In this document: piece by piece, positions 1-64,000 of the stretch
How positions within the stretch are numbered: position 1 is the first letter of the stretch
Layout: each line of letters begins with the position of its first letter
Source of the DNA: Mustelus asterias
Lineage: Eukaryota
DNA: 64,000 bases
NCBI RefSeq assembly: GCF_964213995.1
Contig: NC_135811.1
Location: 99,820,001-99,884,000 of the forward strand
Reading direction: 5' to 3'
Notes under the pieces: generated by a model
The model's input: the letters and a program-made list of their open reading frames with translations, nothing else
Database searches by the model: none
Told to the model about the DNA's origin: nothing
Program-made: the position numbers and the translations under genes

Positions 1-40
1 TTTTCTCTGCTGGAAAGTGGTGAATACAAGGCAGTGAGCA

Positions 41-335
41 ACCGAGAGCGTTGTCCGACCCGATTGTCTGCCCCTCTACCGCAGCCAAATTGGCAACCGG
101 GTGTCCCTGGAGAAGGAGCATGCGGTGTCCCAGGGCACCTTCAAGGCCTTCCATGCTCGTTGGGCACCGCAGGGAGTGGGTGTATTATTGACCCCTTTAA
201 TCACGTTTTGGTTTAATGCTTTAAATTTCCTTTCCACTTTGTTTTTCTTTTAGGCGGTTTCCTTTTTAGGGAGCTGCCCTTCTTGCTTTGTCCCTTAGTT
301 TGTTTAATTTAATTCAATTGATTTACCCAAAAGAG
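41..335 (+). mobile_element. 3' end of Tx1/L1-clade LINE (ORF2 C-terminus and T-rich 3' UTR)
   Basis: Reads DCLPLYR...RVSLEKEHAVSQGTFKAFHARWAPQG, resembling Tx1-type ORF2 C-termini, followed by a T-rich UTR. Confidence 0.55.
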
Positions 336-464
336 TGCTGTCTGTTACACTCCCAAATGGGTGAAGAGCCTGCTGAAACTCACTGTTACAAACTTAGAGA
401 GATAGATCAACCTTCGAGGCAACATCACAATAGATACACTGAGTAAGTACAGTTGAAGTAGGTG

Positions 465-768
465 GGTGGCACAGTGGTTAGCACTGCTGCCTCACAGCGC
501 TAGAGACCCAGGTTCAATTCCCGGCTTGGGTCACTGTCTGTGCGGAGTCTGCACCTTCTCTCCGTGTCTGCGTGGGTTTCCTCCGGATGCTCTGGTTTCC
601 TCCCGCAGTCCAAAGGATGTGCTGGTTCGATTGATTGGCCATGCTAAATTGCTCCTTAGTGTCAGGGGGATCAGCAGGGCTTAGAGGGATAGGGCCTGGG
701 TGTGATTGTGGTTGGTGCAGACTCAATGGGCCAAATGGCCTCCTTCTGTACTGTCGGGATTCTATGAA
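465..768 (+). mobile_element. V-SINE (HE1-like), CR1-type tail A
   Basis: tRNA-like head GTGGCACAGTGGTTAGCACTGCTGCCTCACAG with B-box GGTTCAATTCC, V-domain GTGGGTTTCCTCCGG, tail GGCCTCCTTCTGTACTG...GATTCTATG. Confidence 0.9.
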
Positions 769-884
769 AAACATTCAGAATAGCCAATTATTGAAGGAAG
801 AGTAGTTTCAAGCCAAGATTGGATCTATATGTTTCAATCTGGGCCCTGGGATCAGCGGTGTATATTGGATCTATATTCCCTGTA

Positions 885-1210
885 GTTTAAAAATATTGGG
901 AGGTGATCTCATTGATCCTGAAGGAGCTTGACTGGGTCAACATACAGGTTGTTCCCCAGGCTGGGGAAATGGACAAGACAACATTACAGTTTCAGGATAA
1001 GAGGTAGTTTATTTAGAACCAAACAGGAGAAACTTCTTCGCTCGTAGGATGGTGAATCTTTGAATTCTCTATCCCAGAGGGTTAGCGATATTGCATTGCT
1101 GAATAAATTTAAGACTGAGATCAACAAACTTTTGGTTTCTCAGGATAGAGGGATATGAGAAGTAGCATTGAAGCTGAAGACCAGCTTTTGCTCCAACACT
1201 GCTCCTCCAT
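885..1210 (+). mobile_element. Degenerate CR1 LINE 3' fragment
   Basis: aggtgatctcattga...ttcaggataagaggt...gaaacttcttc...ggtgaatctttgaattctctatcccagagg resembles the ORF2 3' end of the younger CR1 copies in the window. Confidence 0.65.
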
Positions 1211-1504
1211 TTGATCTTAATCTTCAGTGCATTGACATTAATTGGAATTTAAATTGGCGCTTGGTGTGCGACCGAATGTCTTTAGAATTTGCAAATTAGT
1301 TCTTTGCAGGTGATGGCTGGTTTTCTTCGCAGTTCTGTGTAATATTGGGACATCCAGATTCAATCAGGACAGATAAAAGCGGGCTGTGAATAGCAAACGG
1401 CTGAAATTTCATCTTTGTTGATGATGACTACATTGTGCCTCCTTGGTGTTCAAGGTTACGGTATCTTGTAGGCATTGATGCGCCCTCCTTACACATCAAG
1501 AAAG

Positions 1505-2300
1505 AGAGAACCTGTTTTTGTATTGCAGCTTTCATGATTTCAGATGTCCAAAAGCGCTCAACAGCCAATGAAGCACTTTTGAAGTGTGATTTGTGTTTTT
1601 AACATCGGGAAACACACAAGCCAGTTTGCACAGAGTGAAGTCCCACCAGCAGCAGTGAGATAAATCGTCTGCGTTAAAGTGACTGCTGAATGCAGTTGGC
1701 CAGGACACCAGTAAAATTCCTCCTGCGCTTCTTCAAAAGGTGTCATGGGATCTTTTACGTTTGTCTGAGAGGATAGACAGGGGCCTCAGTGAAGTGGATG
1801 GGATTATCTGGCCCTTCTCGATTGGGATCTTCTGGTCCCAAAGAGGAGGGAGGGGGAAATCCCAGCCACATCTCATCTGAAAGACGACATGGGCAGCACG
1901 GTGGCACAGTGGTTAGCACTGCTGCTTCACAGCGCCAAGGACCTGGCTTGGGTCACTGTCTGTGTGGAGTTTGCACGTTCTCCCCGTGTCTACGTGGGTT
2001 TTCTCCAGTTGCTCCAGTTTCCTCCCACATTCTGAAAGACGCGCTGGTTAGGTGCATTGACCCGAAAAGGCACCTGAGTGTGGCGACTAGGGGAATTTCA
2101 CAGTAACTTCATTGCAGTGTTAATGTAAGCCTTACTTGTGACTAAAATAAATAAACTTTAAAAAAAGACACTGCCGATAACGCAGCGCTTCCACCAGCCT
2201 CAGCTCAACACTGCCGAGTAGCAGTATAGATTAGGTGCACAAGTTGCTGGAATGGGCATGACAAAATGACTTTCTAACTTGGAGGTGAGAGTACTATCAC
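1505..2300 (-). mobile_element. Old DeuSINE (SacSINE1-like), interrupted by a V-SINE
   Basis: Reverse complement of the element at 51333-51790 (acagccaatgaag, gccagtttgcaca, ggccaggacacc, cttcttcaaa, tctcatctgaaagac). Confidence 0.7.
1891..2165 (+). mobile_element. V-SINE, alternative tail B
   Basis: Same head/V-domain; tail GTGTGGCGACTAGGGGAATTTCACAGTAAC...CTTGTGACTAAAATAAATAAACTTTA. Confidence 0.9.
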
Positions 2301-3242
2301 AGAGTGGGGTTTGACAATTGTCTGTGTCAGGCGGGGAATTATTTTAGCTTGTGATTTGAATCTTTGTGTCTCGCTTCACAATTTCACTGCAAGTGTTAAA
2401 CAGAGAAAATATTTCCCGAGTTATTTCACTTGGCGTTTCTCCTGTCGCTCAGCTTTTCAAATCTCACTACAGCAGGAATTATTGGTGGATGATCCAGTTG
2501 CAGCTGTCTTTCCTGTCAGTGTTTTATCCTCGGATTCAAAGGCACCGGATTGCAACCCGGCTTGGTGAATGCCAGCCAGTGTGCTTTTTTTCCTAACGTT
2601 TCATCCCCCATTGTCAGTAGGTTTTAAGAAAATTTGTCATAACAGTTTTTCCTTCCCTCCCACAGTAATTTTGAATGTCTACATCTTGCCATGATTCTGT
2701 AGCTTGCCAACAGCTGTAAAGACTATAATCAGGAAATTGAGGCAGGGATTTTGAAGTGGTTATGTTGACTGATAACTAGAAAATGACAGCCACGAGATAT
2801 TGATCGAAGTCCTTGCTTCTGACTCATCCAAAGTTGTGTTATACTGGATACTTCTCTCGGTTTGTACTATTGAACATTTGAGCCTGGACTCCAGCCATAA
2901 GAAAGCATTCCTTTACAAAGAGTATTCCCATCTGATAAATTATCTTGAAAAGCTGTAGAGATGCATGAAGTTGCAGAAAGGAGGAGTAGCGAGGCCACGG
3001 AGAGATTTGATAAGTGGAAGGTGAATTTTCAAGTTTGGAGTATTGGTGGACCAGGGGCAAATGTAAGTTGGTCATTCCCAAGTTTATCACGCTATTCATT
3101 TCTGAACAGTGATGCATTCTGATTCTCTTGCAACATGCCATATGCAAGGAGGATTAAGAGTTGGTGGCCTGAGCCCTCCACTGTTTCCACCCTTGCATCA
3201 GAGCAGAAGATGGATATTATGGTCAAGATAGAGTATGGTGGG

Positions 3243-3454
3243 TGTAATAACTCCACGGAGGCGAAAATCCCGTCACCAAGTTACTTTATTTACACCATAC
3301 ATCTGTACACAGCCAGCTCTCCATTTGCTCCCTGCTGAATGCAGACTGGGAGTCTTTGACACACCTGCTTTAAATAAGGAGCATGAGGCTCCCTGATTTA
3401 ATCATCAATTAGGAGTTCATACTCTCGCAAGCCAACCTGGCTGAAGCCATCACA
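3243..3454 (-). mobile_element. Solo LTR
   Basis: TG...CA ends, perfect 5-bp target duplication GTGGG (3238-3242 and 3455-3459), AATAAA on the minus strand near 3285. Confidence 0.75.
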
Positions 3455-3770
3455 GTGGGACAAGATGGGAAGTAGGAGAGAAACTAGAGAAAGGCATAGG
3501 GCAGGACAAAACCTTCAGGGTGGTTTGGCTTGTTAGAATGGGATGTGGCAGTTGAATGGGATGGCCTTACTACTGGTGACAACAAAGTTCATGAGCTTCT
3601 TGCACTTGTTGGTGGAGGTGAGGGGAGAGGAGATCAAGGAGACTATTGATAGCGGAGAAGGAAAGCCAGGAGTTATCTCTACATTCCTTAATGATCCTGA
3701 AATAGTGAACATGTTTTGCCCGAGGAGATCAGGGCCTGATAGTGCTTGATTTGGTCTACCCAATGCCTCC

Positions 3771-4011
3771 ATGATGTGGAGATGCTGGCGTTGGACTGGG
3801 GTAAACACTGTAAGGAGTCTAACAACACCAGGTTAAAGTCCAACAGGTTTATTTCGTAGCAAATGCCACTGGCTTTCGGAGCGCTGCTCCTTCGTCAGGT
3901 GAGTGGGAGATCTCCCACTCACCTGACGAAGGAGCAACGCTCCGAAAGCTAGTGGCGTTTGCTACCAAATAAACCTGTTGGACTTTAACTTGGTGTTGTT
4001 AGACTCCTTAC
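3771..4011. mobile_element. Penelope-like element end in fold-back arrangement with two hammerhead-like motifs
   Basis: 101-bp arms 3810-3910/3911-4011 centred on GAGA|TCTC; the arm sequence matches the 3' part of the GIY-YIG-bearing fragment at 24695-25013. Confidence 0.85.
3919..3955 (+). ncRNA. Minimal type I hammerhead ribozyme motif (PLE-associated)
   Basis: tcac-CTGACGA-a-GGAGC-aac-GCTCC-GAAA-GC-TA-gtgg: intact core boxes, 5-bp stem II, palindromic AGCT stem III, 4-bp stem I. Confidence 0.75.
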
Positions 4012-4292
4012 AACAAATGCCCAACCATAAATATTCAAATCTGTGCCTCTTGGACTTAAGGGGGTAAAGACAAGGAAACAACCATGGCTGGGGGGGGGGG
4101 GGGGGGGGTGCTGGAGTTATCCTGGTGGACTTCGATAGAATTATATCACGATAATACTGATTGTCAGCAATTAAAGTTAATAGAACAATAAAATCCAAAT
4201 GTGAAACTATTGAAGAAACCAGAGGATTGTGCTACAGGATAAATATCGACTAAACTCACCCAATGGCAGCACTTAAAAATGTTACAGTATAT

Positions 4293-4633
4293 ACGGTAGC
4301 ACAGTGGTTAGCACTACTGCTTCACAGCTCCAGGGACCTGGGTTCGATTCCCGGCTTGGGTCACTGTCTGTGTGGAGTTTGCACATTCTCCTCGTGTCTG
4401 CGTGGGTTTCCTCCGGGTGCTCCGGTTTCCTCCCGCAGTCCAAAGATGTGCGGGTTAGGTTGATTGGCCATGCTAAAATTGCCCCTTAGAGTCCTAGGTA
4501 GGTTAGAGGGATTAGTGGGTAAATATGTAGGGATATGGGGGTAGGGCCTGGGTGGGATTGTGGTCGGTGCAGACTCGATGGGCCAAATGGCCTCTTTCTG
4601 CACTGTAGGGTTTCTATGATTCCATGATTCTAT
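4293..4633 (+). mobile_element. V-SINE (HE1-like), tail A
   Basis: Full head, V-domain and tail ending TTCTATGATTCCATGATTCTAT. Confidence 0.9.
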
Positions 4634-4987
4634 ATTGAAAATAAATGCAAGTGTAATCATTTTTTATGTTGCATCAGGCAGTGTAAAATTGAAATAAAAT
4701 GCATTCAACATAGTTAAGCTGTGGCAATCATGATAGCTTGATGGCCCACATACTTCAGTTCATGTTCGGTTTATGTACATTTTGTTAATGTTTTCATGAT
4801 GGAAGTCAAATGAGGATTGGAGAAACAGAAATCTGCATTCTCCGACCCATTCTCCCTTTGAATGTAATTCTCTGTAAAGAGTGTGATTTACTGCATGACA
4901 ATTCAATGTTTAATGGTCAGCTTCCAGTTGCCAGCATACTTGATAATACTTCGCCAAAAACAAGCCTTGTCTCAATGTGCCTTCTGA

Positions 4988-5278
<291 letters not shown>

Positions 5279-6459
5279 TGAGGTATTTTCGCTTTGCTGT
5301 GCCAGAGTCAGGAGAGTGGTGCAATAATATCTCCCCCGATTGCTGTTCTTCACTGTTTGTTTTTCAACCACTATCAATTTCTATCGGGGCACCAGTCAGA
5401 ACGGGTGCTAGTGAATCAGTGGGAGTATTTGAGCCCCTCGTAAAAGTGGGTCCCTGTCATCATGGGAACAAGGAGAGTTGACCTCTATCACAGAATTGTT
5501 ACAGTGCAGAAGGAGACTGTATACATTAGCAACATAGGTCAAATGCCAGGGAGAGGGGTGTTTGCCATCAGCAGTATTCTTACTTGCAGAAATGCCCTTA
5601 AGGACATAATTACTCCACCTTACACTTCCAAAAACATTAACTGTTCTGATATTCCAAAAAGATAAACCTGACCCAAATTTAAAATTATTTTTTCCATTAT
5701 TTTGCAGCCTTCATTAGCCATCATTATGAAGGGAATCTCATCCCTACCCACCGGTAGCCCCAACGATAGACAGAATTTAATCTTAAGTGTACCCACCTCA
5801 CTCCCCAAGTCTATCAAAATATGTAATACTGACCCATAACACTTGCCTGCCACTGAATTATAGTTTGGCATTTTCATTAGAATTGTTAAAACACATGTAT
5901 GATCACTGCATTTCTTCCTTTAGGGTCTTTTATTTGTGGTATGCCTTGTTTTCACTCTAGTTAAAGAGTTGAATGATGACACTGCTCGTATTTGACAATC
6001 CAGGCCCAAGCATGAACTGCATTCCAGACAGGCAACACTCACAGTAAAGAAAACAGCTGATGAAAAATGGATACCAGCTTTGGGGTAGGGGTGGGAAACT
6101 TGGATTTTGCTACTCAATCCAAAAGATTATTTTTACTCTCACCCATGTTTCGGCACTTAATCCTGCTCTTCATCAACCATTCCTCCACAGTGAAATCCAT
6201 TGTAGTTTAGGTCAAAAGGGTATACAAATTCAACCATTATGAAGTGGTCAGTGAAAAAATACTACACAAGTACATTTAGTTTGTGCATGCAAAGTGATAA
6301 TGAGAGTTATGAGACAGCTACCTGTAAATGTTGCAAATATTATTATCAGAGATTTACATTGGAAATAGTGCTCATCCCTTTCAGAACAGGTGATCACCAC
6401 TTGGCTGGTACAAGAGTGATCCGCGTGATATTTTTTTCCTGGTTAAATCTGCAACCAAC

Positions 6460-6830
6460 ACACTTAGAAGGCTGTGGGTTCAAAGTAAATTACGAATCGG
6501 GCAGATAAAATACGCTGATATTCCGGTGTAGTAATAAGGAAGTGCAACAGTGTTGGAGATCTCATCCTTACGATGAGATGTTAAACTATACTTTGTCTGC
6601 CTGTTCAGGTGGGCATTCAAGATTAGAGGCCCCATTCAAAGACAAAACAGGGTGGTGTTCTTTCCTCAACCAAAAATAGATCAGCTGATCATTTGTGGAA
6701 TCTTTCTGTGTGCAAAATGACTGCCATATTTACCTACATAGCAACAGTAACTACACCTCAAAGAGCTATTGATTGTATGTGAAGTGCTTTAGGATTAATG
6801 TGGTAAGGCACAGTATGATCCAAGCTCTTT
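6460..6830 (+). mobile_element. Degenerate DeuSINE (SacSINE1-like)
   Basis: Colinear similarity to 51333-51790 (gatgagatgttaaac, tttgtggaatctttctgtgtgcaaaatgactgcc, cagtaactacac). Confidence 0.65.
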
Positions 6831-7832
6831 ATTCTGTGTTGTAACATTTGACAGAAAGCATGTTTGTCTTTCAAGAAGTGAGCAAGTTCACGGGTCTTTC
6901 AGACCCATTCAACGTGCATTTTGCTCCCCTCCCTTTGAGAAAAGGATTAACGTAACCGTGCCTCTGTCACATGCAAGGTAAATGATTAAAATAAAAGAAA
7001 TCCTCTCAGCTAGAGACATAGAAAAGAAGCCCCTTTTTATTTGGTCATAATGAGACTGTTTGGTGATTTCCACAACTGCAGTAACATGTTTTATTGAATG
7101 AAAGAAAAGTAAAAATTAAGATTCTTTTCAATGACTTAATCTCTTGTCACATTTATGGAGCTGAAAGGGAGACATTCCTTTGGCTAATGGAGTCTTTCAG
7201 CGATTTTCTTTGGGGCAGAATCGGCTTTGAGCTGCCATTGGCGGATTTACAAACAGTGATAGTTCTTGGCAAACACCTCAACAACACAGGTTCAAGTGGA
7301 GGAGCAGAAACTTAATTTAAACATTGAATGAAATACATTGTTGATGAAGCTTTGAATTTTTTGATTTGAACAGTGCCAAGTGATGCAGTTACTTGAGATT
7401 GAGGTTGCGGGGGGGGAGGAAGAGAATTGTGACCTGTAGGAGGTTTAAGTAACAAGAATGTTAGGAAGTTATTTGTAGTTTCCTGAGTAACTGGGCATGA
7501 CTTTGTAGTCTAATTTATGTGAGTTTCTCCTCTGGCATAGATCTCAGACAGCTCTGCCAAAATGTTTTTGAGTAAGAGTCATGGTAGATTCTTATGTCTG
7601 TGGAACAGGTTTATGCTTTTAATAATTGAAAGTAGTTTGATGCATCAAAATGTTCAGCTTGTACATTCTTGTACATTTAAGTGTTAACTGAAAATTTATG
7701 CTCTTAATTGCCTTATAGTGTAATTCATGCCAAAGTGCCAGCGTTAAGAATAGAATGGGATTTTTTTTTTCATCTAATACTTTGCGGTTGATTTGGCAAG
7801 TTTGAGTTCCTTCAATGGTTTAATAAAGATCC

Positions 7833-7967
7833 TGGGCAGAATCTTACGGCTGTTCACTCCAGCGGGATTTTCTGATCCCGCTGCAGTGAACGCAATTTGC
7901 CTGGTGCCAACCTCGCCATCCTCTCTGCAGTGGCAGCAAGGCGTGAAAGGCCGGTAAGATCGCTCCC
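7833..7967. mobile_element. ~135-bp MITE with imperfect TIRs (copy 1)
   Basis: GGGCAGAATCTTACGGC...GCCGGTAAGATCGCTCCC; similar copies at 17869-18002 and 32255-32388. Confidence 0.7.
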
Positions 7968-8376
7968 AAAATCTTTCATCATTGATACTATTAACTTGGG
8001 TTGGACTCCACTGGGTTGCATGTCAAGCACTTAATTTGGCCTCAGAACCCCTGCATTCGAGAGAGAAAAAACGGCTGGTGTTTCCGATCCTGATCATTAT
8101 CGAGGGACCTCCTGGAGTCCCTCAAGAATCAATCCTCGGCCATCTTCCTATTTCTCATCTACACTTTGCCCATCAGTGGCCTAAGCCCTTTTTTAAATTA
8201 GAAATATATCTATCTCCTTCTTGAAACCATTCAACCATTCAGCCTCCGCTTAATTCGCCCCATGTAATAAATCTTGATCTGTTTTAAGTTATGAGTAACA
8301 GGGAAAGTTGTTTCCATTACCTTCTACTATTGTCCAATTACAAAGTGGCAGTTTAAGCCATCTGACCATCCTGCAA

Positions 8377-8495
8377 GGGTAGCACAGTGGTTAGCACTGC
8401 TGCCTCACAGCGCCAGGGACCTGTTCGATTCCCGGCTTGGGTCACTCTATGTGCGAAGTCTGCACATTTTTCCCATGTTTGTGTGGGTTTCCTCC
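8377..8495 (+). mobile_element. V-SINE 5' fragment
   Basis: Head and start of V-domain only. Confidence 0.8.
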
Positions 8496-8704
8496 AGAAG
8501 GTACCTTTCAGACCCCTATGGAGTGCAAGTTTTCCAAAAACAAAACCATGTCAACTTCTGACTCCATGGAAATGACCATTTTTTAATGTTTCCAACTAGT
8601 ATTTTTGTACTGTCGCTTACTTTGTCTATAGTTTGGCACATTTACCTTACACATCCAAAGACACTGTCCCTTTACTTGAGAGTCATCTTAAAATACCACT
8701 AAAT

Positions 8705-9000
8705 ATGGTGGCACAGTGGTTAGCACTGCTGCCTCACAGCGCCAGGGACCCGGGTTCAATTCCTGGTTTGGGTCACTGTCTGCGTGGAGTCTGCACATTC
8801 TCCCCGTGCCTGTGTGGGTTTCCTCCGGGTGCTCCAGTTTCCTCCCACAATCCAAATACGTGCTGGTTAGGTGCATTGGCCATGCTAAATTCTCCCTCAG
8901 TGTACCCGAACAGGCACCGGAGTGTGGCGACTAGGGAATTTTCACAGTAACTTCATTGCAGTGTGAATGTAAGCCTACTTGTGACTAATAAATAAACTTT
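8705..9000 (+). mobile_element. V-SINE, tail B
   Basis: Full head, V-domain and tail ending GTGACTAATAAATAAACTTT. Confidence 0.9.
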
Positions 9001-9993
9001 ACTACTTACTGTTGTTAGTTCTTCAAATTGATCTATCCTAATCCAATTTTCCTACCTTTTATTTGTATTCTTGTAAATCTTCCTTTTCAAATATTTAGCC
9101 AATTTAATTTTAAGTGACGTATAGCCTCTACCTAAAGAGCTTTTGTACTAAAACATTACATATTTTAAAAATCCTCTACAAAAAATTGCTTCTAACTTCC
9201 CCCTGCATTCCTCTAATGATAATATTCTTTGGCTTTTTCTTACCAATTTGCAAATCGAATGAAACATTCTCTTCCTGTTCACTAGTGTTGCTGCAGCATG
9301 TACAGTAATAGGGTTTGGGAAACCTTTGAGTTGGTCCTTGAGACCTCGAGCTTTCTTGAAGACATTTGTCCTTGTTACTACCTTCTGTGTCTACATCCAA
9401 ATAACTGATGGAGGCGATGTGATTATTTTTGTAAACTAGTGTTAGGATCCACAGTCTTTGGCCATTTTACAATCTGAATCAGATGAGATCAACAGCATTG
9501 TGGAACATCAAAAAGCATTTCATTGTTAAAACATAGCACCATGTGTTCGATACATGTTCTAGCCAAAGTTTGCTTCCCCTCAAATTCTGCAAGTGGGTGG
9601 GATTTACAAAAGAAATATGCAAACAACTATCATTTTAGACCACAGCATATTCCAGTACTTCCTTGGATCATGGACATCAAGATATCTTGCCTGTGACAAT
9701 TTGATTGTTCCCATACCAAAAGTGGAGATTGCATTCAATTATCATTGACCACACGCAACAAAAACATTGGAAAGGGATGGCATATTTAGCTGGCTCTACC
9801 AGCATTAAACTCAGGCTGCTGTTGTTCTTCTGAGCCACATTAACCCTTTCATAGATTGGTGTTACCTAAATGTTAACATGAACGTGTCTGAGGCATGATC
9901 CTCAGCACATCTTCATTATACATTCTGCATATTAGTTTCCTCCTGAACAGCATATAACGTCGACAAACACCAAGATCATATAACATATTGGGT

Positions 9994-10720
9994 GGGGGGA
10001 TCTTAACAAAAAGATTCTAAGTGTCGAACGAGTGGGAAAACGGGAGACAATCGCACCCATTTTTTAGGCGAGCTCTCGGACACAATCATACGGCACTTAG
10101 TGCAAAAAAAGGACATTGGCCGGTATTTTACTGGTACGCTCGCCCCGATTCCAGGGGCGGGCGAGGCTCAGAGAATGGCATTCTCCATTGGCCTCTGGCG
10201 GGATCGTACGAATCTTGGGTGGATGTGCCAGTAAAATTCCGCCCAAAGCATGAATCACGCCAGTAGGGGGAGTGGCGGAGTCTATTCTCACCAGGGAACT
10301 GGCTGCTGACTGCAAGATGCGCGATTGCGCATGCACCTTGATCTCTCAGTATTCTGTTTACAGATGTACACAGAACATTGCGAGGTCTGTCAGTACCTCC
10401 ACCCACCCCCGGATGTTGGCCCCCCTACCCCCCAACGATCATTGGATCCCTGGCCAACCGCCACCCCAAAACTCCGCCCCTGCCCCCAACCACCAGGGGG
10501 GCTTCAATGGCTTACGGTCTCACCAGCGAGGCCATCACGACAGGTCCCCCATTGCTGGGGATCTTACATGACCCTCGCCAGCGAGGACCTCCATCAGCAA
10601 GAAACCGCACACGCATCCTGTTTTTTGCCCCTCTCGCAGTCTTACTGGCTTGCCATGCCGATCGACCGGCGTGACGAACTGGTAAGATGCTGCCCCCCCC
10701 CCCCCCCCATGAACTCCAAC
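9994..10720. mobile_element. GC/CpG-rich non-autonomous DNA transposon fragment (possibly PIF/Harbinger-like)
   Basis: Abrupt GC/CpG-rich island starting GGGGGGATCTTAAC, with no coherent ORF. The family assignment is an inference from the terminal sequence. Confidence 0.45.
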
Positions 10721-12137
10721 ACAAGTCATTCCTATGCTTCCAGGCAGATTCATCAAAAGATCGGCAAGTGTCTGGATGCCTATGATTAACATCCCGTGTA
10801 TAAGTTACTGACCTGGTTATAAAATACATGCTGCTCATTGTTCAGTACAGACATGGGCACAACCATCACAAGATGAAGCTTTTACCTGACTTTCTCTAGA
10901 TAGTGCATTGATTGTTTATTGGATAGCCTTTGGGGTTATTCCTCGGTGATATATGTTTCTTCGGGATATATTCACTTTTTTTCCTCCACTTGGTCAGAAA
11001 AACTATTAAAGTCTGAAATAAAGGAACAGAAAATCCATTGTGGCTCTTCTGGAGAGCCCTTGAATGGGTTAATCTGCATAATGTGCATTTGACAATTTTC
11101 GAATGCCCTTCTGCCACCACAGGGAATGTAGTTAGTAAATCTTCACTCAAATTAAGTACAAACACTTCAACAAAATCTCTTATGACAGCCTAATTTTATT
11201 CAGCACTGCAATTTAGCAAAATGTTGATCTGTAAATATTCAAGCAAATCTTAATTCTAATCAAACAGGTGAATAAAAATCTGTTTATTAAAAATCTGAGT
11301 TTCTTGACTGCAAACTTTGAAAACCTTGGGAAAGTCAGCCACGGTAAAAGCTTCAAACATCCAGTGTGCAAATTTAAATAAGCTGTGCATTAAAATAATG
11401 TCACTTGATTTTAAAACTGACCCCCAAAACTTCCTTTCTCCTTTATTTTATCTCCCTTTTCATTTAATGGTGGTGTAAAATGTCCTCTGGGTTTATAAAA
11501 CTTGTTGCAACAATTTAACATAAAATAAAACTTGCAGAAATATTATCACACAATTATTCCATAATTTGCCTGATCAAAGCATATGAATTCTACCAAAATA
11601 AATTTCAGCCTGAAGTGGGTTTGGTCTGTTTAATTTCTGGTTCTCAAACTTTATCAATGACAGCAGAAAAGTCTTCCCCAACTTTTACCAGTTCTGCCTT
11701 TTATCAACAATACCACAGGCTCACTTTATAAAGAACTTGCATCCTTAGAAAATGAAAGTGTGTTAAAACATGCAGAAACAGTGACTTCTATTTTTGTGAG
11801 AAACCCTATCCTATTAGGAAAGACAGAATTTTAGCTCATCACATTTAAAATAAAAACAAGAAGTGTTTCCTACTTATGTCCCATCTGTACACAAGGCCTT
11901 GCCTTTGTTTGTTTCATATTCATTTCAATTTTTTGTGAATCGCTTCATCCTCCTTTTGGAGTTGAAAGGCGTTCAAAACATCTTATTTTAGTAACTTTCC
12001 TGAGAGCAGGTAAATAGGCGTGGGTTCAGTCAGTACAGATCAATCTGAAAATATCTCTGTGTCTTGGATGGCAGAAGATCTCCCAGGACTTCTCTAGACT
12101 TGGGTCATTCTTGGTCACGGTTGCAAGACTTTAAGAC

Positions 12138-12330
12138 CATAAGACATAAGAGCAGAATTAGGCCACTCGGCCCATCGAGACTGCTCCGCCATTCAACCCT
12201 GGCTGATATTTTTCTCGTCCCCATTCTCCTGCCTTTTCCCCATAACCTCTGATCCCCTTATTAATCAAGAACCTATCTATCTCTGTCTTAAAGACACTCA
12301 ATGACCCGGCCTCCACAGCCTTCTGTGGCA
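12138..12330 (-). mobile_element. CR1 LINE 3' fragment
   Basis: CATAAGACATAAGAGCAGAATTAGGCC tail followed by the reverse complement of the ORF2 end. Confidence 0.8.
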
Positions 12331-13459
12331 TTTAAAGTTACGGTGCAAAACTTAGTTCAACTTGGCCGCATTGTTATCTGTTCTAATTTCTTTAAAAATA
12401 GACCACTATGAATGAGACAAAGGAAGGCGACCTTGAATCTCCCAAGAGTTTCACATGAAGATGAACTTCATTAATGCCGTGCATTTAAACAGGCTTTCTT
12501 AGACATAAACTGTACTCAAATTCTCCAGGACTAAACATAAAAACTCCAGTCAACCTAACAATTCACGACTTATGTAGCCCGATAAAGCTTAGCTTATTGA
12601 TTCCCTGTTTCAAATCAGAAGTTCCAGCTGTTAGGTAACAGTCCCATGTCACAAATCAGATACTGTTTATGTAATTAGATTACCAATTATTCACGGTGGC
12701 CAGCCACAAAAAAAACCAGTATTCATAATTTAGGAATTTGATCAGTCTGTAATTTCAGTTAACGTCAGTTACTCTATCTAATTCAATTGAGACCCAAAAA
12801 CCGAGAGACTCAGATTTCAAAACAGCATAGACATATGAAAATATAAAACAACATGTGCAATACGACCTCCTCTTTAAATGCTTCCCGTAGACTCTTGTTA
12901 TTTCCAAAGTCGTCCTCCTTTTTATACCTTTGAGTGGTAGCTTCAGTTATTGCCAATTAAGGAAAATGTCATTTGTTATCCTAAGTGTTTTTCTTCAATC
13001 TGTCCTTGAGATATGGCTGACCACTGTGTTCCCACTGTATCATACATTGTGTTCCTACAATATCTTACATTGTCTTATAGTTTCAGTAGATGTTTATTTA
13101 ATTGCAACATTGTTCTCAGTGACGAATCCACACTTTTAACAGTTTCAGCAATTATGCTCAGTACAGTAGCCAGTACTAAATCATAACAGACTTGAAGGTT
13201 GACTTTAACCAGGACAGTAATTGGATGCTGCAACTGAATTCATCATCTCTGATTTGGAAGAGAAAATGTAAACCACGTTTCTCCCTCCTGACTGTTCTCT
13301 GTGATATCTGCGTGGGTGGTCATTGAGTTGGATGTGCTATAATGGCCTTCCGAAACTTTCTGCTTATCTTGTAAATTTTACCTTGCAACTGCAAAGCTCC
13401 ATGGAGATAAAAAGTACCCTGAGGTTAAAAATTTCATCCAAAAGATAGCATCTTTGACA

Positions 13460-13930
13460 GAGCAATACTATCTGAGTACTGCTGATGAATTTGACTGCTT
13501 TGTTGCCAGGGCGCTTTCAATGCCATTGTGCGTGCTGGCAATAGCCTCTTGCACTTGTGGGAAATCTCAGATTTCTGCAAAACCCAACGCTCTTGTAGCC
13601 TGTCTTTCGGGATCCTGGCGGAATTGGAAAAAATTGGTGCACTGTTCTGAAGAGGGTGCCTGTCACCTCCCAGATGCACTTGTGTGTTGCTGACTGGGAG
13701 ATGCCTCAGAGGTTCCCAGTGGAGCCCTGGAAGGAGCCACTGGCAAAGAAGTTTAAGGCTGCGGTGACCTTTAAAACCACTGGCTTGGGATTGCCTCCAA
13801 GTCCTTTGTGGAAAAGCTTGGCAGATGTATCCAATCAAAGGTGCCTCCAGCATTATCTTTTGCTCGTCTGCAGACAGGTGCACCGCCTGTGATATACCTG
13901 TGGTTGGGCCAATGCTCACCGTTGCATTGG
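13460..13930 (-). pseudogene. PIF/Harbinger (HARBI1-like) transposase remnant
   Basis: Minus strand reads KVTAALNFFASGSFQGSTGNL*GISQSATHKCIWEVTGTLF...RALGFAEI*DFPQVQEAIASTH/ALKAP, with stops and frameshifts. Confidence 0.8.
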
Positions 13931-16344
13931 ACTCTGCTTGCTAGCATCCTGACCACCTTGAGGTCTCGCTGCCTCTTGCTGCTCAGACTGTTGTTCCTCC
14001 TGGCCCCGTGCCAAACTGCAACAGGTCGCCCTCCTCTCATCTCGATTAGAACCAGTAGAAAGGCAGTGTTGCCTAGAACTTGCATCCTCCAGCCCTCAGT
14101 GGATCAGTGAATCAACTGAAGTAATAAATGTAGTGAGCATGTTCTTTACAGGTTTTCCTCCATCTTGAAGTCACCAAATCAGTGCCTGGTTTCCACCTGG
14201 ATGTGGCATCCCTGACCGGCCCAGGTGAAGGACATCTGCAGGGCCAGAGATAGGTATTCCTCCCATTCATACATGACTGTGCATGGAGACATTGACCTTT
14301 GACCGGGTTGATGAGACCCATGTGTGAGAGCCCTTTATCTGACACCATTCAGCTTGTCTTTAGTACCCTCAAGGCTATTTTTAGCATTTTTGTGATAGAA
14401 CCATATCGAGGCAAAATATGATGCTACATTTGGCATTTCCTGCAATATAAGTGGTGGTCACCCTACTGAGAGTTGAATGGCACAGAAGCCCTTCAGAAAT
14501 GCTGCCCTCTAATGCTATCTGTAACCATTCTCAAGGTCAAATACATTTTCCAGGTTACAAGTCAGAGCCTGAATAAATCTGACAAGGATAGATACTATAA
14601 TTCGCATTTTTATTCGGAGTGACTTTGATGGTGATCTATGATCTGGAAATTTTTAATTATTCCAGCCTTTTTCATCTTCTCTGTCCACGCTGCACAAGAT
14701 CCCTGGCAACTGTGAGGTGATTGTCAACGTTACTGCTTGATTGATTGGAAGAGTTAGATTTGAATGGCAACCTTTTTCCAACACCCCCTTCCTCCCCCAC
14801 ATCTCCCACCCACCCCCCCAAAAACCAATCTGTTTCGCACACCAAAACGTACTATATAGTTAAGAGATAAGGTGGCTGTCAACTAAATCTGGGATTGAAA
14901 GTCAGTGCTTTCAGTCTTTAATAAGTTAGCATTTTAGCAGCAGGACCAGACCCAGCGACAATGACTAATATTTGCATGATCCCTTTTACACAGAACAAAA
15001 TATCCCAAGGTGCTTCACAGAGGCAGAAGGGAAATGGTTAGTGAATAAGAGCTTAGGATTGCTGACAACAGCTTGTTCAGAGAGGTGCATTTACAGCAAG
15101 GATTTAAAAAGTAGAGAGGGAGGTGGCGATTCCAGAGAGTAGGCTATAATTAACTGTATTACAAGGACTGTAATCTGTGTAAAGATGTGTTTGTGTTTTA
15201 AATAGAAAATGCGAGTTAATTGGCTTTTATACCATTATGTAATGGAGGTCAGTTGTGTCAAGGGTTTAGCTGCATATATTTAGACACAGCTGGAAAGCTA
15301 AGAATTGCTGGAGGTACAGAGGTAATGTACTGAGTTGGCTGCAGTCCTTGAGGTTTGTATTAATGGTGGCAAGACTGGGGGACCATTTTTAGTGCTTGGA
15401 ATCAGACTTTTATCAATGTTTGGCAGGTCCACTCCTGATACGACACTATGGCTTTCCTTAATATTTCCAGATGGGTGGTTATCTCACAGATAATCTTGAT
15501 TCAGAGTGTTGATGAATTATAAGCCATTAGATCCTGAAGCAGTGTAAATTAAGGTCATTGGTTATTTTTATATACATCCCTTGAACTTCTGTTAAACCTA
15601 TTAAACCAGAGTGACCTTCACTTGCTCGTTGTTGGTTAGCTTCAGAAGTAGTGCTGTACTTGTGTGTTCATTGGACCCAAGCTCAATACCCAGTTGTGAC
15701 TATTATTCAGACTTGATTATGTTAGCTTTCCAGGTTCCGTTGTCCTTGGTTGGGCTTAAATAGAGTTCTTGACAGCAATGGAGTGCTGCATCTTTGCAGC
15801 GAGGAAAAGCTAATAGGACTAGTCTTGTAAAAGTGATCACCTGTCAAGAGATTGACCTTGACAGCAGAATAAGAAGTCTGACCCAACATTTCCCATCCCT
15901 GTAGCTGACAAGAGAAAAAAAATGGCTTGAAAGTATAAATACACTAAACTTCTTGCGCAATCTGTAATACACATGAAATTTTGTCCTCTGGCTGGTAAAA
16001 TTGCCCAGTAACGAGGTGACCGTGGCAGCGAAAAGCAATAAAACATCAAGCTGACGGGGGAAATTCTTCCATTGTTTATCTGCAAGTACAGTACAAGTTT
16101 TCCTGGGCTACTCCCTCTTCAGATTTCTGCAACAGTAGAGTGCTAATAAATGCAAGTAAAACTCCCAGTTACTTATAATAAGGGGATTCTTACTTGACAC
16201 TGTAAATTCTAATTGTGCGTAGGCATTTGCTTTTGCCTTTCCTTTTGTTTTTATTTCGCTGTGGATCACCCTATCACCTTTCCTTTTGTTCTCCGCCCAC
16301 ACCCACATTCCCCTGCTTGTGTACTTGTTTACAACTTGTTTCAT

Positions 16345-16480
16345 CTTTAATCCTGTTGAAAACTCATCAACTTGAACCATTGACCCTGTTCCACTCTCCA
16401 TAGATGCAGACTGACCTGCTGAGCGTTTTCAACAGTTGCTGTTTTTATTGCAAATTTCCAGCATCTGTTGTATTGTGCTC
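16345..16480 (+). mobile_element. Degenerate PLE-like 3' end (second family)
   Basis: tctccatagatgcagactgacctgctgag...tttccagcatctg matches 26175-26255; the hammerhead-like region is decayed. Confidence 0.5.
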
Positions 16481-16489
16481 CTCTAGAGA

Positions 16490-16865
16490 GAGCAATACAG
16501 CGTGGAAACAGGCCCTTCGGCCCATACTGACCAATGACACCCTCACAGCTAGCCCCAGTTGCCTGCATTTGGCCCATATCTCTCTCATCCTTTCTCATCT
16601 ACGTACATATCCTAATGCTTTTTAAATGTTGCTATTGAACCTGCCTCAACCACTTTCTCTGGCAGCTCATTCCATACACGCACCACCCTCTGCATGAAGA
16701 AGTTGCCCCTCAGGTCCCTTTTAAATCTTTCCCCTCTCACCTTAAACCTATACCCTCTACTTATCTGTATTGAAATCCATTTGCCAATCCTCGGCCCACT
16801 TCCCTAACTGGTCAAGATTCCCTTGCAATTTCTGATAACCTACTTCGCTATCAACAATACCTCCT
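16490..16865 (-). mobile_element. CR1 LINE 3' fragment
   Basis: TACAGCGTGGAAACAGGCCCTTCGGCCC tail and reverse-complement ORF2 end, with an internal deletion. Confidence 0.75.
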
Positions 16866-17459
16866 ATTAATGGTTACTAAGCTTATTCAGTAATTCATAC
16901 TGTAAAAGAATCATTAAGGCAATCAGCAATGTGTAACAATCCCTAATAACAGTAACAGAAGGAATCTCATTTGCAAGTGTATTAGGAGACTGTTGTAGGA
17001 ACACAGAAATGCATGCCAAGGTTGGTCTAATTACACAGATTGCGCTGTTCCAAAGCATTGGCCAAAGTATTTGAAACAGCTTTCATTGCGTTGGAACTCA
17101 TCTTGTAATACCTACCTCCTGACTAAAATATGAGAAAAGCAATATCTGCACCTTGTGGACTTTGCATGCTGCCACAGATGTTCGAACTGAAATGAGCAGT
17201 CCATAAAAGTTTGCAATTTGGCAGCACTCTTTAGAGATACATAACCTCATTTCATTGTATCCTGTTATGCCAGAACTGGAGGCTGTGGTGCAGACCTACA
17301 GTGTGTCTGCTGGCTCTTGATATCACTCAGAGAGGGGTTACTCGGGAAAATAGCTTCAGCATGACTCCATGGGGTGGGGGGGGGTGGGTGATTACTTATT
17401 GAATATAATCTGAAACACATGAGGAGCAATTGCTACAAAATCTTAATGTTTCTTTAAAG

Positions 17460-17787
17460 CAGTGGTTCCCAAACTTTTTTCACTGGGCCGCACTTTCAGA
17501 ATAAAAATTTGCTCGCGCCACACCGAATTTTTTATTGATAGGAAATACATTCAAAAACAAAAAAAAGCAACTCCTAGCAGTGCTTGATCCATAACATAGA
17601 ACACGACTACTTTATAATATGATCATGGGACATCATCCTCAGCATCACTTGATGCTCTTGCTCTCACTTTGGAAAAATATCTATCCATGTTTAGATGTTT
17701 CTTTGATTGTCCTTGGATCTTCCCGCCACACTTGCCATCCTCTCTCGCCGCACCAGTGTGGCGCGCCGCACCCTTTGGGAACCACTG
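17460..17787. mobile_element. hAT (Charlie-type) MITE
   Basis: 14-bp TIR CAGTGGTTCCCAAA/TTTGGGAACCACTG; 8-bp TSD CTTTAAAG/CTTTAATG with central TA. Confidence 0.88.
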
Positions 17788-17868
17788 CTTTAATGTCAAA
17801 TTCTTTCTTCAGACTTTGGAGAAATAGTGAAGCTTTTAACAAATGATTTTTTAAAAAAAACTTATTGT

Positions 17869-18002
17869 CTGGAATGTTACGGCCATTCACACCAGTGGGA
17901 TTTTCCCATCCTGCTTCAGTGAACGGAGATTGGGCTGGACGCCAAATTCTCTGACTTCGCTGCAGCAGGAGCATGGCACGAACGGCCAGTAAGATTGCGT
18001 CC
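17869..18002. mobile_element. ~135-bp MITE (copy 2)
   Basis: Similar to 7833-7967. Confidence 0.7.
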
Positions 18003-18540
18003 ATGTCCAAGGAAGCCACAGGTTTTCCTTCTTGCGTGAGGCCTGTTCACGCGATTTTACCACCAGAGTTTCCCTTATGACTGAGTAGATGAAGTCACTG
18101 TGCAGCGTATCACTTAGCCATTTGTGTCAGCCTTGGCTTTGTGGTCGTACTGTTGCCTCTGCGTCCTATTCGATAAAGACCCGTGCCTGACAGAGGAACA
18201 ACAGAATAGTGACACTGTGATTATTTGGCTATAAAAAAAAATTTTCAAAGCTAAAGATAGTGAAAACATAAACTTTGACATACTTTCCCAACTGTGAAAA
18301 TCTTTCATCTTCTGTGTATTTCATTAACAGGCCAATCTTATATATAGATAAGCATGCAGTTGAATACTATGTAATATATGTAACCTAGTTGTAAGATATT
18401 TTGGATTTAGACTTCTGTATATTGTAAATAAACATACATTTGTAAATGCACTGCAGTCCATCAGTATTCAGTTTCATTCATTGACATCCAAATTCAATTT
18501 GACCAAAATCCTGTCATTCAAATTAGAAGGCCGTGGAAAT

Positions 18541-19218
18541 CATAAGAACTGGGAGCAGAAGTGGGCAATTCAGTCCCTTGAGCCTAATACAATCATGACT
18601 TATCTCACCTCAATCTCAACTCCACCTCCCTGACTGCTCACCATAGCCCTTACTAAGTAAAAACCTGTGCAACTTGTCCTTAAATTTACTCAAAGTCCCG
18701 GCATCCACCATTCTCTGGGTAGTGACTGATGACCACAGACTGATGACCCTTTGAGGGAAGTCACTTTATAGAATAGAATCCCTACAGTGCAGAAGGAGGC
18801 CATTCCGACCCATCGAGTCTGCATCGAACTCAATCCCACCCAGGCCTTATTTCCGTAACCCGACATACTTACCCTGCCACTCCCCCTGACACTAGGATCA
18901 ATTTAGCATGGCCAATCAACCTAACCCGCAACATCTTTGGACTCTGGGAGGAAACCGGAGCACCTGAAGGAAACCTATACAGAGACGGGGAGAATGTGCA
19001 AACTGCACACAGACAGAGACCGGAATTGAACCCGGGTCCCCCCTGGTGCTGTGAGTGCTAACCACTGTGCCACCGTGCTGCCCTTCATATCTGTTTTAAA
19101 TCTGCCACCCCTTATCCAAAACCATGATCTCTTATTCTAGATTGCCCGGCAAGAGGAAACATCTTTTCCACATCGACTTTGTCAATCCCCCCTTCGCATC
19201 TTGTACACCTCAATTAGA
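18541..19218 (-). mobile_element. CR1 3' fragment with nested V-SINE
   Basis: CATAAGAAC...GGAGCAGAAG tail; CR1 sequence resumes at ~19084 after the SINE. Confidence 0.7.
18768..19083 (-). mobile_element. V-SINE (HE1-like), tail A
   Basis: Reverse complement of a full SINE. Confidence 0.9.
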
Positions 19219-20448
19219 TAATGATTTCTGCCACCCTGCTTCCATCTCTTAAATCAACAAAAATGATGCAATTTAAAAGTTATATGAACGATATTTTGTC
19301 CTGTATGGATCAACTGGTAAAGCCAACATAGAACTGAAGCATTAAAAACCCAATAGTCCAAGTTCAATTTCTGGGTTTGTTCTAAATTAGCTGTTGCTTT
19401 CTTGAGGCTTGAAGAGCAGAAGCAGCCAAGGTTCCCAGTCTTGATTTGCTATCAGCAGATTCCCTACTTGGAAAACACATAACTGAATGTTGGGTAAGAA
19501 CAGGACTAGGTTTGGCTGTGATAGTACTTGCAATCAAACACCCTGCTGAAGGCTCATAAAGAAATAGATACTTGATTGGGGCACCAAGGACTGCAGACAG
19601 CTGTGGTACTGCACCAGTGCAAGGGTTTCTTCCTTTAGAAGAGATCAGGAAAAAAAAGATGAAGGTGAACCGATTTAAAAAGTACATCGCAACTGTTTCT
19701 GCTGCAACTGTGATACCGTTTGTAGCTGTGGGCCCAAAAGGCTAACAATCAAGGTTTAAAATATGCAAGAGCGTGAAGGAAAAATTTGGCAGTGGAATGA
19801 ACTGACGGTATGCATTATGCTGAGCAGCTGAAAAATTCATACTCTGGTAACATTTCATGTCTGTTTAGGTGTCGAATTTGAATTTGGGGTTTAGGCCTGG
19901 AGCAGTGAATTGTATACAATGGGAGCTAATGGGAAACTTTTTCGAATAGTGAAAATATTTGTTTTGGTAAGAATTATGCTTGGATCAGCTTGATAATTAT
20001 TTGAGATGTTTATATACATTGATGCAATAGGAACGTCACCATAATTTATCAGTAACCATGTTGAATGCATTGTGTACAGACAGCTGCCAAATATATTTAC
20101 ACGGATCTGCTCCTATCAACAGTACACTTAGAAACAGCTGTCTGTAATGAGGCCAATGTACTTTGGAAGTATAGTGAGGATTGCAGTGGCTGCACAGATA
20201 TTAGTGCCAATCTTCCAGATTCATGCTGCAGGTGGAAGTTGTTGCCTTCCAGCTGCACACACTGGGGAATCACGTGTGCTGGCCACACTTGCCTGACCTC
20301 TATGACACATGGGCAGTGCTCCTTACTGGCTGTGCAAGCTCAGCGAATCGGCCGTTGTGAGTCATGTGATACTTGCTGGAGCCTCCCTTTTTCCCAATAT
20401 AGGGTTCAAGCATTCTTGTATCCAAATGGTTGGGAGAGTACAGGGAGC

Positions 20449-20760
20449 GGCAACAACGACTTTCATTTCTAAAGCACCTTTAACATAGTTAAAGTTCCAA
20501 GGTACTTCCAGGGAGCATTATCAGGCAGAGGATTAACATGTGTTACATGGGAAATATTAGGAGAGATGGTTAAAAGCTTGGTCAAAGAGGCAGGTTTTAA
20601 GGAGCATCTTAAAGGAGGAGAGAGAGGCGAGAGAGGTTTAAGGAGTAAATTCTGGAGCTTGGAGTCTATACAGCTGAAGGTCCAGTGGTGTGCAAAGGAA
20701 ATTGGGAATGAACAAGAGGCCAGAGTTGGAGGAGTGCAGAATTCTCAGAGGGCGAATGCT
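20449..20760 (-). mobile_element. L2-type LINE 3' fragment
   Basis: catttctaaagcacctttaaca...aaagcttggtcaaagaggcaggttttaaggagcatcttaaagg; related pieces near 14970-15145 and 62660-62935. Confidence 0.6.
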
Positions 20761-22719
20761 CAGCTCCCTTATCGGCTGCTCTCGTGTATATTAATAATCC
20801 AATCCAATTTTCCTGAGAGCATGACTTGTCAAGTTTCCATTTATAAGTGAAATTATATTCTCTCACCTTTGTCAGTGGGAATCCAGCTTCCATTAAGAAT
20901 AACGAGAGGAGGTAAAATAAACAGGGGTATTTAGTGCACTCAGACCCCAGGTTGCTTCTCAAGAACGCTTAGCACAGTATAAGAGCCTCTTGAGACAGTA
21001 TATGCTTAGAGAATGCAGATGCACTAGACCCAGGTCATGTTGTTGACTACAGCAAGATACACCCAGGTGCAGAGCTCTACCCACTGATGTTCATTTATGT
21101 TTTTTTAACGTAACCCAGTGTAACAAAAGCAGCCAGACCATTTGTTAAAACTGAAAGGTTTAGAAAAGCTCCCGAGCAGTTCAGAAATCACCCGGATCAG
21201 CTCACATTGCAGCACCTAGATGTTAAAGTGTAGCTGATACAAAAACAAAACTAACCAACTTCGCTTCCAAGCTATACCACACAATGTGCCGGATTATGAA
21301 ACTAAAACTCCTACACATCAACACTGTATAGTATAACTGGCTTGTTTATTCTGAAACTCAATATTGGGCTGTCTCCTTCAGCACTGACACTGCTAAAAAC
21401 AGCTTCGTAGCTCAGAGGATAAATCTGCCAAGCTGCTTAGTCTTCCACCTCTTCACCTCCTTTAAGACCTTTCTTAAAACCGACTGAGATCTATCCGTTA
21501 GACACCTTTCCTAATCTTCTTAATTTACCATCCATTTTTCCTCATGCCTCTTGGGAAGCAGCTTGGGATCTATTTCCACATTAACGGTGCCATATCAATG
21601 TAAGCAGTTGTCATTTGATGTTTGGAATGCCATTACAGGCTTAATTGATTGCTAATTTTATATATTTGTGCCTTGATAAATTTCCAAATCAAGCTCACGT
21701 TAGTTAGCATTTGAAAACAAACTTTATTGTTAGTACAATTGTTATTTTAAAATAACCAATGCACGTCATATTGCTGGACAAGCACTCAGCAGGATCTGTA
21801 CTTTCTTGAAGGGAAATGGGGCTCATTGATCTGTCAACAGCAGCAGCCCAGAACACGGAGGAATTTCTAAACCTAGTATCAGGTTGGTGAACAGTATCGG
21901 TGCAACTGGATTAATTGTAGATGGGCTTCCTACTTGCCGCTCATAACTTATGGAGCAGGATAAAATAATAGGAGGAAAAATGTTGTAACCATGAGTGGCA
22001 AAAAGCCAGAAGAAATATAGGAATTTTGGCCGGGCAGGTGTTTTACTCCCTAAAATTTCCAGCGTCCCTTCCGCAGGTGTTAATCTCTGTTAAATTACAG
22101 TAGAGAAAGAATTTCAAGCTTTTTCCCACATAATTGCAACACATATCTTTACAAGTAACTTATAGCGGCAGAAAAATGGTGCAGAAGCTTTTTGCACTTA
22201 TTTTTGCTTCAAAATCTCCTTACACTTGTTGGCTCTTCCCATCATCTGCCCACTAGTCTTGAGTGACTTTATTTGGGCATTTGTTTTAATGAGCGTACAT
22301 TTCTGAGGGTGTTTGGGGGGGCGGGGTGGTTGTGTGTGCTTTTACATTCTCAAAGCACTTGGGGTAATGTAAAATGAGAACTAAAAGTCATAGCTATTTC
22401 CCACTTCAACTCAGGCAGTTGGAGCTGAGGCATTTCTGGGCCTGAAGAGTGTGAAAAGCTCCAGTTGGAAAGTTTGCTGTTCTGCCTGTGCACACCTGTA
22501 TTTCTCATTACTAGTGGCAGGGTAAAAGCATTGGAAGGTTTGTACCCTTCACCTACAGCGAGGGCTTCTCACTGGCAGGTTTGGCATTCCCGAGGGGATA
22601 ACCCTTTATCGTGATAGGCAAGCAGCGCAAGAGAGTCAGGAAACCTCTTGTGGTTTAAGGTGTATACAGACCACATACACCAACTTTCAATCTTACATAT
22701 GTGCAATATTGGGTCATAT

Positions 22720-23600
22720 GAGGATCTTAGCAAGAGTGCAGTGTATTGTGATTCGTGCTGCAACGCGCATGCATTTGTCAAGCGACTGATGCACTTTGCG
22801 GAAGAGCTGGCTAATTCAACACCTTTGGCATTACATGGCAGCAGCGATATGGGGCCATCGAGCTTTACGAGGTTGCTGGCTTTCCCAAGGTCCAGAATGC
22901 AATCGATGATGCTTATGTTGCTCTGTGAGCTGGTGCAGACAACCCACTCATCAGGAATTGCTCCTACTCCCTCATAGCACAAATTATGTGTGACATTTGG
23001 ATGGCACAGTGATTAGCACTGCTGCCCCACAGTGCCAAGGACTCGGGTTTGATTCCAGCCTTGGGTGACTGTGTGGGTTTCCTGCGGGTGCTCCGGTTTC
23101 CTCCCACAATCCAAAGATGTGCGGGTTAGGTGGATTGGCCGGACTAAATTGGCCCTTGTCATCAGGGGGATTGGCAGGGTAAATGCGTGGGGATGGGTGG
23201 GTTTGTTGTAGCATCAGGCCTGATGGGCCGAATGACCTCTGTCTGTACAGTAGGGATTCTATGAATTCTATGAACATGTAAAGAATTCCAATTGTTGACA
23301 CCAGATATTATGGAAGCTGTCATTCTTCCTTCAAAATCCAGTCCTCCCTGACCTCCTCAAGGAACAAAATCAGATCAGTAGATGACTTGTAAGTGGCAAA
23401 GCCAACTACATTCCCATGTGGAATGAACCCACTAAGGATGTCCTGTACAGCAGCAGAGGAGTTCTACAGTCCTAGATGCCATTACTAGATTGGTGATGAA
23501 GAAAACTATCAGGCTCTTAAGCTGATGCGTTTCCTGCATAGACAGATCGGAGAGGTTCTACACCCATGTTCCAGATTGTGCTACATGTAATTATGATTGA
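22720..23600 (+). pseudogene. PIF/Harbinger transposase remnant interrupted by a V-SINE
   Basis: Reads ELYEVAGFPKVQNAIDDAYVAL*A, then after the SINE VDTRYYGSCHSSF and AITRLVMKKTIRLL..MRF, following the order of the Harbinger DDE domain. Confidence 0.7.
23001..23273 (+). mobile_element. V-SINE, tail A, internal deletions
   Basis: Head, partial V-domain, tail GGGATTCTATGAATTCTATGA. Confidence 0.85.
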
Positions 23601-23619
23601 ATTGATGCTATCCGCACAT

Positions 23620-23928
23620 TAAAGTAAAGTTTATTTATTAGTCACAAGTAGGGTTGCATTAACACTGCAATGAAGTTACTGTGAAAATCCCCTAGTCACC
23701 ACACTCCGGTGCCTGTTTGGGTACACTGAGGGAGAATTTAGTATGGCCAATGCACCTAACCAGCACGTCTTTCGGACTGTGGGAGGAAACCGGAACACGC
23801 GGAGGAAATCCAGGTAGATAAGGGGAGACCGTGCAGACCCCACACAAACAGTGACCCAGACCAGGAATCGAACCCCAGTTCCTGGTGTCTGTGAGGCAGC
23901 AGTGCTAACCACTGTGCCACCGTGCCGC
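23620..23928 (-). mobile_element. V-SINE, tail B
   Basis: Reverse complement of a full SINE. Confidence 0.9.
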
Positions 23929-24694
23929 CATCTTGGCTTGGTTATATAAAAATGACTGGACTTTAGACATTGCTGATGAGATAACCCTAGTGACTACTGC
24001 AATTGGCATCAGAGCACATCTCATCACTGAAGTCATCTTTTCTGTGTAATTTTTGACACTTCCCTCTGTCAGGAAACAGAGGTAATTTTAAGTAAATTAT
24101 ATTTATATTTGTGGGTATTAGAAATAGGGTATAGCTTGTTCTGATCAAGTGTGGCTGTAATTGCCTTTCTTTTGCCTATTCTAATGCCTCTAGGTGCAAT
24201 CTCTGGGTCAGTATCTTGAGAAGTGCTTGTCTGATCATCTGTTATAAGGAGGTGCCTGGGACAGAGGCGGCTGTCTTAAGTCACAGCTGGCTGCATTCTT
24301 GAATCTTGTGCGGTGTGTAACCTGCTCTTGTCCCCCATATTTCACTGGAGTGATACTGAAAGCAACAGACGTTGTGTTTTTATAATGATAAAAAGTCATC
24401 GATCACTCTTAAGGGATTGAGTAACCACGTTGTGGGTTAATTTACTTAGACTAGGCACATGGGAACAGCTACACAAAGGTAGAAAACTTGAAGACATCAG
24501 CAGCAGAGCATGAGAAGTGTGTCATGTGATTGAGTCTCAGTTTCAGCTGTGTGTGCGCTGTGTTCTGCTCTCGCACAAGTGAAACTGAGACTGAATGACA
24601 TGACACATTTCCCTTACTAGTGATGGCATGCTGCAATCCATTAAAGGCATATTACAACAAGAGGTCCAGCTTATGCTGCCATAAAAATGGAGAG

Positions 24695-25013
24695 TCATGA
24701 TGAGGCACGATTGTTCTCTTCCTGTGGGGGAGCACTTCAGCGGTCACGGGCATTCGGCCTCTGATCTTCGGATAAGCGTTCTCCAAGGCGGCCTTCACGA
24801 CACACGACAGTGCAGAGTCGCTGTGCAGAAACTGATAGCCAAGTTCCGCACACATGAGGACGGCCTAAACCGGGATCTTGGGTTCATGTCACACGATCGG
24901 TAACCCCCAGATATCCACTCCATCTGACGAAGGAGCAGCGCTCTGAAAGCTAATGGCATTTGCTACCAAATAAACCTATTGGACTTTAACCTGGTGTTGT
25001 TAAAACTCTTACT
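24695..25013 (+). mobile_element. 5'-truncated Penelope-like element: GIY-YIG endonuclease C-terminus plus hammerhead-bearing end
   Basis: ORF SLPVGEHFSGHGHSASDLRISVLQGG...QKLIAKFRTHEDGLNRDLGFMSH (HF..H and GLN motifs); 14-bp TSD ATAAAAATGGAGAG at 24681-24694 and 25014-25027. Confidence 0.88.
24920..24956 (+). ncRNA. Minimal type I hammerhead ribozyme motif
   Basis: ccat-CTGACGA-a-GGAGC-agc-GCTCT-GAAA-GC-TA-atgg; stem I ccat/atgg fully paired. Confidence 0.75.
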
Positions 25014-25394
25014 ATAAAAATGGAGAGACAGCACTAATGAATAGATGAATCCCAGGTGTAGCCATTCCACTATTCCCTGGAGCTGTGTTCCCATTGATTT
25101 GCAGGATTGACCTCAAGAGAGAATCCCAATCATCCCTGGCCCTGTTCTTACCAAACTTACTATTCACACATTTACCAGCTGAAATGAAGGAGTGGAAACC
25201 GTCATTTGTTTTTACATATTAGAGTTCAGCTGTAGCACTGCAAGTTCTCAAAAAAAGAATTTCTGATTATATAGAAGTTAGCTGGTGATTTTTTAAAAAG
25301 AAGCTGAATATTTGCGTATCTTGTCGTCTTGAGTTCACTGCCTGAAGGCAGACCCAACTCATATCATGACGACCTCCATCATGGGTAGGACAAG

Positions 25395-25487
25395 GAAGCA
25401 GGTCAGTTGGAACAGGGATCAAACCCTGTGCTGTTGACACCAACCTGATCCATACCAGCCATCCAGCCAACTGAGCCAACTAGCCCC
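25395..25487 (-). mobile_element. tRNA-derived SINE head (not a functional tRNA)
   Basis: Minus strand has A-box TGGCTCAGTTGG and B-box-like GGTTTGATCCC, with no convincing cloverleaf. Confidence 0.5.
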
Positions 25488-26104
25488 CTAAGGAGCCTGA
25501 GTTGCTGTGACAACGTACAATTTGACGTGCATGCTGTAGCCTGGAGATATGAATAGTGCTGGTTGAGAGTCTGATTCTGTTACATCACATGACTGACCAG
25601 GAATCGTTCCTGTTCTTGCCACCTGCTGTTGGCGTGTGTTGCAAGCTGCTACTCAACTCACTTCGCCACCTTATGCCCGCTCCTTCCTAGGCCACCAAGG
25701 CCTGGAGTGGGCCTTGAACCCAGAGCTTGGAGGGAGGGCAGCTACCCACAACGCCACAAGACTTCTTCATTTGTCTATTAAATCGTACAAAATTAGCAAA
25801 ATAGCCACATCGATTGTAGTCAAGTAAAACCCTTATGTAGGTGGACTGAAATAGGATCTGTACAGGAAACAATAAGCGAGAGGCTAAACCAAGAAAAAAA
25901 AGAGATTTAGTGATTCTTTGTGGAACAGTCTTGAAATACTAAATGTACTGTCAGATTTGTATTTAGTCTTTGGAAACTTCTTCAATCTGGTATGCAGCTT
26001 TGTTTAGAAGGCTACACTTATCTTACCGTGTGTTACATTTATCAGTGACTTAAAATAAGAGCTGACTCATGTCCATTTGACTTGTACACAAGTGTTAATG
26101 ATAT

Positions 26105-26270
26105 CAAAAGAGAAAATGCTGGAAAATCTCAGCAGGTCAGCAGAGGGTCATCTGGACTTGAAACGTCAGCTCTTTTCTCTCCTTACAGATGCTGCCAAAC
26201 CTGCTGAGATTTTCCAGCATTTTCTCTTTTGGTTTCAAATTCCAGCATCTGCAGTAATTTGCTTTTATCC
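26105..26270. mobile_element. Second-family PLE-like end in fold-back arrangement
   Basis: Inverted arms 26105-26137 and 26199-26231; the loop holds half a hammerhead-like motif (gggtcatctggacttGAAACGTCA). Confidence 0.65.
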
Positions 26271-29125
26271 AGTATTAATGATGTATTTATAATGGGAGAT
26301 ACTGGGAAGGTTCTAGTAGGGTTTGTTGTGCACTTGGTGCTTCTGGTGACTTCTCCAACTCCACGTTCTTAACAAAATGTGCGGCGTCAGAACTGATTGA
26401 TCTGATTTCCTGTGTGTCCTAAAAACAGACCTGTATCAAGGATTGTATTTTTTCTAATGTTAGTTCCGCAGAAACTGCTTATTAGAGATCTGGGCATGAC
26501 TCGGGAGAACTGTTGTTATCTAGACAAGCTGTAATGGGGGCCACGTGCAACTTGTGGCAGCCACAAAGTCCAACTTCAGTGGGGTTGCCAGTTTGTGCTA
26601 CATGACCCTTGCAATGAGATTGGTGACACTAGCCCAGGCCCTGTATAATAACAAAACAATTTTGACAGTTACCTCATGTATGAACTTTTCAGAGGCAGAT
26701 TGCCACTATTCACTAAGTTTGATAACAGACAGGAGCAGGTGAGGGTTGAGTTTTCATGGCATAAGTTCTGAAATTTACAATGGCAACAACAAAAATGTAC
26801 TGAAAGCCTTTGCATCATTAATAGATGCAAGTGGCTTTATGGATTTTTATTTTATAAAGACTTGAGATTTGCAATCAGTTTACATGTTGGAAATTTCCAG
26901 ACCGTCTTTCCCATTTAGTAACCCTAACCAAAGGGATGTTAGAGCATTTGGGGGTGGAGTGCAGTGGGAAGCTAGGTCAAGCTTCAGATCCAGCCCAAGA
27001 TGGGGTGCAATGCTTTACCTTGTCAGTTTAGATCTTGTTCCTCTCTCTTGAGGGGACCATGAATTGGGTTCAATTTGAATTTGATTCGTGGGGCAAGCAA
27101 GGAATGAATTTGGGTTTACCCAGTCTATTCTGAGCATTGGCTTCGTAACTTTAAGGAAGGAGTAAAAAATTAAAAAACAAAGTTAGGAAGGAGGACATTC
27201 AAATTATCATTTATTTCATCCCAAGCCATGGTGGCTATATTGACCTCCTCAAATGCCATTTGCCATTCCATGGTTAAGAGGGTGCGAGACCTACCTGTAT
27301 TCAGTCCCAATGTATATATCACTCCATAACAGTTGATTGAAATTGTCCCTGGAATGACTTTATTCAACTGGTCCCAGATATTCAGACCAGATAACTTCAT
27401 ATAATTTCAGAGTGAAAATGTTTTTTGTTACAGTTTTCCTTGTATTGATGTGTATTATTTTACGACATTACAAGATGCCTGAAATGGCAAGAAATAATAT
27501 GACAATAACTTTAGACTCCTTTGGGCACAAAGACATACATTTTTTCCAGGCAGGGTTCCCAGCCCAAAGCTTCAATCGGGGAACAGATTTAAGAGCGGAA
27601 CTTGCAACTCCCAATTTTCCAGTGTGTAAGATTAACCACGAGGATAATCAAGAACATCATGGCGTGAGATGCAATGTATCAAAGATGTTAAATTGATATT
27701 TTTCCCCCTCCAAGCACAGGCTTGCCATCGTTTAGAAATTTTCCTGTTTTGTTAGCCAGAAATTTGATTGCGGTCAAACGTTTTTCATTGAAATTTCAAA
27801 GCTCATGGTTTCAGAGTCAGTGAGAACCATTTTTCAAACAATCAATATTTTTGTCAAATTCAGTTGGCTCAATTAGAATTTGACTCCTAAGCCTTTTTTA
27901 TATCGCTCTTTTCTCTTGCCAATTTTATCACCCAAGTTTGCTTGTTTGTTGACATTGACTCCTTCTTGGTGCTCTACTCCATAGCACCGAGTAATTATTC
28001 AGTACTTAACCTGAGTAGAATCATGGAATGGCCCCAGCACAGCAGGAGGTCAGATGGCCTGTTGTATCTGCCCCAGTTTGCTGCAAGAGTAATTCCCACT
28101 CCCCCATGCTAGGCCCTGATAAAGGTGGTGGTATGTAATGGAATGCTGTCCCTGATCTTCATCGCTCCATCATTAGTGGCTGGCCTTTAGAATATCCTCG
28201 CCAAATCTCTCCACCGCTCTACCTCTCCTTTAAGCCGTTCTTTAAAACCTATCACTTGAATCAAGGTTTTGATGATCTGCCCTAAAATATGTGTGGAGGG
28301 ATATTGTCCAAGTGCAGGTCAGTGGAACTAGGCAAAAAAATGGTTCGGCACAGACAAGAAGGGCCAAAAGGCCTGTTTCTGAGCTGTAATTTTCTATGGT
28401 TCTATCTCCTTATGTAACTCGGTTTCAAACTTTTGCTTGATAACGCTCCTATGAAGCGCCTTTGGAAGTTTTACTGCGTTAAATACGAATTGTTGTTATC
28501 CCAGGAAAAATAAGGTGATTTTATAAACTACAATGTTAAGCATGATCTTTTTTAATGAGTAGCATAATTCCCCAAACCGCACAGTTTTTGAACAAGATTG
28601 GATAGAAGAGAAAAGAACAGGAGCCAGCACTAAACTTGGGAGGGAAAAGGCAGTGAAGATCTACTTGAGTAAACGTTTCCACTATAACTCAGAGATTTCC
28701 AGCTGACTGCTTACAGTGATAAATTAACTGCCCTGTGTTACAAGTGCAGAGTTGGGTGACCTGTCATTCGGATTGACTTGGCCCTAGCTTTTGAGGTGTG
28801 TGATCTCAATCTTATTCACGCTGCCTAATGATTTCTGATATTTCCTATGGCATGTCGCAAGCCTTATTCGTGTCAGCTTGATGGTGAATGCCAGCGGTGT
28901 TCCAGATGCAAAGGGCTGTCAGAGTCAATCCTGCCAATGTCCATCCACATGTATTTCCAGTATAGTCACTGGAAAACTATCAGGAGTTGATGCCCTGATC
29001 AGTTTTCCTTTCACTTCAGTTACATATGTTTCAGAAAATATCCGGATGAGTTTGACAGATATGTAACCTATTCTAAAGTCCGTTACCACTTTTCACCTTG
29101 AGGTTCGCAGGAGCTTTCTAAGATG

Positions 29126-29445
29126 AGGGTGGCATGGTGGCACAGTCGTTAGCACTGCTGCCTCACAGCATCAGGGACCCGGGTTCGATGTCAACCCTTG
29201 GTTGATTGTGTGGAGTTGTGTCTACGTGGGTTTCCTCCCACAGCTCAAAGATGTGCAGGTTAGGTGGATTGGCCGTCCTAATTTGGCCCTCAGTATTTAA
29301 AGATGTGTAGGTTAGGTGGATTAGGCATGGTAAGTGTGGAGGATTGCGGAGGGGAGGGCCAGGGTGCGATGTTTTTTCAGAGAGTCAGTGCAGACTCGAT
29401 AGGCCAGATGGCATCTTTCTGCACTGTAGGGATTCTATGGTTCGA
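29126..29445 (+). mobile_element. V-SINE, tail A
   Basis: Head, partial V-domain, tail CTGCACTGTAGGGATTCTATG. Confidence 0.85.
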
Positions 29446-30026
29446 TGGGTTTTGTGGTCTTCACTTGGTATCTTGTTCCAGGATAAGAGTTAGCCTACGG
29501 TCATACAAAGGGCATGCAGCCCTTTTATGTTTCATTCCCCCTTCGAATATTTCCTTCATTTTTTTCCTCCTCTTGATGAGGTAATGTTCCATTTACAATG
29601 ATTCCTGCCTGATACTGTACCCAGGTAACCATTCTATACATGGAGCCCAAAACAGTGAACGTGGGTATGCTGTTTAACCATAGAGAGATTCACAGTTGAG
29701 CCTGATGTTGCCATACCTTGACATTCGCATCTAGATGCTATGCCATAAGAATGAGATTGGGAATGAGATTGCCACGGCGATTGAGATTGGGAACCTTGCT
29801 CGATTTTGCCCTCCCTTAACCCAGCCAGCCAAGGTCAATTGAAATGTGCTAATTACTACTCTGGCTGAGATCAGCTAACCAGGAGTTAAAGCTCAGACGT
29901 TCTCTTACCTTTTTTAATTGAACCATTTATGGAGTGATTTTTGTGGCTGCTAATGCAGTTTCAGATTTGTGCTGTGTTTGTCCATTTATGGCCAGTCCCA
30001 TATTTTCCTCCTGTGTTTTTGTGCAG

Positions 30027-30168
30027 GGCTTTTTCAGAAGAAGTATCCAAAAGAATATGGTGTACACATGCCACAGAGATAAGAACTGCATCATCAACAA
30101 AGTCACCCGAAATCGATGCCAGTACTGCCGGCTGCAGAAGTGCTTGGAAGTTGGCATGTCCAAGGAAT
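30027..30168 (+). CDS. rara: Retinoic acid receptor alpha, coding exon (second zinc finger)
   Basis: Acceptor tgtttttgtgcag|GGC and donor GAAT|gtaagt; 142 bp; phase 0 start matches the previous exon. Encodes [47 protein letters not shown](S). Confidence 0.96.
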
Positions 30169-30298
30169 GTAAGTCTCTGCATTACATCTGAATTGATGTG
30201 TATCACCTGAGCTTTTCTCAATTTAATATTTCATATTACGCCAGCCTGTACGTCAATGCCAAGATGGTGGAATGGACGGAACCAGCTCTACTTACAAC

Positions 30299-30601
30299 TG
30301 TTAGGAGTTTACCAGATTTTGAACACGTGAGGTGTGTTATTCACACCTTATTGCCCCCATACCCTCATCCCATTGCCCCACCACTGACTGCGACGTTTGA
30401 GCCCCTAGGTTTTAGTTCAGTAAAGGAGACACGAGTTCTGCTTCTTCATAAACTACCTTTATTTCTTTGACCCAACTTCACATACAATTCTCCCCCAACA
30501 CCCAGTGCCACCTGTAGTCCCTTTATATATCAGTGACTTCTAATGAATAATTGATATCAAATTAGGACTTAATTGGAAGGTCCGTTAACCCATTCCTAAC
30601 A
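30299..30601 (-). mobile_element. Probable solo LTR
   Basis: TGTTAGGA...TCCTAACA 8-bp terminal inverted repeat; TATA-like and AATAAA signals on the minus strand; no clear TSD. Confidence 0.55.
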
Positions 30602-31616
30602 AGCGATACAGCTGTCTAGACTCCATGCTCTGGAATTACTTTCTTAACTCTTCTGCCTCTCCATCTCCCTTTACTTTAATATCACCCACCTTAAAACTCA
30701 TCCCTTGTGGTCATCTCCTCCAATATCTCTTTCGGAATTCTTTATGTTAATGACATTAATTATGTTATGTTTTTCACGTCCTAAACCCAGGGACTGTAAA
30801 CCTAATCATAGTATTGCCACCGTGACTGAGATCGCCCATCCACACAGACTCTAAATCAAATCTGGGACTTCCTTAAACTGCATCAGTATCACACCATGTG
30901 GTTCATTACTTACTAATTCCATTCAAGGAGCTCCATTGTATTTCCTTCAAGGTGAAGTATCCACTTTAGTGGGATGGTTATAATGAAGATGTTGATGCAG
31001 TCAAGCTGGCCATGATGAGAATTCATTTTCGCTAAGAACTGTTAAGTTTCCATGAGACCAGAGGTGATCAATCCTCAGCAGTGAAAGTACACCCATACCT
31101 GCCCACAGCAATACATAGAAGCCCTCTTACCTTCATTTGTGCAACACTAATTTGTGACAGGTCGCAACATGTTGCTGAAAGAAATCCTAATAGATTTAGG
31201 CACTTTGAAGAGCAGCTTGCAGTCAGATTCTTGCTTAACTGAACCGTGACGGAAGTTAAATGAGTTCTGCCTAAAGAAGCCTAAAATGGTCTTACACATA
31301 TTGAACCTTGCCTACAAGCATTTTAGCATTTGTCAGAAATGTAAAGAAGCTAAATCGTTAGCTCCATCCATCATGAAGACATTTGACTTTTCGCCCAAGT
31401 GTCCAGTTTGGGAAGGAGGCTGAATATTTGCTTCCACCTCAATTTCTCCTGTCGTATGCGTACCCCCAGCCAATTCCCGGTGCCCTGACTGAGAATTATC
31501 TTTCATTCATAATCACCCGAAAAGATTGGCTGGTCAGTTGTCTCATTGCTGATGTGGGATGCTGCTGAGCACCGGTTAGATTAATTTCTGGATTTCTGGC
31601 CTTTTTGTGACTCCAG

Positions 31617-31729
31617 AGCCACAGCAAAGTGGTTGACTCTCAACTGCCCTCCAAGGGCAACTAGGGATGGGCAATAAATGCTGGCCCAGCCAGTGACACC
31701 CATGTCCCACAAATGAATAAAAGAAAAAA
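31617..31729 (+). mobile_element. Short retroposon 3' tail fragment
   Basis: Nearly identical to 41436-41545; the AAGGGCAA.TAGGGATGGGCAATA tail also occurs at 55130-55200 and at the end of the LINE at 60800-62115. Confidence 0.7.
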
Positions 31730-32254
31730 ATAGCAGTGACTACATTTCAAAAGAAATTCATCGAATTTGAGCCATTTTGGAACATCTTGAGGAGGTTGGG
31801 GTGCTACATAATAATTGAACTTTTTCATCCTTTACTCAAAAGTCATCAACTTTGGTAACCCAATGCCAGTGCAGTCCCTGGATTTTTGTGGGGCTTACAT
31901 TATGTGCCGTTCAAATCTTCTGACCTAGTTTTGGTAAATTAGTGCTTGAGAGTCATGAATTAAACAGAGATCATTTTCGACCTCATGTTTCCAGGCTTGC
32001 TAATATGCCGCATGACTTGAGTTCATTCTACTCTATTAAAACAAACAGCGGCTTTTAAAAAAAAATCTATAAAATTTATTTTGAAGTGCCCATTAGAACT
32101 GAGCTAACAGCACATTATGACATGCGGCACACGCACAAAAATAGCTGGCCTCCACTTTTGCCCTTGGGCTCCAAAGGGCTTACGTGGAAAGTTGATCCAG
32201 AGAGTAGTGTCAATACGGCAAGACAATGCGCACTGATTGGATCTAAACATGAAA

Positions 32255-32388
32255 GCCGGAATGTTACCTCCATTCACGCTGGAAGGATTTTCCCACCCTG
32301 ATGCGGTGAACAGAGATTTGGCTGGGTGCCAATTTCTCCGACTCGCTGCAGCAGGAGCGTGGCTTGAACGGCTGATAAGTATTTCACA
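32255..32388. mobile_element. ~135-bp MITE (copy 3)
   Basis: Similar to 7833-7967 and 17869-18002. Confidence 0.65.
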
Positions 32389-32399
32389 CAGTGGACATT

Positions 32400-32672
32400 T
32401 TAAAGTTAAAGTTTATTCATTAGTTGCAAGTAAGGCTTACATTAACACTGCAATGAAATTACTGTGAAATTCCCCTCGTCGTCATAGTCCGGCGCCTGTT
32501 CGGGTCAATGCACCTAACCAGCACGTCTTTCGGACTGTGGGAGGAAACCGGAGCATCCGGAGGAAACCCACGCAGACACGGGGAGAACGTGCAAACTCCA
32601 CACAGTCACCCAAGCCAGGAATCGAACCCGAGTCCCTGGCACTGTGAGACAGCAGTGCTAATCACTGTGCTA
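32400..32672 (-). mobile_element. V-SINE, tail B
   Basis: Reverse complement of the SINE. Confidence 0.88.
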
Positions 32673-32980
32673 GCGGGCTGCCCTCACATTACCACATTCA
32701 AGATGCTATATAAATGCAATGTTTAAGGAAAGCAGGGCTTAGTGAACAGTAGAAATCATAATTGCACAAATTGAAAAGTGTCACATTTTGAGAAACCTCT
32801 TGTGCTTTTTATGTATAGGAACTGGGAGACCCAATACGCTGTCAAGATTAATCCCACCTACCCAGTTTCTTGCTATTAACCCTCCCAAACGCTTCCCCGT
32901 GCACATATTTATTTGCCTCTTGCACTCCCTTGTGCTGTTGGTTTTCCGTGATAAACTGTTTCACATCCCTGTAGGTGTGA

Positions 32981-33090
32981 AGATGCAGAAATAAAAATAG
33001 AATATGCCAGAAATACTCAATAGCATCTGTCAGCCTCGACAGAGTGAGAAGGAACAGAGTTAACATTTCAGGTCAATGACCTTTTCATGG
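32981..33090 (-). mobile_element. Degenerate second-family PLE-like end with decayed hammerhead-like motif
   Basis: Minus strand atgaaa-AGGTCA-t-TGACCT-GAAA-tgTTA-actctg, followed by sequence like 26165-26255. Confidence 0.5.
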
Positions 33091-34111
33091 GTGCAAAGAT
33101 TCTTTCAGATTTCTTTTCTTACTCCTAACTTCCTCATTTCTAACTGGTGTCTTGCAGCCTTCGAACCCTTCATCATAATGAATGCTTTATTTGTAATGAC
33201 CTTTCACAAGCTTGAAAATTTCAATTGGGTCCTTCTGCCCAAAGAAAATAAGCCAAAATCTTTCAATGTCACGAATGGAATGGGTGTAGCAGGAGAACAT
33301 TTTTTTCTTAAGCAACAAAACATTTTCTATGTCAGAAGAAGGCACTGCAGCATTGTAGAAAGTCTGTGCTTTTAATTACTTGATATTCTGCAAGGATAAT
33401 GTTCGCAAATGCCTTTTGTGGTGATACCAGGGGTCCATGGAAGAAGAGCTAAAATAAGACAGGTCACCTAGGCACGGCAAGATATAAACGTGCGGCTGAT
33501 TAACTTGATGTGACATTTTGACTCAGTGTCAGAAATAATCAAGGAAACTGTCTAATGAATTCTAGGACAGCCTGCAAGAAGGCAAGGTAACCTTGCATCG
33601 CGAGCAATGTAGTCTTTGTCTGTACATGTTAGTATATGCATGTATGTTTGAATAACAGGATGAAAAAACATTACATTTTATTTGGCTACAAATCCAACAA
33701 AACCACGTTGTGATGAGATGTGGGAGTGCTCACTTTTTCTTTACACTGCTATTTGTTTCCATTTCATCTAATTTTCTTTACTCCCTGCCCTGAAGGCACA
33801 GACTCCTGCTGAATCGTTCTTTGAGTAAGAGGTCAGACAGCAAGTGTGGCAGACTATTTGATTACAGAAGGCATCAGAGTCAATTCCTCCTTCAACATCT
33901 CTCCGGCCGGGCCGGGGTCACGGACAGGAGTGGGAATCAGGCTTTCTGTTGCCTCACGCGAGGCAGTGGGGTCAATCATAGCACTCAATTTGTAGAGCAG
34001 CTCAGAACAGGAGTTAGACCGCTCCGACTTTGCGTTCTGTCAGGTTTGCACTTAGGATCGGAGTTGCAGTGTTACCCCTTTTTAAGATGTAGGATTAGCT
34101 TTAGGCTTCAT

Positions 34112-34807
34112 GTTGGGGTCCGGGTCCATAGGACTCTTCAATCGGCCTCGCAAGGAGAGGAAGTGGTTAAGAAGGCGTATGGTGTGCTGGCCTTCATCAA
34201 TCGAGGGATTGAGTTTAGGAGTCGGGAGATAATGATGCACCTTTATAAGACCCTCGTCAGACCCCACTTGGAGTACTGTGCTCAGTTCTGGTCGCCTCAT
34301 TACAGGAGGGATGTGGAAATGATTGAAAGGGTGCAGAGAAGATTTACAAGGATGTTGCCTGGATTGGTTGGCATGCCTTATGAGGATAGGCTGAGGGAGC
34401 TCGGTCTTTTCTCCTTGGAGAGAAGAAGGATGAGAGGTGACCTGATAGAGGTGTGCAAGATGTTGAGAGGTATGTCGGGTGGATTCTCGGAGGCTTTTTG
34501 CCAGTGCTGAAATGGCTGCTACGAGAGGACACAGGTTTAAGGTGCTGGGGAGTAGGTACAGAGGAGATGTCAGGGGTAAGCTTTTCACTCAGAGGGTGGT
34601 GGGTGAGTGGAATCGGCTGCCTTCAGTGGTGGTGGAGGCAAACTCGATAGGGTCTTTTAAGAGACTTCTGGGTGAGTACATTGGACTTAATAGGATTGAG
34701 GGTTATAGGTAAGCCTATATATAAGCCTAGGTAGGTCGGGACATGACCGGCGCCACTTGTGGGCCGAAGGGCCTGTTTGTGCTGTAGTTTTTCTGTGTTC
34801 TATGTTA
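34112..34807 (+). mobile_element. CR1 (HER1-like) LINE, 5'-truncated
   Basis: LYKTLVRPHLEYCAQFWSPHY...LGLFSLERRRMRGDLIEV...TRGHRFKV, then tail GGGCCGAAGGGCCTG...TTCTATG. Confidence 0.93.
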
Positions 34808-35422
34808 TGGAAACCACATACCTTCTCAGGCTGGATCTTAATTATTTTATAAAGTGATGATGACGGAAGCATCTGGCATTATGTTAAATTTATTTTTTAA
34901 CACAGCTTAAATAAAAAACAGGATTGAGCTTCTTTGTATCTCCGGGTGGGGTTTATGCTGGCTTCAGTGATCTTGGGTTAGGTGAAGCAGGTGCTGTAAT
35001 TGACCTTGCTATCCATGAGCCAAGGAAGGGTGGTTGTTATGAATTTGCATTTATTCCTATTGGCTCACTGGAGATATGCTGTGTTAATGTATGCACTGGA
35101 AACAATGTAATAGATCTAGCGCGGGAAACAGAGAGAGAAGTAGCAGCCATGGAAGACATCACACACCATTTATAATGCTCCGTTCGTTTCTAACCAAAGC
35201 CTGTCCCACGTATCGTCTCTCTAACACACAACAAAAACTGACGATGAGGACTATGGATGTGCGCTTACTAGCCACCTGCAAAGAAGAAATTAACCAAGGA
35301 AAAGGTGGGATGAAAAAGAAAACTTTTACACATGCTATAGAAGCTAACAAGGTTGGGTGGACATCGGTAAACAATACTCTGCAAGCAGGTTATAGGGCTG
35401 GCTGTGATAAATAAGAGGCTGA

Positions 35423-35598
35423 AGTCCAAAGATGTGCGGGTTAGGTGGATTGGCCATGCTAAATTGCCACTTAGTGTCAGAGGGATTAGCAGAGTAAATA
35501 TGTGGAGTTACGGGATAGGGACTGGGTGGGATTGTGGGTCAGTGCAGACTCGAAGGGCTGAATGGCCTCCTTCTGCACTTGTCAGGATTCTATGATTC
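35423..35598 (+). mobile_element. V-SINE 3' half, tail A
   Basis: Starts at AGTCCAAAGATGTGCGGG and ends GATTCTATGATTC. Confidence 0.85.
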
Positions 35599-35809
35599 TA
35601 AGTTTGAGTAGGTACCTGGTGTGTAAGAGCGTCAAGGTAGCTGCTGGAAAGACGGGTGCGAAGAAAACTCTGAGCAACCCTGTGGTCTCAGAAATGATGG
35701 ATATGATTTTACGAGGAAAGACTTCGGAACTAACGCCTAACCTGAACCCCTCCTACCCCAGGGGATTGGAGCTGTCAGTACAGTCAGAATACCTTCTATG
35801 AAGGTTCAG

Positions 35810-36312
35810 AGTGATCATTCCTCCACCATTGAGGATGTAGATGTTAGAGAAGCTACATGAGGGCCACTGCAGAGTCATACGCATGAAGGAAATAGCAAGA
35901 AGTTATTTCTGGAAATGGAAATTGAGAAGAAAGCTACCACCCGGCACCACTGTATCCATGGGAACGGCCTGAAGAGGCTTGGCAATGTGCCCATGTGGAT
36001 TTTGGAAGACCTTTCGAAGGACATATGTTCTTAGTAATGGTCAATGCTCAAGCCAAATGGCCAGAGGTTGTTGTGATGACATCTACCTTATCTGAGAAGA
36101 TAGGAGAAGTATTTAGTCACTTTATATTTTCTGAACAGCTGGTAGAAGACAACAGACCTCAATTTGTGTCTCAAGAATTTGAGAACTTGCTACAGGAAAA
36201 CGGTATTCAACACATTACTTCCACACCATATCATTCTGCTGCTAATGGGCTCACAGAAAGCTTCGTCAAAACCTTGAAAAACACTTTGAAAGCAGCCAAA
36301 GAACAAGATTGA
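35810..36312 (+). pseudogene. Gypsy integrase remnant
   Basis: LHEGHC..RMKEIARSYFW...HVDFGRPFEGHMFLVMVNAQAKWPEV...DNRPQFVSQEF...TPYHSAANGLTESFVKTLK. Confidence 0.88.
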
Positions 36313-36672
36313 CTTATCAAATATCTTAACAAATTCCTATTGGAATACCACACACTCCATGACCAAGACCACTCCTGCCTTACTCATGATAAAAAGGCCA
36401 GCCACATTCCACATTTCATCTTTTAAAACCTCTAAAAATGAGGAGATTGTGACATCAGCAGCAAGCTCAAGTGGAATTGCAGGAAACAAGGCAAAACACA
36501 GTGTTTTCCACCAAGGTCAAGGAGCTCTGGCTTGGAACCACTCCACGGGGGAGAAATAGCTGCCTGCCACCATTATTGCACAGACTGAACCTGTCTCTTA
36601 CACTGTCCAGAACAGAGATGACATGATCCAGAGGAGACTTGCAGACCAGTTATTGGTTGGAAGAACAGATCA

Positions 36673-37633
36673 GGTGTGACAACACTAATCACTCCCTTAA
36701 TGTCTACATAACGAAGGAGATTGTCATCGACTTCAGGAAGCGTATTGGAGAACGTGCCCCTGTCTGCATCAACGGGAACGAAGTAAAAATGGTTGAGAGC
36801 TTCAGGCTTTTAGGTGTCCAAATCACCAACAACCTGTCCTGGTCTCCACCATGCCGACACTATAGTTAAGAAAGCCCACTAACGCCTCTACTTTCTCAGA
36901 AGACTATGGAAATTTGGCATGTCAGCTACGACTCTCACCAACTTTTACTGATGCACCATAGAAAGCATTCTTTCTGGTTGTATCACAGCTTGGTATGGCT
37001 CCTGCTCTACTCAAGACCGCAAGAAACTACCAAAGGTCGTGAATGTAGCCCAATCCATCACGCAAACCAGCCCCCCATCCATTGACTCTGTCTACACTTC
37101 CCACTGCCTCAATAAAGCAGCCAGCATAATTAAGGGCCCCACACACCCCGGACATTCTCTCTTTCACTTTATTCCGTTGGGAAAAAGATACAAAAGTCTG
37201 AGGTCACGTAGCAACCGACTCAAGAACAGCTTCTTCCCTGCTGCCATCAGACTTTTGAATGGACCTACCTCACACTAAGTTGATCTTTCTCTACACCCTA
37301 GCTATGACTGTAACACTACATTCAGCATTCTCTCGTTTCCTTCTCTATGAATCATAGAATCATAGAAACCCTACAGTGCGGAAGGAGGCCATTCGGCCCA
37401 TCAAGTCTGCACCGACCACAATCCCACCCAGGCCCTACCCCCATATCCCTACATATTTACCCGCTAATCCCTCTAAACTACACATCTCAGGACTCTAAGG
37501 GGCAATTTTTAGCATGGCCAATCAACCTAACCCGCACATCTTTGGACCAGTGGTATGCTTTGCCTGTGTAGCGCGCAAGAAACAATACTTTTCACTGTAT
37601 CCTAATACATGTGACAATAATAAATCAAATCAA
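36673..37633 (+). mobile_element. Rex1/Babar-type LINE 3' fragment
   Basis: LNV..TKEIVIDFRK...VESFRLLGVQITNNLSW...RLYFLRRL..F...IESILSGCITAWYG...RLKNSFFPAAIRLLN; tail AATAATAAATCAAATCAAA. Confidence 0.85.
37350..37546 (-). mobile_element. V-SINE 3' half, tail A, nested in the Rex1 3' UTR
   Basis: Reverse complement of the SINE tail. Confidence 0.85.
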
Positions 37634-40012
37634 AGATCCACCAAATCTGGAGCCTGTTGAAAATTCAGGATCAGACAAAGTTCTGACTTGAACCCTCCTA
37701 TAACTCCTATGCTATCTGAGGCTGTTGAGGAAAGCAACACCTCAGAGACAATGGATGGGAGGCTGGTTTGCGTGACGGACTGGGCTACATGCATCTTCTG
37801 GAATGCTTTTAATTCCGAGAATCAGTAAAGATCAGGATAGATTTTTATTTGTTGTGCAGTAATTTGAGGGCTTTTGAGGAAAGCAACACCTCAGAGACAA
37901 CCTCTAGTTTATCCATCTACACTGGTTAAACCAACCACTGATGACGTCAATACAAAGGCGCCAGAGGTTCCCATCAGCGTGAAGAAGAAGATGCCAGAGG
38001 TTCTGCATCAACCATTCTGAGAGTGACAACCTCCAGACTATCTGACTTATTAAACGGACTGACGCATTGACTACTGTTTATATTGAAATTGTTTAGAGCT
38101 TGTTTGGGAACATTCAATTTAAGGGGTGAGGAAATGTTATGTATTTGTGTTTATTCCTATTGGCTTTCTGGAACCAAGCTGTATTAATGTATGCACTGGA
38201 AATGATGTAATAGACCTAGTACGAGAAACAAAGAGAGATGCAGCAGCCATGGAAGACATCACTCACCATTAGTAAAGCTCTGTTCATAACCAGAGTCTGC
38301 CCCACATATCATCTCTCTAATACACAACAGCGGTGGTGTACAGAAAGAAAAGAAAAGCAGCCGTCGGACCTAAGCGCCATCCAATAGCTGTAATAGGATG
38401 TGTTCGTGTATAGGACCAGATTGCATTCCAGTGTGAGACCTGTAATGATTGAATACCCTGCTGACACTGGACTTACACAGGAAGAAGCATATCTGGACAG
38501 AATCTAGAGAGGCTGCTGATGCCCTGAGGCCATACCCATGTTTAATTCAGAAAAGAAATAGGTAAATTTGCAAGAAATAATTATGCCGTGTGAGATTAAA
38601 CATTATATTACCAAAAAAAATCAACACTCTGATGGCTATATTTTCTGTTGCTGTACATGTTTAGGTGGGAAGTATGGTGCAGATTCATTAGAGTCTAACC
38701 ATTTTGTAAATATGTGAGGTCTGAAGGGGCACTTTTTGACTTTATATGATGAACTGATTACTGACCGTCCACAATTAGTTGGGAAGGGGAGAAAGGTTTC
38801 TTTCTCAAGGAGTGATGCTATCTGAAAACAAACACACTTCTGTTTCACTGGCTTCCGCCTAGCTTCAGGCAGGTCAGAGAGCACTTCGATGTCAAGCCAG
38901 ATGGTTTTTAGAAGGCTGCGTTTGGTGGCAGCAGCCCACATCTCCCAAGTATTGAGGCACTGCAGAGAACAAGCACACAACTGTAACTCTGTGTTCTGGG
39001 TTTCCCCAGCGCAGCTGCAAGAGCTAAACTTTGAAACACAATTCCATCCATAGCATGGTGAGGCAACCACACAATCCTCTCTTGTGACAGACTGACATTA
39101 TCACACTGAGAACTGAATATCCCTTGAATTTTGCAAATTATGCATATGTGAATAATATGTGTGGTCACTGGCGAACGAGCGGCACCAGTCATTCACTAGC
39201 TTTGCGCTTGTTCATAGACTTCCTGTGAGCGTTTGCATGGCAAGTTCCTATCATCCAATCATTTAAAAAGCACAGCTACAGAGCAGCTGGGATCCTTGTA
39301 AACAGGGCAAGCAACTATGTATGTTCTTAACCAATTGGATTGAAGAATTGTTGATAAGCAGGGCAGAGTCTATACCAGAAATTATGGATAGAATATATAA
39401 CTTGGTATTAAGTTAGTTCCAGAAAACAAAATAGAGGGAAAGAAAGGGTTATGAAAAAGTTTTTTTTAAAAACCTCCAACAATGATTAAAATCTGAAGGA
39501 ATGAAATACCACACTTGTTAAAATTCATTTTCAGTGGTAGTAAGGTTGTTTGATAGTTAGTAAGACTTACAATGATAGTACAAGTTTGAGTACTTCGTTA
39601 TGGGAATGTCCTAACTGTTTCTGCTGAGTTCTTTGTGTCGGTAACTTGAGTAATCTCACACCATTCCATGTCTTTAAATGTTGAGTCCCTTAGCAAGGTA
39701 CTGGGATAGTGCAGCTTCGGGGGAACAGCACATCTTGTACAGTAAATTTGGATTTTCACGTTTAATTGCAGATGTGTGTGGTCATTGGAAGTTACTCTCT
39801 GATTTACTTGTTAATAATGGTGAACACAATTAGCCTCACTGCTATTTCTGCTGCAAAATCCAACCCAATATGATTGAACTAAAATTTACCCTCAGCTCTG
39901 TGAAATACTGTTTCCAGGGCTGTCCGTGCTTTTGTTTCTGTGGATCATGGAGGCTACATATAAAGTTTGAATCTGTGTTCCTCAATTCTATGAATAAGCA
40001 CAAATAAGAGTT

Positions 40013-40318
40013 TAAGTTTATTTATTAGTGTCACAAGTAGGCTTACATTAACACTGCAATGAAGTCACTGTAAAAATCCCCTAGTCGCCACACTCAGGCG
40101 CCTGTTCGGGTACACTGAGGGAGAATTTAGCATGGCCAATACACCTAACCAGCACGTCTTTCGGACTGTGGGAGGAAAGCGCAGCACCCAGAGGAAACCC
40201 AAGTAGACTCAGAGAAAACATGCAGACTCTGCACAGACAATGACCCAAGCTGGGAATCGAACCCGGGTCCCTGGCGATGTGAGGCAGCAGTGCTAACCAC
40301 TGTGCCACCATGCTGCCC
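40013..40318 (-). mobile_element. V-SINE, tail B
   Basis: Reverse complement of a full SINE. Confidence 0.9.
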
Positions 40319-41435
40319 ACAGTCTAAAGGGGCACTTTTTGACTTTATACAATGGACCGACTGCCCACAATTAGTTGGGAAGGAGAGAAAGGTTTTTCTC
40401 AAGGATTGATGCTATCAGAAAACAAACACTTAAGACTGAGTTGTATGAGCTTTGAATGTTGGATAACCAAGCTTGTTGCCACAGGGTAGACACAGATGTC
40501 TGTCTATCTTCTTAAGCATTTCAGGGGGTAACAAAATGAGGATACTCTCTATTCATATTACATTTGGCAGTCCAGTGGTGTAGCTCCCAAGTAACAATGG
40601 AGTATTTTGCGAGGTGAGGATAGGAGGACACGTGAAAATTAGGAGATCAACTTAAAATAAAAACAAAATGCTTCTTGTTTCCTCCATCCTGCGCTCCTCC
40701 ATCTCTTTTCATCATAATTGCATGCAAGGTAGTCCCCATCGGAAATCCCATAGCTTGTACTCAGAATTCCTTGCGTTGGGTTGAACCAAAAAAATCCCAC
40801 TGATCTCGGGGGCTGTCTGGCTGTCAAGAGATAAATTCAGGTACGAGACAGCAAAAAAAACACACGTTTTCTGTAACTCCAGTAATCTCTCTCTCGAAAT
40901 CTTATTGAAGCTTCAGCCTCCTAGGCACCACATTCCCACCAGCATCAATCCATGTTGGCAGTGGGTCTATTTTGTTCTATTAGCCTTATTAGAATGGGAA
41001 GCACCAGATATAGCGACTTCAACATCCATTGCTATGCATGTTAATATATGGTAATGAGGTACCAACAGCACCAGCAAGTGCATGGGAGATGTTAGATCGT
41101 TTCAGGAATAACAGCACAGCCATTGGAGGATCCAACCTCAGATTCCACTCACAGAAGTGACAGTACAGTGAGGTGGTGCCCAAGTGAATTTGGAGCTTGG
41201 CTTTTTACCCAGAAGATATTCTTTTAAAATTAGCCCGGGTGATGCATCTCATGTTGTATCTGTGGCTGGTAGGTCTATACAAAATTAACTTGGTGCCTAA
41301 AGGCACATCATAGAAGACCGCCTTCAATTCATCAGCAATTGACGCTAACTCTTGTTCAGAGAGGCCAAAGGAAGGCCAGAATGCCATCTTTCTAATTTTA
41401 GTGAAAACAGACTTGAGTAACAAATGGCGGAATGA

Positions 41436-41545
41436 ACCACAGCAATGTGGTTGACTCTCAACTGCCATCCAAGGGCAACTAGAGATGGACAATAAATGCT
41501 GGCCCAGCCAGCGACGCCCATGTCCCACGAATGAATTTTAAAAAG
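41436..41545 (+). mobile_element. Short retroposon 3' tail fragment
   Basis: Near-identical to 31617-31729. Confidence 0.7.
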
Positions 41546-42580
41546 TTATCTTTTTTTAACCTCAATCATCTTTTCCCTAAAACTATCAATTATAGACTGT
41601 GTGGCTAGTAAGAAAATAGAAAATACCATACCAGGAAATGTTCTCCTGAGGTAGCGCTGCAACAAATTGTTGGACCAGGGTAGAGGGAGCTTTATTCTAA
41701 CCATGACCAGGAGAGCCCACAATAGAATAAAACGTAGCACTTACTGAGAAAATCTTGTCCACTTTGTGAACCTGTTCTTATTGTAGAATCATAGAATCCC
41801 TATACTTCCTCACCAATGATTACTCTCAAACCTACATGACTCACCCTGTATCATTGACCATTCCTAACGTATTTCAGTCACATCTGGGAGTGCCCGACAG
41901 CAGAAGGTGTTGCCTGTGAGTGCCAAAGCAAATAACCGCTGCTGACTTACTCAAATCTTCAACCCAAAACACAGACAGTTGTTGGGTGCGGTGGACATGA
42001 CTGAGCAGGATCATGTTTGCTGCTGATGTGGCAGAAGGAAGATGGAAAAATAGGCTCATTTGAGGTGGCTTCAGCAATGAACGGCTGCCATTTCAGTGAA
42101 TGGGCTGAAGTGAGCTTGCGGATATCTGAAAACCGTGGCTGCATTTAGCAAGGGGATCTCATTTGAGGTCAGTTGGTTCACTGTGACATGGAGGATTAAT
42201 GTTGGGGTTTGAACACACAAGTCTGGTTGACTTTGTGATGTAGAGGGAGCTTTATTCTGTACCTAACCAGGCTAGATCTCACCAGGGAGTGGTTGATGCT
42301 TGTCCAATTTGTCTTCCATTCCACAGCACTAACATTACTCAACTTGATAAACACAAATTGCACACTCAAAGAGTAGTTATTTTGAGAAAATCACCTTTCA
42401 TGCTCCTCTTCCGAATATACCCTTTCAACACTGAGTACAGTGAATCCTCCTTGTTAATACCCGTGGCAGTGATCGTGAACAAGGGTGGGGCCTTTTGGGA
42501 TTAGGATAAATCAGTGGAACAATCAGCGTGAAAAGTCTGCTCGTGGTTTTTAAAACAGATCACTGGACTAGATATAGGTC

Positions 42581-42833
42581 ATGATGTGGAAATGCCGGCG
42601 TTGGACTGGGGTAAACACAGTAAGGAGTCTAACAACACCAGGTTAAAGTCCAACAGGTTTATTTGGTAGCAAACGCCACTAGCTTTTGGAGCGCTGCTCC
42701 TTCGTCAGATGGAGTGGAAATCTCTGTAGCAAGATTTCCACTCCATCTGACAAAGGAGCAACGCTCCGAAAGCTAGTGGCGTTTGCTACCAAATAAACCT
42801 GTTGGACTTTAACCTGGTGTTGTTAGACTCCTT
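42581..42833. mobile_element. Penelope-like element end in fold-back arrangement
   Basis: ~105-bp inverted arms (42619-42723/42732-42836), 8-nt spacer, 14-bp TSD ACTAGATATAGGTC at 42567-42580 and 42834-42847. Confidence 0.88.
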
Positions 42834-43620
42834 ACTAGATATAGGTCTCCATATCTGCACTCAAAGCAATTGTGTGGCAGGAAATGCAATCAAAAAATCT
42901 GAAAATAAAGGCTCAGCAGGTAAAACCAGCGATTGGCCCAAAAGCATTAGTAAATATGTCACCATGCGCTGAAAGATTCATAACAAACAGAGCTGTGAGC
43001 CCCACTTAATGTAATTGGCCGGTTCATTTAACAGAACTCATCTGATTGGATCCATATTTGTTACTTGAACTTGTTACGCTGAGATTTAACTGTGGATTTT
43101 TGTCTGGTTTATGACATAGATAGGGATATGTATTCTAAGCGAGCCAACATGTGTCATCTTTTTCTTAAATCAAAAAAACCTGATTCAAAGGCCTGTTATG
43201 TAAGATAGCTCCAGTCAGGTTGTGATCATTCAAGGCCAGTGAAACTGAAGGGTATTCACAGAGATAGGGAAAAAAGCCCAAAGAAAGTTAGAATTGCAGC
43301 TAAAAATAATTTGAATGGTAAGGTAAAAGCTTTAATGTTTTTGGTGGGTGTATGGAGGTGGGGGCTGCTCATACATCCAGCCTCTTGGTAATTGGCATAT
43401 TAATGTAAACACATATAATCTGCAGTTTCTTTCCATGGTTCTCTTGCTACAGAAATGTAAATGATTGTTCAGATTTCAATGTCATCTCCAAGTGTAGGTC
43501 GTCATGTCTGCATATAGCAATGAGTCACTAAAACATATTATGTTTCACCAAACAAAATATTTTGTCCTTTTTTTAAAAACTAAAAAAGATTTAAGGATCT
43601 ATTTTACGTGTTTCCATTTT

Positions 43621-43794
43621 TGACACACAGCTTCACATGCTTGAAGCACATACTGGGAATTTGGGTGCAGAGGTCAGCACTCCCTGTGAGATTTTCCATT
43701 CATTAATTTTAACAGACAGAAAATCCTGCTAGGCATGTTGACCTCTGCCTCTGAATTCCCAGTGTGCACCCTCAGCATGCGAAGCTGTGTGTCA
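43621..43794. repeat. Imperfect palindrome (MITE-like)
   Basis: TGACACACAGCTTCACATGCT...AGCATGCGAAGCTGTGTGTCA with inner paired blocks CTGGGAATT/AATTCCCAG and GCAGAGGTCA/TGACCTCTGC. Confidence 0.75.
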
Positions 43795-44879
43795 GGAGCG
43801 AAAATTCATAAGGTTTACCCTAAAGGATCTGCGCTGCGAATAGTGCATGTTCAGTAAGTACATTTATCAAGGTACTATACAATAAACTAGAACGGGAATG
43901 TGGGCCTATTATCTCTAATAACAATCCTCAACAATATGTGTCAAAGCCTCCTTTTATTGGATGCCAAAATGATGCAGCTTTCTTTTAAGAATCATTTTCA
44001 GGTCCTGCGCCTTGTTCTAATATTGCCATTAAAATTAAAAAAGAAATAACACTGCAACGAGCGAGTCTGCGGGGAGGATTGCATTATTCATCATGAAAGA
44101 ATGATCACCCAATCTCCTGACCCTTATATTATAAGATGGCGAATGTGCCTGAAAGTGCAATGCTTCTTGGGTAATTAGGGACCGTGTCCACTTTTGGTGG
44201 AACCATTTATCAGAAATATTGCATACTCACGCGGTGGAAGTAATATACTTTCAGGCATTTATCACGGTTAAATAGTCTTGTTAATTGGCTAAAATATTGT
44301 CACTGCAGCTACCCCACAGTTGGCTTTGTGTTTTTTTTCGGAAAACGCATTTTTAAAAACTGCATTTTTGTTAGCACATTGGAAAAACAAAGCAAATTAA
44401 GCAATATTCCAGTTGTATTTTCCTGAAAATTTAATGAATTCATCCAAAGACGTGCTTTTTGTAAATCACTTTCAGATGCAAGTTACATGTGAGTTATTAA
44501 ACTTTAATCTTGTAATGGGTGGTTGCAAGTTTGCAATCTAGGCTGCGTGGTCTATGTACATGGCAATTTCCAGCCAGTTTTTGGCTCTCTGTCATCCCAT
44601 GTGCAGCAGATTCAAGGACTTTATGTTACTTGTACTCGGAGAAAGGACTGTCTTTGCAGGTGATCTTGGGTGATAAGCTTTGCGATAGAAAGTTGGAAGC
44701 AAGTGGAAAACTTGACAATCTGATTCATAAACCAGACACCCCAGACCATTGCTAATTGACCAGTTATTCTGGAACCTGGAAGGAAAGACCTGGAAAGATT
44801 GTGCCTGCTCATTCCTGATAATCTACAAGTGCTTTCCCAATTAGTAGAATGGTCTTAGATGGACAAGTTTACCAGTGTG

Positions 44880-45130
44880 AATCACAGAATTGTGATGGTG
44901 CAGAGGAAAGCCATTCAGCCCATCATGTGAACACTGGCTCTCCAAATGAGCATTGTGACTGAGTGCCATTCCCCTGCCTTTTCCTGTAACCCTGAACATT
45001 GTTTCTATTCAAGTAATTGTCTAATACCCTCTTGAATACCTCGATTGAATCTATCTCTATCACACTCTCTGGTAGTGCATTCCAGACCGAATCCATTTCT
45101 CACATCACATTTGATTCTTTTGCAAATCAT
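44880..45130 (-). mobile_element. Degenerate CR1 3' fragment
   Basis: GAATCACAGAAT...GCCATTCAGCCCATC tail and reverse-complement ORF2 end. Confidence 0.6.
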
Positions 45131-45467
45131 TAAATCACAGATAGGCTGCATGATTTTTAAGCTATATATCTTAGTGTTCCACGCACACTTGATGATGCAA
45201 AAACCTTATCCAAGCCAACATGGACTCAGGTAAGTGGCAAGTACCCTCCATATTCAGCAAAGAGAAATTCTACATGTGGGATCTTAATAACATGATTTGT
45301 AGTCTCTTAAAAATGATAAGTTTCTGCTGGTGCTGTACACCCAGTTGATCAAAAAAAAGACTAGCTCCCTATTATGCCTCGGTAGCACAGTCTTGGTTAA
45401 ATATCTGTCTATATTCTGTTCAAATTATTATGACATTTTCCCTTGGAACTTAAAGAAAATACTGGCT

Positions 45468-46140
45468 TGTGGCAACGCAGGTGGAGAAGGTAGTCAAGAA
45501 GGCGTACGGCATGCTTGCCTTCATCAGCGGGGGCATTGAATTTAAAAATTGGCAAGTCATGTTGCAGCTTTATAGAACCTTAGTTAGGCCGCACTTGGGA
45601 TATAGTGTTCAATTCTGGTTGCCACACTACCAGAAAGATGTGGAAGCTTTGGAGAGGGTACAGAAAAGATTTACCAGGATGTTGCCTGGTATGGGGGGCA
45701 TTAGATATGAGGAGAGGTTGGAGAAACTTGGTTTATTCTCACTGGAATGACGGAGGTTGAGGGGCGACCTGATAGAAATCTACAAGGTTATCAGGGGCAT
45801 GGACAGAGTGGATAGTCAGAAGCTTTTTCCCAGGGTGGAAGAGTCAATTACTAGGGGGCATAGATTTAAGGTGCGAGGGGCAAGGTTTAAAGGAGATGTA
45901 CGAGGCAAGTTTTTTACACAGAGGGTGGTGGGTGCCTGGAACTTGCTGGCGGGGGAGGTAGTGGAAGCAGATACGATAGTGAGTTTTAAGGGGTGTCTGG
46001 ACAAATACATGAATAGGGTGGGAATAGAGGGATATGGTCCCCGGAAGGGTAAGGGATGTTAATTTAGTCGGGCAGCATGGTTGGTGCAGGCTTGGAGGGC
46101 CGAAGGGTCTGTTCCTATGCTGTAATTTTCTTTGTTCTTT
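45468..46140 (+). mobile_element. CR1 LINE, 5'-truncated
   Basis: VKKAYGMLAFI...LYRTLVRPHL...RGDLIEIYK...TRGHRFKV; tail TTCTTTGTTCTTT. Confidence 0.93.
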
Positions 46141-46177
46141 GAATGAAGTGACGGTTAACTCTAACCTGCACACTGTC

Positions 46178-48690
46178 CATAGAAACGTACATAGAAAATA
46201 TAAGCCAGGAGTAGGCCATTCAGCCCTTCGAGCCTGCTCTGCCATTCATTATGATCTTGGCTGATCATCAAATTCAATAGCCTGTTCCCATCTTCCCCCC
46301 ATATCCCTTGATCCCTTTAGCCCCAAGAGCTCTATCTACTTTCTTCTTGAAATCAGACAATGTTTTGGCCTCATCAACTTCCTGTGGTAGTGAATTCCAC
46401 ACATTCACCACTCTCTGGGTGAAGAAATTTCTCCTCGCCTCCATTTTAAAAGGTTTACCCCTTATCCTCAAACTATGACCCTTAGTTCTCGACTCCCCCA
46501 CCATCGGTAATATTCTTTCTGAATCTTCCCTGTCTAATCCTGTCAGAATTCTATGAGATCCCCTCTCACTCTTCTAAACTACAATGAATATAATCCTAAC
46601 TGACTTAGTCTCTCTTCATATGACAGACCTGCCATCCCAGGAATCAGCCTGGTAAACCTTCGATGCACTCCCTCTCTATCCTCAGATACGGACACCAAGA
46701 CAATATTCCAGGTGCTGCAGTAAAACGTCCCTATTCCTATACTCGAATCCTCTTGCTGTGAAGGTCAACATACCATTTGGCTTCTTTGCTTCCTGCTGTA
46801 CCTGCAGGCTTGCTTTCAGTGACTGATGCTGAGTATCCACGTCTCTCAATTTACACCTATTCAAATAATAATCTGCCGCCTTATTTTTGCTCACTTTTAT
46901 CCACGTTACCCTGCATCTGCCATGATATGCCCACTCACTCAGCCTGCCTAAAGCACGTTAAAGCATCTATGCATCCTCTTCAGAGCTCACCCTCCCACCC
47001 AACTTTGTATCATCTGCAAATTTGAAGATAAGGGGGCATTTCTCCCAGCCCGCTGCGCTGCTTTTGTAGCACAGTAGGAGACTGGAGCGGAGGCCGTTTC
47101 GTGGGCTCCCTGCTGGGTGCCACGGCCTCCGTGATTCTTTGGGCACTGGATTTCGGGCGTTGTCAGCTCTGTACCAGAAACCGGCGCGGAGCTGAATAAT
47201 TCATGCACATGTCCATTTAAATCCAATTAGCGGGCCCACGACTGAAATCTCTGGGCGCACTCACCTCCCCCCTCCTGCCGGGAGTGATTCACTCCAGCGG
47301 GGTTTAGTATAGCTCCCTGGAGTGGGGGGGCTAGTGTCCCAAACCCGCTGGAATGAAGAGGAGCCATCGAGGCCCTCCCCAGAGGGTCGGGGACTGGGGG
47401 GGCTGGTGCCCCTGGGCAGTGCCAGCCTGGCAGTGCCAGCCTGGGCCCCCGCCACTACCCAAAGGGCAAAGTGCCAATGTCCAGGGGGCACCTTGGCACT
47501 GCCACCGGGCATCAGCCAATGCCAAGGGGGTGTGGCCTGATGGGGGCAAGGCCTCTGTGGGGGGCGATTGGTGGGGGGTCCTGCTGCCATTCTGCATTTG
47601 GGCTGAGTGACAGAGGAAGGGAGGCCAGCAACTAGGGCTGGGCATCGGTGGCGGGGCTGCAGGGGGGGTGGATTGGGAGCAGGGGAGGAGAGATTGAGGT
47701 CGGGTGGGGGGTGGTGGCAGGGGTGGGGGGTTGAGGCAGTTGGGGTCCTAGCACAGATCCCTGCGGCACTCCGGTGGTCGCTGCCTGCCAATCGGAAAAA
47801 GACCCATTTATTCCAACTCTTTGCTACCTGTCTGCTATTCAGCTCTCTATCCATCTCAAGACACTACTCGCATTCTCATGCGCTTTAATTTTACACAGAA
47901 ATCTGCCAAGTGAAACTTTGTCAAAAGCCACCTGAAAGTCTAAGTAAACCATATCTATTGGTTCTCCCTGGTCAACTCTACGAGTTACCTCCTTGAAGAA
48001 TTCTAATAGATTTGTCTGGCATGATTTCCTTTTTGTAAATCCATGCTGACTTTATCTGATCATACCACTACTTTCCAAATGCTGTGCTATGAAATCCTTG
48101 ATACTGAACTCTAGCAACTTCCCCGTTTCCGATGTTAGGCTCCCTGGTTTATAGTTCCCTGTTTTCTCTCTACCTCCCTTTTTGAATAGCAGGCTTACAT
48201 TAGCTCCCCTCCAATCTGTAGGAACCAGTCCAGAGTCCAAAGAATTTGGAAAATGACCACCAATGGATGTACTATTTCTAGGGCCTCTTTCTTAAGTACC
48301 TTGGGATGAAGATCATCAGGAACTGGCGAGTTATCTGCCTCCAATCCCATCAATTTCCCCAAAATCATTTCTCCACTAATACTGATTTCCTTCAGCTCCT
48401 CACTAAAACTTGTGTTTCTCACAACTTCCGGTATATTATTCATGTCTTCCTTTGTGAAGACAGATTCAAAATGCAAATTTAGTTCCTCAGCTAATTCTTT
48501 GTTCCCTGTTATGAATTCCCACATTTCTGACTGTAAGGGGCCTTCATTTGCTTTTGTCAAACTTTTTCTCTTTACATACCTAAAGAAACTTGCTTTTATG
48601 TTCCACATTAGCTTACTTTTATTCTATACTTTCCCCTTCTTAAACAGCCCTTGGTCTGCTTTTGCTGAATTTTAAACTGCTTCCAATCCT
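46178..48690 (-). mobile_element. Degenerate CR1 LINE (ORF2), tail-to-tail with the previous copy, interrupted at ~47031-47795
   Basis: Minus strand: FFRYVKRK...LNLHFESVFTKED...LHPKVLK...VPTDWRGANVSLLFKKGGREKTGNYKP...RTKGHSLRIRG. Confidence 0.88.
47031..47795. mobile_element. GC-rich non-autonomous DNA transposon fragment nested in CR1
   Basis: Sharp GC-rich block starting GGGGCATTTCTCCC after TAA, with TGGCA/TGCCA mini-repeats; CR1 sequence lies on both sides. Confidence 0.55.
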
Positions 48691-48699
48691 CAGGTCGTA

Positions 48700-48995
48700 T
48701 TGGAGCAGGATTAGGCCATTCGGCCCACCGCCATTCAATCATGGCTGATAAGTTTCTCAGCCCCATTCTCCCGCCTTTTTCCTGTAACCATTGATCCCCT
48801 TACCATTCAAAAACCTCTGTCTTAAGCATACTCAATGACCTGACCTCCGAGCCTTCTGTGGCAATAGATTCCATAGATTCACCACCCTAGGGGGATTTTC
48901 ACAGTAACTTTATTGCAGTGTTAAGGTAAGCCTACTTGTGACACTAATAAATAAACTTTAAAAAACTCTGGCTGAAGAAATTCCTCCTCATCTCG
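48700..48995 (-). mobile_element. CR1 3' fragment with an orphan V-SINE tail B (48887-48963, + strand) inserted
   Basis: CR1 sequence ttcaccaccct...ctggctgaagaaattcctc is split by CTAGGGGGATTTTCACAGTAAC...AATAAACTTTA. Confidence 0.75.
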
Positions 48996-49788
48996 ATGTC
49001 TATTGTTATTTTCTATTGCTTTTTCTTGCCAATTTCTATGCTTCTTCTTTGAACCTGACACTATCTCTAATTTCGCTTGTAAGCCATGGTTTGGCCACAG
49101 TTCCCTTTCCCAAATAGGAAGAAGCAACTTTGGAGTTCACCTATTCCTTCCTTGAACTCCTGCCAATACCTGTCCAGGTGTTGCAAGACCGTAAAAAGAA
49201 AGTGGCTTATTTGTTCCTGGATGAGCGCTTTAAACTTTGTTTGCGTACATAAAAGACAATTATTTAACAAATTAGCTATCCATTTGTGCGGCAGTAGTAG
49301 TTAAGTACTCCATCGTTTCAATGGCTTATTTCATTTTCGCCAAGTAAACATGAATTGAGGCAAAATTCTTGTCTGAACTAGCACGGCAGGTAAATTGTTA
49401 TTTCCTTTTGTATGAATATTTGCATTTTACGTTCTTCAGCTGGCTTCTCTTGTAAGCTGATCTCAAGCTGAAAGCAGAATCCATAAAATCCTGGCAAGAT
49501 TATTTAACCGCGAGCAAGCTAAAGTTTTCTAGACAAATATAGTACAACAGTATAAGCTGAGGAGAATCCTGGAGGTTCACATGGCAATCTTAACCACAAG
49601 AGCAAGTTGTGTTATTTTTAAAGTCACCTCAGCTCTTGAAATTGTCCTGCAGTCTGTTAACACATTTTTGGGCATCGGCTATATATCATATTTCAGAAGT
49701 CAAGCAATTTCTTTTAAAAAATTACTTTATAGTGTATGTTTGTTTTATCATTTTCCCTCTTAAGTTAAGAGGTGACACTATGCTTTGG

Positions 49789-50056
49789 ACTGCTGCCTCA
49801 CAGTGTCAGGAACCCGGGTTCGATTCCCGGCTTGGGTCACTGTGGGGAGTCTGCACGTTCTCCCCGTGTCTGTGTGGATTTTCTCTGGGTGCTCCGGTTT
49901 CGTCCCACAGACGAAAGACGCGCTGGTTAGGTGCTAAATTCTCCCTCAGTGAACCCAAACAGGCGCCAAAGTGTGGCGACTAGGGGGATTTTCACAGTAA
50001 CTTCATTGGGGTGTTAATGTAAGCCGACTTGTGATTATAAATAAACTTTTTACTTT
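49789..50056 (+). mobile_element. V-SINE, tail B, 5'-clipped
   Basis: ACTGCTGCCTCACAG through AATAAACTTT. Confidence 0.88.
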
Positions 50057-51332
50057 AATCAATTTTACCTTTAGGAAGGACAGAGACTGGTACACAAGTA
50101 GAGAGACCACACTGGATAAATTACTCTAGATGAGTTATGGAGAAATTCCCTTCCCCCTACTTACCCCCTCAAGGTTTTCTTCTCCCCCCCCCCCCCCCCC
50201 CCCCCTCTGTTGGAGCCACTGACTCATGCCGAGTTTGTTTACATGGGCACAAACTGCCCCCTGCTTCTTCACTCAAATAGCCATTTTTTATGTGTGAGCC
50301 TGGAAAGCGAGCAGCAGGACACGAATCAACCATAAAGAACATCAAGGTTCAGCCCAATTCTGTCTCACTCAAGGTACACATACATCTGCCTGCACAGATT
50401 TTTCCATTAGGGATCAGTGGTAGAGATCAGAAGAGCAAACTTCCATTTGTTTTCCCTCTCCCAAACCCAGCGGCTCTGACACCAACTGTAGCTTCACCAT
50501 TGATACCCAGCTGAGACAAACTAATTCATTGCAGCTGAGGTGTTGAACCTGGGACCTTCTAATCTGTGTAACTCTGTAGGACATTCACCAGCCAGAATTA
50601 ATGATTTATTGATACGCAATGTACCACTTATGTTTCTTCCAAATAAGAAGCTCAGATGTAATAATTTGAAGTTCAACGCATGTTGTCAGTGATGCCCTTC
50701 ACTCCCAGGCCCTGCAATGTGCAGAGGTTCATGTAGGAAATTTGATTTTGACTTCCTTTAAGATTTACATTTCCTACAAGACCCATGAGCTGATAAAGTA
50801 TTTCACAAATTGCAGGACTTTTGAATATTGGCCACAAATATACTTGCAGACATACTGCAGCAGGAGTAGCGACTAGCCCATCGGCTAGTCAACTAAACAT
50901 CAGACCCCCACCTGCAGTGCCTTCTACAAGTTTGTTACAAGTAAGCATGTTCAATTAAAACGGCAAAATAATTAACCAAATGGCTGAACAGAACAAAATC
51001 TTGAGACTTTTTCATTTTTAGATTAACTCTGTTTTCACTTCTCACTATTACTGGAGTGAAAGATTGTTATGCTTGTATAATTCTGTTGACCGTCATTTTA
51101 ATGAGACTGGAATGGGGTCGACAGGCAACTCCTACTGCGCCTACAGAACATGGTTACGGTAGACAATGTCTGCCACTTATATCCTGAGGAATCATCAGCG
51201 CACTAATCCACCATGAGCTTGCGTACCATTCTTTGGCACCATCTCTCTCAAGTACAATGAGTTTATTGCTGAAGCCATTTTATGCCAGTTGAACATTATG
51301 AGTCTTGTGCCATGCTCATTCCAAGCTGTTGC

Positions 51333-51790
51333 CAGCCATGGCTCAGCGGGGGACCCACACTCGCCTGAGTCACAAGGCTCCAGGTTCATGTTCCACTCCA
51401 GATCTTGAGCACAAAAATCAAGGCTGACACTTGATGCAATACTGAGGGAGTGTTTCCCGGTCGGAGGTCCTGTCCATCAAATGAGACATCAAACTGTAGC
51501 CCCATCTGGCTGTGTGGGTGGATGAAGAAGATTCAAAGTCACTAGTTTGAAGAGGAGCCGGGGCGTTAACCCTGGTGTTCTGGCCTTTATTCATCCCTAA
51601 GTCAACATCATAAAAATAGGTTATCTGGCCATCACCGGTTTGCTGTTTGTGGGAGCTTGCTCTGTGCAAAATTGGCTGCCACATTTCCTACATTACCAAG
51701 GTGACTACACTTAAAAATACTCCATTGGCTATAAAGCGCTTTGTGATGGATGGTGTTGTGAAGAGCGCTATATAAATATAAGTCTTTCTT
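51333..51790 (+). mobile_element. DeuSINE (SacSINE1-like), near full length
   Basis: tRNA-like head (TGGCTCAG...GGTTCATGTTCC), Deu-domain-like core (gctgtttgtgggagcttgctctgtgcaaaattggctgcc), tail gcgctatataaat...tctttctt. Confidence 0.75.
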
Positions 51791-53666
51791 TTACTTTTAC
51801 TTCTGCAGGGAAAAAAACTGGATTCTATTCACTGGACCATAAGAACGCGAGACATTTGGATTCAATTAGTGTGGACAATAATAACCTGGAGCCTTTTTTT
51901 TGGAGGGAAAGATCATTCTAAATACAGTATAAATAGATTTTTGAAGAACAGGCATAGGAGATACTGCAGTTTGTACAGACACATTGTTGAATGTAGCCTC
52001 TGGATGGGTTGGATTTTAGCTATGAACACTATTGCTTCATAATTATTGACCTGGCATGGCAGGCCAGGTAGCTATAACAGAAAATAAAGATGCTGCAGTA
52101 GTTGACTGCCAATTTACACAGCCCTGTCACTCCCTCACACATTTCCTTGTTCTGACCTGTTTTATTTTCAATGCAAGATAATTTTGTTACCTCAGCTGAT
52201 TTGAATGAAACCGTAACGCATATGGAGATGGTCACCATGGTTTCTGTGTCTTTATTTAATTGTCTATGGAAGATTTTTTTCTTTACAGTGCTGCCTGGAA
52301 TTGTTCCTGTTGCAGTGGTTTGTGCCCCCAAGAAACATCATTTTTTTTTGTTCCTTGGATAGGTTTAACTGATGCCGTTAACAAGCTGCCTCTGGTCGGT
52401 GTGCTTGGTCAAACTGGGTTTGCTGCCTTGATGGCAAAGGAAATGCATAAGTGAGCCACAGCAATGAGGAGAACTCAGATTCAATTGTTTAACCTACTTT
52501 GAGTTAGTGTCTCGCTACCCAAACAGCAGTTGGGGGTGCCTCAATTCCTATTGGCACCCTAGGCAAAGGGGTAGTTCCTGATTGCTACACTGCAATCCTG
52601 TCTTACTAGTGAAAGTTGAACAAGGACAAGACTGGATTTGACTGTAATACCCTCCACGAATCAATAGCCTTGCTCAAGCTCATTTGTTGACACAAAAGTG
52701 TGGGCAAGGTGCAAGAAGACTGCACATTTGTCACTAAAAAAAAAAGCAAGAGTGAGGTGGGGAGAAATCAATGCAGCACCAAAAACTAGCATGAAATGGG
52801 CATTGTACCTGGACTTGTGGTCAGTGTTTCATTGAATGGGCTTGCAGTATGTTGAGCTGCGCTAGTTGTAAGTAACAAATGTTACGTCATTTAAGTGAGG
52901 ATGTTATGTCTAATTGAACATCAGTGGTTTCAAATGCAACATACTTTAATAACCTGTCAGCACTCGGATTAAATGAAAGTGTCATTTTAGTCTTGTTATG
53001 TGTTTTTTATTATTGGTTAGTATTTGCAATTGCTGACATAAATATTTCTAATTTTAGGTGTAATTACTGATTGTTATTGCCTACTCCATTAAGCATTAGT
53101 GACCTTCCAGCCTTCATAGAATTGTAATTTGAGTTTTGTTGCATTTCAGCACTTGGGAGGTAATTGCCCTTGAAAAAATGTTTGCTTTCCCAGTTACCAC
53201 TTAAGCCCGTATGTTTCTTTCACTACTCCCTGCCCTCCAATCTTTGACTTTTATTTCCTGAAAGACTCTTTCTTGACTCTTGCTGGGGTACAGAACTCCG
53301 ACTGCCTTGCTCACACTGCTGAGGCTGGAGTAGTGAGTCTTGCAGCTGTTTAGCCATGGGGATCATTGCAGTCGAGTCTGGTCCTTACGGGGACATTCAC
53401 AAATGCACACTTTGTAGCAGGACTCCAATATGACAAAAATAATTTTTCACCTCCTAGGGTGCGGTGAGAACATTTATAGTACCTCTGTTGCTTTCACATC
53501 GTCTTTGTCGACCTTAAATCAACTCAGCCGTCAAAGACAGAGGATAGAATAATATCGTGGGGGAGGAAGGGTGGTGGCTGCTAGATGGCAAGCCAACCCC
53601 CACCCTGAAAACCATAATTCCCCACTCCTCATTTGACAGTAACAGGATTCATTTCCTTTTAAGAAT

Positions 53667-55125
53667 TGAGTCTCTTTGTCTCTTCACTGGACACAGGTGA
53701 GGTCCCAGAGGATTGGAGGATAGCAAATGTGGTCCCGTTATTTAAGAAGGGTAGCAAGGATAACCCGGGTAATTATAGGCCGGTGAGCTTGACGTCCATG
53801 GTAGGGAAGTTGTTGGAGAAGATTCTTAGAGATAGCATATATGCGCATTTAGAACCGAATAATCTCATTAGCGATAGACAGCATGGTTTTGTACTAGGGA
53901 GGTCATGCCTCACAAATTTGGTTGAGTTTTTTGAGGAGGTGACAAAAACGATTGATGAGGGAAGGGCCGTGGATGTCGTCTATATGGATTTTAGTAAAGC
54001 GTTTGATAAGGTCCCTCATGGCAGGCTGGTGCAAATGGTTAAATCTCACGGGATCAAAGGTGAGCTAGCTAGATGGGTGGAGAACGGGCTTAGCCATAGA
54101 AGACAGAGGGTAGCAGTGGAGGGGTCTTTTTCCGGTTGGAGGTCTGTGACTAGTGGTGTTCCGCAGGGCTCTGTACTGGGACCTCTGCTGTTTGTGATAT
54201 ATATAAATGATTTGGAGGAAGATGTAACTGGTCTGATCAGTCAGTTTGCGGACGACACGAAGATTGCTGGAGTTGCGGATAGTGATGAACATTGTCAGAG
54301 AATACAGCAGGATATAGATAGGTTGGAACATTGGAGGCAGAGAAATGGCAGATGGAATTTAATCCAGATAAATGTGAAATGATGCATTTCGGTAGATCTA
54401 ATGTAAGGGGGAGCTATACAATAAATGGCAGAACCATCAGGAGTATAGACACACAGAGGCACCTGGGTGTACAAGTCCACAGTTCCTTAAAGGTGGCAGC
54501 ACAGGTGGAGAGGGTGGTGAAGAAGGCATATGGCATGTTTGCCTTTATTGGACGGGGCATAGAATATAAAAGTTGGCATATGATGTTGCAGCTGTATAGA
54601 ACAATGGTTAGGCCACATTTGAAATACTGCGTCCAGTTCTGGTCGCCACACTACCAGAAGGACATGGAGGCTTTGGAGAGAGTACAGAGAAGGTTTACCA
54701 GGATGTTGCCTGGTATGGAGGGTCTTAGCTATGAGGAGAGATTGGGTAAACTGGGGTTGTTCTCCCTGGAAAGACGGAGGATGAGGGGCGACCTAATAGA
54801 GGTGTATAAAATTATGAAGGGCATAGATAGAGTGAACAGTGGGAAGCTTTTTCCCAGGTCGGAGGTGACGAACACAAGGGGTCACGGGTTCAAGGTGAGG
54901 GGGGGCAAGGTTCAACACAGATGTCAGGGGGACGTATTTTACACAGAGGGTGGTGGGGGCCTGGAATGCACTGCCAAGCAAGGTGATTGCGGCGGACATG
55001 CTATCTAGATAATCACATGAACAGACCGGGAATAGAAGGATACAAAAGAATGGTCTAGTGGGCACATGAGCGGCGCAGGCTTGGAGGGCCGAAGGGCCTG
55101 TTCCTGTGCTGTATTGTTCTTTGTT
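53667..55125 (+). mobile_element. CR1 LINE, 5'-truncated, with RT domain
   Basis: VPEDWRIANVVPLFKKG..NYRPVSLTS...QHGF..GRSCLTNL...DFSKAFDKVPH...GVPQGSVLGPLLF.IYINDL...FADDTK; frameshifts near 54335 and 54905. Confidence 0.95.
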
Positions 55126-55849
55126 CAATCTCAAGGGCAATTAGGGATGGGCAATAGATGCTGGTCTGATGCTCACGTCCCGTGAAAGAATAAATTAAAA
55201 ATGTCCAGGTTAAATTATGATCAATAGTACTTGAGCGAAGTAAAGGAGGACTCCTGATGTCTTAGAAAGGGACATGCATGTGACATGGTGTGTTCCTGTG
55301 CTGTTTTGTTCCTTGAGAGAGTATGATTTTCCAATTCTACAAGTGTTCCACTCTTTATTTGTCAAGGTTGTAGAGAATTATTCAGACAGGTTTTCTTTGC
55401 TTAAGCAATGAAAGGGGTAATTTTGTTGAAGTTATTCCTGAGCTTAAAACAGATATGAAAAATAGAATACCATTCATACGGTCACACACATTTGTCTGGG
55501 CCCATGCACACATTAGTACAGAGGGCACATGGACAGGCTTATAAGCATTCTACAGTCCACAAAATAAAAACTGGAAGTTATGGCTAGCTGTTTCCTGATT
55601 GGTCTCAGGAAAATGGTACGGCCATTTAGTTTAGCTGTAATACTGGATGCAGTTGTATGTATGGAGCAGATTTCCATGTTTTTAAAAGATCACAGTTCAT
55701 AGTTGTTTCCATCTTAGGTTGGTCACTTTACAAATCGGGTGCAGTACTTTCTGAGAGTTATAGAGAGAGGGCTCACAGCTCCTTTCCACTTCTCTCCTTT
55801 GCTTGGCAGGGGTTCCCTTGAAATGCTTTGCTGTATGTATGTTCCAAAG

Positions 55850-56345
55850 AGGCAGCATGGTGGCAAAATGGTTAGCACTGCTATCTCACAGCAAGAAGTT
55901 TAACAACACCAGGTTAAAGTCCAACAGGTTTATTTGGTAGCAAAAGTGTGGCTTTTGCTACCAAATAAACCTGTTGGACTTTAACCTGGTGTTGTTAAAC
56001 TTCTTACTGTATTTACCCCAGTCCAACGCCGGCATCTCCACATCATCTCACAGCGCCAGGGACCCAGGTTCAATTCTGGCCTCGGGTGACTGTCTGTGTG
56101 GAGTTTACACGTTCTCCCCGTGTCTGCGTGGGTTTCCTCCGGGTGCTCCAGTTTCCTGCCACAGTCCAAAAATATGCATGTTAGGTGGATTGGCCATGCT
56201 AAATTGCCCCTTAGTGTCAGGGGGGCCAGCAAGGTAAATACATGGGGTTATGGGGATAGGGCCTGGGTGGGATTGTTGTCAGTGCAGGCTCGATGGGCCG
56301 AATGGCCTCCTTCTGCACTGGAGGGATTCTGTGGATACTACGATT
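55850..56345 (+). mobile_element. V-SINE, tail A, split by a PLE hairpin
   Basis: Head interrupted after ATCTCACAGC and resumes at 56045. Confidence 0.88.
55893..56044. mobile_element. Penelope-like end, short fold-back lacking the hammerhead
   Basis: Perfect 54-bp arms 55893-55946/55952-56005; TSD ATCTCACAGC at 55883-55892 and 56045-56054. Confidence 0.88.
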
Positions 56346-58337
56346 CGTTCATGTCTGCTGCAGTTATTGTTTCAAAACAGATAATTTAATTTTGACATCT
56401 CATCTCAGAACTACTTGCAAAGTTTCCGCTTGGTGTGAACGGTCAGGTGATGGAGTCTTTCATGCACCCCTGGGGATTGATTGTTAACTTTATTTCAGCT
56501 TTGTGGCATGCGAAATTGTGTTTTGTAGCAGCTCAGCCTGTCTAGGCTGTTCCTTAAAAAGAAAACGCAAATGTCTATACAGGGTTCCAGTTTAAAATCC
56601 AACCAGTGAAAAGAATCAGAAATCATCCCTTCAAAACACTCATCCTGGTGACGTAGGGCATTAGTGCCATTGAGCCTCGAGGTATGTTCATAATATGGGA
56701 TAGGGATGCAGGCTAGTTATTCATGATCATATTTACCCAAACAAATGGGTTAAGTTTGTGCTCTCGTCGGTGACTTTGGTGCCCCGGTTGGCATGGGAGT
56801 GATGCCTCTTGATGTACGTGCTCCTGCCACTCACTTGTCATCCCTAAACCTTCAGATTACTGAAATGACAATGGAATTGCCTCTGGAATGTACTTATTTT
56901 CTTCCTGACTTTTTAAACACAGGCCTAGCAAAGCCCTTCTGAAGATTGGGACATTTGACTAGCAAAATTCAGCTGCAGACAAGCCAGCTAAAATTTAAAC
57001 ATGCCCAGACTCAGTGACACTCTGTCTCTGAGGAGCAAAAAAAAATGATATGGCAAAGAGGTTATTTGCTTAAGAGGAATTACCGTATTAGTACAAGATG
57101 ATAGATCTCTCTGTAGAGTTATACCCTTGAAGATATAAGATCAGGCTGTGCTCGTTATTGGTCAATTTAATTTGATCTTTGCAATGATTGACGACATGGC
57201 GCAGCTGCAATTTTCTCTTCCTAAATTTTCCGCTCGCTCTCCCTTTTTTTTTCCCTTTCCCAACCCTGTTATTGAATTCACACAACAGACATGAGTGATT
57301 ATGTGCGCAGTCTAATAGTTTAGTAATGAGCTCATTCTTTTGTGAATCGTGCTGCACAGCTTTAGGTTCTGGCTGTCGTTTTTCAGTTACAATAATAATT
57401 AGGTGTTGGAGCCAGAGCACCAGGCTCGCCACCCTGCTTCATTGTAATTCCTCAACCGTGGACCCCCCCCCCCCTCCCCCTCCCCGGTGACCCAGCCTTG
57501 TGAATTAATTGTGGTTTTACTTTAGCCATATGCTATCGGCGGCGTCCTAGCGGTGCCCCGTGTCATCGAGGGCACATTTCAGCGCAGGGAATGTGAACTC
57601 TGTGCCTGCCTCGGCACCCTTGGCTCAAAATTATATATGGGTCCCAAGGCAAGCGGAACACAGGACCCTACACACAGCTTGAGCCTCCAGCAAAGCTAAT
57701 GGCAAACTCCCAAGGAAAAATGGGTGAGAGGTATTCATGGTTCATGAGCAGTTTTGCTTTGCTTTGCAGTAGAAATAAGTCAAGTTCTGCTTTTCAAACT
57801 TGGAACTCCCTCTGGTGCTTTTGGATTTGAATTAAATGATTCTGTCCATTTACCCGTGCCTTTGGCCGTGGGCCTCCAATCGAATGTTAATCTCCCAGTA
57901 CTGACATAAGAAGCTATGTGACCTTTAAACAGATATGTTTGTTTGTTCTCTGGATTTTACGTTTAGAATCTCTTGTCCTGCTTTGGAATTCCTGCCGAAT
58001 TGTCGCTATTATTTTTCTACCTTCCTTCCATTTTACTGTTTTTTCCCTCCTCCTGAAAATCCCTCATGCAGCGCTCCATTGTCTAATCTAGGAGATGACC
58101 TAATCCCAGCACATCACGTCACTGCTCTATCGCCAGCCAGTGGGGTGGGGAGCGGGGGGGGGGGGGGGGGGGGGGGGTTTTGCAGGTTCAGCAGCTACGC
58201 CCCAAAGCTAAACTAATTGGGGAGGGTCTGACAAAAAAACGTAACCAACATTTTTAACACGCCACCAAGAATAAGGAATCCTGACTGAGAAATCCTGGCT
58301 CCTTAACCAACAACTTTCTTTTTCTGCCACTTCCCAG

Positions 58338-58498
58338 CTGTGCGAAATGACAGGAACAAGAAGAAGAAGGACACCCCCAAGCAGGAGTGTTCAGAAAGCT
58401 ACACAATCACACCCGAGACTGAGGATCTAATAGAGAAAGTACGCAAAGCCCATCAGGAAACATTTCCAGCTCTGTGCCAGCTTGGCAAATACACTACT
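58338..58498 (+). CDS. rara: Retinoic acid receptor alpha, coding exon (hinge/NLS and start of ligand-binding domain)
   Basis: Acceptor ttctgccacttcccag|CT and donor ACT|gtaagt; 161 bp; T+CT completes Ser across the phase-1 intron. Encodes [53 protein letters not shown]; ECSESY and FPALCQ are RAR-alpha-like. Confidence 0.96.
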
Positions 58499-58845
58499 GT
58501 AAGTATCAGTGATAAGCATTATGCACTAACTAACTACGCTCAATACCAGTGCTGAGTGCACTAATACATTACTGTAAGATTAATAACTCTAGTTTAGACA
58601 GTGTCAGATGTATTACTGGTAGTGCCATTGTTTAAACAAGCTCCAGTGGCAACTATGCTAGAAAATATTATGCTATATTGAATTACTGTAAGTATCACAG
58701 GTGCTGCATTGAAGACAAACATTAATATCATGGGCTTGTATTTAAACTCAAGTGTATCAGTTGAACCATTTTCATGAATAGTGATGTGAGACAGGAAGTC
58801 CCAGCAGTGTATGCACATTAACCGCTCGTTGTTTTTAAAGTTTTA

Positions 58846-59143
58846 AAGTTTATTTATTAGTGTCACAAGTAGGCTTACATTATCACTACAATGAAGTTAC
58901 TGTGAAAATCCCCTAGTTGCCACACCCCGGCGCCTGTTCGGGCAACACTGAGGGAGAATTTAGCATGGCCAATGCACCTAACCAGCATGTCTTTCGGGCT
59001 GTGGGAGGAAACCGGAGCACCCGGAGGAAACCCACGCAGACACGGGGAGAACGTGCAGACTCTGCGCAGACAGTGACCTGAGCTAGGAATGGAAGCCGGG
59101 TCCCTGGCGCTGTGAGGCAGCAGTGCCAACCACTGTGCCACCA
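58846..59143 (-). mobile_element. V-SINE, tail B
   Basis: Reverse complement of a full SINE. Confidence 0.9.
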
Positions 59144-59144
59144 T

Positions 59145-59194
59145 TTGCTACCAAATAAACCTGTTGGACTTTAACCTGGTGTTGTTAAAACTCT
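59145..59194 (+). mobile_element. 50-bp Penelope-like end fragment in a SINE head
   Basis: TTGCTACCAAATAAACCTGTTGGACTTTAACCTGGTGTTGTTAAAACTCT flanked by CACCAT (59139-59144 and 59195-59200). Confidence 0.8.
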
Positions 59195-60045
59195 CACCAT
59201 GCCACACCGTTGGTGTTCACACAAGAACAATTGCTACTTTGGCTCGGGTACTAGAGACCTGGACCTGTATTCTAACATGGTGTCAATGCCTTGAAGGAAG
59301 GGGAGCTGATTGGCAGAACAAGACAGGTAAGGAGCAGATCCATATCTAGGAATGGCACAGGACAGGATCCCTATTCACAGCTAGTGCATCAGGTTGAAGA
59401 AAGAATTAGTGGAAGAAGAATCTGTAAAACTGTTGGATACCCACCTTGTAGCCAGGTACAGGCTGTCTAGTTGTCAAGACAAAGACCAGGAAATGAGGGT
59501 TACGGACATTGAATAAATACACAACAATTAGTATCCAATTTACGCATACAATACAGCTACATCTACTGCATTAGTTCTGCAAATACTGGAGGTGATTTCA
59601 AGTCACAATCTGTGTTTTTATTTATTTTTGGCCAATATATACACAAATAAGAAATCCATCTGTGCAAATACAAGCTCCAGATCGAGGAGGCAGGATCACA
59701 GTGAGATTACCATTCATCTCCAGCCCATTCATTATTCCATGTAAACACAAGCAATGGCTTTGCAATCTAACTGGTGCAATAAACATTTGAAGATACTGAG
59801 TGTTAATAGGCAGCTTACAGTAGCATTCAGTTTAAAAATCAGCATTAAATATAAGCTTTTCTTAGCTTACTCAGTTGACAGTCAAAACTGCCAAGAATCA
59901 AGTCCCTTCAGCATTCTTCAAAAGAACAATGAGCTGAACTTTCACACACAGTCCACTAAGGTTCCTGTATTTGTGATGTAAGTAATACATTTGTTGGAAC
60001 ACCAAGTTGATTTGTAAGATTTCCAGAAGTGCCACTCCAAATAGA

Positions 60046-60216
60046 TCATAGAATCCTACAGTGCAGAAGGAGGCCATTCGGCCCATTGCATCTGCACTGA
60101 CCACAATCCCACCCAGGTCCCATCCCCATAACCCCATACATTTACCCTGGCAAGTCCCCCTGACACTAAGGGGCACTTTAGCATGGCCAATCCACCTAAC
60201 CCGCACATCTTTTGGA
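60046..60216 (-). mobile_element. V-SINE 3' half, tail A
   Basis: Reverse complement of the tail. Confidence 0.85.
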
Positions 60217-60489
60217 TCATTGATATTCTTTACTCCCTGCCATGGGATTTGCCCCACATTCACAGGAAATTTATTTATAATGCTGAGATTCTGACCTATG
60301 ACTAACTGAGGATGCCAACCAATATTTTACTGCCATGGGACAACACGGTGGGTCTAAATATACTGCTTTGGTATCTTAGAAATGACCAGCCCAAAATTAT
60401 GCCATGGAGTAGCAATGTTCAAATATTAATCTGTAATCTAAAATTGGATGCTAATCCATTTAATGTAAATTTAAAGTAAATGGGTTATG

Positions 60490-60785
60490 GGTGGCACAGT
60501 GGTTGGAGTTCCGCCTCACAGCACCAGAGACCTGGGTTCGATTCCTGGCTTGGATGACTGTGCGGAGTCTGCACATTCTCCTCGTGTCTGCGTGGGCCTC
60601 CTCCGGGTGCTCCGGTTTCCTTCCACAGACTTAAGATGCGCAGGTTAGGTTGATTGGCCATGGCCCCTTAGTGTCAGGGGGAATAGCAGGGTAAATACGT
60701 GGGGTTACAGGGATAGGGCCTGGGTGGGATTGTTGTTGATGGGCTGAATAACCTGCTTCTGCACTGTAGTGATCCTGTGATTCTA
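60490..60785 (+). mobile_element. V-SINE, tail A
   Basis: Head, V-domain and shortened tail. Confidence 0.85.
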
Positions 60786-60799
60786 GTATAGAGGTCCTG

Positions 60800-62115
60800 T
60801 GTTCCAGAACTAACTGAGCCCACAGCCAAGTTGTTCAGGTACAGCTACAACACTGGCATCTACCCAGCAATTTGGGAAACTGCCCAGTTATGTTGTCCAC
60901 AAAAAGCAGGATAATCCAATCCGGCATGGCACTCGCACAGCAATAACCTGCTCATTGATACTCGGCTTGAGTTCTGCAAGAACTCAACACCTGGACACAG
61001 CCTTAGTCCAAATATAGACAAAAGAGCTAAACACCAGAGATGAGGCAAAAATGAAAATAAAGGTGGCACTTGACTTGAGTATGGCATCAAGGAACCCTAG
61101 TAAAACTGGAGTCAATGGGAATCAGGATGAAAACTCTCCACTGGTTGGAGTTATACCTAGCACAAAGGAAGATGGTTGTGGTGGTTGGAGGTCAATCTTC
61201 TTAGTTCCAGGAATCACTGCAGGAGTTCCTTGGGGTAGTATCCTAGGCCCAACCATCTTCAGCTGCTTCATCAATGACTTTCCCTCCATCATAAGGTCAG
61301 AAGTGGGGATATTTTCTGTTGGTGGCACAATGTTTAACGCCATTCATGGCTCCTCAGAGTCTGAAACAGTCCATGTCCAAATGCATTCAGATCTGGACAA
61401 TATTCCAGTTTGGGTTGATAAATGGCAAGTAATATTTGTGCCACACAAGCACCAAGCAATTACCATCTCCAACAAGAGAGAATCCAACTACTATCAACAT
61501 CCTGGGGGTTAGCATTGGCCAACAGCTGAATTGCACCAGCCATATAAATACTGTGGCTATTAGAGCAGGTCAGCGGCTGGGAATCCTGTGGAGATTTACT
61601 CACTTCCTGACTGTCCAAGGACTACCCACCATCCACAAGGCACAAATCAGGAGTGTGATGGAATACTTGCCACTTGCCTGGATAAGTACAGCTCCAGCAA
61701 CACTCAAGAAGCTCAACATCATCCACGCCAAATCAGCCCAATTGATTGGCACCCCAACCACCACCTTTAACATCAACTCCCCCTACCACCAACGCATAAT
61801 GGCAGCAGAGTGTACCATCTATAAAATGCATTGCAGCAACTCATTGAGCCTAATTCAACAGCACCTTCCAAACTCATGACCCCTACCATCTAGAAGGACA
61901 AGGGCAGTAGATTCATGGAACAGCACCACCTGCAAGTTCTTCTCCAAGCCCCTCATCATCCTGACTGACAGTTGCTGGTCAAAATCTTGGAACTCCCTCC
62001 TTAATAGCACTGTGGGTGTTCCTACACCACATGGACTGAAGTGGCAATTCATCACCACCACCTCGGGGACAATTAGAGATGAACAATAAAATTGCTTCCT
62101 GTGAAATAATTTTTT
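60800..62115 (+). mobile_element. Degenerate LINE (CR1/L2-group) RT region and 3' end
   Basis: ITAGVPWGSILGPTIFSCFINDFP...LDNIPVWVDKWQVIF...AGQRLGIL...KAQIRSVMEY.PLAW, with deletions and frameshifts. Confidence 0.85.
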
Positions 62116-62331
62116 TAAATGCATATCATTGAAATCTGAACCTTGTTTGATTTTGTTTATGTGGCGCTTAGAGCCATGGTTGATAGCAATGTCTGAATTA
62201 AAAATGTGATCCCCATTTACCTTTGATCTAAAAATCAGTAATATTATTTTTAAAACTGTGGTCAACAACAGATGTAGTTGATTAATTATGTAGATCATTG
62301 AGTACCTTTTACAGGAGGCCAGACATATCTG

Positions 62332-62519
62332 TAGAATCCCTACTGTGCAGAAGAAGGCCATTCGGCCCATCACGTCTGCACCAACTCTCCGACAGAGCAT
62401 CCCACCCAGGCCTTTTTCACGTAACCCCATGTATTTACCCCACTAATCTCCCCACCCCACACATCTCTGGACATAAGGGACAATTTAGCATGGCCAATCC
62501 ACCTAACCTGCACATCTTC
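62332..62519 (-). mobile_element. V-SINE 3' half, tail A
   Basis: Reverse complement of the tail. Confidence 0.8.
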
Positions 62520-62659
62520 AGATATCTTAATTCATCCAGTCTACCAGCAAGAATATGGTTAAACATCTCTTGATGTCCATGTTATGAGTTTCCATCAGGG
62601 GAAGCTAGGTGCCTGGAACAAGAATTCTGTAAAATTGGGCCATGCAGGCAATTTGGTCT

Positions 62660-62935
62660 CCTTTATGCCTGTGGTTCCTTTGATGTAATGAGTTGTCCCT
62701 GGGCGCTTCACAGGGCATTATAAAACAAAGTAAATGTGATGCGACATAATGAGGTGATCAAGAACTTGGTCAAAGAGGTAGGTTTTAAGGAGTGTCCTAC
62801 AAGAGGAAAGTGAGGTAGAGAAGTGGAGACAGAATATTCCTGAGCTTGTGGCCTTGGCAACCAAAGGAGTACCCACCAATTGGAGAACGACTAGAATTGG
62901 AGATGCACAAGAGGCCAGAATTAGAGGAGCGCAGA
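62660..62935 (-). mobile_element. L2-type LINE 3' fragment
   Basis: cttggtcaaagaggtaggttttaaggagtgtc...aagaggccagaattagaggagcgcaga matches 20449-20760. Confidence 0.6.
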
Positions 62936-64000
62936 AATCCCTGCTAGAAAGTGTTCATGTGGATGTCAGGAGAGAGTAGGATTCAACCCAGGCTCAGATT
63001 TGGGCTGTGATTCCTTGCACACTCGAGTGCTCTGCTGCCACTTGCTGTGTTAGCTGAGATATGAAGAATGGCCGAATGGGTGCTGGTGCTGTGAAACTTA
63101 ATCCCAGCAAAAGAATCATTACCTTCGAGAATGAAGGAATTGGAAGGGGGAAAGACAGCCGCACTTTAAACTGTTCTAATAATGTTCATGGATGAGATTG
63201 TCGCCAGGCTGTCTCAGCCTTGTGAATTAAAGAAGAAGGAAGGTCAGAAATTGGATGCCAGATCTCTGTAAACACCTATACTATGTTCTCTGGTAGGTTA
63301 GTTCAAAATAATCTTGACTGTAATAATCACCTCATACTTTGGCAGCAGCTGCTCCCATTTATTAGTCCTGTGTGTCAAGCTAGCGAACATTACATTCTTT
63401 TCTGTTGCAACCTCTTGCTTGCGCCATTCCCCTGTCCTAGACCGTCATCCCAAGATGACAGTTGTGAAGGTCAGTGTCTTATGCTTGGAAGAAACCCTGC
63501 TGCATTAAGCACTTTATTTTCTTGCTTGCTCGCAGTTACTGCCAAACCAAGCAGAAACAAGCATTCCATTAAAACTGATCCTTAAACGATGTGGCATCTA
63601 TTAAGGTTGTTCTGTCCTTGATCACATGAGCAAGTGCAGAAGTGACAGCAAAGAGTTTTTCGGGGAAGGGAAAGTAACTGCGATGGAGCTGCCTAAACAT
63701 AAGGTGCGGCAATCTTTCATCTGTTGAAAGGATGGAAGCAGTTGCCATCATTGCCACTACACAACGTGACCATTTGCTCATTGAGTTGTTGTGAAAGACA
63801 TTATTTGGTATTAACTCTGCTTATTTAATAGTGCTGCACAAACCTCCAGACACTGTGATTTCAAAGAAATTCCAATTTTCTCTCCATTGTTACCTCAATG
63901 CCTGACTCTTGCAGCATTTTATTTCTTGGACGTCTGCAGTCTTTCACTCCCTCTCCTCAGTTGAGTGGTCTCCTCTTGTGTCGTAAGAGCTCTGTGACTC

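Follow-up and report, generated by a model that had tools for sequence, protein, structure and literature searches.

A hammerhead-bearing palindrome in a rara intron of Mustelus asterias is an ordinary Penelope-like insertion whose relatives hint at how mirror-image copies arise

Background

An intron of the shark gene rara carries two hammerhead ribozyme motifs back to back in the arms of a near-perfect hairpin, which raises the question of whether the arrangement does something for the gene or is simply what a mobile element leaves behind. The locus occupies positions 3771-4012 of the window, the 64,000-nucleotide stretch of Mustelus asterias DNA analysed here, and the initial annotation read it as the end of a Penelope-like element (PLE) whose ribozyme might be muted by its own complement. 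The architecture of an inverted arm with a one-sided tail is already published (PMC8557442, PMC3846280). How PLEs come by their inverted copies and tails is, in the words available from PMC8557442, undefined, and the in vivo role of minimal hammerheads is called "still a mystery" (PMC7761336). The importance of the present case lies in the family rather than in the locus at 3771-4012: some 240,000 young insertions permit single-base statistics on inverted copies, on tails and on the in vivo role of the hammerhead, and together these copies hint at how the mirror image may arise and at hammerhead cutting in living cells.

Results and discussion

Anatomy of the palindrome at the rara locus

The hairpin is a spacerless palindrome of 204 bp, with arms of 102 nt each (3809-3910 and 3911-4012) that are complementary at 97 of 102 positions; the initial annotation had correctly seen a near-perfect palindrome without a spacer, and needs amendment in its size (202 bp) and its extent, the left arm running on for another 38 nt to 3771. 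It was the only such palindrome returned by a palindrome scan of the whole 64-kb window, and its RNA has a computed folding energy of -187.1 kcal/mol (z -29), with none of 200 shuffled sequences equally stable. The left arm (3809-3910, minus strand) is a 5'-truncated pLTR end reading outward and bears at its outer end the 38-nt PLE 'tail' (3771-3808, minus strand), which in a full-length copy ends at the ATG of the open reading frame (ORF); the right arm (3911-4012, plus strand) is a 5'-truncated pLTR end without the tail. The two meet at AGATCT (3908-3913), a palindrome that is common to both arms and pre-existed in the donor, with GAGCAGATCTCCC as its upstream context; the missing spacer is therefore a 6-nt overlap.

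Each arm holds a hammerhead motif, as annotated, and the features recognized there, a minimal type I form, a palindromic AGCU stem III and inverted PLE ends, are all present. The plus-strand motif (3919-3955) has an intact core: stem I pairs 3919-3922 with 3952-3955, stem II pairs 3931-3935 with 3939-3943, and stem III is the AGCU at 3947-3950; the core consists of CTGACGA (3923-3929), an extra A (3930), GAAA (3944-3947), GC, TA and H17 (A3951), with the predicted cut after 3951. The core of the minus-strand motif (3866-3902) is disrupted through a private change of U16.1 to C at 3871, the substitution of CA for UA that had been reported. Position numbers follow the standard hammerhead numbering.

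The insertion at 3771-4012 has no ORF, no target-site duplication (TSD) was found in the flanks inspected, and no tandem repeat of the hairpin unit occurs in 2500-5500. It is a real but ordinary locus of a known kind. An assembly fold-back artefact was considered and ruled out, because the arms differ at 5 sites, the ends are asymmetric and the form recurs with TSDs. The left flank (3560-3770) is an older dispersed repeat with 33 matches, the 32 besides itself at about 70% identity (68-88%).

The site lies, as initially proposed, in an intron of rara, about 120 kb long. The first shared coding exon is downstream of the insertion (5115-5263, plus strand), further exons follow on the plus strand at about 30027 and 58337, and the exon protein has RAR alpha as its best PDB match; shark RAR alpha-A (P0030, a name taken from its source) matches the exon at 100%. 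Within 30 kb a search with RAR motifs brought up no upstream exon; for P0030 the upstream coding exon was placed about 118 kb away on the same strand, and the site is therefore intronic for the P0030 isoform.

Element family and copy number

The insertion is a 5'-truncated copy of an abundant Neptune-type PLE, in which a tail-bearing and a tail-less end meet head-to-head at an AGATCT that belongs to the donor. An arm of its own subfamily, 97-99% identical, is continuous with a GIY-YIG ORF at locus L010, and longer copies extend upstream into a GIY-YIG ORF (73,635 first-look candidates). At L131, a locus of a sister subfamily, an inverted arm, a pLTR, an ORF of 892 aa, a second pLTR and a tail that ends at the ATG all lie within a TSD, and the ORF scores above the Pfam cut-off for both RVT_1 and GIY-YIG. 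The family thus combines the features of EN+ PLEs: a single ORF encoding reverse transcriptase (RT) and, C-terminally, an endonuclease (EN) of the GIY-YIG type, pLTRs, an inverted 5' copy and a tail, here of 39 nt and within the 30-40 nt of that class. Between RT and EN, at residue 754, lies the cysteine motif C-x4-C-x2-C. A CX2-5CxxC motif in this linker is common to Neptune and Nematis and absent in Poseidon in the accessible text of PMC8557442, by whose definition the element is therefore Neptune or Nematis; Neptune is preferred because a preprint, in the part available, gives only Neptune and Poseidon for the vertebrates sampled. It is thus to the clade label Neptune that the linker motif and the reported distribution point.

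An unselected sample of sixty evenly spaced 10-kb stretches (600 kb) from contigs C1-C14 of the 3.68-Gb genome contained 39 family clusters and 23 head-to-head junctions, which extrapolate to about 240,000 insertions (170,000-327,000) and about 140,000 head-to-head pairs (89,000-212,000). Copies of the family land most often as such a hairpin; across the family, arms measure anywhere from tens to thousands of bases. The exact 24-nt centre of the palindrome at 3809-4012 occurs at 27 loci genome-wide, and both hammerheads lie within 30 nt at 171 loci with many differing centres, a count that, like the 765 and 4,755 matches of other patterns, reflects unequal pattern length and subfamily reach and is not a rate. 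Full arms and the same two ends were present at 10 of the 14 other same-centre loci examined, and both whole hammerheads in 4 of 17 measured pairs.

The window itself holds two more inverted pairs and two single arms of the family. A tail-less arm with a 3' piece of the GIY-YIG region, a TSD and a few bases of inverted tail (24703-25013, plus strand) lies in the next intron of rara and carries, at 24919-24958, an intact-core sense hammerhead with no adjacent long complement, the first pair of its stem II being G-U. A tail/tail-less pair at 42581-42836 has a 20-nt junction insert, a 14-nt TSD and two broken cores; a third inverted pair, at 55887-56046, has a 10-nt TSD and a tail arm that begins at the predicted cleavage nucleotide; and a short single tail-less arm lies at 59144-59197 (plus strand). 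Elsewhere, family insertions are nested or in tandem at one site at L003, L086, L101 and L135, some with a repeated TSD, and five identical mini-insertions about 5.2 kb apart (G000:C1:197108112-197141694) probably belong to a tandem segmental repeat. The roughly 50 nt that separate the hammerhead from the tail-less end (3959-4011 in the window, and in all copies) are nearly invariant across subfamilies and are likely, to judge from this constancy, to be a protein-binding or RT start signal.

Conservation, decay and burial of the hammerhead

A search expression with some core letters fixed matched 80 of 84 arms in the unselected sample and missed 4. Among the 80 matched arms, the variable positions were occupied as expected of places free to change, with G avoided at 17 (N7: C 36, A 31, T 12, G 1; H17: T 39, A 35, C 5, G 1), and U16.1, which the expression left unconstrained, was kept in 77. 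Stems I and II were 96.3% paired in 39 chosen rows, with five pairs (16 cells) changed on both sides, a covariation equalled in 0-1 of 500 shuffles and accompanied by at most 46% pairing in slid controls; the structure came from one of these rows, which are related to each other. Conservation of the motif across donor elements is seen as a constant core, variation at N7 and H17 and covarying stems, and the motif appears to behave as a hammerhead under selection in donors across subfamilies. It resembles the minimal type I hammerheads of PLEs (PMC4209133) in CUGANGA, in the extra base before stem II, in G10.1-C11.1, in the palindromic 15.2-16.2 and in the short stem I; minimal PLE hammerheads are also found in Lunse et al. 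2017 (as cited by PMC6765202), and opposite-strand hammerhead pairs 100-700 bp apart are reported from Schistosoma (PMC4209133). The proposed check against Rfam went the other way: the 64-kb window gave no match at gathering score, and 3700-4100 at an E value of at most 10 gave seven miRNA-hairpin models and one intron model, all below cut-off, and no hammerhead model; minimal forms are devoid of helix III, and it is the hairpin that governs the outcome of such a scan.

The initial annotation also held that the hairpin buries the ribozyme, and computation agrees: the pair probability of stem II is about 1e-15 in the full palindrome, 0.03 in the right arm alone and 0.93 in a 46-nt piece, and on either strand the complement is made before the ribozyme. 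Self-muting is thus true as geometry; what lacks support is that the arrangement is special or selected. It is very improbable that the locus is a cassette selected for muting its own ribozyme, or that it forms a functional double-stranded RNA (for ADAR or Dicer) in rara pre-mRNA. Transcription of the complement ahead of the ribozyme and the computed advantage of the hairpin speak for such a role, and selection against active copies in genes is plausible in general, tandem hammerhead retrozymes being excluded from introns in Xenopus according to the available part of a preprint. However, a form found at 23 junctions in 39 clusters is the ordinary outcome in a family of very high copy number, and its decay looks neutral: of 30 arms at loci with the same centre, only 15 retain an intact core, the others often being broken by a change at G8 or G12, and the 5 sites at which the arms of the copy at 3771-4012 differ fall within the range of 3-8 seen in 16 pairs. 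The same gene, moreover, harbours the unpaired intact-core copy at 24919-24958. Minimal hammerheads gave no monomer cleavage in vitro (PMC4209133) and the Anolis hammerhead needs protein (PMC11167929), so that there may be little to mute. More generally, shark introns are full of perfect hairpins of about 100 bp, a possible large source of nuclear double-stranded RNA.

How the hairpin forms

The hairpin is very probably an ordinary by-product of PLE integration, and the insertion dead; double priming from both nicked strands is its likely origin. We infer that the element protein would nick both target strands about 10-14 nt apart and that each nick would prime reverse transcription on donor RNA, one starting at the end of the tail, the second at the tail-less end, which lies 39 nt further upstream. 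The template for both primings would be the same or paired RNA within one ribonucleoprotein (RNP), and the two cDNAs, identical in sequence and facing, would be joined at their 3' ends, at 3771-4012 by annealing of the self-complementary AGATCT. The hammerhead would be a feature of the donor RNA without a role at 3771-4012, where the arms extend about 44 nt past the cut and would therefore have been made from uncleaved RNA.

The outer ends of head-to-head pairs follow a near-strict rule. Both ends could be classified at 77 of 95 junctions, and 76 of these pairs combine one tail-bearing and one tail-less end, the remaining pair being tail-less twice and none having the tail twice; 55 of the 76 came from loci picked by searches, and in unselected DNA, without the copy at 3771-4012, the rule held in 20 of 21. 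The 18 junctions set aside were cut by the locus edge (6) or had an outer end inside the element (12); internal deletions explain some (L045, L051), and L042, L098 and L101 resemble partial fold-back copies. Tail/tail pairs do exist at a low level, a short pattern for them having 15 matches genome-wide; in the first 100 short-tail joins listed, none of the 31 short-gap matches, read by eye, was among the tail/tail matches. A TSD of at least 9 nt (median 13) flanks 65 of the 76 one-tail pairs, as against 2 of 75 controls, and 11 have none of that length.

The deeper-reaching arm in 19 unselected pairs was the tail-less one in 9 and the tail-bearing one in 4, with 6 equal; the tail-less arm was longer by more than 40 nt in 3 of the 19, and at L105, left out of this measurement, it is also the longer. 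By pattern alone, 156 exact matches join a tail arm of at most 44 nt to a longer sense arm. Since either arm may be the longer and short-tail joins are so frequent, neither arm can simply have been copied from the other. Insertions of one arm with a TSD occur with the tail end and with the tail-less end, and therefore both ends prime. Variants common to both arms of an insertion numbered 15 in 16 pairs, whereas shuffles gave 3.5 and at most 11. Of 50 listed pairs, read by eye, 44 were identical at three diagnostic sites and the other 6 differed at one; unlike haplotypes in the two arms were found at L028, L086 and L132. Both arms thus appear usually to stem from one donor. Their inner ends also lie close together, no more than 15 nt apart in 11 of 19 pairs as against 3.9 after shuffling. 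One tail in 76 of 77 pairs, arms of which either may be the longer, and common donor variants therefore fit priming at two RT starts 39 nt apart.

The published self-priming reading would instead have cDNA or antisense RNA snap back at a palindrome such as AGATCT and be copied backwards, endonuclease cleavage then depriving one arm of its tail and asymmetric deletions changing arm lengths later on. Self-priming on an antisense template has been proposed (PMC3846280), as has resolution of the tail by EN (PMC8557442), and this account would explain junction hot spots at palindromes, the shared variants and a few partial inverted pieces. Near-equal arms are likewise expected from fold-back, or from later central deletion. 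A copy cannot, however, hold what its template lacks, and the tail-less arm is the longer in 9 of 19 pairs and by more than 40 nt in 3; the 156 short-tail joins would need extra deletions; tail-less single insertions with a TSD indicate that the tail-less end primes by itself; and of 52 junctions away from the centre, 29 have inserts, only 15 have microhomology of at least 2 nt and 8 are blunt or share 1 nt. We consider fold-back unlikely. A MITE- or SINE-like non-autonomous unit, a 240-bp hairpin plus tail copied whole from a master, is far less credible still: it would account for the 27 loci with exactly the same centre and for the full arms and same two ends at 10 of 14 of those examined, but variants of the centre grade into one another, loci with the same centre differ in the donor haplotype of both arms (L033, L040), and arms vary from tens to thousands of bases. 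Nor do the copies resemble MITEs, which are units of fixed length with identical terminal inverted repeats, the ends here being asymmetric and lengths and centres variable, or non-LTR retrozymes, whose monomers lie head-to-tail with a hammerhead in each, the arms here being head-to-head.

Inserts at junctions often consist of short repeats of the adjacent sequence (L070, L135, L054 and, in the window, 42718-42737); such inserts resemble template slippage or polymerase-theta joining. In LINE-1 twin priming, the second nick primes a second cDNA, and joining by microhomology leaves an inversion inside the TSD. The double priming proposed here is alike in its second primed cDNA and its inversion inside the TSD, and differs in that the second LINE-1 primer lies at a variable internal site and the pieces do not overlap, whereas in the shark PLE both starts are fixed and the same sequence is copied, yielding a palindrome. 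EN+ PLEs (Penelope of D. virilis; Pen2a of Adineta, PMC3846280; summarized in PMC8557442) likewise have an inverted 5'-truncated copy, a tail of 30-40 nt on one end, a TSD and a palindrome at the inverted junction; the shark copies differ in that both arms are tiny stumps, that the one-tail rule is nearly strict and that either arm may be the longer, and the last two features argue against the published self-priming reading. The Poseidon protein of Anolis carolinensis, predicted to be dimeric, nicks and extends both strands, and its two RT start sites bracket the tail with the hammerhead upstream of them, as in the shark element (PMC11167929). Poseidon lacks the linker cysteine motif that the shark element has, and its ribozyme overlaps the ORF start, whereas the shark cut lies about 100 nt upstream of the ATG. 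The literature covered, which did not extend to key older papers or supplements, yielded neither a publication that explains the one-tail rule by double priming nor one that describes 5' ends at the hammerhead cut.

5' ends at the predicted hammerhead cut

A pattern independent of the partner arm had 2,851 matches in one haplotype, of which the first 100 were read by eye. Among these, 50 retained no donor base upstream of the cut, 12 retained 1, 11 retained 2, 6 retained 3, 6 retained 4 and 15 retained 5; the last class includes point mutants and was left out of the test, and positions 3' of the cut are invisible to the pattern. The excess of 5' ends at the predicted cut is 5.7-fold (p ~5e-15 against equal rates), or 50 against 6-12 per neighbouring position; recurring joins with a partner account for about 20 of the 50, and the other 30 are still above that background. 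A pattern spanning the cut found 4,755 head-to-head loci, and in 25 of 50 listed and read by eye the start of an arm coincides with the cut or precedes it by one matching base (6 haplotype-ambiguous, 6 from one recurring join). Individually examined loci placed 9 of 60 arms within -4 to +1 of the cut (p 0.03, a weak result for a range chosen post hoc). The base before the cut site was G in 22, A in 21 and C in 7 of 50; an extra G as a cap or untemplated base would be suggestive and is not claimed, the partner arm explaining part of the pattern.

On balance, the pile-up seems to reflect cDNA run-off from ribozyme-cleaved RNA; transcription start at that base, stalling of RT there, and microhomology or bias in joining remain as alternative readings. 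Such a heap of 5' ends sets the shark copies apart from published minimal hammerheads, and contrasts with Poseidon, for which, in the accessible text, uncleaved RNA is the dominant template and no RNA reads end at the cut (PMC11167929). The joint reading, in which one RNP primes both nicks at two RNA sites and germ-line hammerhead cleavage supplies its 3' product as template, is tentative, a shade easier to doubt than to accept; if true, it would explain the inverted copy, the one-sided tail and the cDNAs ending exactly at the cut. It makes sharp predictions for existing assays, namely one start site per strand and RNA whose 5' ends coincide with the hammerhead cut.

Another cluster of 5' ends, made up of 22 of 81 arms, is found 26-40 nt ahead of the cut, and no arm passes GAGATCTGC among 50 listed loci of the set with two hammerheads within 30 nt. 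In most subfamilies the A of CCCA is preceded at 29 nt by a TATA-like TATAAG or TATATG; here a 7-nt insert widens the distance to 36 nt. With the TATA-to-start spacing known in general, the +29 base therefore falls at the centre of AGATCT (3910). The centre of the palindrome may thus be a transcription start; joining driven by the palindrome explains it equally.

Neighbouring sequence

The coding exons of rara span about 204 kb (G000:C11:99705190-99908900); thyroid-receptor-like exons lie about 1.1 Mb upstream, and a paralogous rar cluster is on C2. Reverse transcriptase frames at 53663-55005 are long and presumably belong to a CR1-like LINE. An abundant SINE-like repeat of about 300 bp, which we take to be a shark SINE, occurs at 465-765, 4293-4617, 8705-9007, 58838-59144 and many other places, and the PLE stumps at 55887 and 59144 lie inside or at the edge of its copies.

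Follow-up and report, generated by a model that had tools for sequence, protein, structure and literature searches.

Background

[quoted passage not shown] In the sections of PMC4209133 cited here, a single min-HHR is reported not to cleave, and even engineered dimers are slow; the same sections place the end of the D. virilis Penelope intron at helix I. The PLE hammerhead of the anole cleaved only with its protein, and RNA-seq ends at the cut were not found (PMC11167929). Natural hammerheads may carry a U10.1-U11.1 mismatch, and hammerhead rules allow N7 and H17 to vary as they do in the family described below (excerpts of PMC3088659). As for the elements themselves, the marks of the Neptune/Nematis type, a linker CX2-5CxxC and CCHH, are defined in an excerpt of PMC8557442, and the PLE insertion structure, which includes an inverted arm, is described in one of PMC3846280.

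Results

Position and structure of the insert

The window, i.e. the whole stretch of 64 kb that was analysed, contains RAR zinc-finger exons on the + strand at about 5114-5263 and 30027-30170. The residues of exon 1 fit alpha/beta and those of exon 2 fit alpha/gamma, so that jointly they point to alpha. The insert lies between them, also on +, and is thus sense to rara, as the earlier note had it. The relevant features are:

5264-30026, +: host intron of about 24.8 kb in an alpha-type RAR gene, flanked by its two zinc-finger exons (limits estimated from coding matches)
24681-24694, no strand: left target-site duplication (TSD), 14 bp, ATAAAAATGGAGAG, exact copy of 25014-25027
24693/24695-24702, -: remnant of an inverted arm, 8 nt long or 10 nt if the 2-nt TSD overlap is counted, matching full-length copy L140
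24703-24903, +: ORF 3' end of the element, covering the last 66 codons of a GIY-YIG endonuclease (translation, sibling comparison)
24904-24910, +: private pLTR deletion junction, 2-nt CA microhomology (comparison with siblings)
24920-24956, +: minimal type I hammerhead (sequence, column counts; numbering per the cited part of PMC4209133)
24920-24923/24953-24956, +: stem I, 4 Watson-Crick pairs
24924-24930, +: core, followed by an extra A at 24931
24932-24936/24940-24944, +: stem II, with G10.1-U11.1
24945-24947, +: GAA, followed by palindromic AGCU (24948-24951) and H17 = A (24952)
24952/24953, +: predicted cut, by hammerhead numbering
24957-25013, +: pLTR 3' end, terminating at the tail-less end site (sequence, sibling ends)
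25014-25027, no strand: right TSD, 14 bp, exact, matching 24681-24694

The insert is very probably a Neptune-like, endonuclease-bearing Penelope copy, 5'-truncated and with an internal deletion, whose hammerhead is damaged and likely inert. The two duplications, which enclose endonuclease fragment and hammerhead as had been claimed, would match exactly by chance with a probability of about 6e-6. The inverted arm at 24693-24702 is the reverse complement of the element tail end and ORF start, as judged against L140; this inverted tail stub at the start, together with the tail-less pLTR end at 25013, gives the usual PLE insertion structure with a vestigial arm. There is only a stub of 8-10 nt and no long inverted arm; the earlier note had described the copy as not hidden in a hairpin. 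Insertion would have proceeded by target-primed reverse transcription that began at the pLTR end on one strand and, on the opposite one, at the tail end; such a double start would account for the inverted stub of 8-10 nt as well as the 14-bp duplication, and the copy would have decayed neutrally since.

The translation of 24703-24903 reads ...EHFSGHGH...GLNRDLGFMSHDR*, with the stop codon at 24901-24903. The frame keeps GLN along with the two CCHH histidines; at 24824 the family Glu (AEQ) is replaced by Val, and start codon, RT and GIY/YIG motifs are absent. The fragment alone (67 aa) matched no Pfam family. Its sequence is 88% identical to the last part of an open frame of 645 aa in the sibling copy L034, where RVT_1 and GIY-YIG PF01541 (23.2 bits; cut-off 22.6) both score above cut-off; both the GIY-YIG-like C-terminus (HF..H, GLN) read from the sequence in the earlier note and its link to a Penelope-like element are borne out by this comparison.

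The element family

In the siblings a single frame joins RT, a linker CX4CX2C and GIY-YIG, and the translations carry CX4CX2C, CRKGC and HFSGHGH, in agreement with the linker CX2-5CxxC and with CCHH. The family also shows the pLTR, one-sided tail, inverted 5' arm and TSD of EN+ PLEs, the order in full-length copies being pLTR, tail (about 40 nt), ATG. By its linker and CCHH marks, rather than by RT phylogeny, the element would be classed with the Neptune/Nematis type, and is here called Neptune-like.

A genome search with the endonuclease fragment yielded at least 2,332 candidate matches, 40 of them scored, and the named proteins closest to the element are predicted shark proteins. A total of 43 hammerheads was parsed in 80 evenly spaced 10-kb stretches, corresponding to about 198,000 genome-wide (Poisson 143,000-267,000), a low estimate because identical young copies were merged. 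Among the openly accessible papers covered on Penelope, shark genomes and hammerheads, none concerned this family, as judged by titles and abstracts. Predicted isoforms of shark host genes (septin 5a, XRCC5, a cytochrome P450, follistatin-related 5) include the endonuclease sequence, either as exonised copies or as annotation artefacts.

A private deletion between stop codon and hammerhead

The hammerhead had been placed 20 bp after the stop codon, and its core, CUGACGA, does begin at 24924, 20 nt past the codon at 24901-24903. This spacing is the result of a deletion of about 195 nt (193-196 nt) with CA microhomology. The corresponding distance is 207-216 nt in 25 of 29 siblings, the other four giving no parse, and the junction has one exact match in the whole genome (3.68 Gb); the 20-nt spacing is therefore private to the rara-intron copy. 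The single match rules out that the deleted form is an amplified non-autonomous subfamily. A spliced intron is also ruled out, since on neither strand does any register of the deletion give GT-AG ends. The sibling pLTRs (e.g. L013:1700-1910) do contain an intron-like stretch, with GTAAC resembling a splice donor at the stop codon and, just 5' of stem I, a tract rich in pyrimidines that leads to CAG; no spliced form of it was found among the 29 siblings.

The hammerhead of the rara-intron copy

All 13 positions of the min-HHR core, C3 U4 G5 A6 N7 G8 A9 / G12 A13 A14 / A15.1-U16.1 / H17, are intact, and both the extra nucleotide between 9 and 10.1 and the palindromic 15.2-16.2 are present. The min-HHR pair G10.1-C11.1 is missing: C11.1>U at 24944, a C>T in a CpG, turns it into G-U. 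The canonical features of a monomer-active hammerhead are also absent, as there is no loop 3 and no hammerhead family among the 12 matches at E<=1 of an Rfam scan of the 64-kb window.

In the predicted fold, C11.1>U lets UCUG pair with an upstream CAGA, and the MFE structure of the copy lacks both stems, differing in this from sibling L059. With flanks of 15, 30 and 60 nt, helix II has probabilities of 0.21, 0.15 and 0.03, against sibling medians of 0.87, 0.68 and 0.11, the last figure indicating that with 60-nt flanks the siblings fold poorly too; 5-14 of 45 siblings are at or below the rara-intron copy. G10.1-U11.1 nevertheless remains a pair, which weighs against the predicted inertness.

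Of the 105 pLTR sites of the copy that were compared with the family majority, 2 differ, and of its 207 coding sites 7 do, values similar to those of its siblings. In 26 siblings, changes at non-CpG core sites (3/234) compared with other sites (40/2314) reveal no protection after insertion. From these counts we infer that the rara-intron copy has decayed neutrally since it was inserted.

The earlier note had singled out this copy as the best candidate for an active intronic ribozyme. Such a ribozyme would cut rara pre-mRNA either as a trans-dimer with other family transcripts or aided by the element protein. It is sense to the gene, its core and the four pairs of stem I are intact, it has no long inverted arm, and the AGCU palindrome is common to nearly all copies, so that partners in trans could exist. 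The monomer, however, lacks helix III, and the 24.8-kb intron holds no other hammerhead of this Penelope family; the nearest same-strand copies, 21 kb and 18 kb away, are both in fold-backs, and one has G8>A. The G10.1-U11.1 pair, the predicted misfolding, the neutral divergence and the slow cutting of engineered dimers (PMC4209133, in part) also speak against activity, which we regard as extremely unlikely. Nor is its rank as best candidate supported, the copy being a lone dimer-type motif that fails the intact-core pattern matched by 23,550 copies of its stem I class. Having no partner in the intron and a weakened stem II, the lone hammerhead would not be expected to cleave rara pre-mRNA appreciably.

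Conservation and covariation across the family

Column counts were made on 121 of 127 parsed copies, after dropping five that were mis-parsed and one duplicate; because copies with more than 3 substitutions failed the core parse, core conservation is biased upward. The extra A between 9 and 10.1 is present in 121/121 copies, the palindromic 15.2-16.2 has G in 117/121 and C in 117/121, and G10.1-C11.1 is kept in 104/121, so that this min-HHR pair is present at the level of the family. The positions of C11.1 and G12 are altered in 27 of the 121 copies (15 and 12, respectively). N7 is C in 62, A in 32 and T in 27.

When 50 distinct rows were aligned, 90.7% of the cells were paired, against 28-58% in slid controls, and four of nine pairs changed on both sides. 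In stem II, pair-keeping changes were A-U/G-U/G-C at 10.3:11.3 and G-C/A-U at 10.4:11.4. The hammerhead fold is thus kept in the family, with pair-keeping changes in both stems. The covariation itself comes from few events, about three double changes in all, of which stem II accounts for two.

An alternative explanation is that even source elements experience no structural selection on the hammerhead-like motif, its stem changes being a few subfamily substitutions that hitch-hiked. The observed number of double-changing pairs was reached in 28 of 500 shuffles, and relatedness inflates the other measures; moreover, the U-A state of stem I described below arose once, and in raw counts U-G is no commoner than C-A. 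The distribution of the differences argues against this explanation, as those between subfamilies fall on N7, on H17 (A in 59, T in 52 and C in 10 of the 121 copies, never G), on loop II and on pair-keeping changes in both stems, and no expanded subfamily with a core-adjacent mismatch was seen. We consider hitch-hiking very unlikely. Selection on the source elements, not on the rara-intron locus, would have kept the pairing of stems I and II, a reading for which these comparisons offer modest evidence.

Stem I pair 2.1:1.1 in the genome

Stem I reads ccat/atgg in the rara-intron copy (24920/24953), tcac/gtgg at 3919 and ccat/gtgg at 42743, exactly as reported before. It had been proposed that pairing kept through C-G, U-G and U-A supports a selected structure, to be checked by covariation among genome-wide copies. 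Exact-pattern counts in the genome are 23,550 for U-A, 15,665 for C-G, 1,765 for U-G and 1,837 for C-A at 2.1:1.1. The association between the two positions is strong, and covariation holds genome-wide; on the other hand, the U-A state forms one starred clade in a tree built from sequence outside the hammerhead (75 rows; 46 of 121 were excluded from this first tree, their upstream sequence being too short). One clade means one evolutionary event, and covariation due to a change in one lineage would reflect selection on source elements rather than on the locus. The proposal stands, accordingly, for the covariation, and has to be reduced as to the number of independent changes, U-G being probably a recombinant.

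The earlier note had also warned that CpG/TpG-type transitions could mimic covariation. For the U-A change this is ruled out: C2.1 precedes a C and G1.1 follows an A, which places the change outside CpG context, and CpG decay gives C-A mismatches, as seen in the C-A rows. C17 was counted by eye in 69 of the first 100 C-A rows. Inverted two-arm pairs, also counted by eye in the first 100 rows of each class, were 8 for U-G and 0 for C-A (p=0.002), 14 for U-A and 3 for the older C-G class. Where C-A loci are two-armed, the sister arm is Watson-Crick in 10 of 11, and C-A is found in both arms in one. The C-A copies are thus mostly post-insertion mutants.

One haplotype is common to 15 of 20 fetched U-G loci (4 of the 20 had been picked as known pairs), and these sequence comparisons mark U-G as a true small subfamily, transmitted by source elements. 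The 5' half of the U-G copies shows a derived U-A haplotype (6 rows), while in their 3' half they agree with the C-G subfamily of the copy at 3919; U-G is therefore probably a recombinant. For the same reason, and because U-G nests within the U clade of a weakly resolved tree, its role as a historical intermediate is unsupported.

A more speculative step, which we think unlikely, is that the U-G subfamily joins a U-A 5' pLTR half to a C-G 3' half by a crossover within the hammerhead, and that this pair-keeping form is the only mosaic to have expanded, C-A mosaics being sporadic. It may then record cleavage and re-ligation in vivo of mixed tandem transcripts, as in the circular-RNA model for Penelope replication, and be readable across about 2e5 copies.

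Mosaic pLTRs, with 5' and 3' halves from different subfamilies, were observed in L022, L258, L261 and L249; some mosaic pLTRs have the stem I C-A mismatch, L258 in both arms.

Copy starts near the predicted cut

Apparent 5' starts in the A17 subfamily, which includes the rara-intron copy, number 109 at -1, 100 at +1, 266 at +2 and 34 at +3. About two thirds of the first 100 rows at +2 are cross-matches (46) or fold-back microhomology (21), and among 30 loci inspected at +1, four are one-base deletions in intact hammerheads and three are one tandem event. The A17 starts form a plateau and show no spike at the cut site, a point in favour of stems free of structural selection. With the mixed-subfamily pattern, starts of the GTGTGG subfamily (first 100 of 1,689 matches, by eye) were 13 at the cut, 7 at -1, 17 at -2 and 4 at +2; they cluster from -2 to +1, with 37 rows against the 4 at +2, and are compatible with a preference near the cut that is blurred by junction microhomology.

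The RNA of the source elements would form a dimer by way of the AGCU palindrome, possibly aided by the element protein, and be cut after position 17.

A fold-back pLTR stub that carries the tail lies within a SINE-like repeat at 55890-56046; its direct arm starts at 55946, where a cut is predicted for the GTGTGG subfamily, and overlaps the inverted arm by 1 nt.

Other features of the window

Out of five hammerheads in the window, only that at 3923 (+), within a fold-back, combines an intact core with G10.1-C11.1. The copy at 42747 (+) (42666-42789) has a broken core, G8>A, with G12>A in its mirror arm, and the arm at 3898 (-) (3856-3965) has U16.1>C. An inverted repeat of about 140 nt at 26099-26237, unrelated to the Penelope family, gives sub-threshold miRNA matches; the Rfam miRNA matches in the window were rejected as fold-back artefacts. 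A weak match to the CPEB3 ribozyme at 51523-51598 (-) (23.7 bits, gathering 35, E 0.068) is probably due to chance. Many copies of a SINE-like family are present, and the open frames 33794-34507, 53663-55005, 35926-36309 and 61018-61876 are presumably LINE reverse-transcriptase/integrase fragments.

Discussion

The locus is one decayed copy among very many, and by itself of little weight. Were the lone copy to cleave rara pre-mRNA, this would amount to a transposon-derived control on retinoic acid signalling; the evidence is against it. The family is of wider use, as a large natural data set on whether, and to what end, the hammerheads of Penelope elements cut in vivo. Genome-wide pair counts, and the transmission of U-G set against the sporadic C-A, provide modest evidence that source elements are selected for the fold.

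Non-LTR retrozymes (bioRxiv 10.64898/2026.07.22.740005, cited in part) share with this copy a non-coding nature and a type I hammerhead related to those of PLE pLTRs. They are tandem arrays with at least two hammerheads, whereas here a single copy is flanked by TSDs; one copy at the locus, and a deleted form whose junction occurs once in the genome, rule out this identity.

The Poseidon element PAc of the green anole (Frangieh et al. 2024, PMC11167929) has, like the present family, two fixed end sites parted by the tail and a pLTR hammerhead. Its ORF begins at hammerhead stem II; the ATG of the present family, by contrast, stands downstream of the hammerhead, after the tail. Penelope/Poseidon elements also lack, in the cited part of PMC8557442, the linker zinc finger that is present here.

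The comparison also covers the C-terminal EN+ PLEs of the Neptune/Nematis type, as far as the cited parts of Craig et al. (2021, PMC8557442) and Arkhipova et al. (2013, PMC3846280) describe them. Shared are the single frame with RT and GIY-YIG, the linker CX2-5CxxC, CCHH, the pLTR, the one-sided tail of 30-40 bp, the inverted 5'-truncated arm and internal microhomology deletions. The TSD of 14 bp is similar to the 8-10 bp of those elements; unlike theirs, the inverted arm is only 8-10 nt.

With the min-HHRs of metazoan PLE pLTRs, in the sections of Cervera and De la Pena (2014, PMC4209133) cited here, the family shares type I topology, conserved core, extra nucleotide 9/10.1, palindromic 15.2-16.2, short helix I, pLTR position, mostly solitary dispersed copies and compensatory subfamily changes. 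The AGCU palindrome stands where helix III would be and helix I has 4 bp, as in the min-HHR type. Helix II has 5 bp, against 7-8 in the Schistosoma families, and the rara-intron copy differs from that description in its G10.1-U11.1. The estimate of 2e5 copies is far above the 4,000 given for coelacanth and the 9,000 given for Xenopus, figures obtained by different methods. Overall, the copy is a decayed stub, and both the retroelement and the ribozyme motif that it carries are of known kinds.
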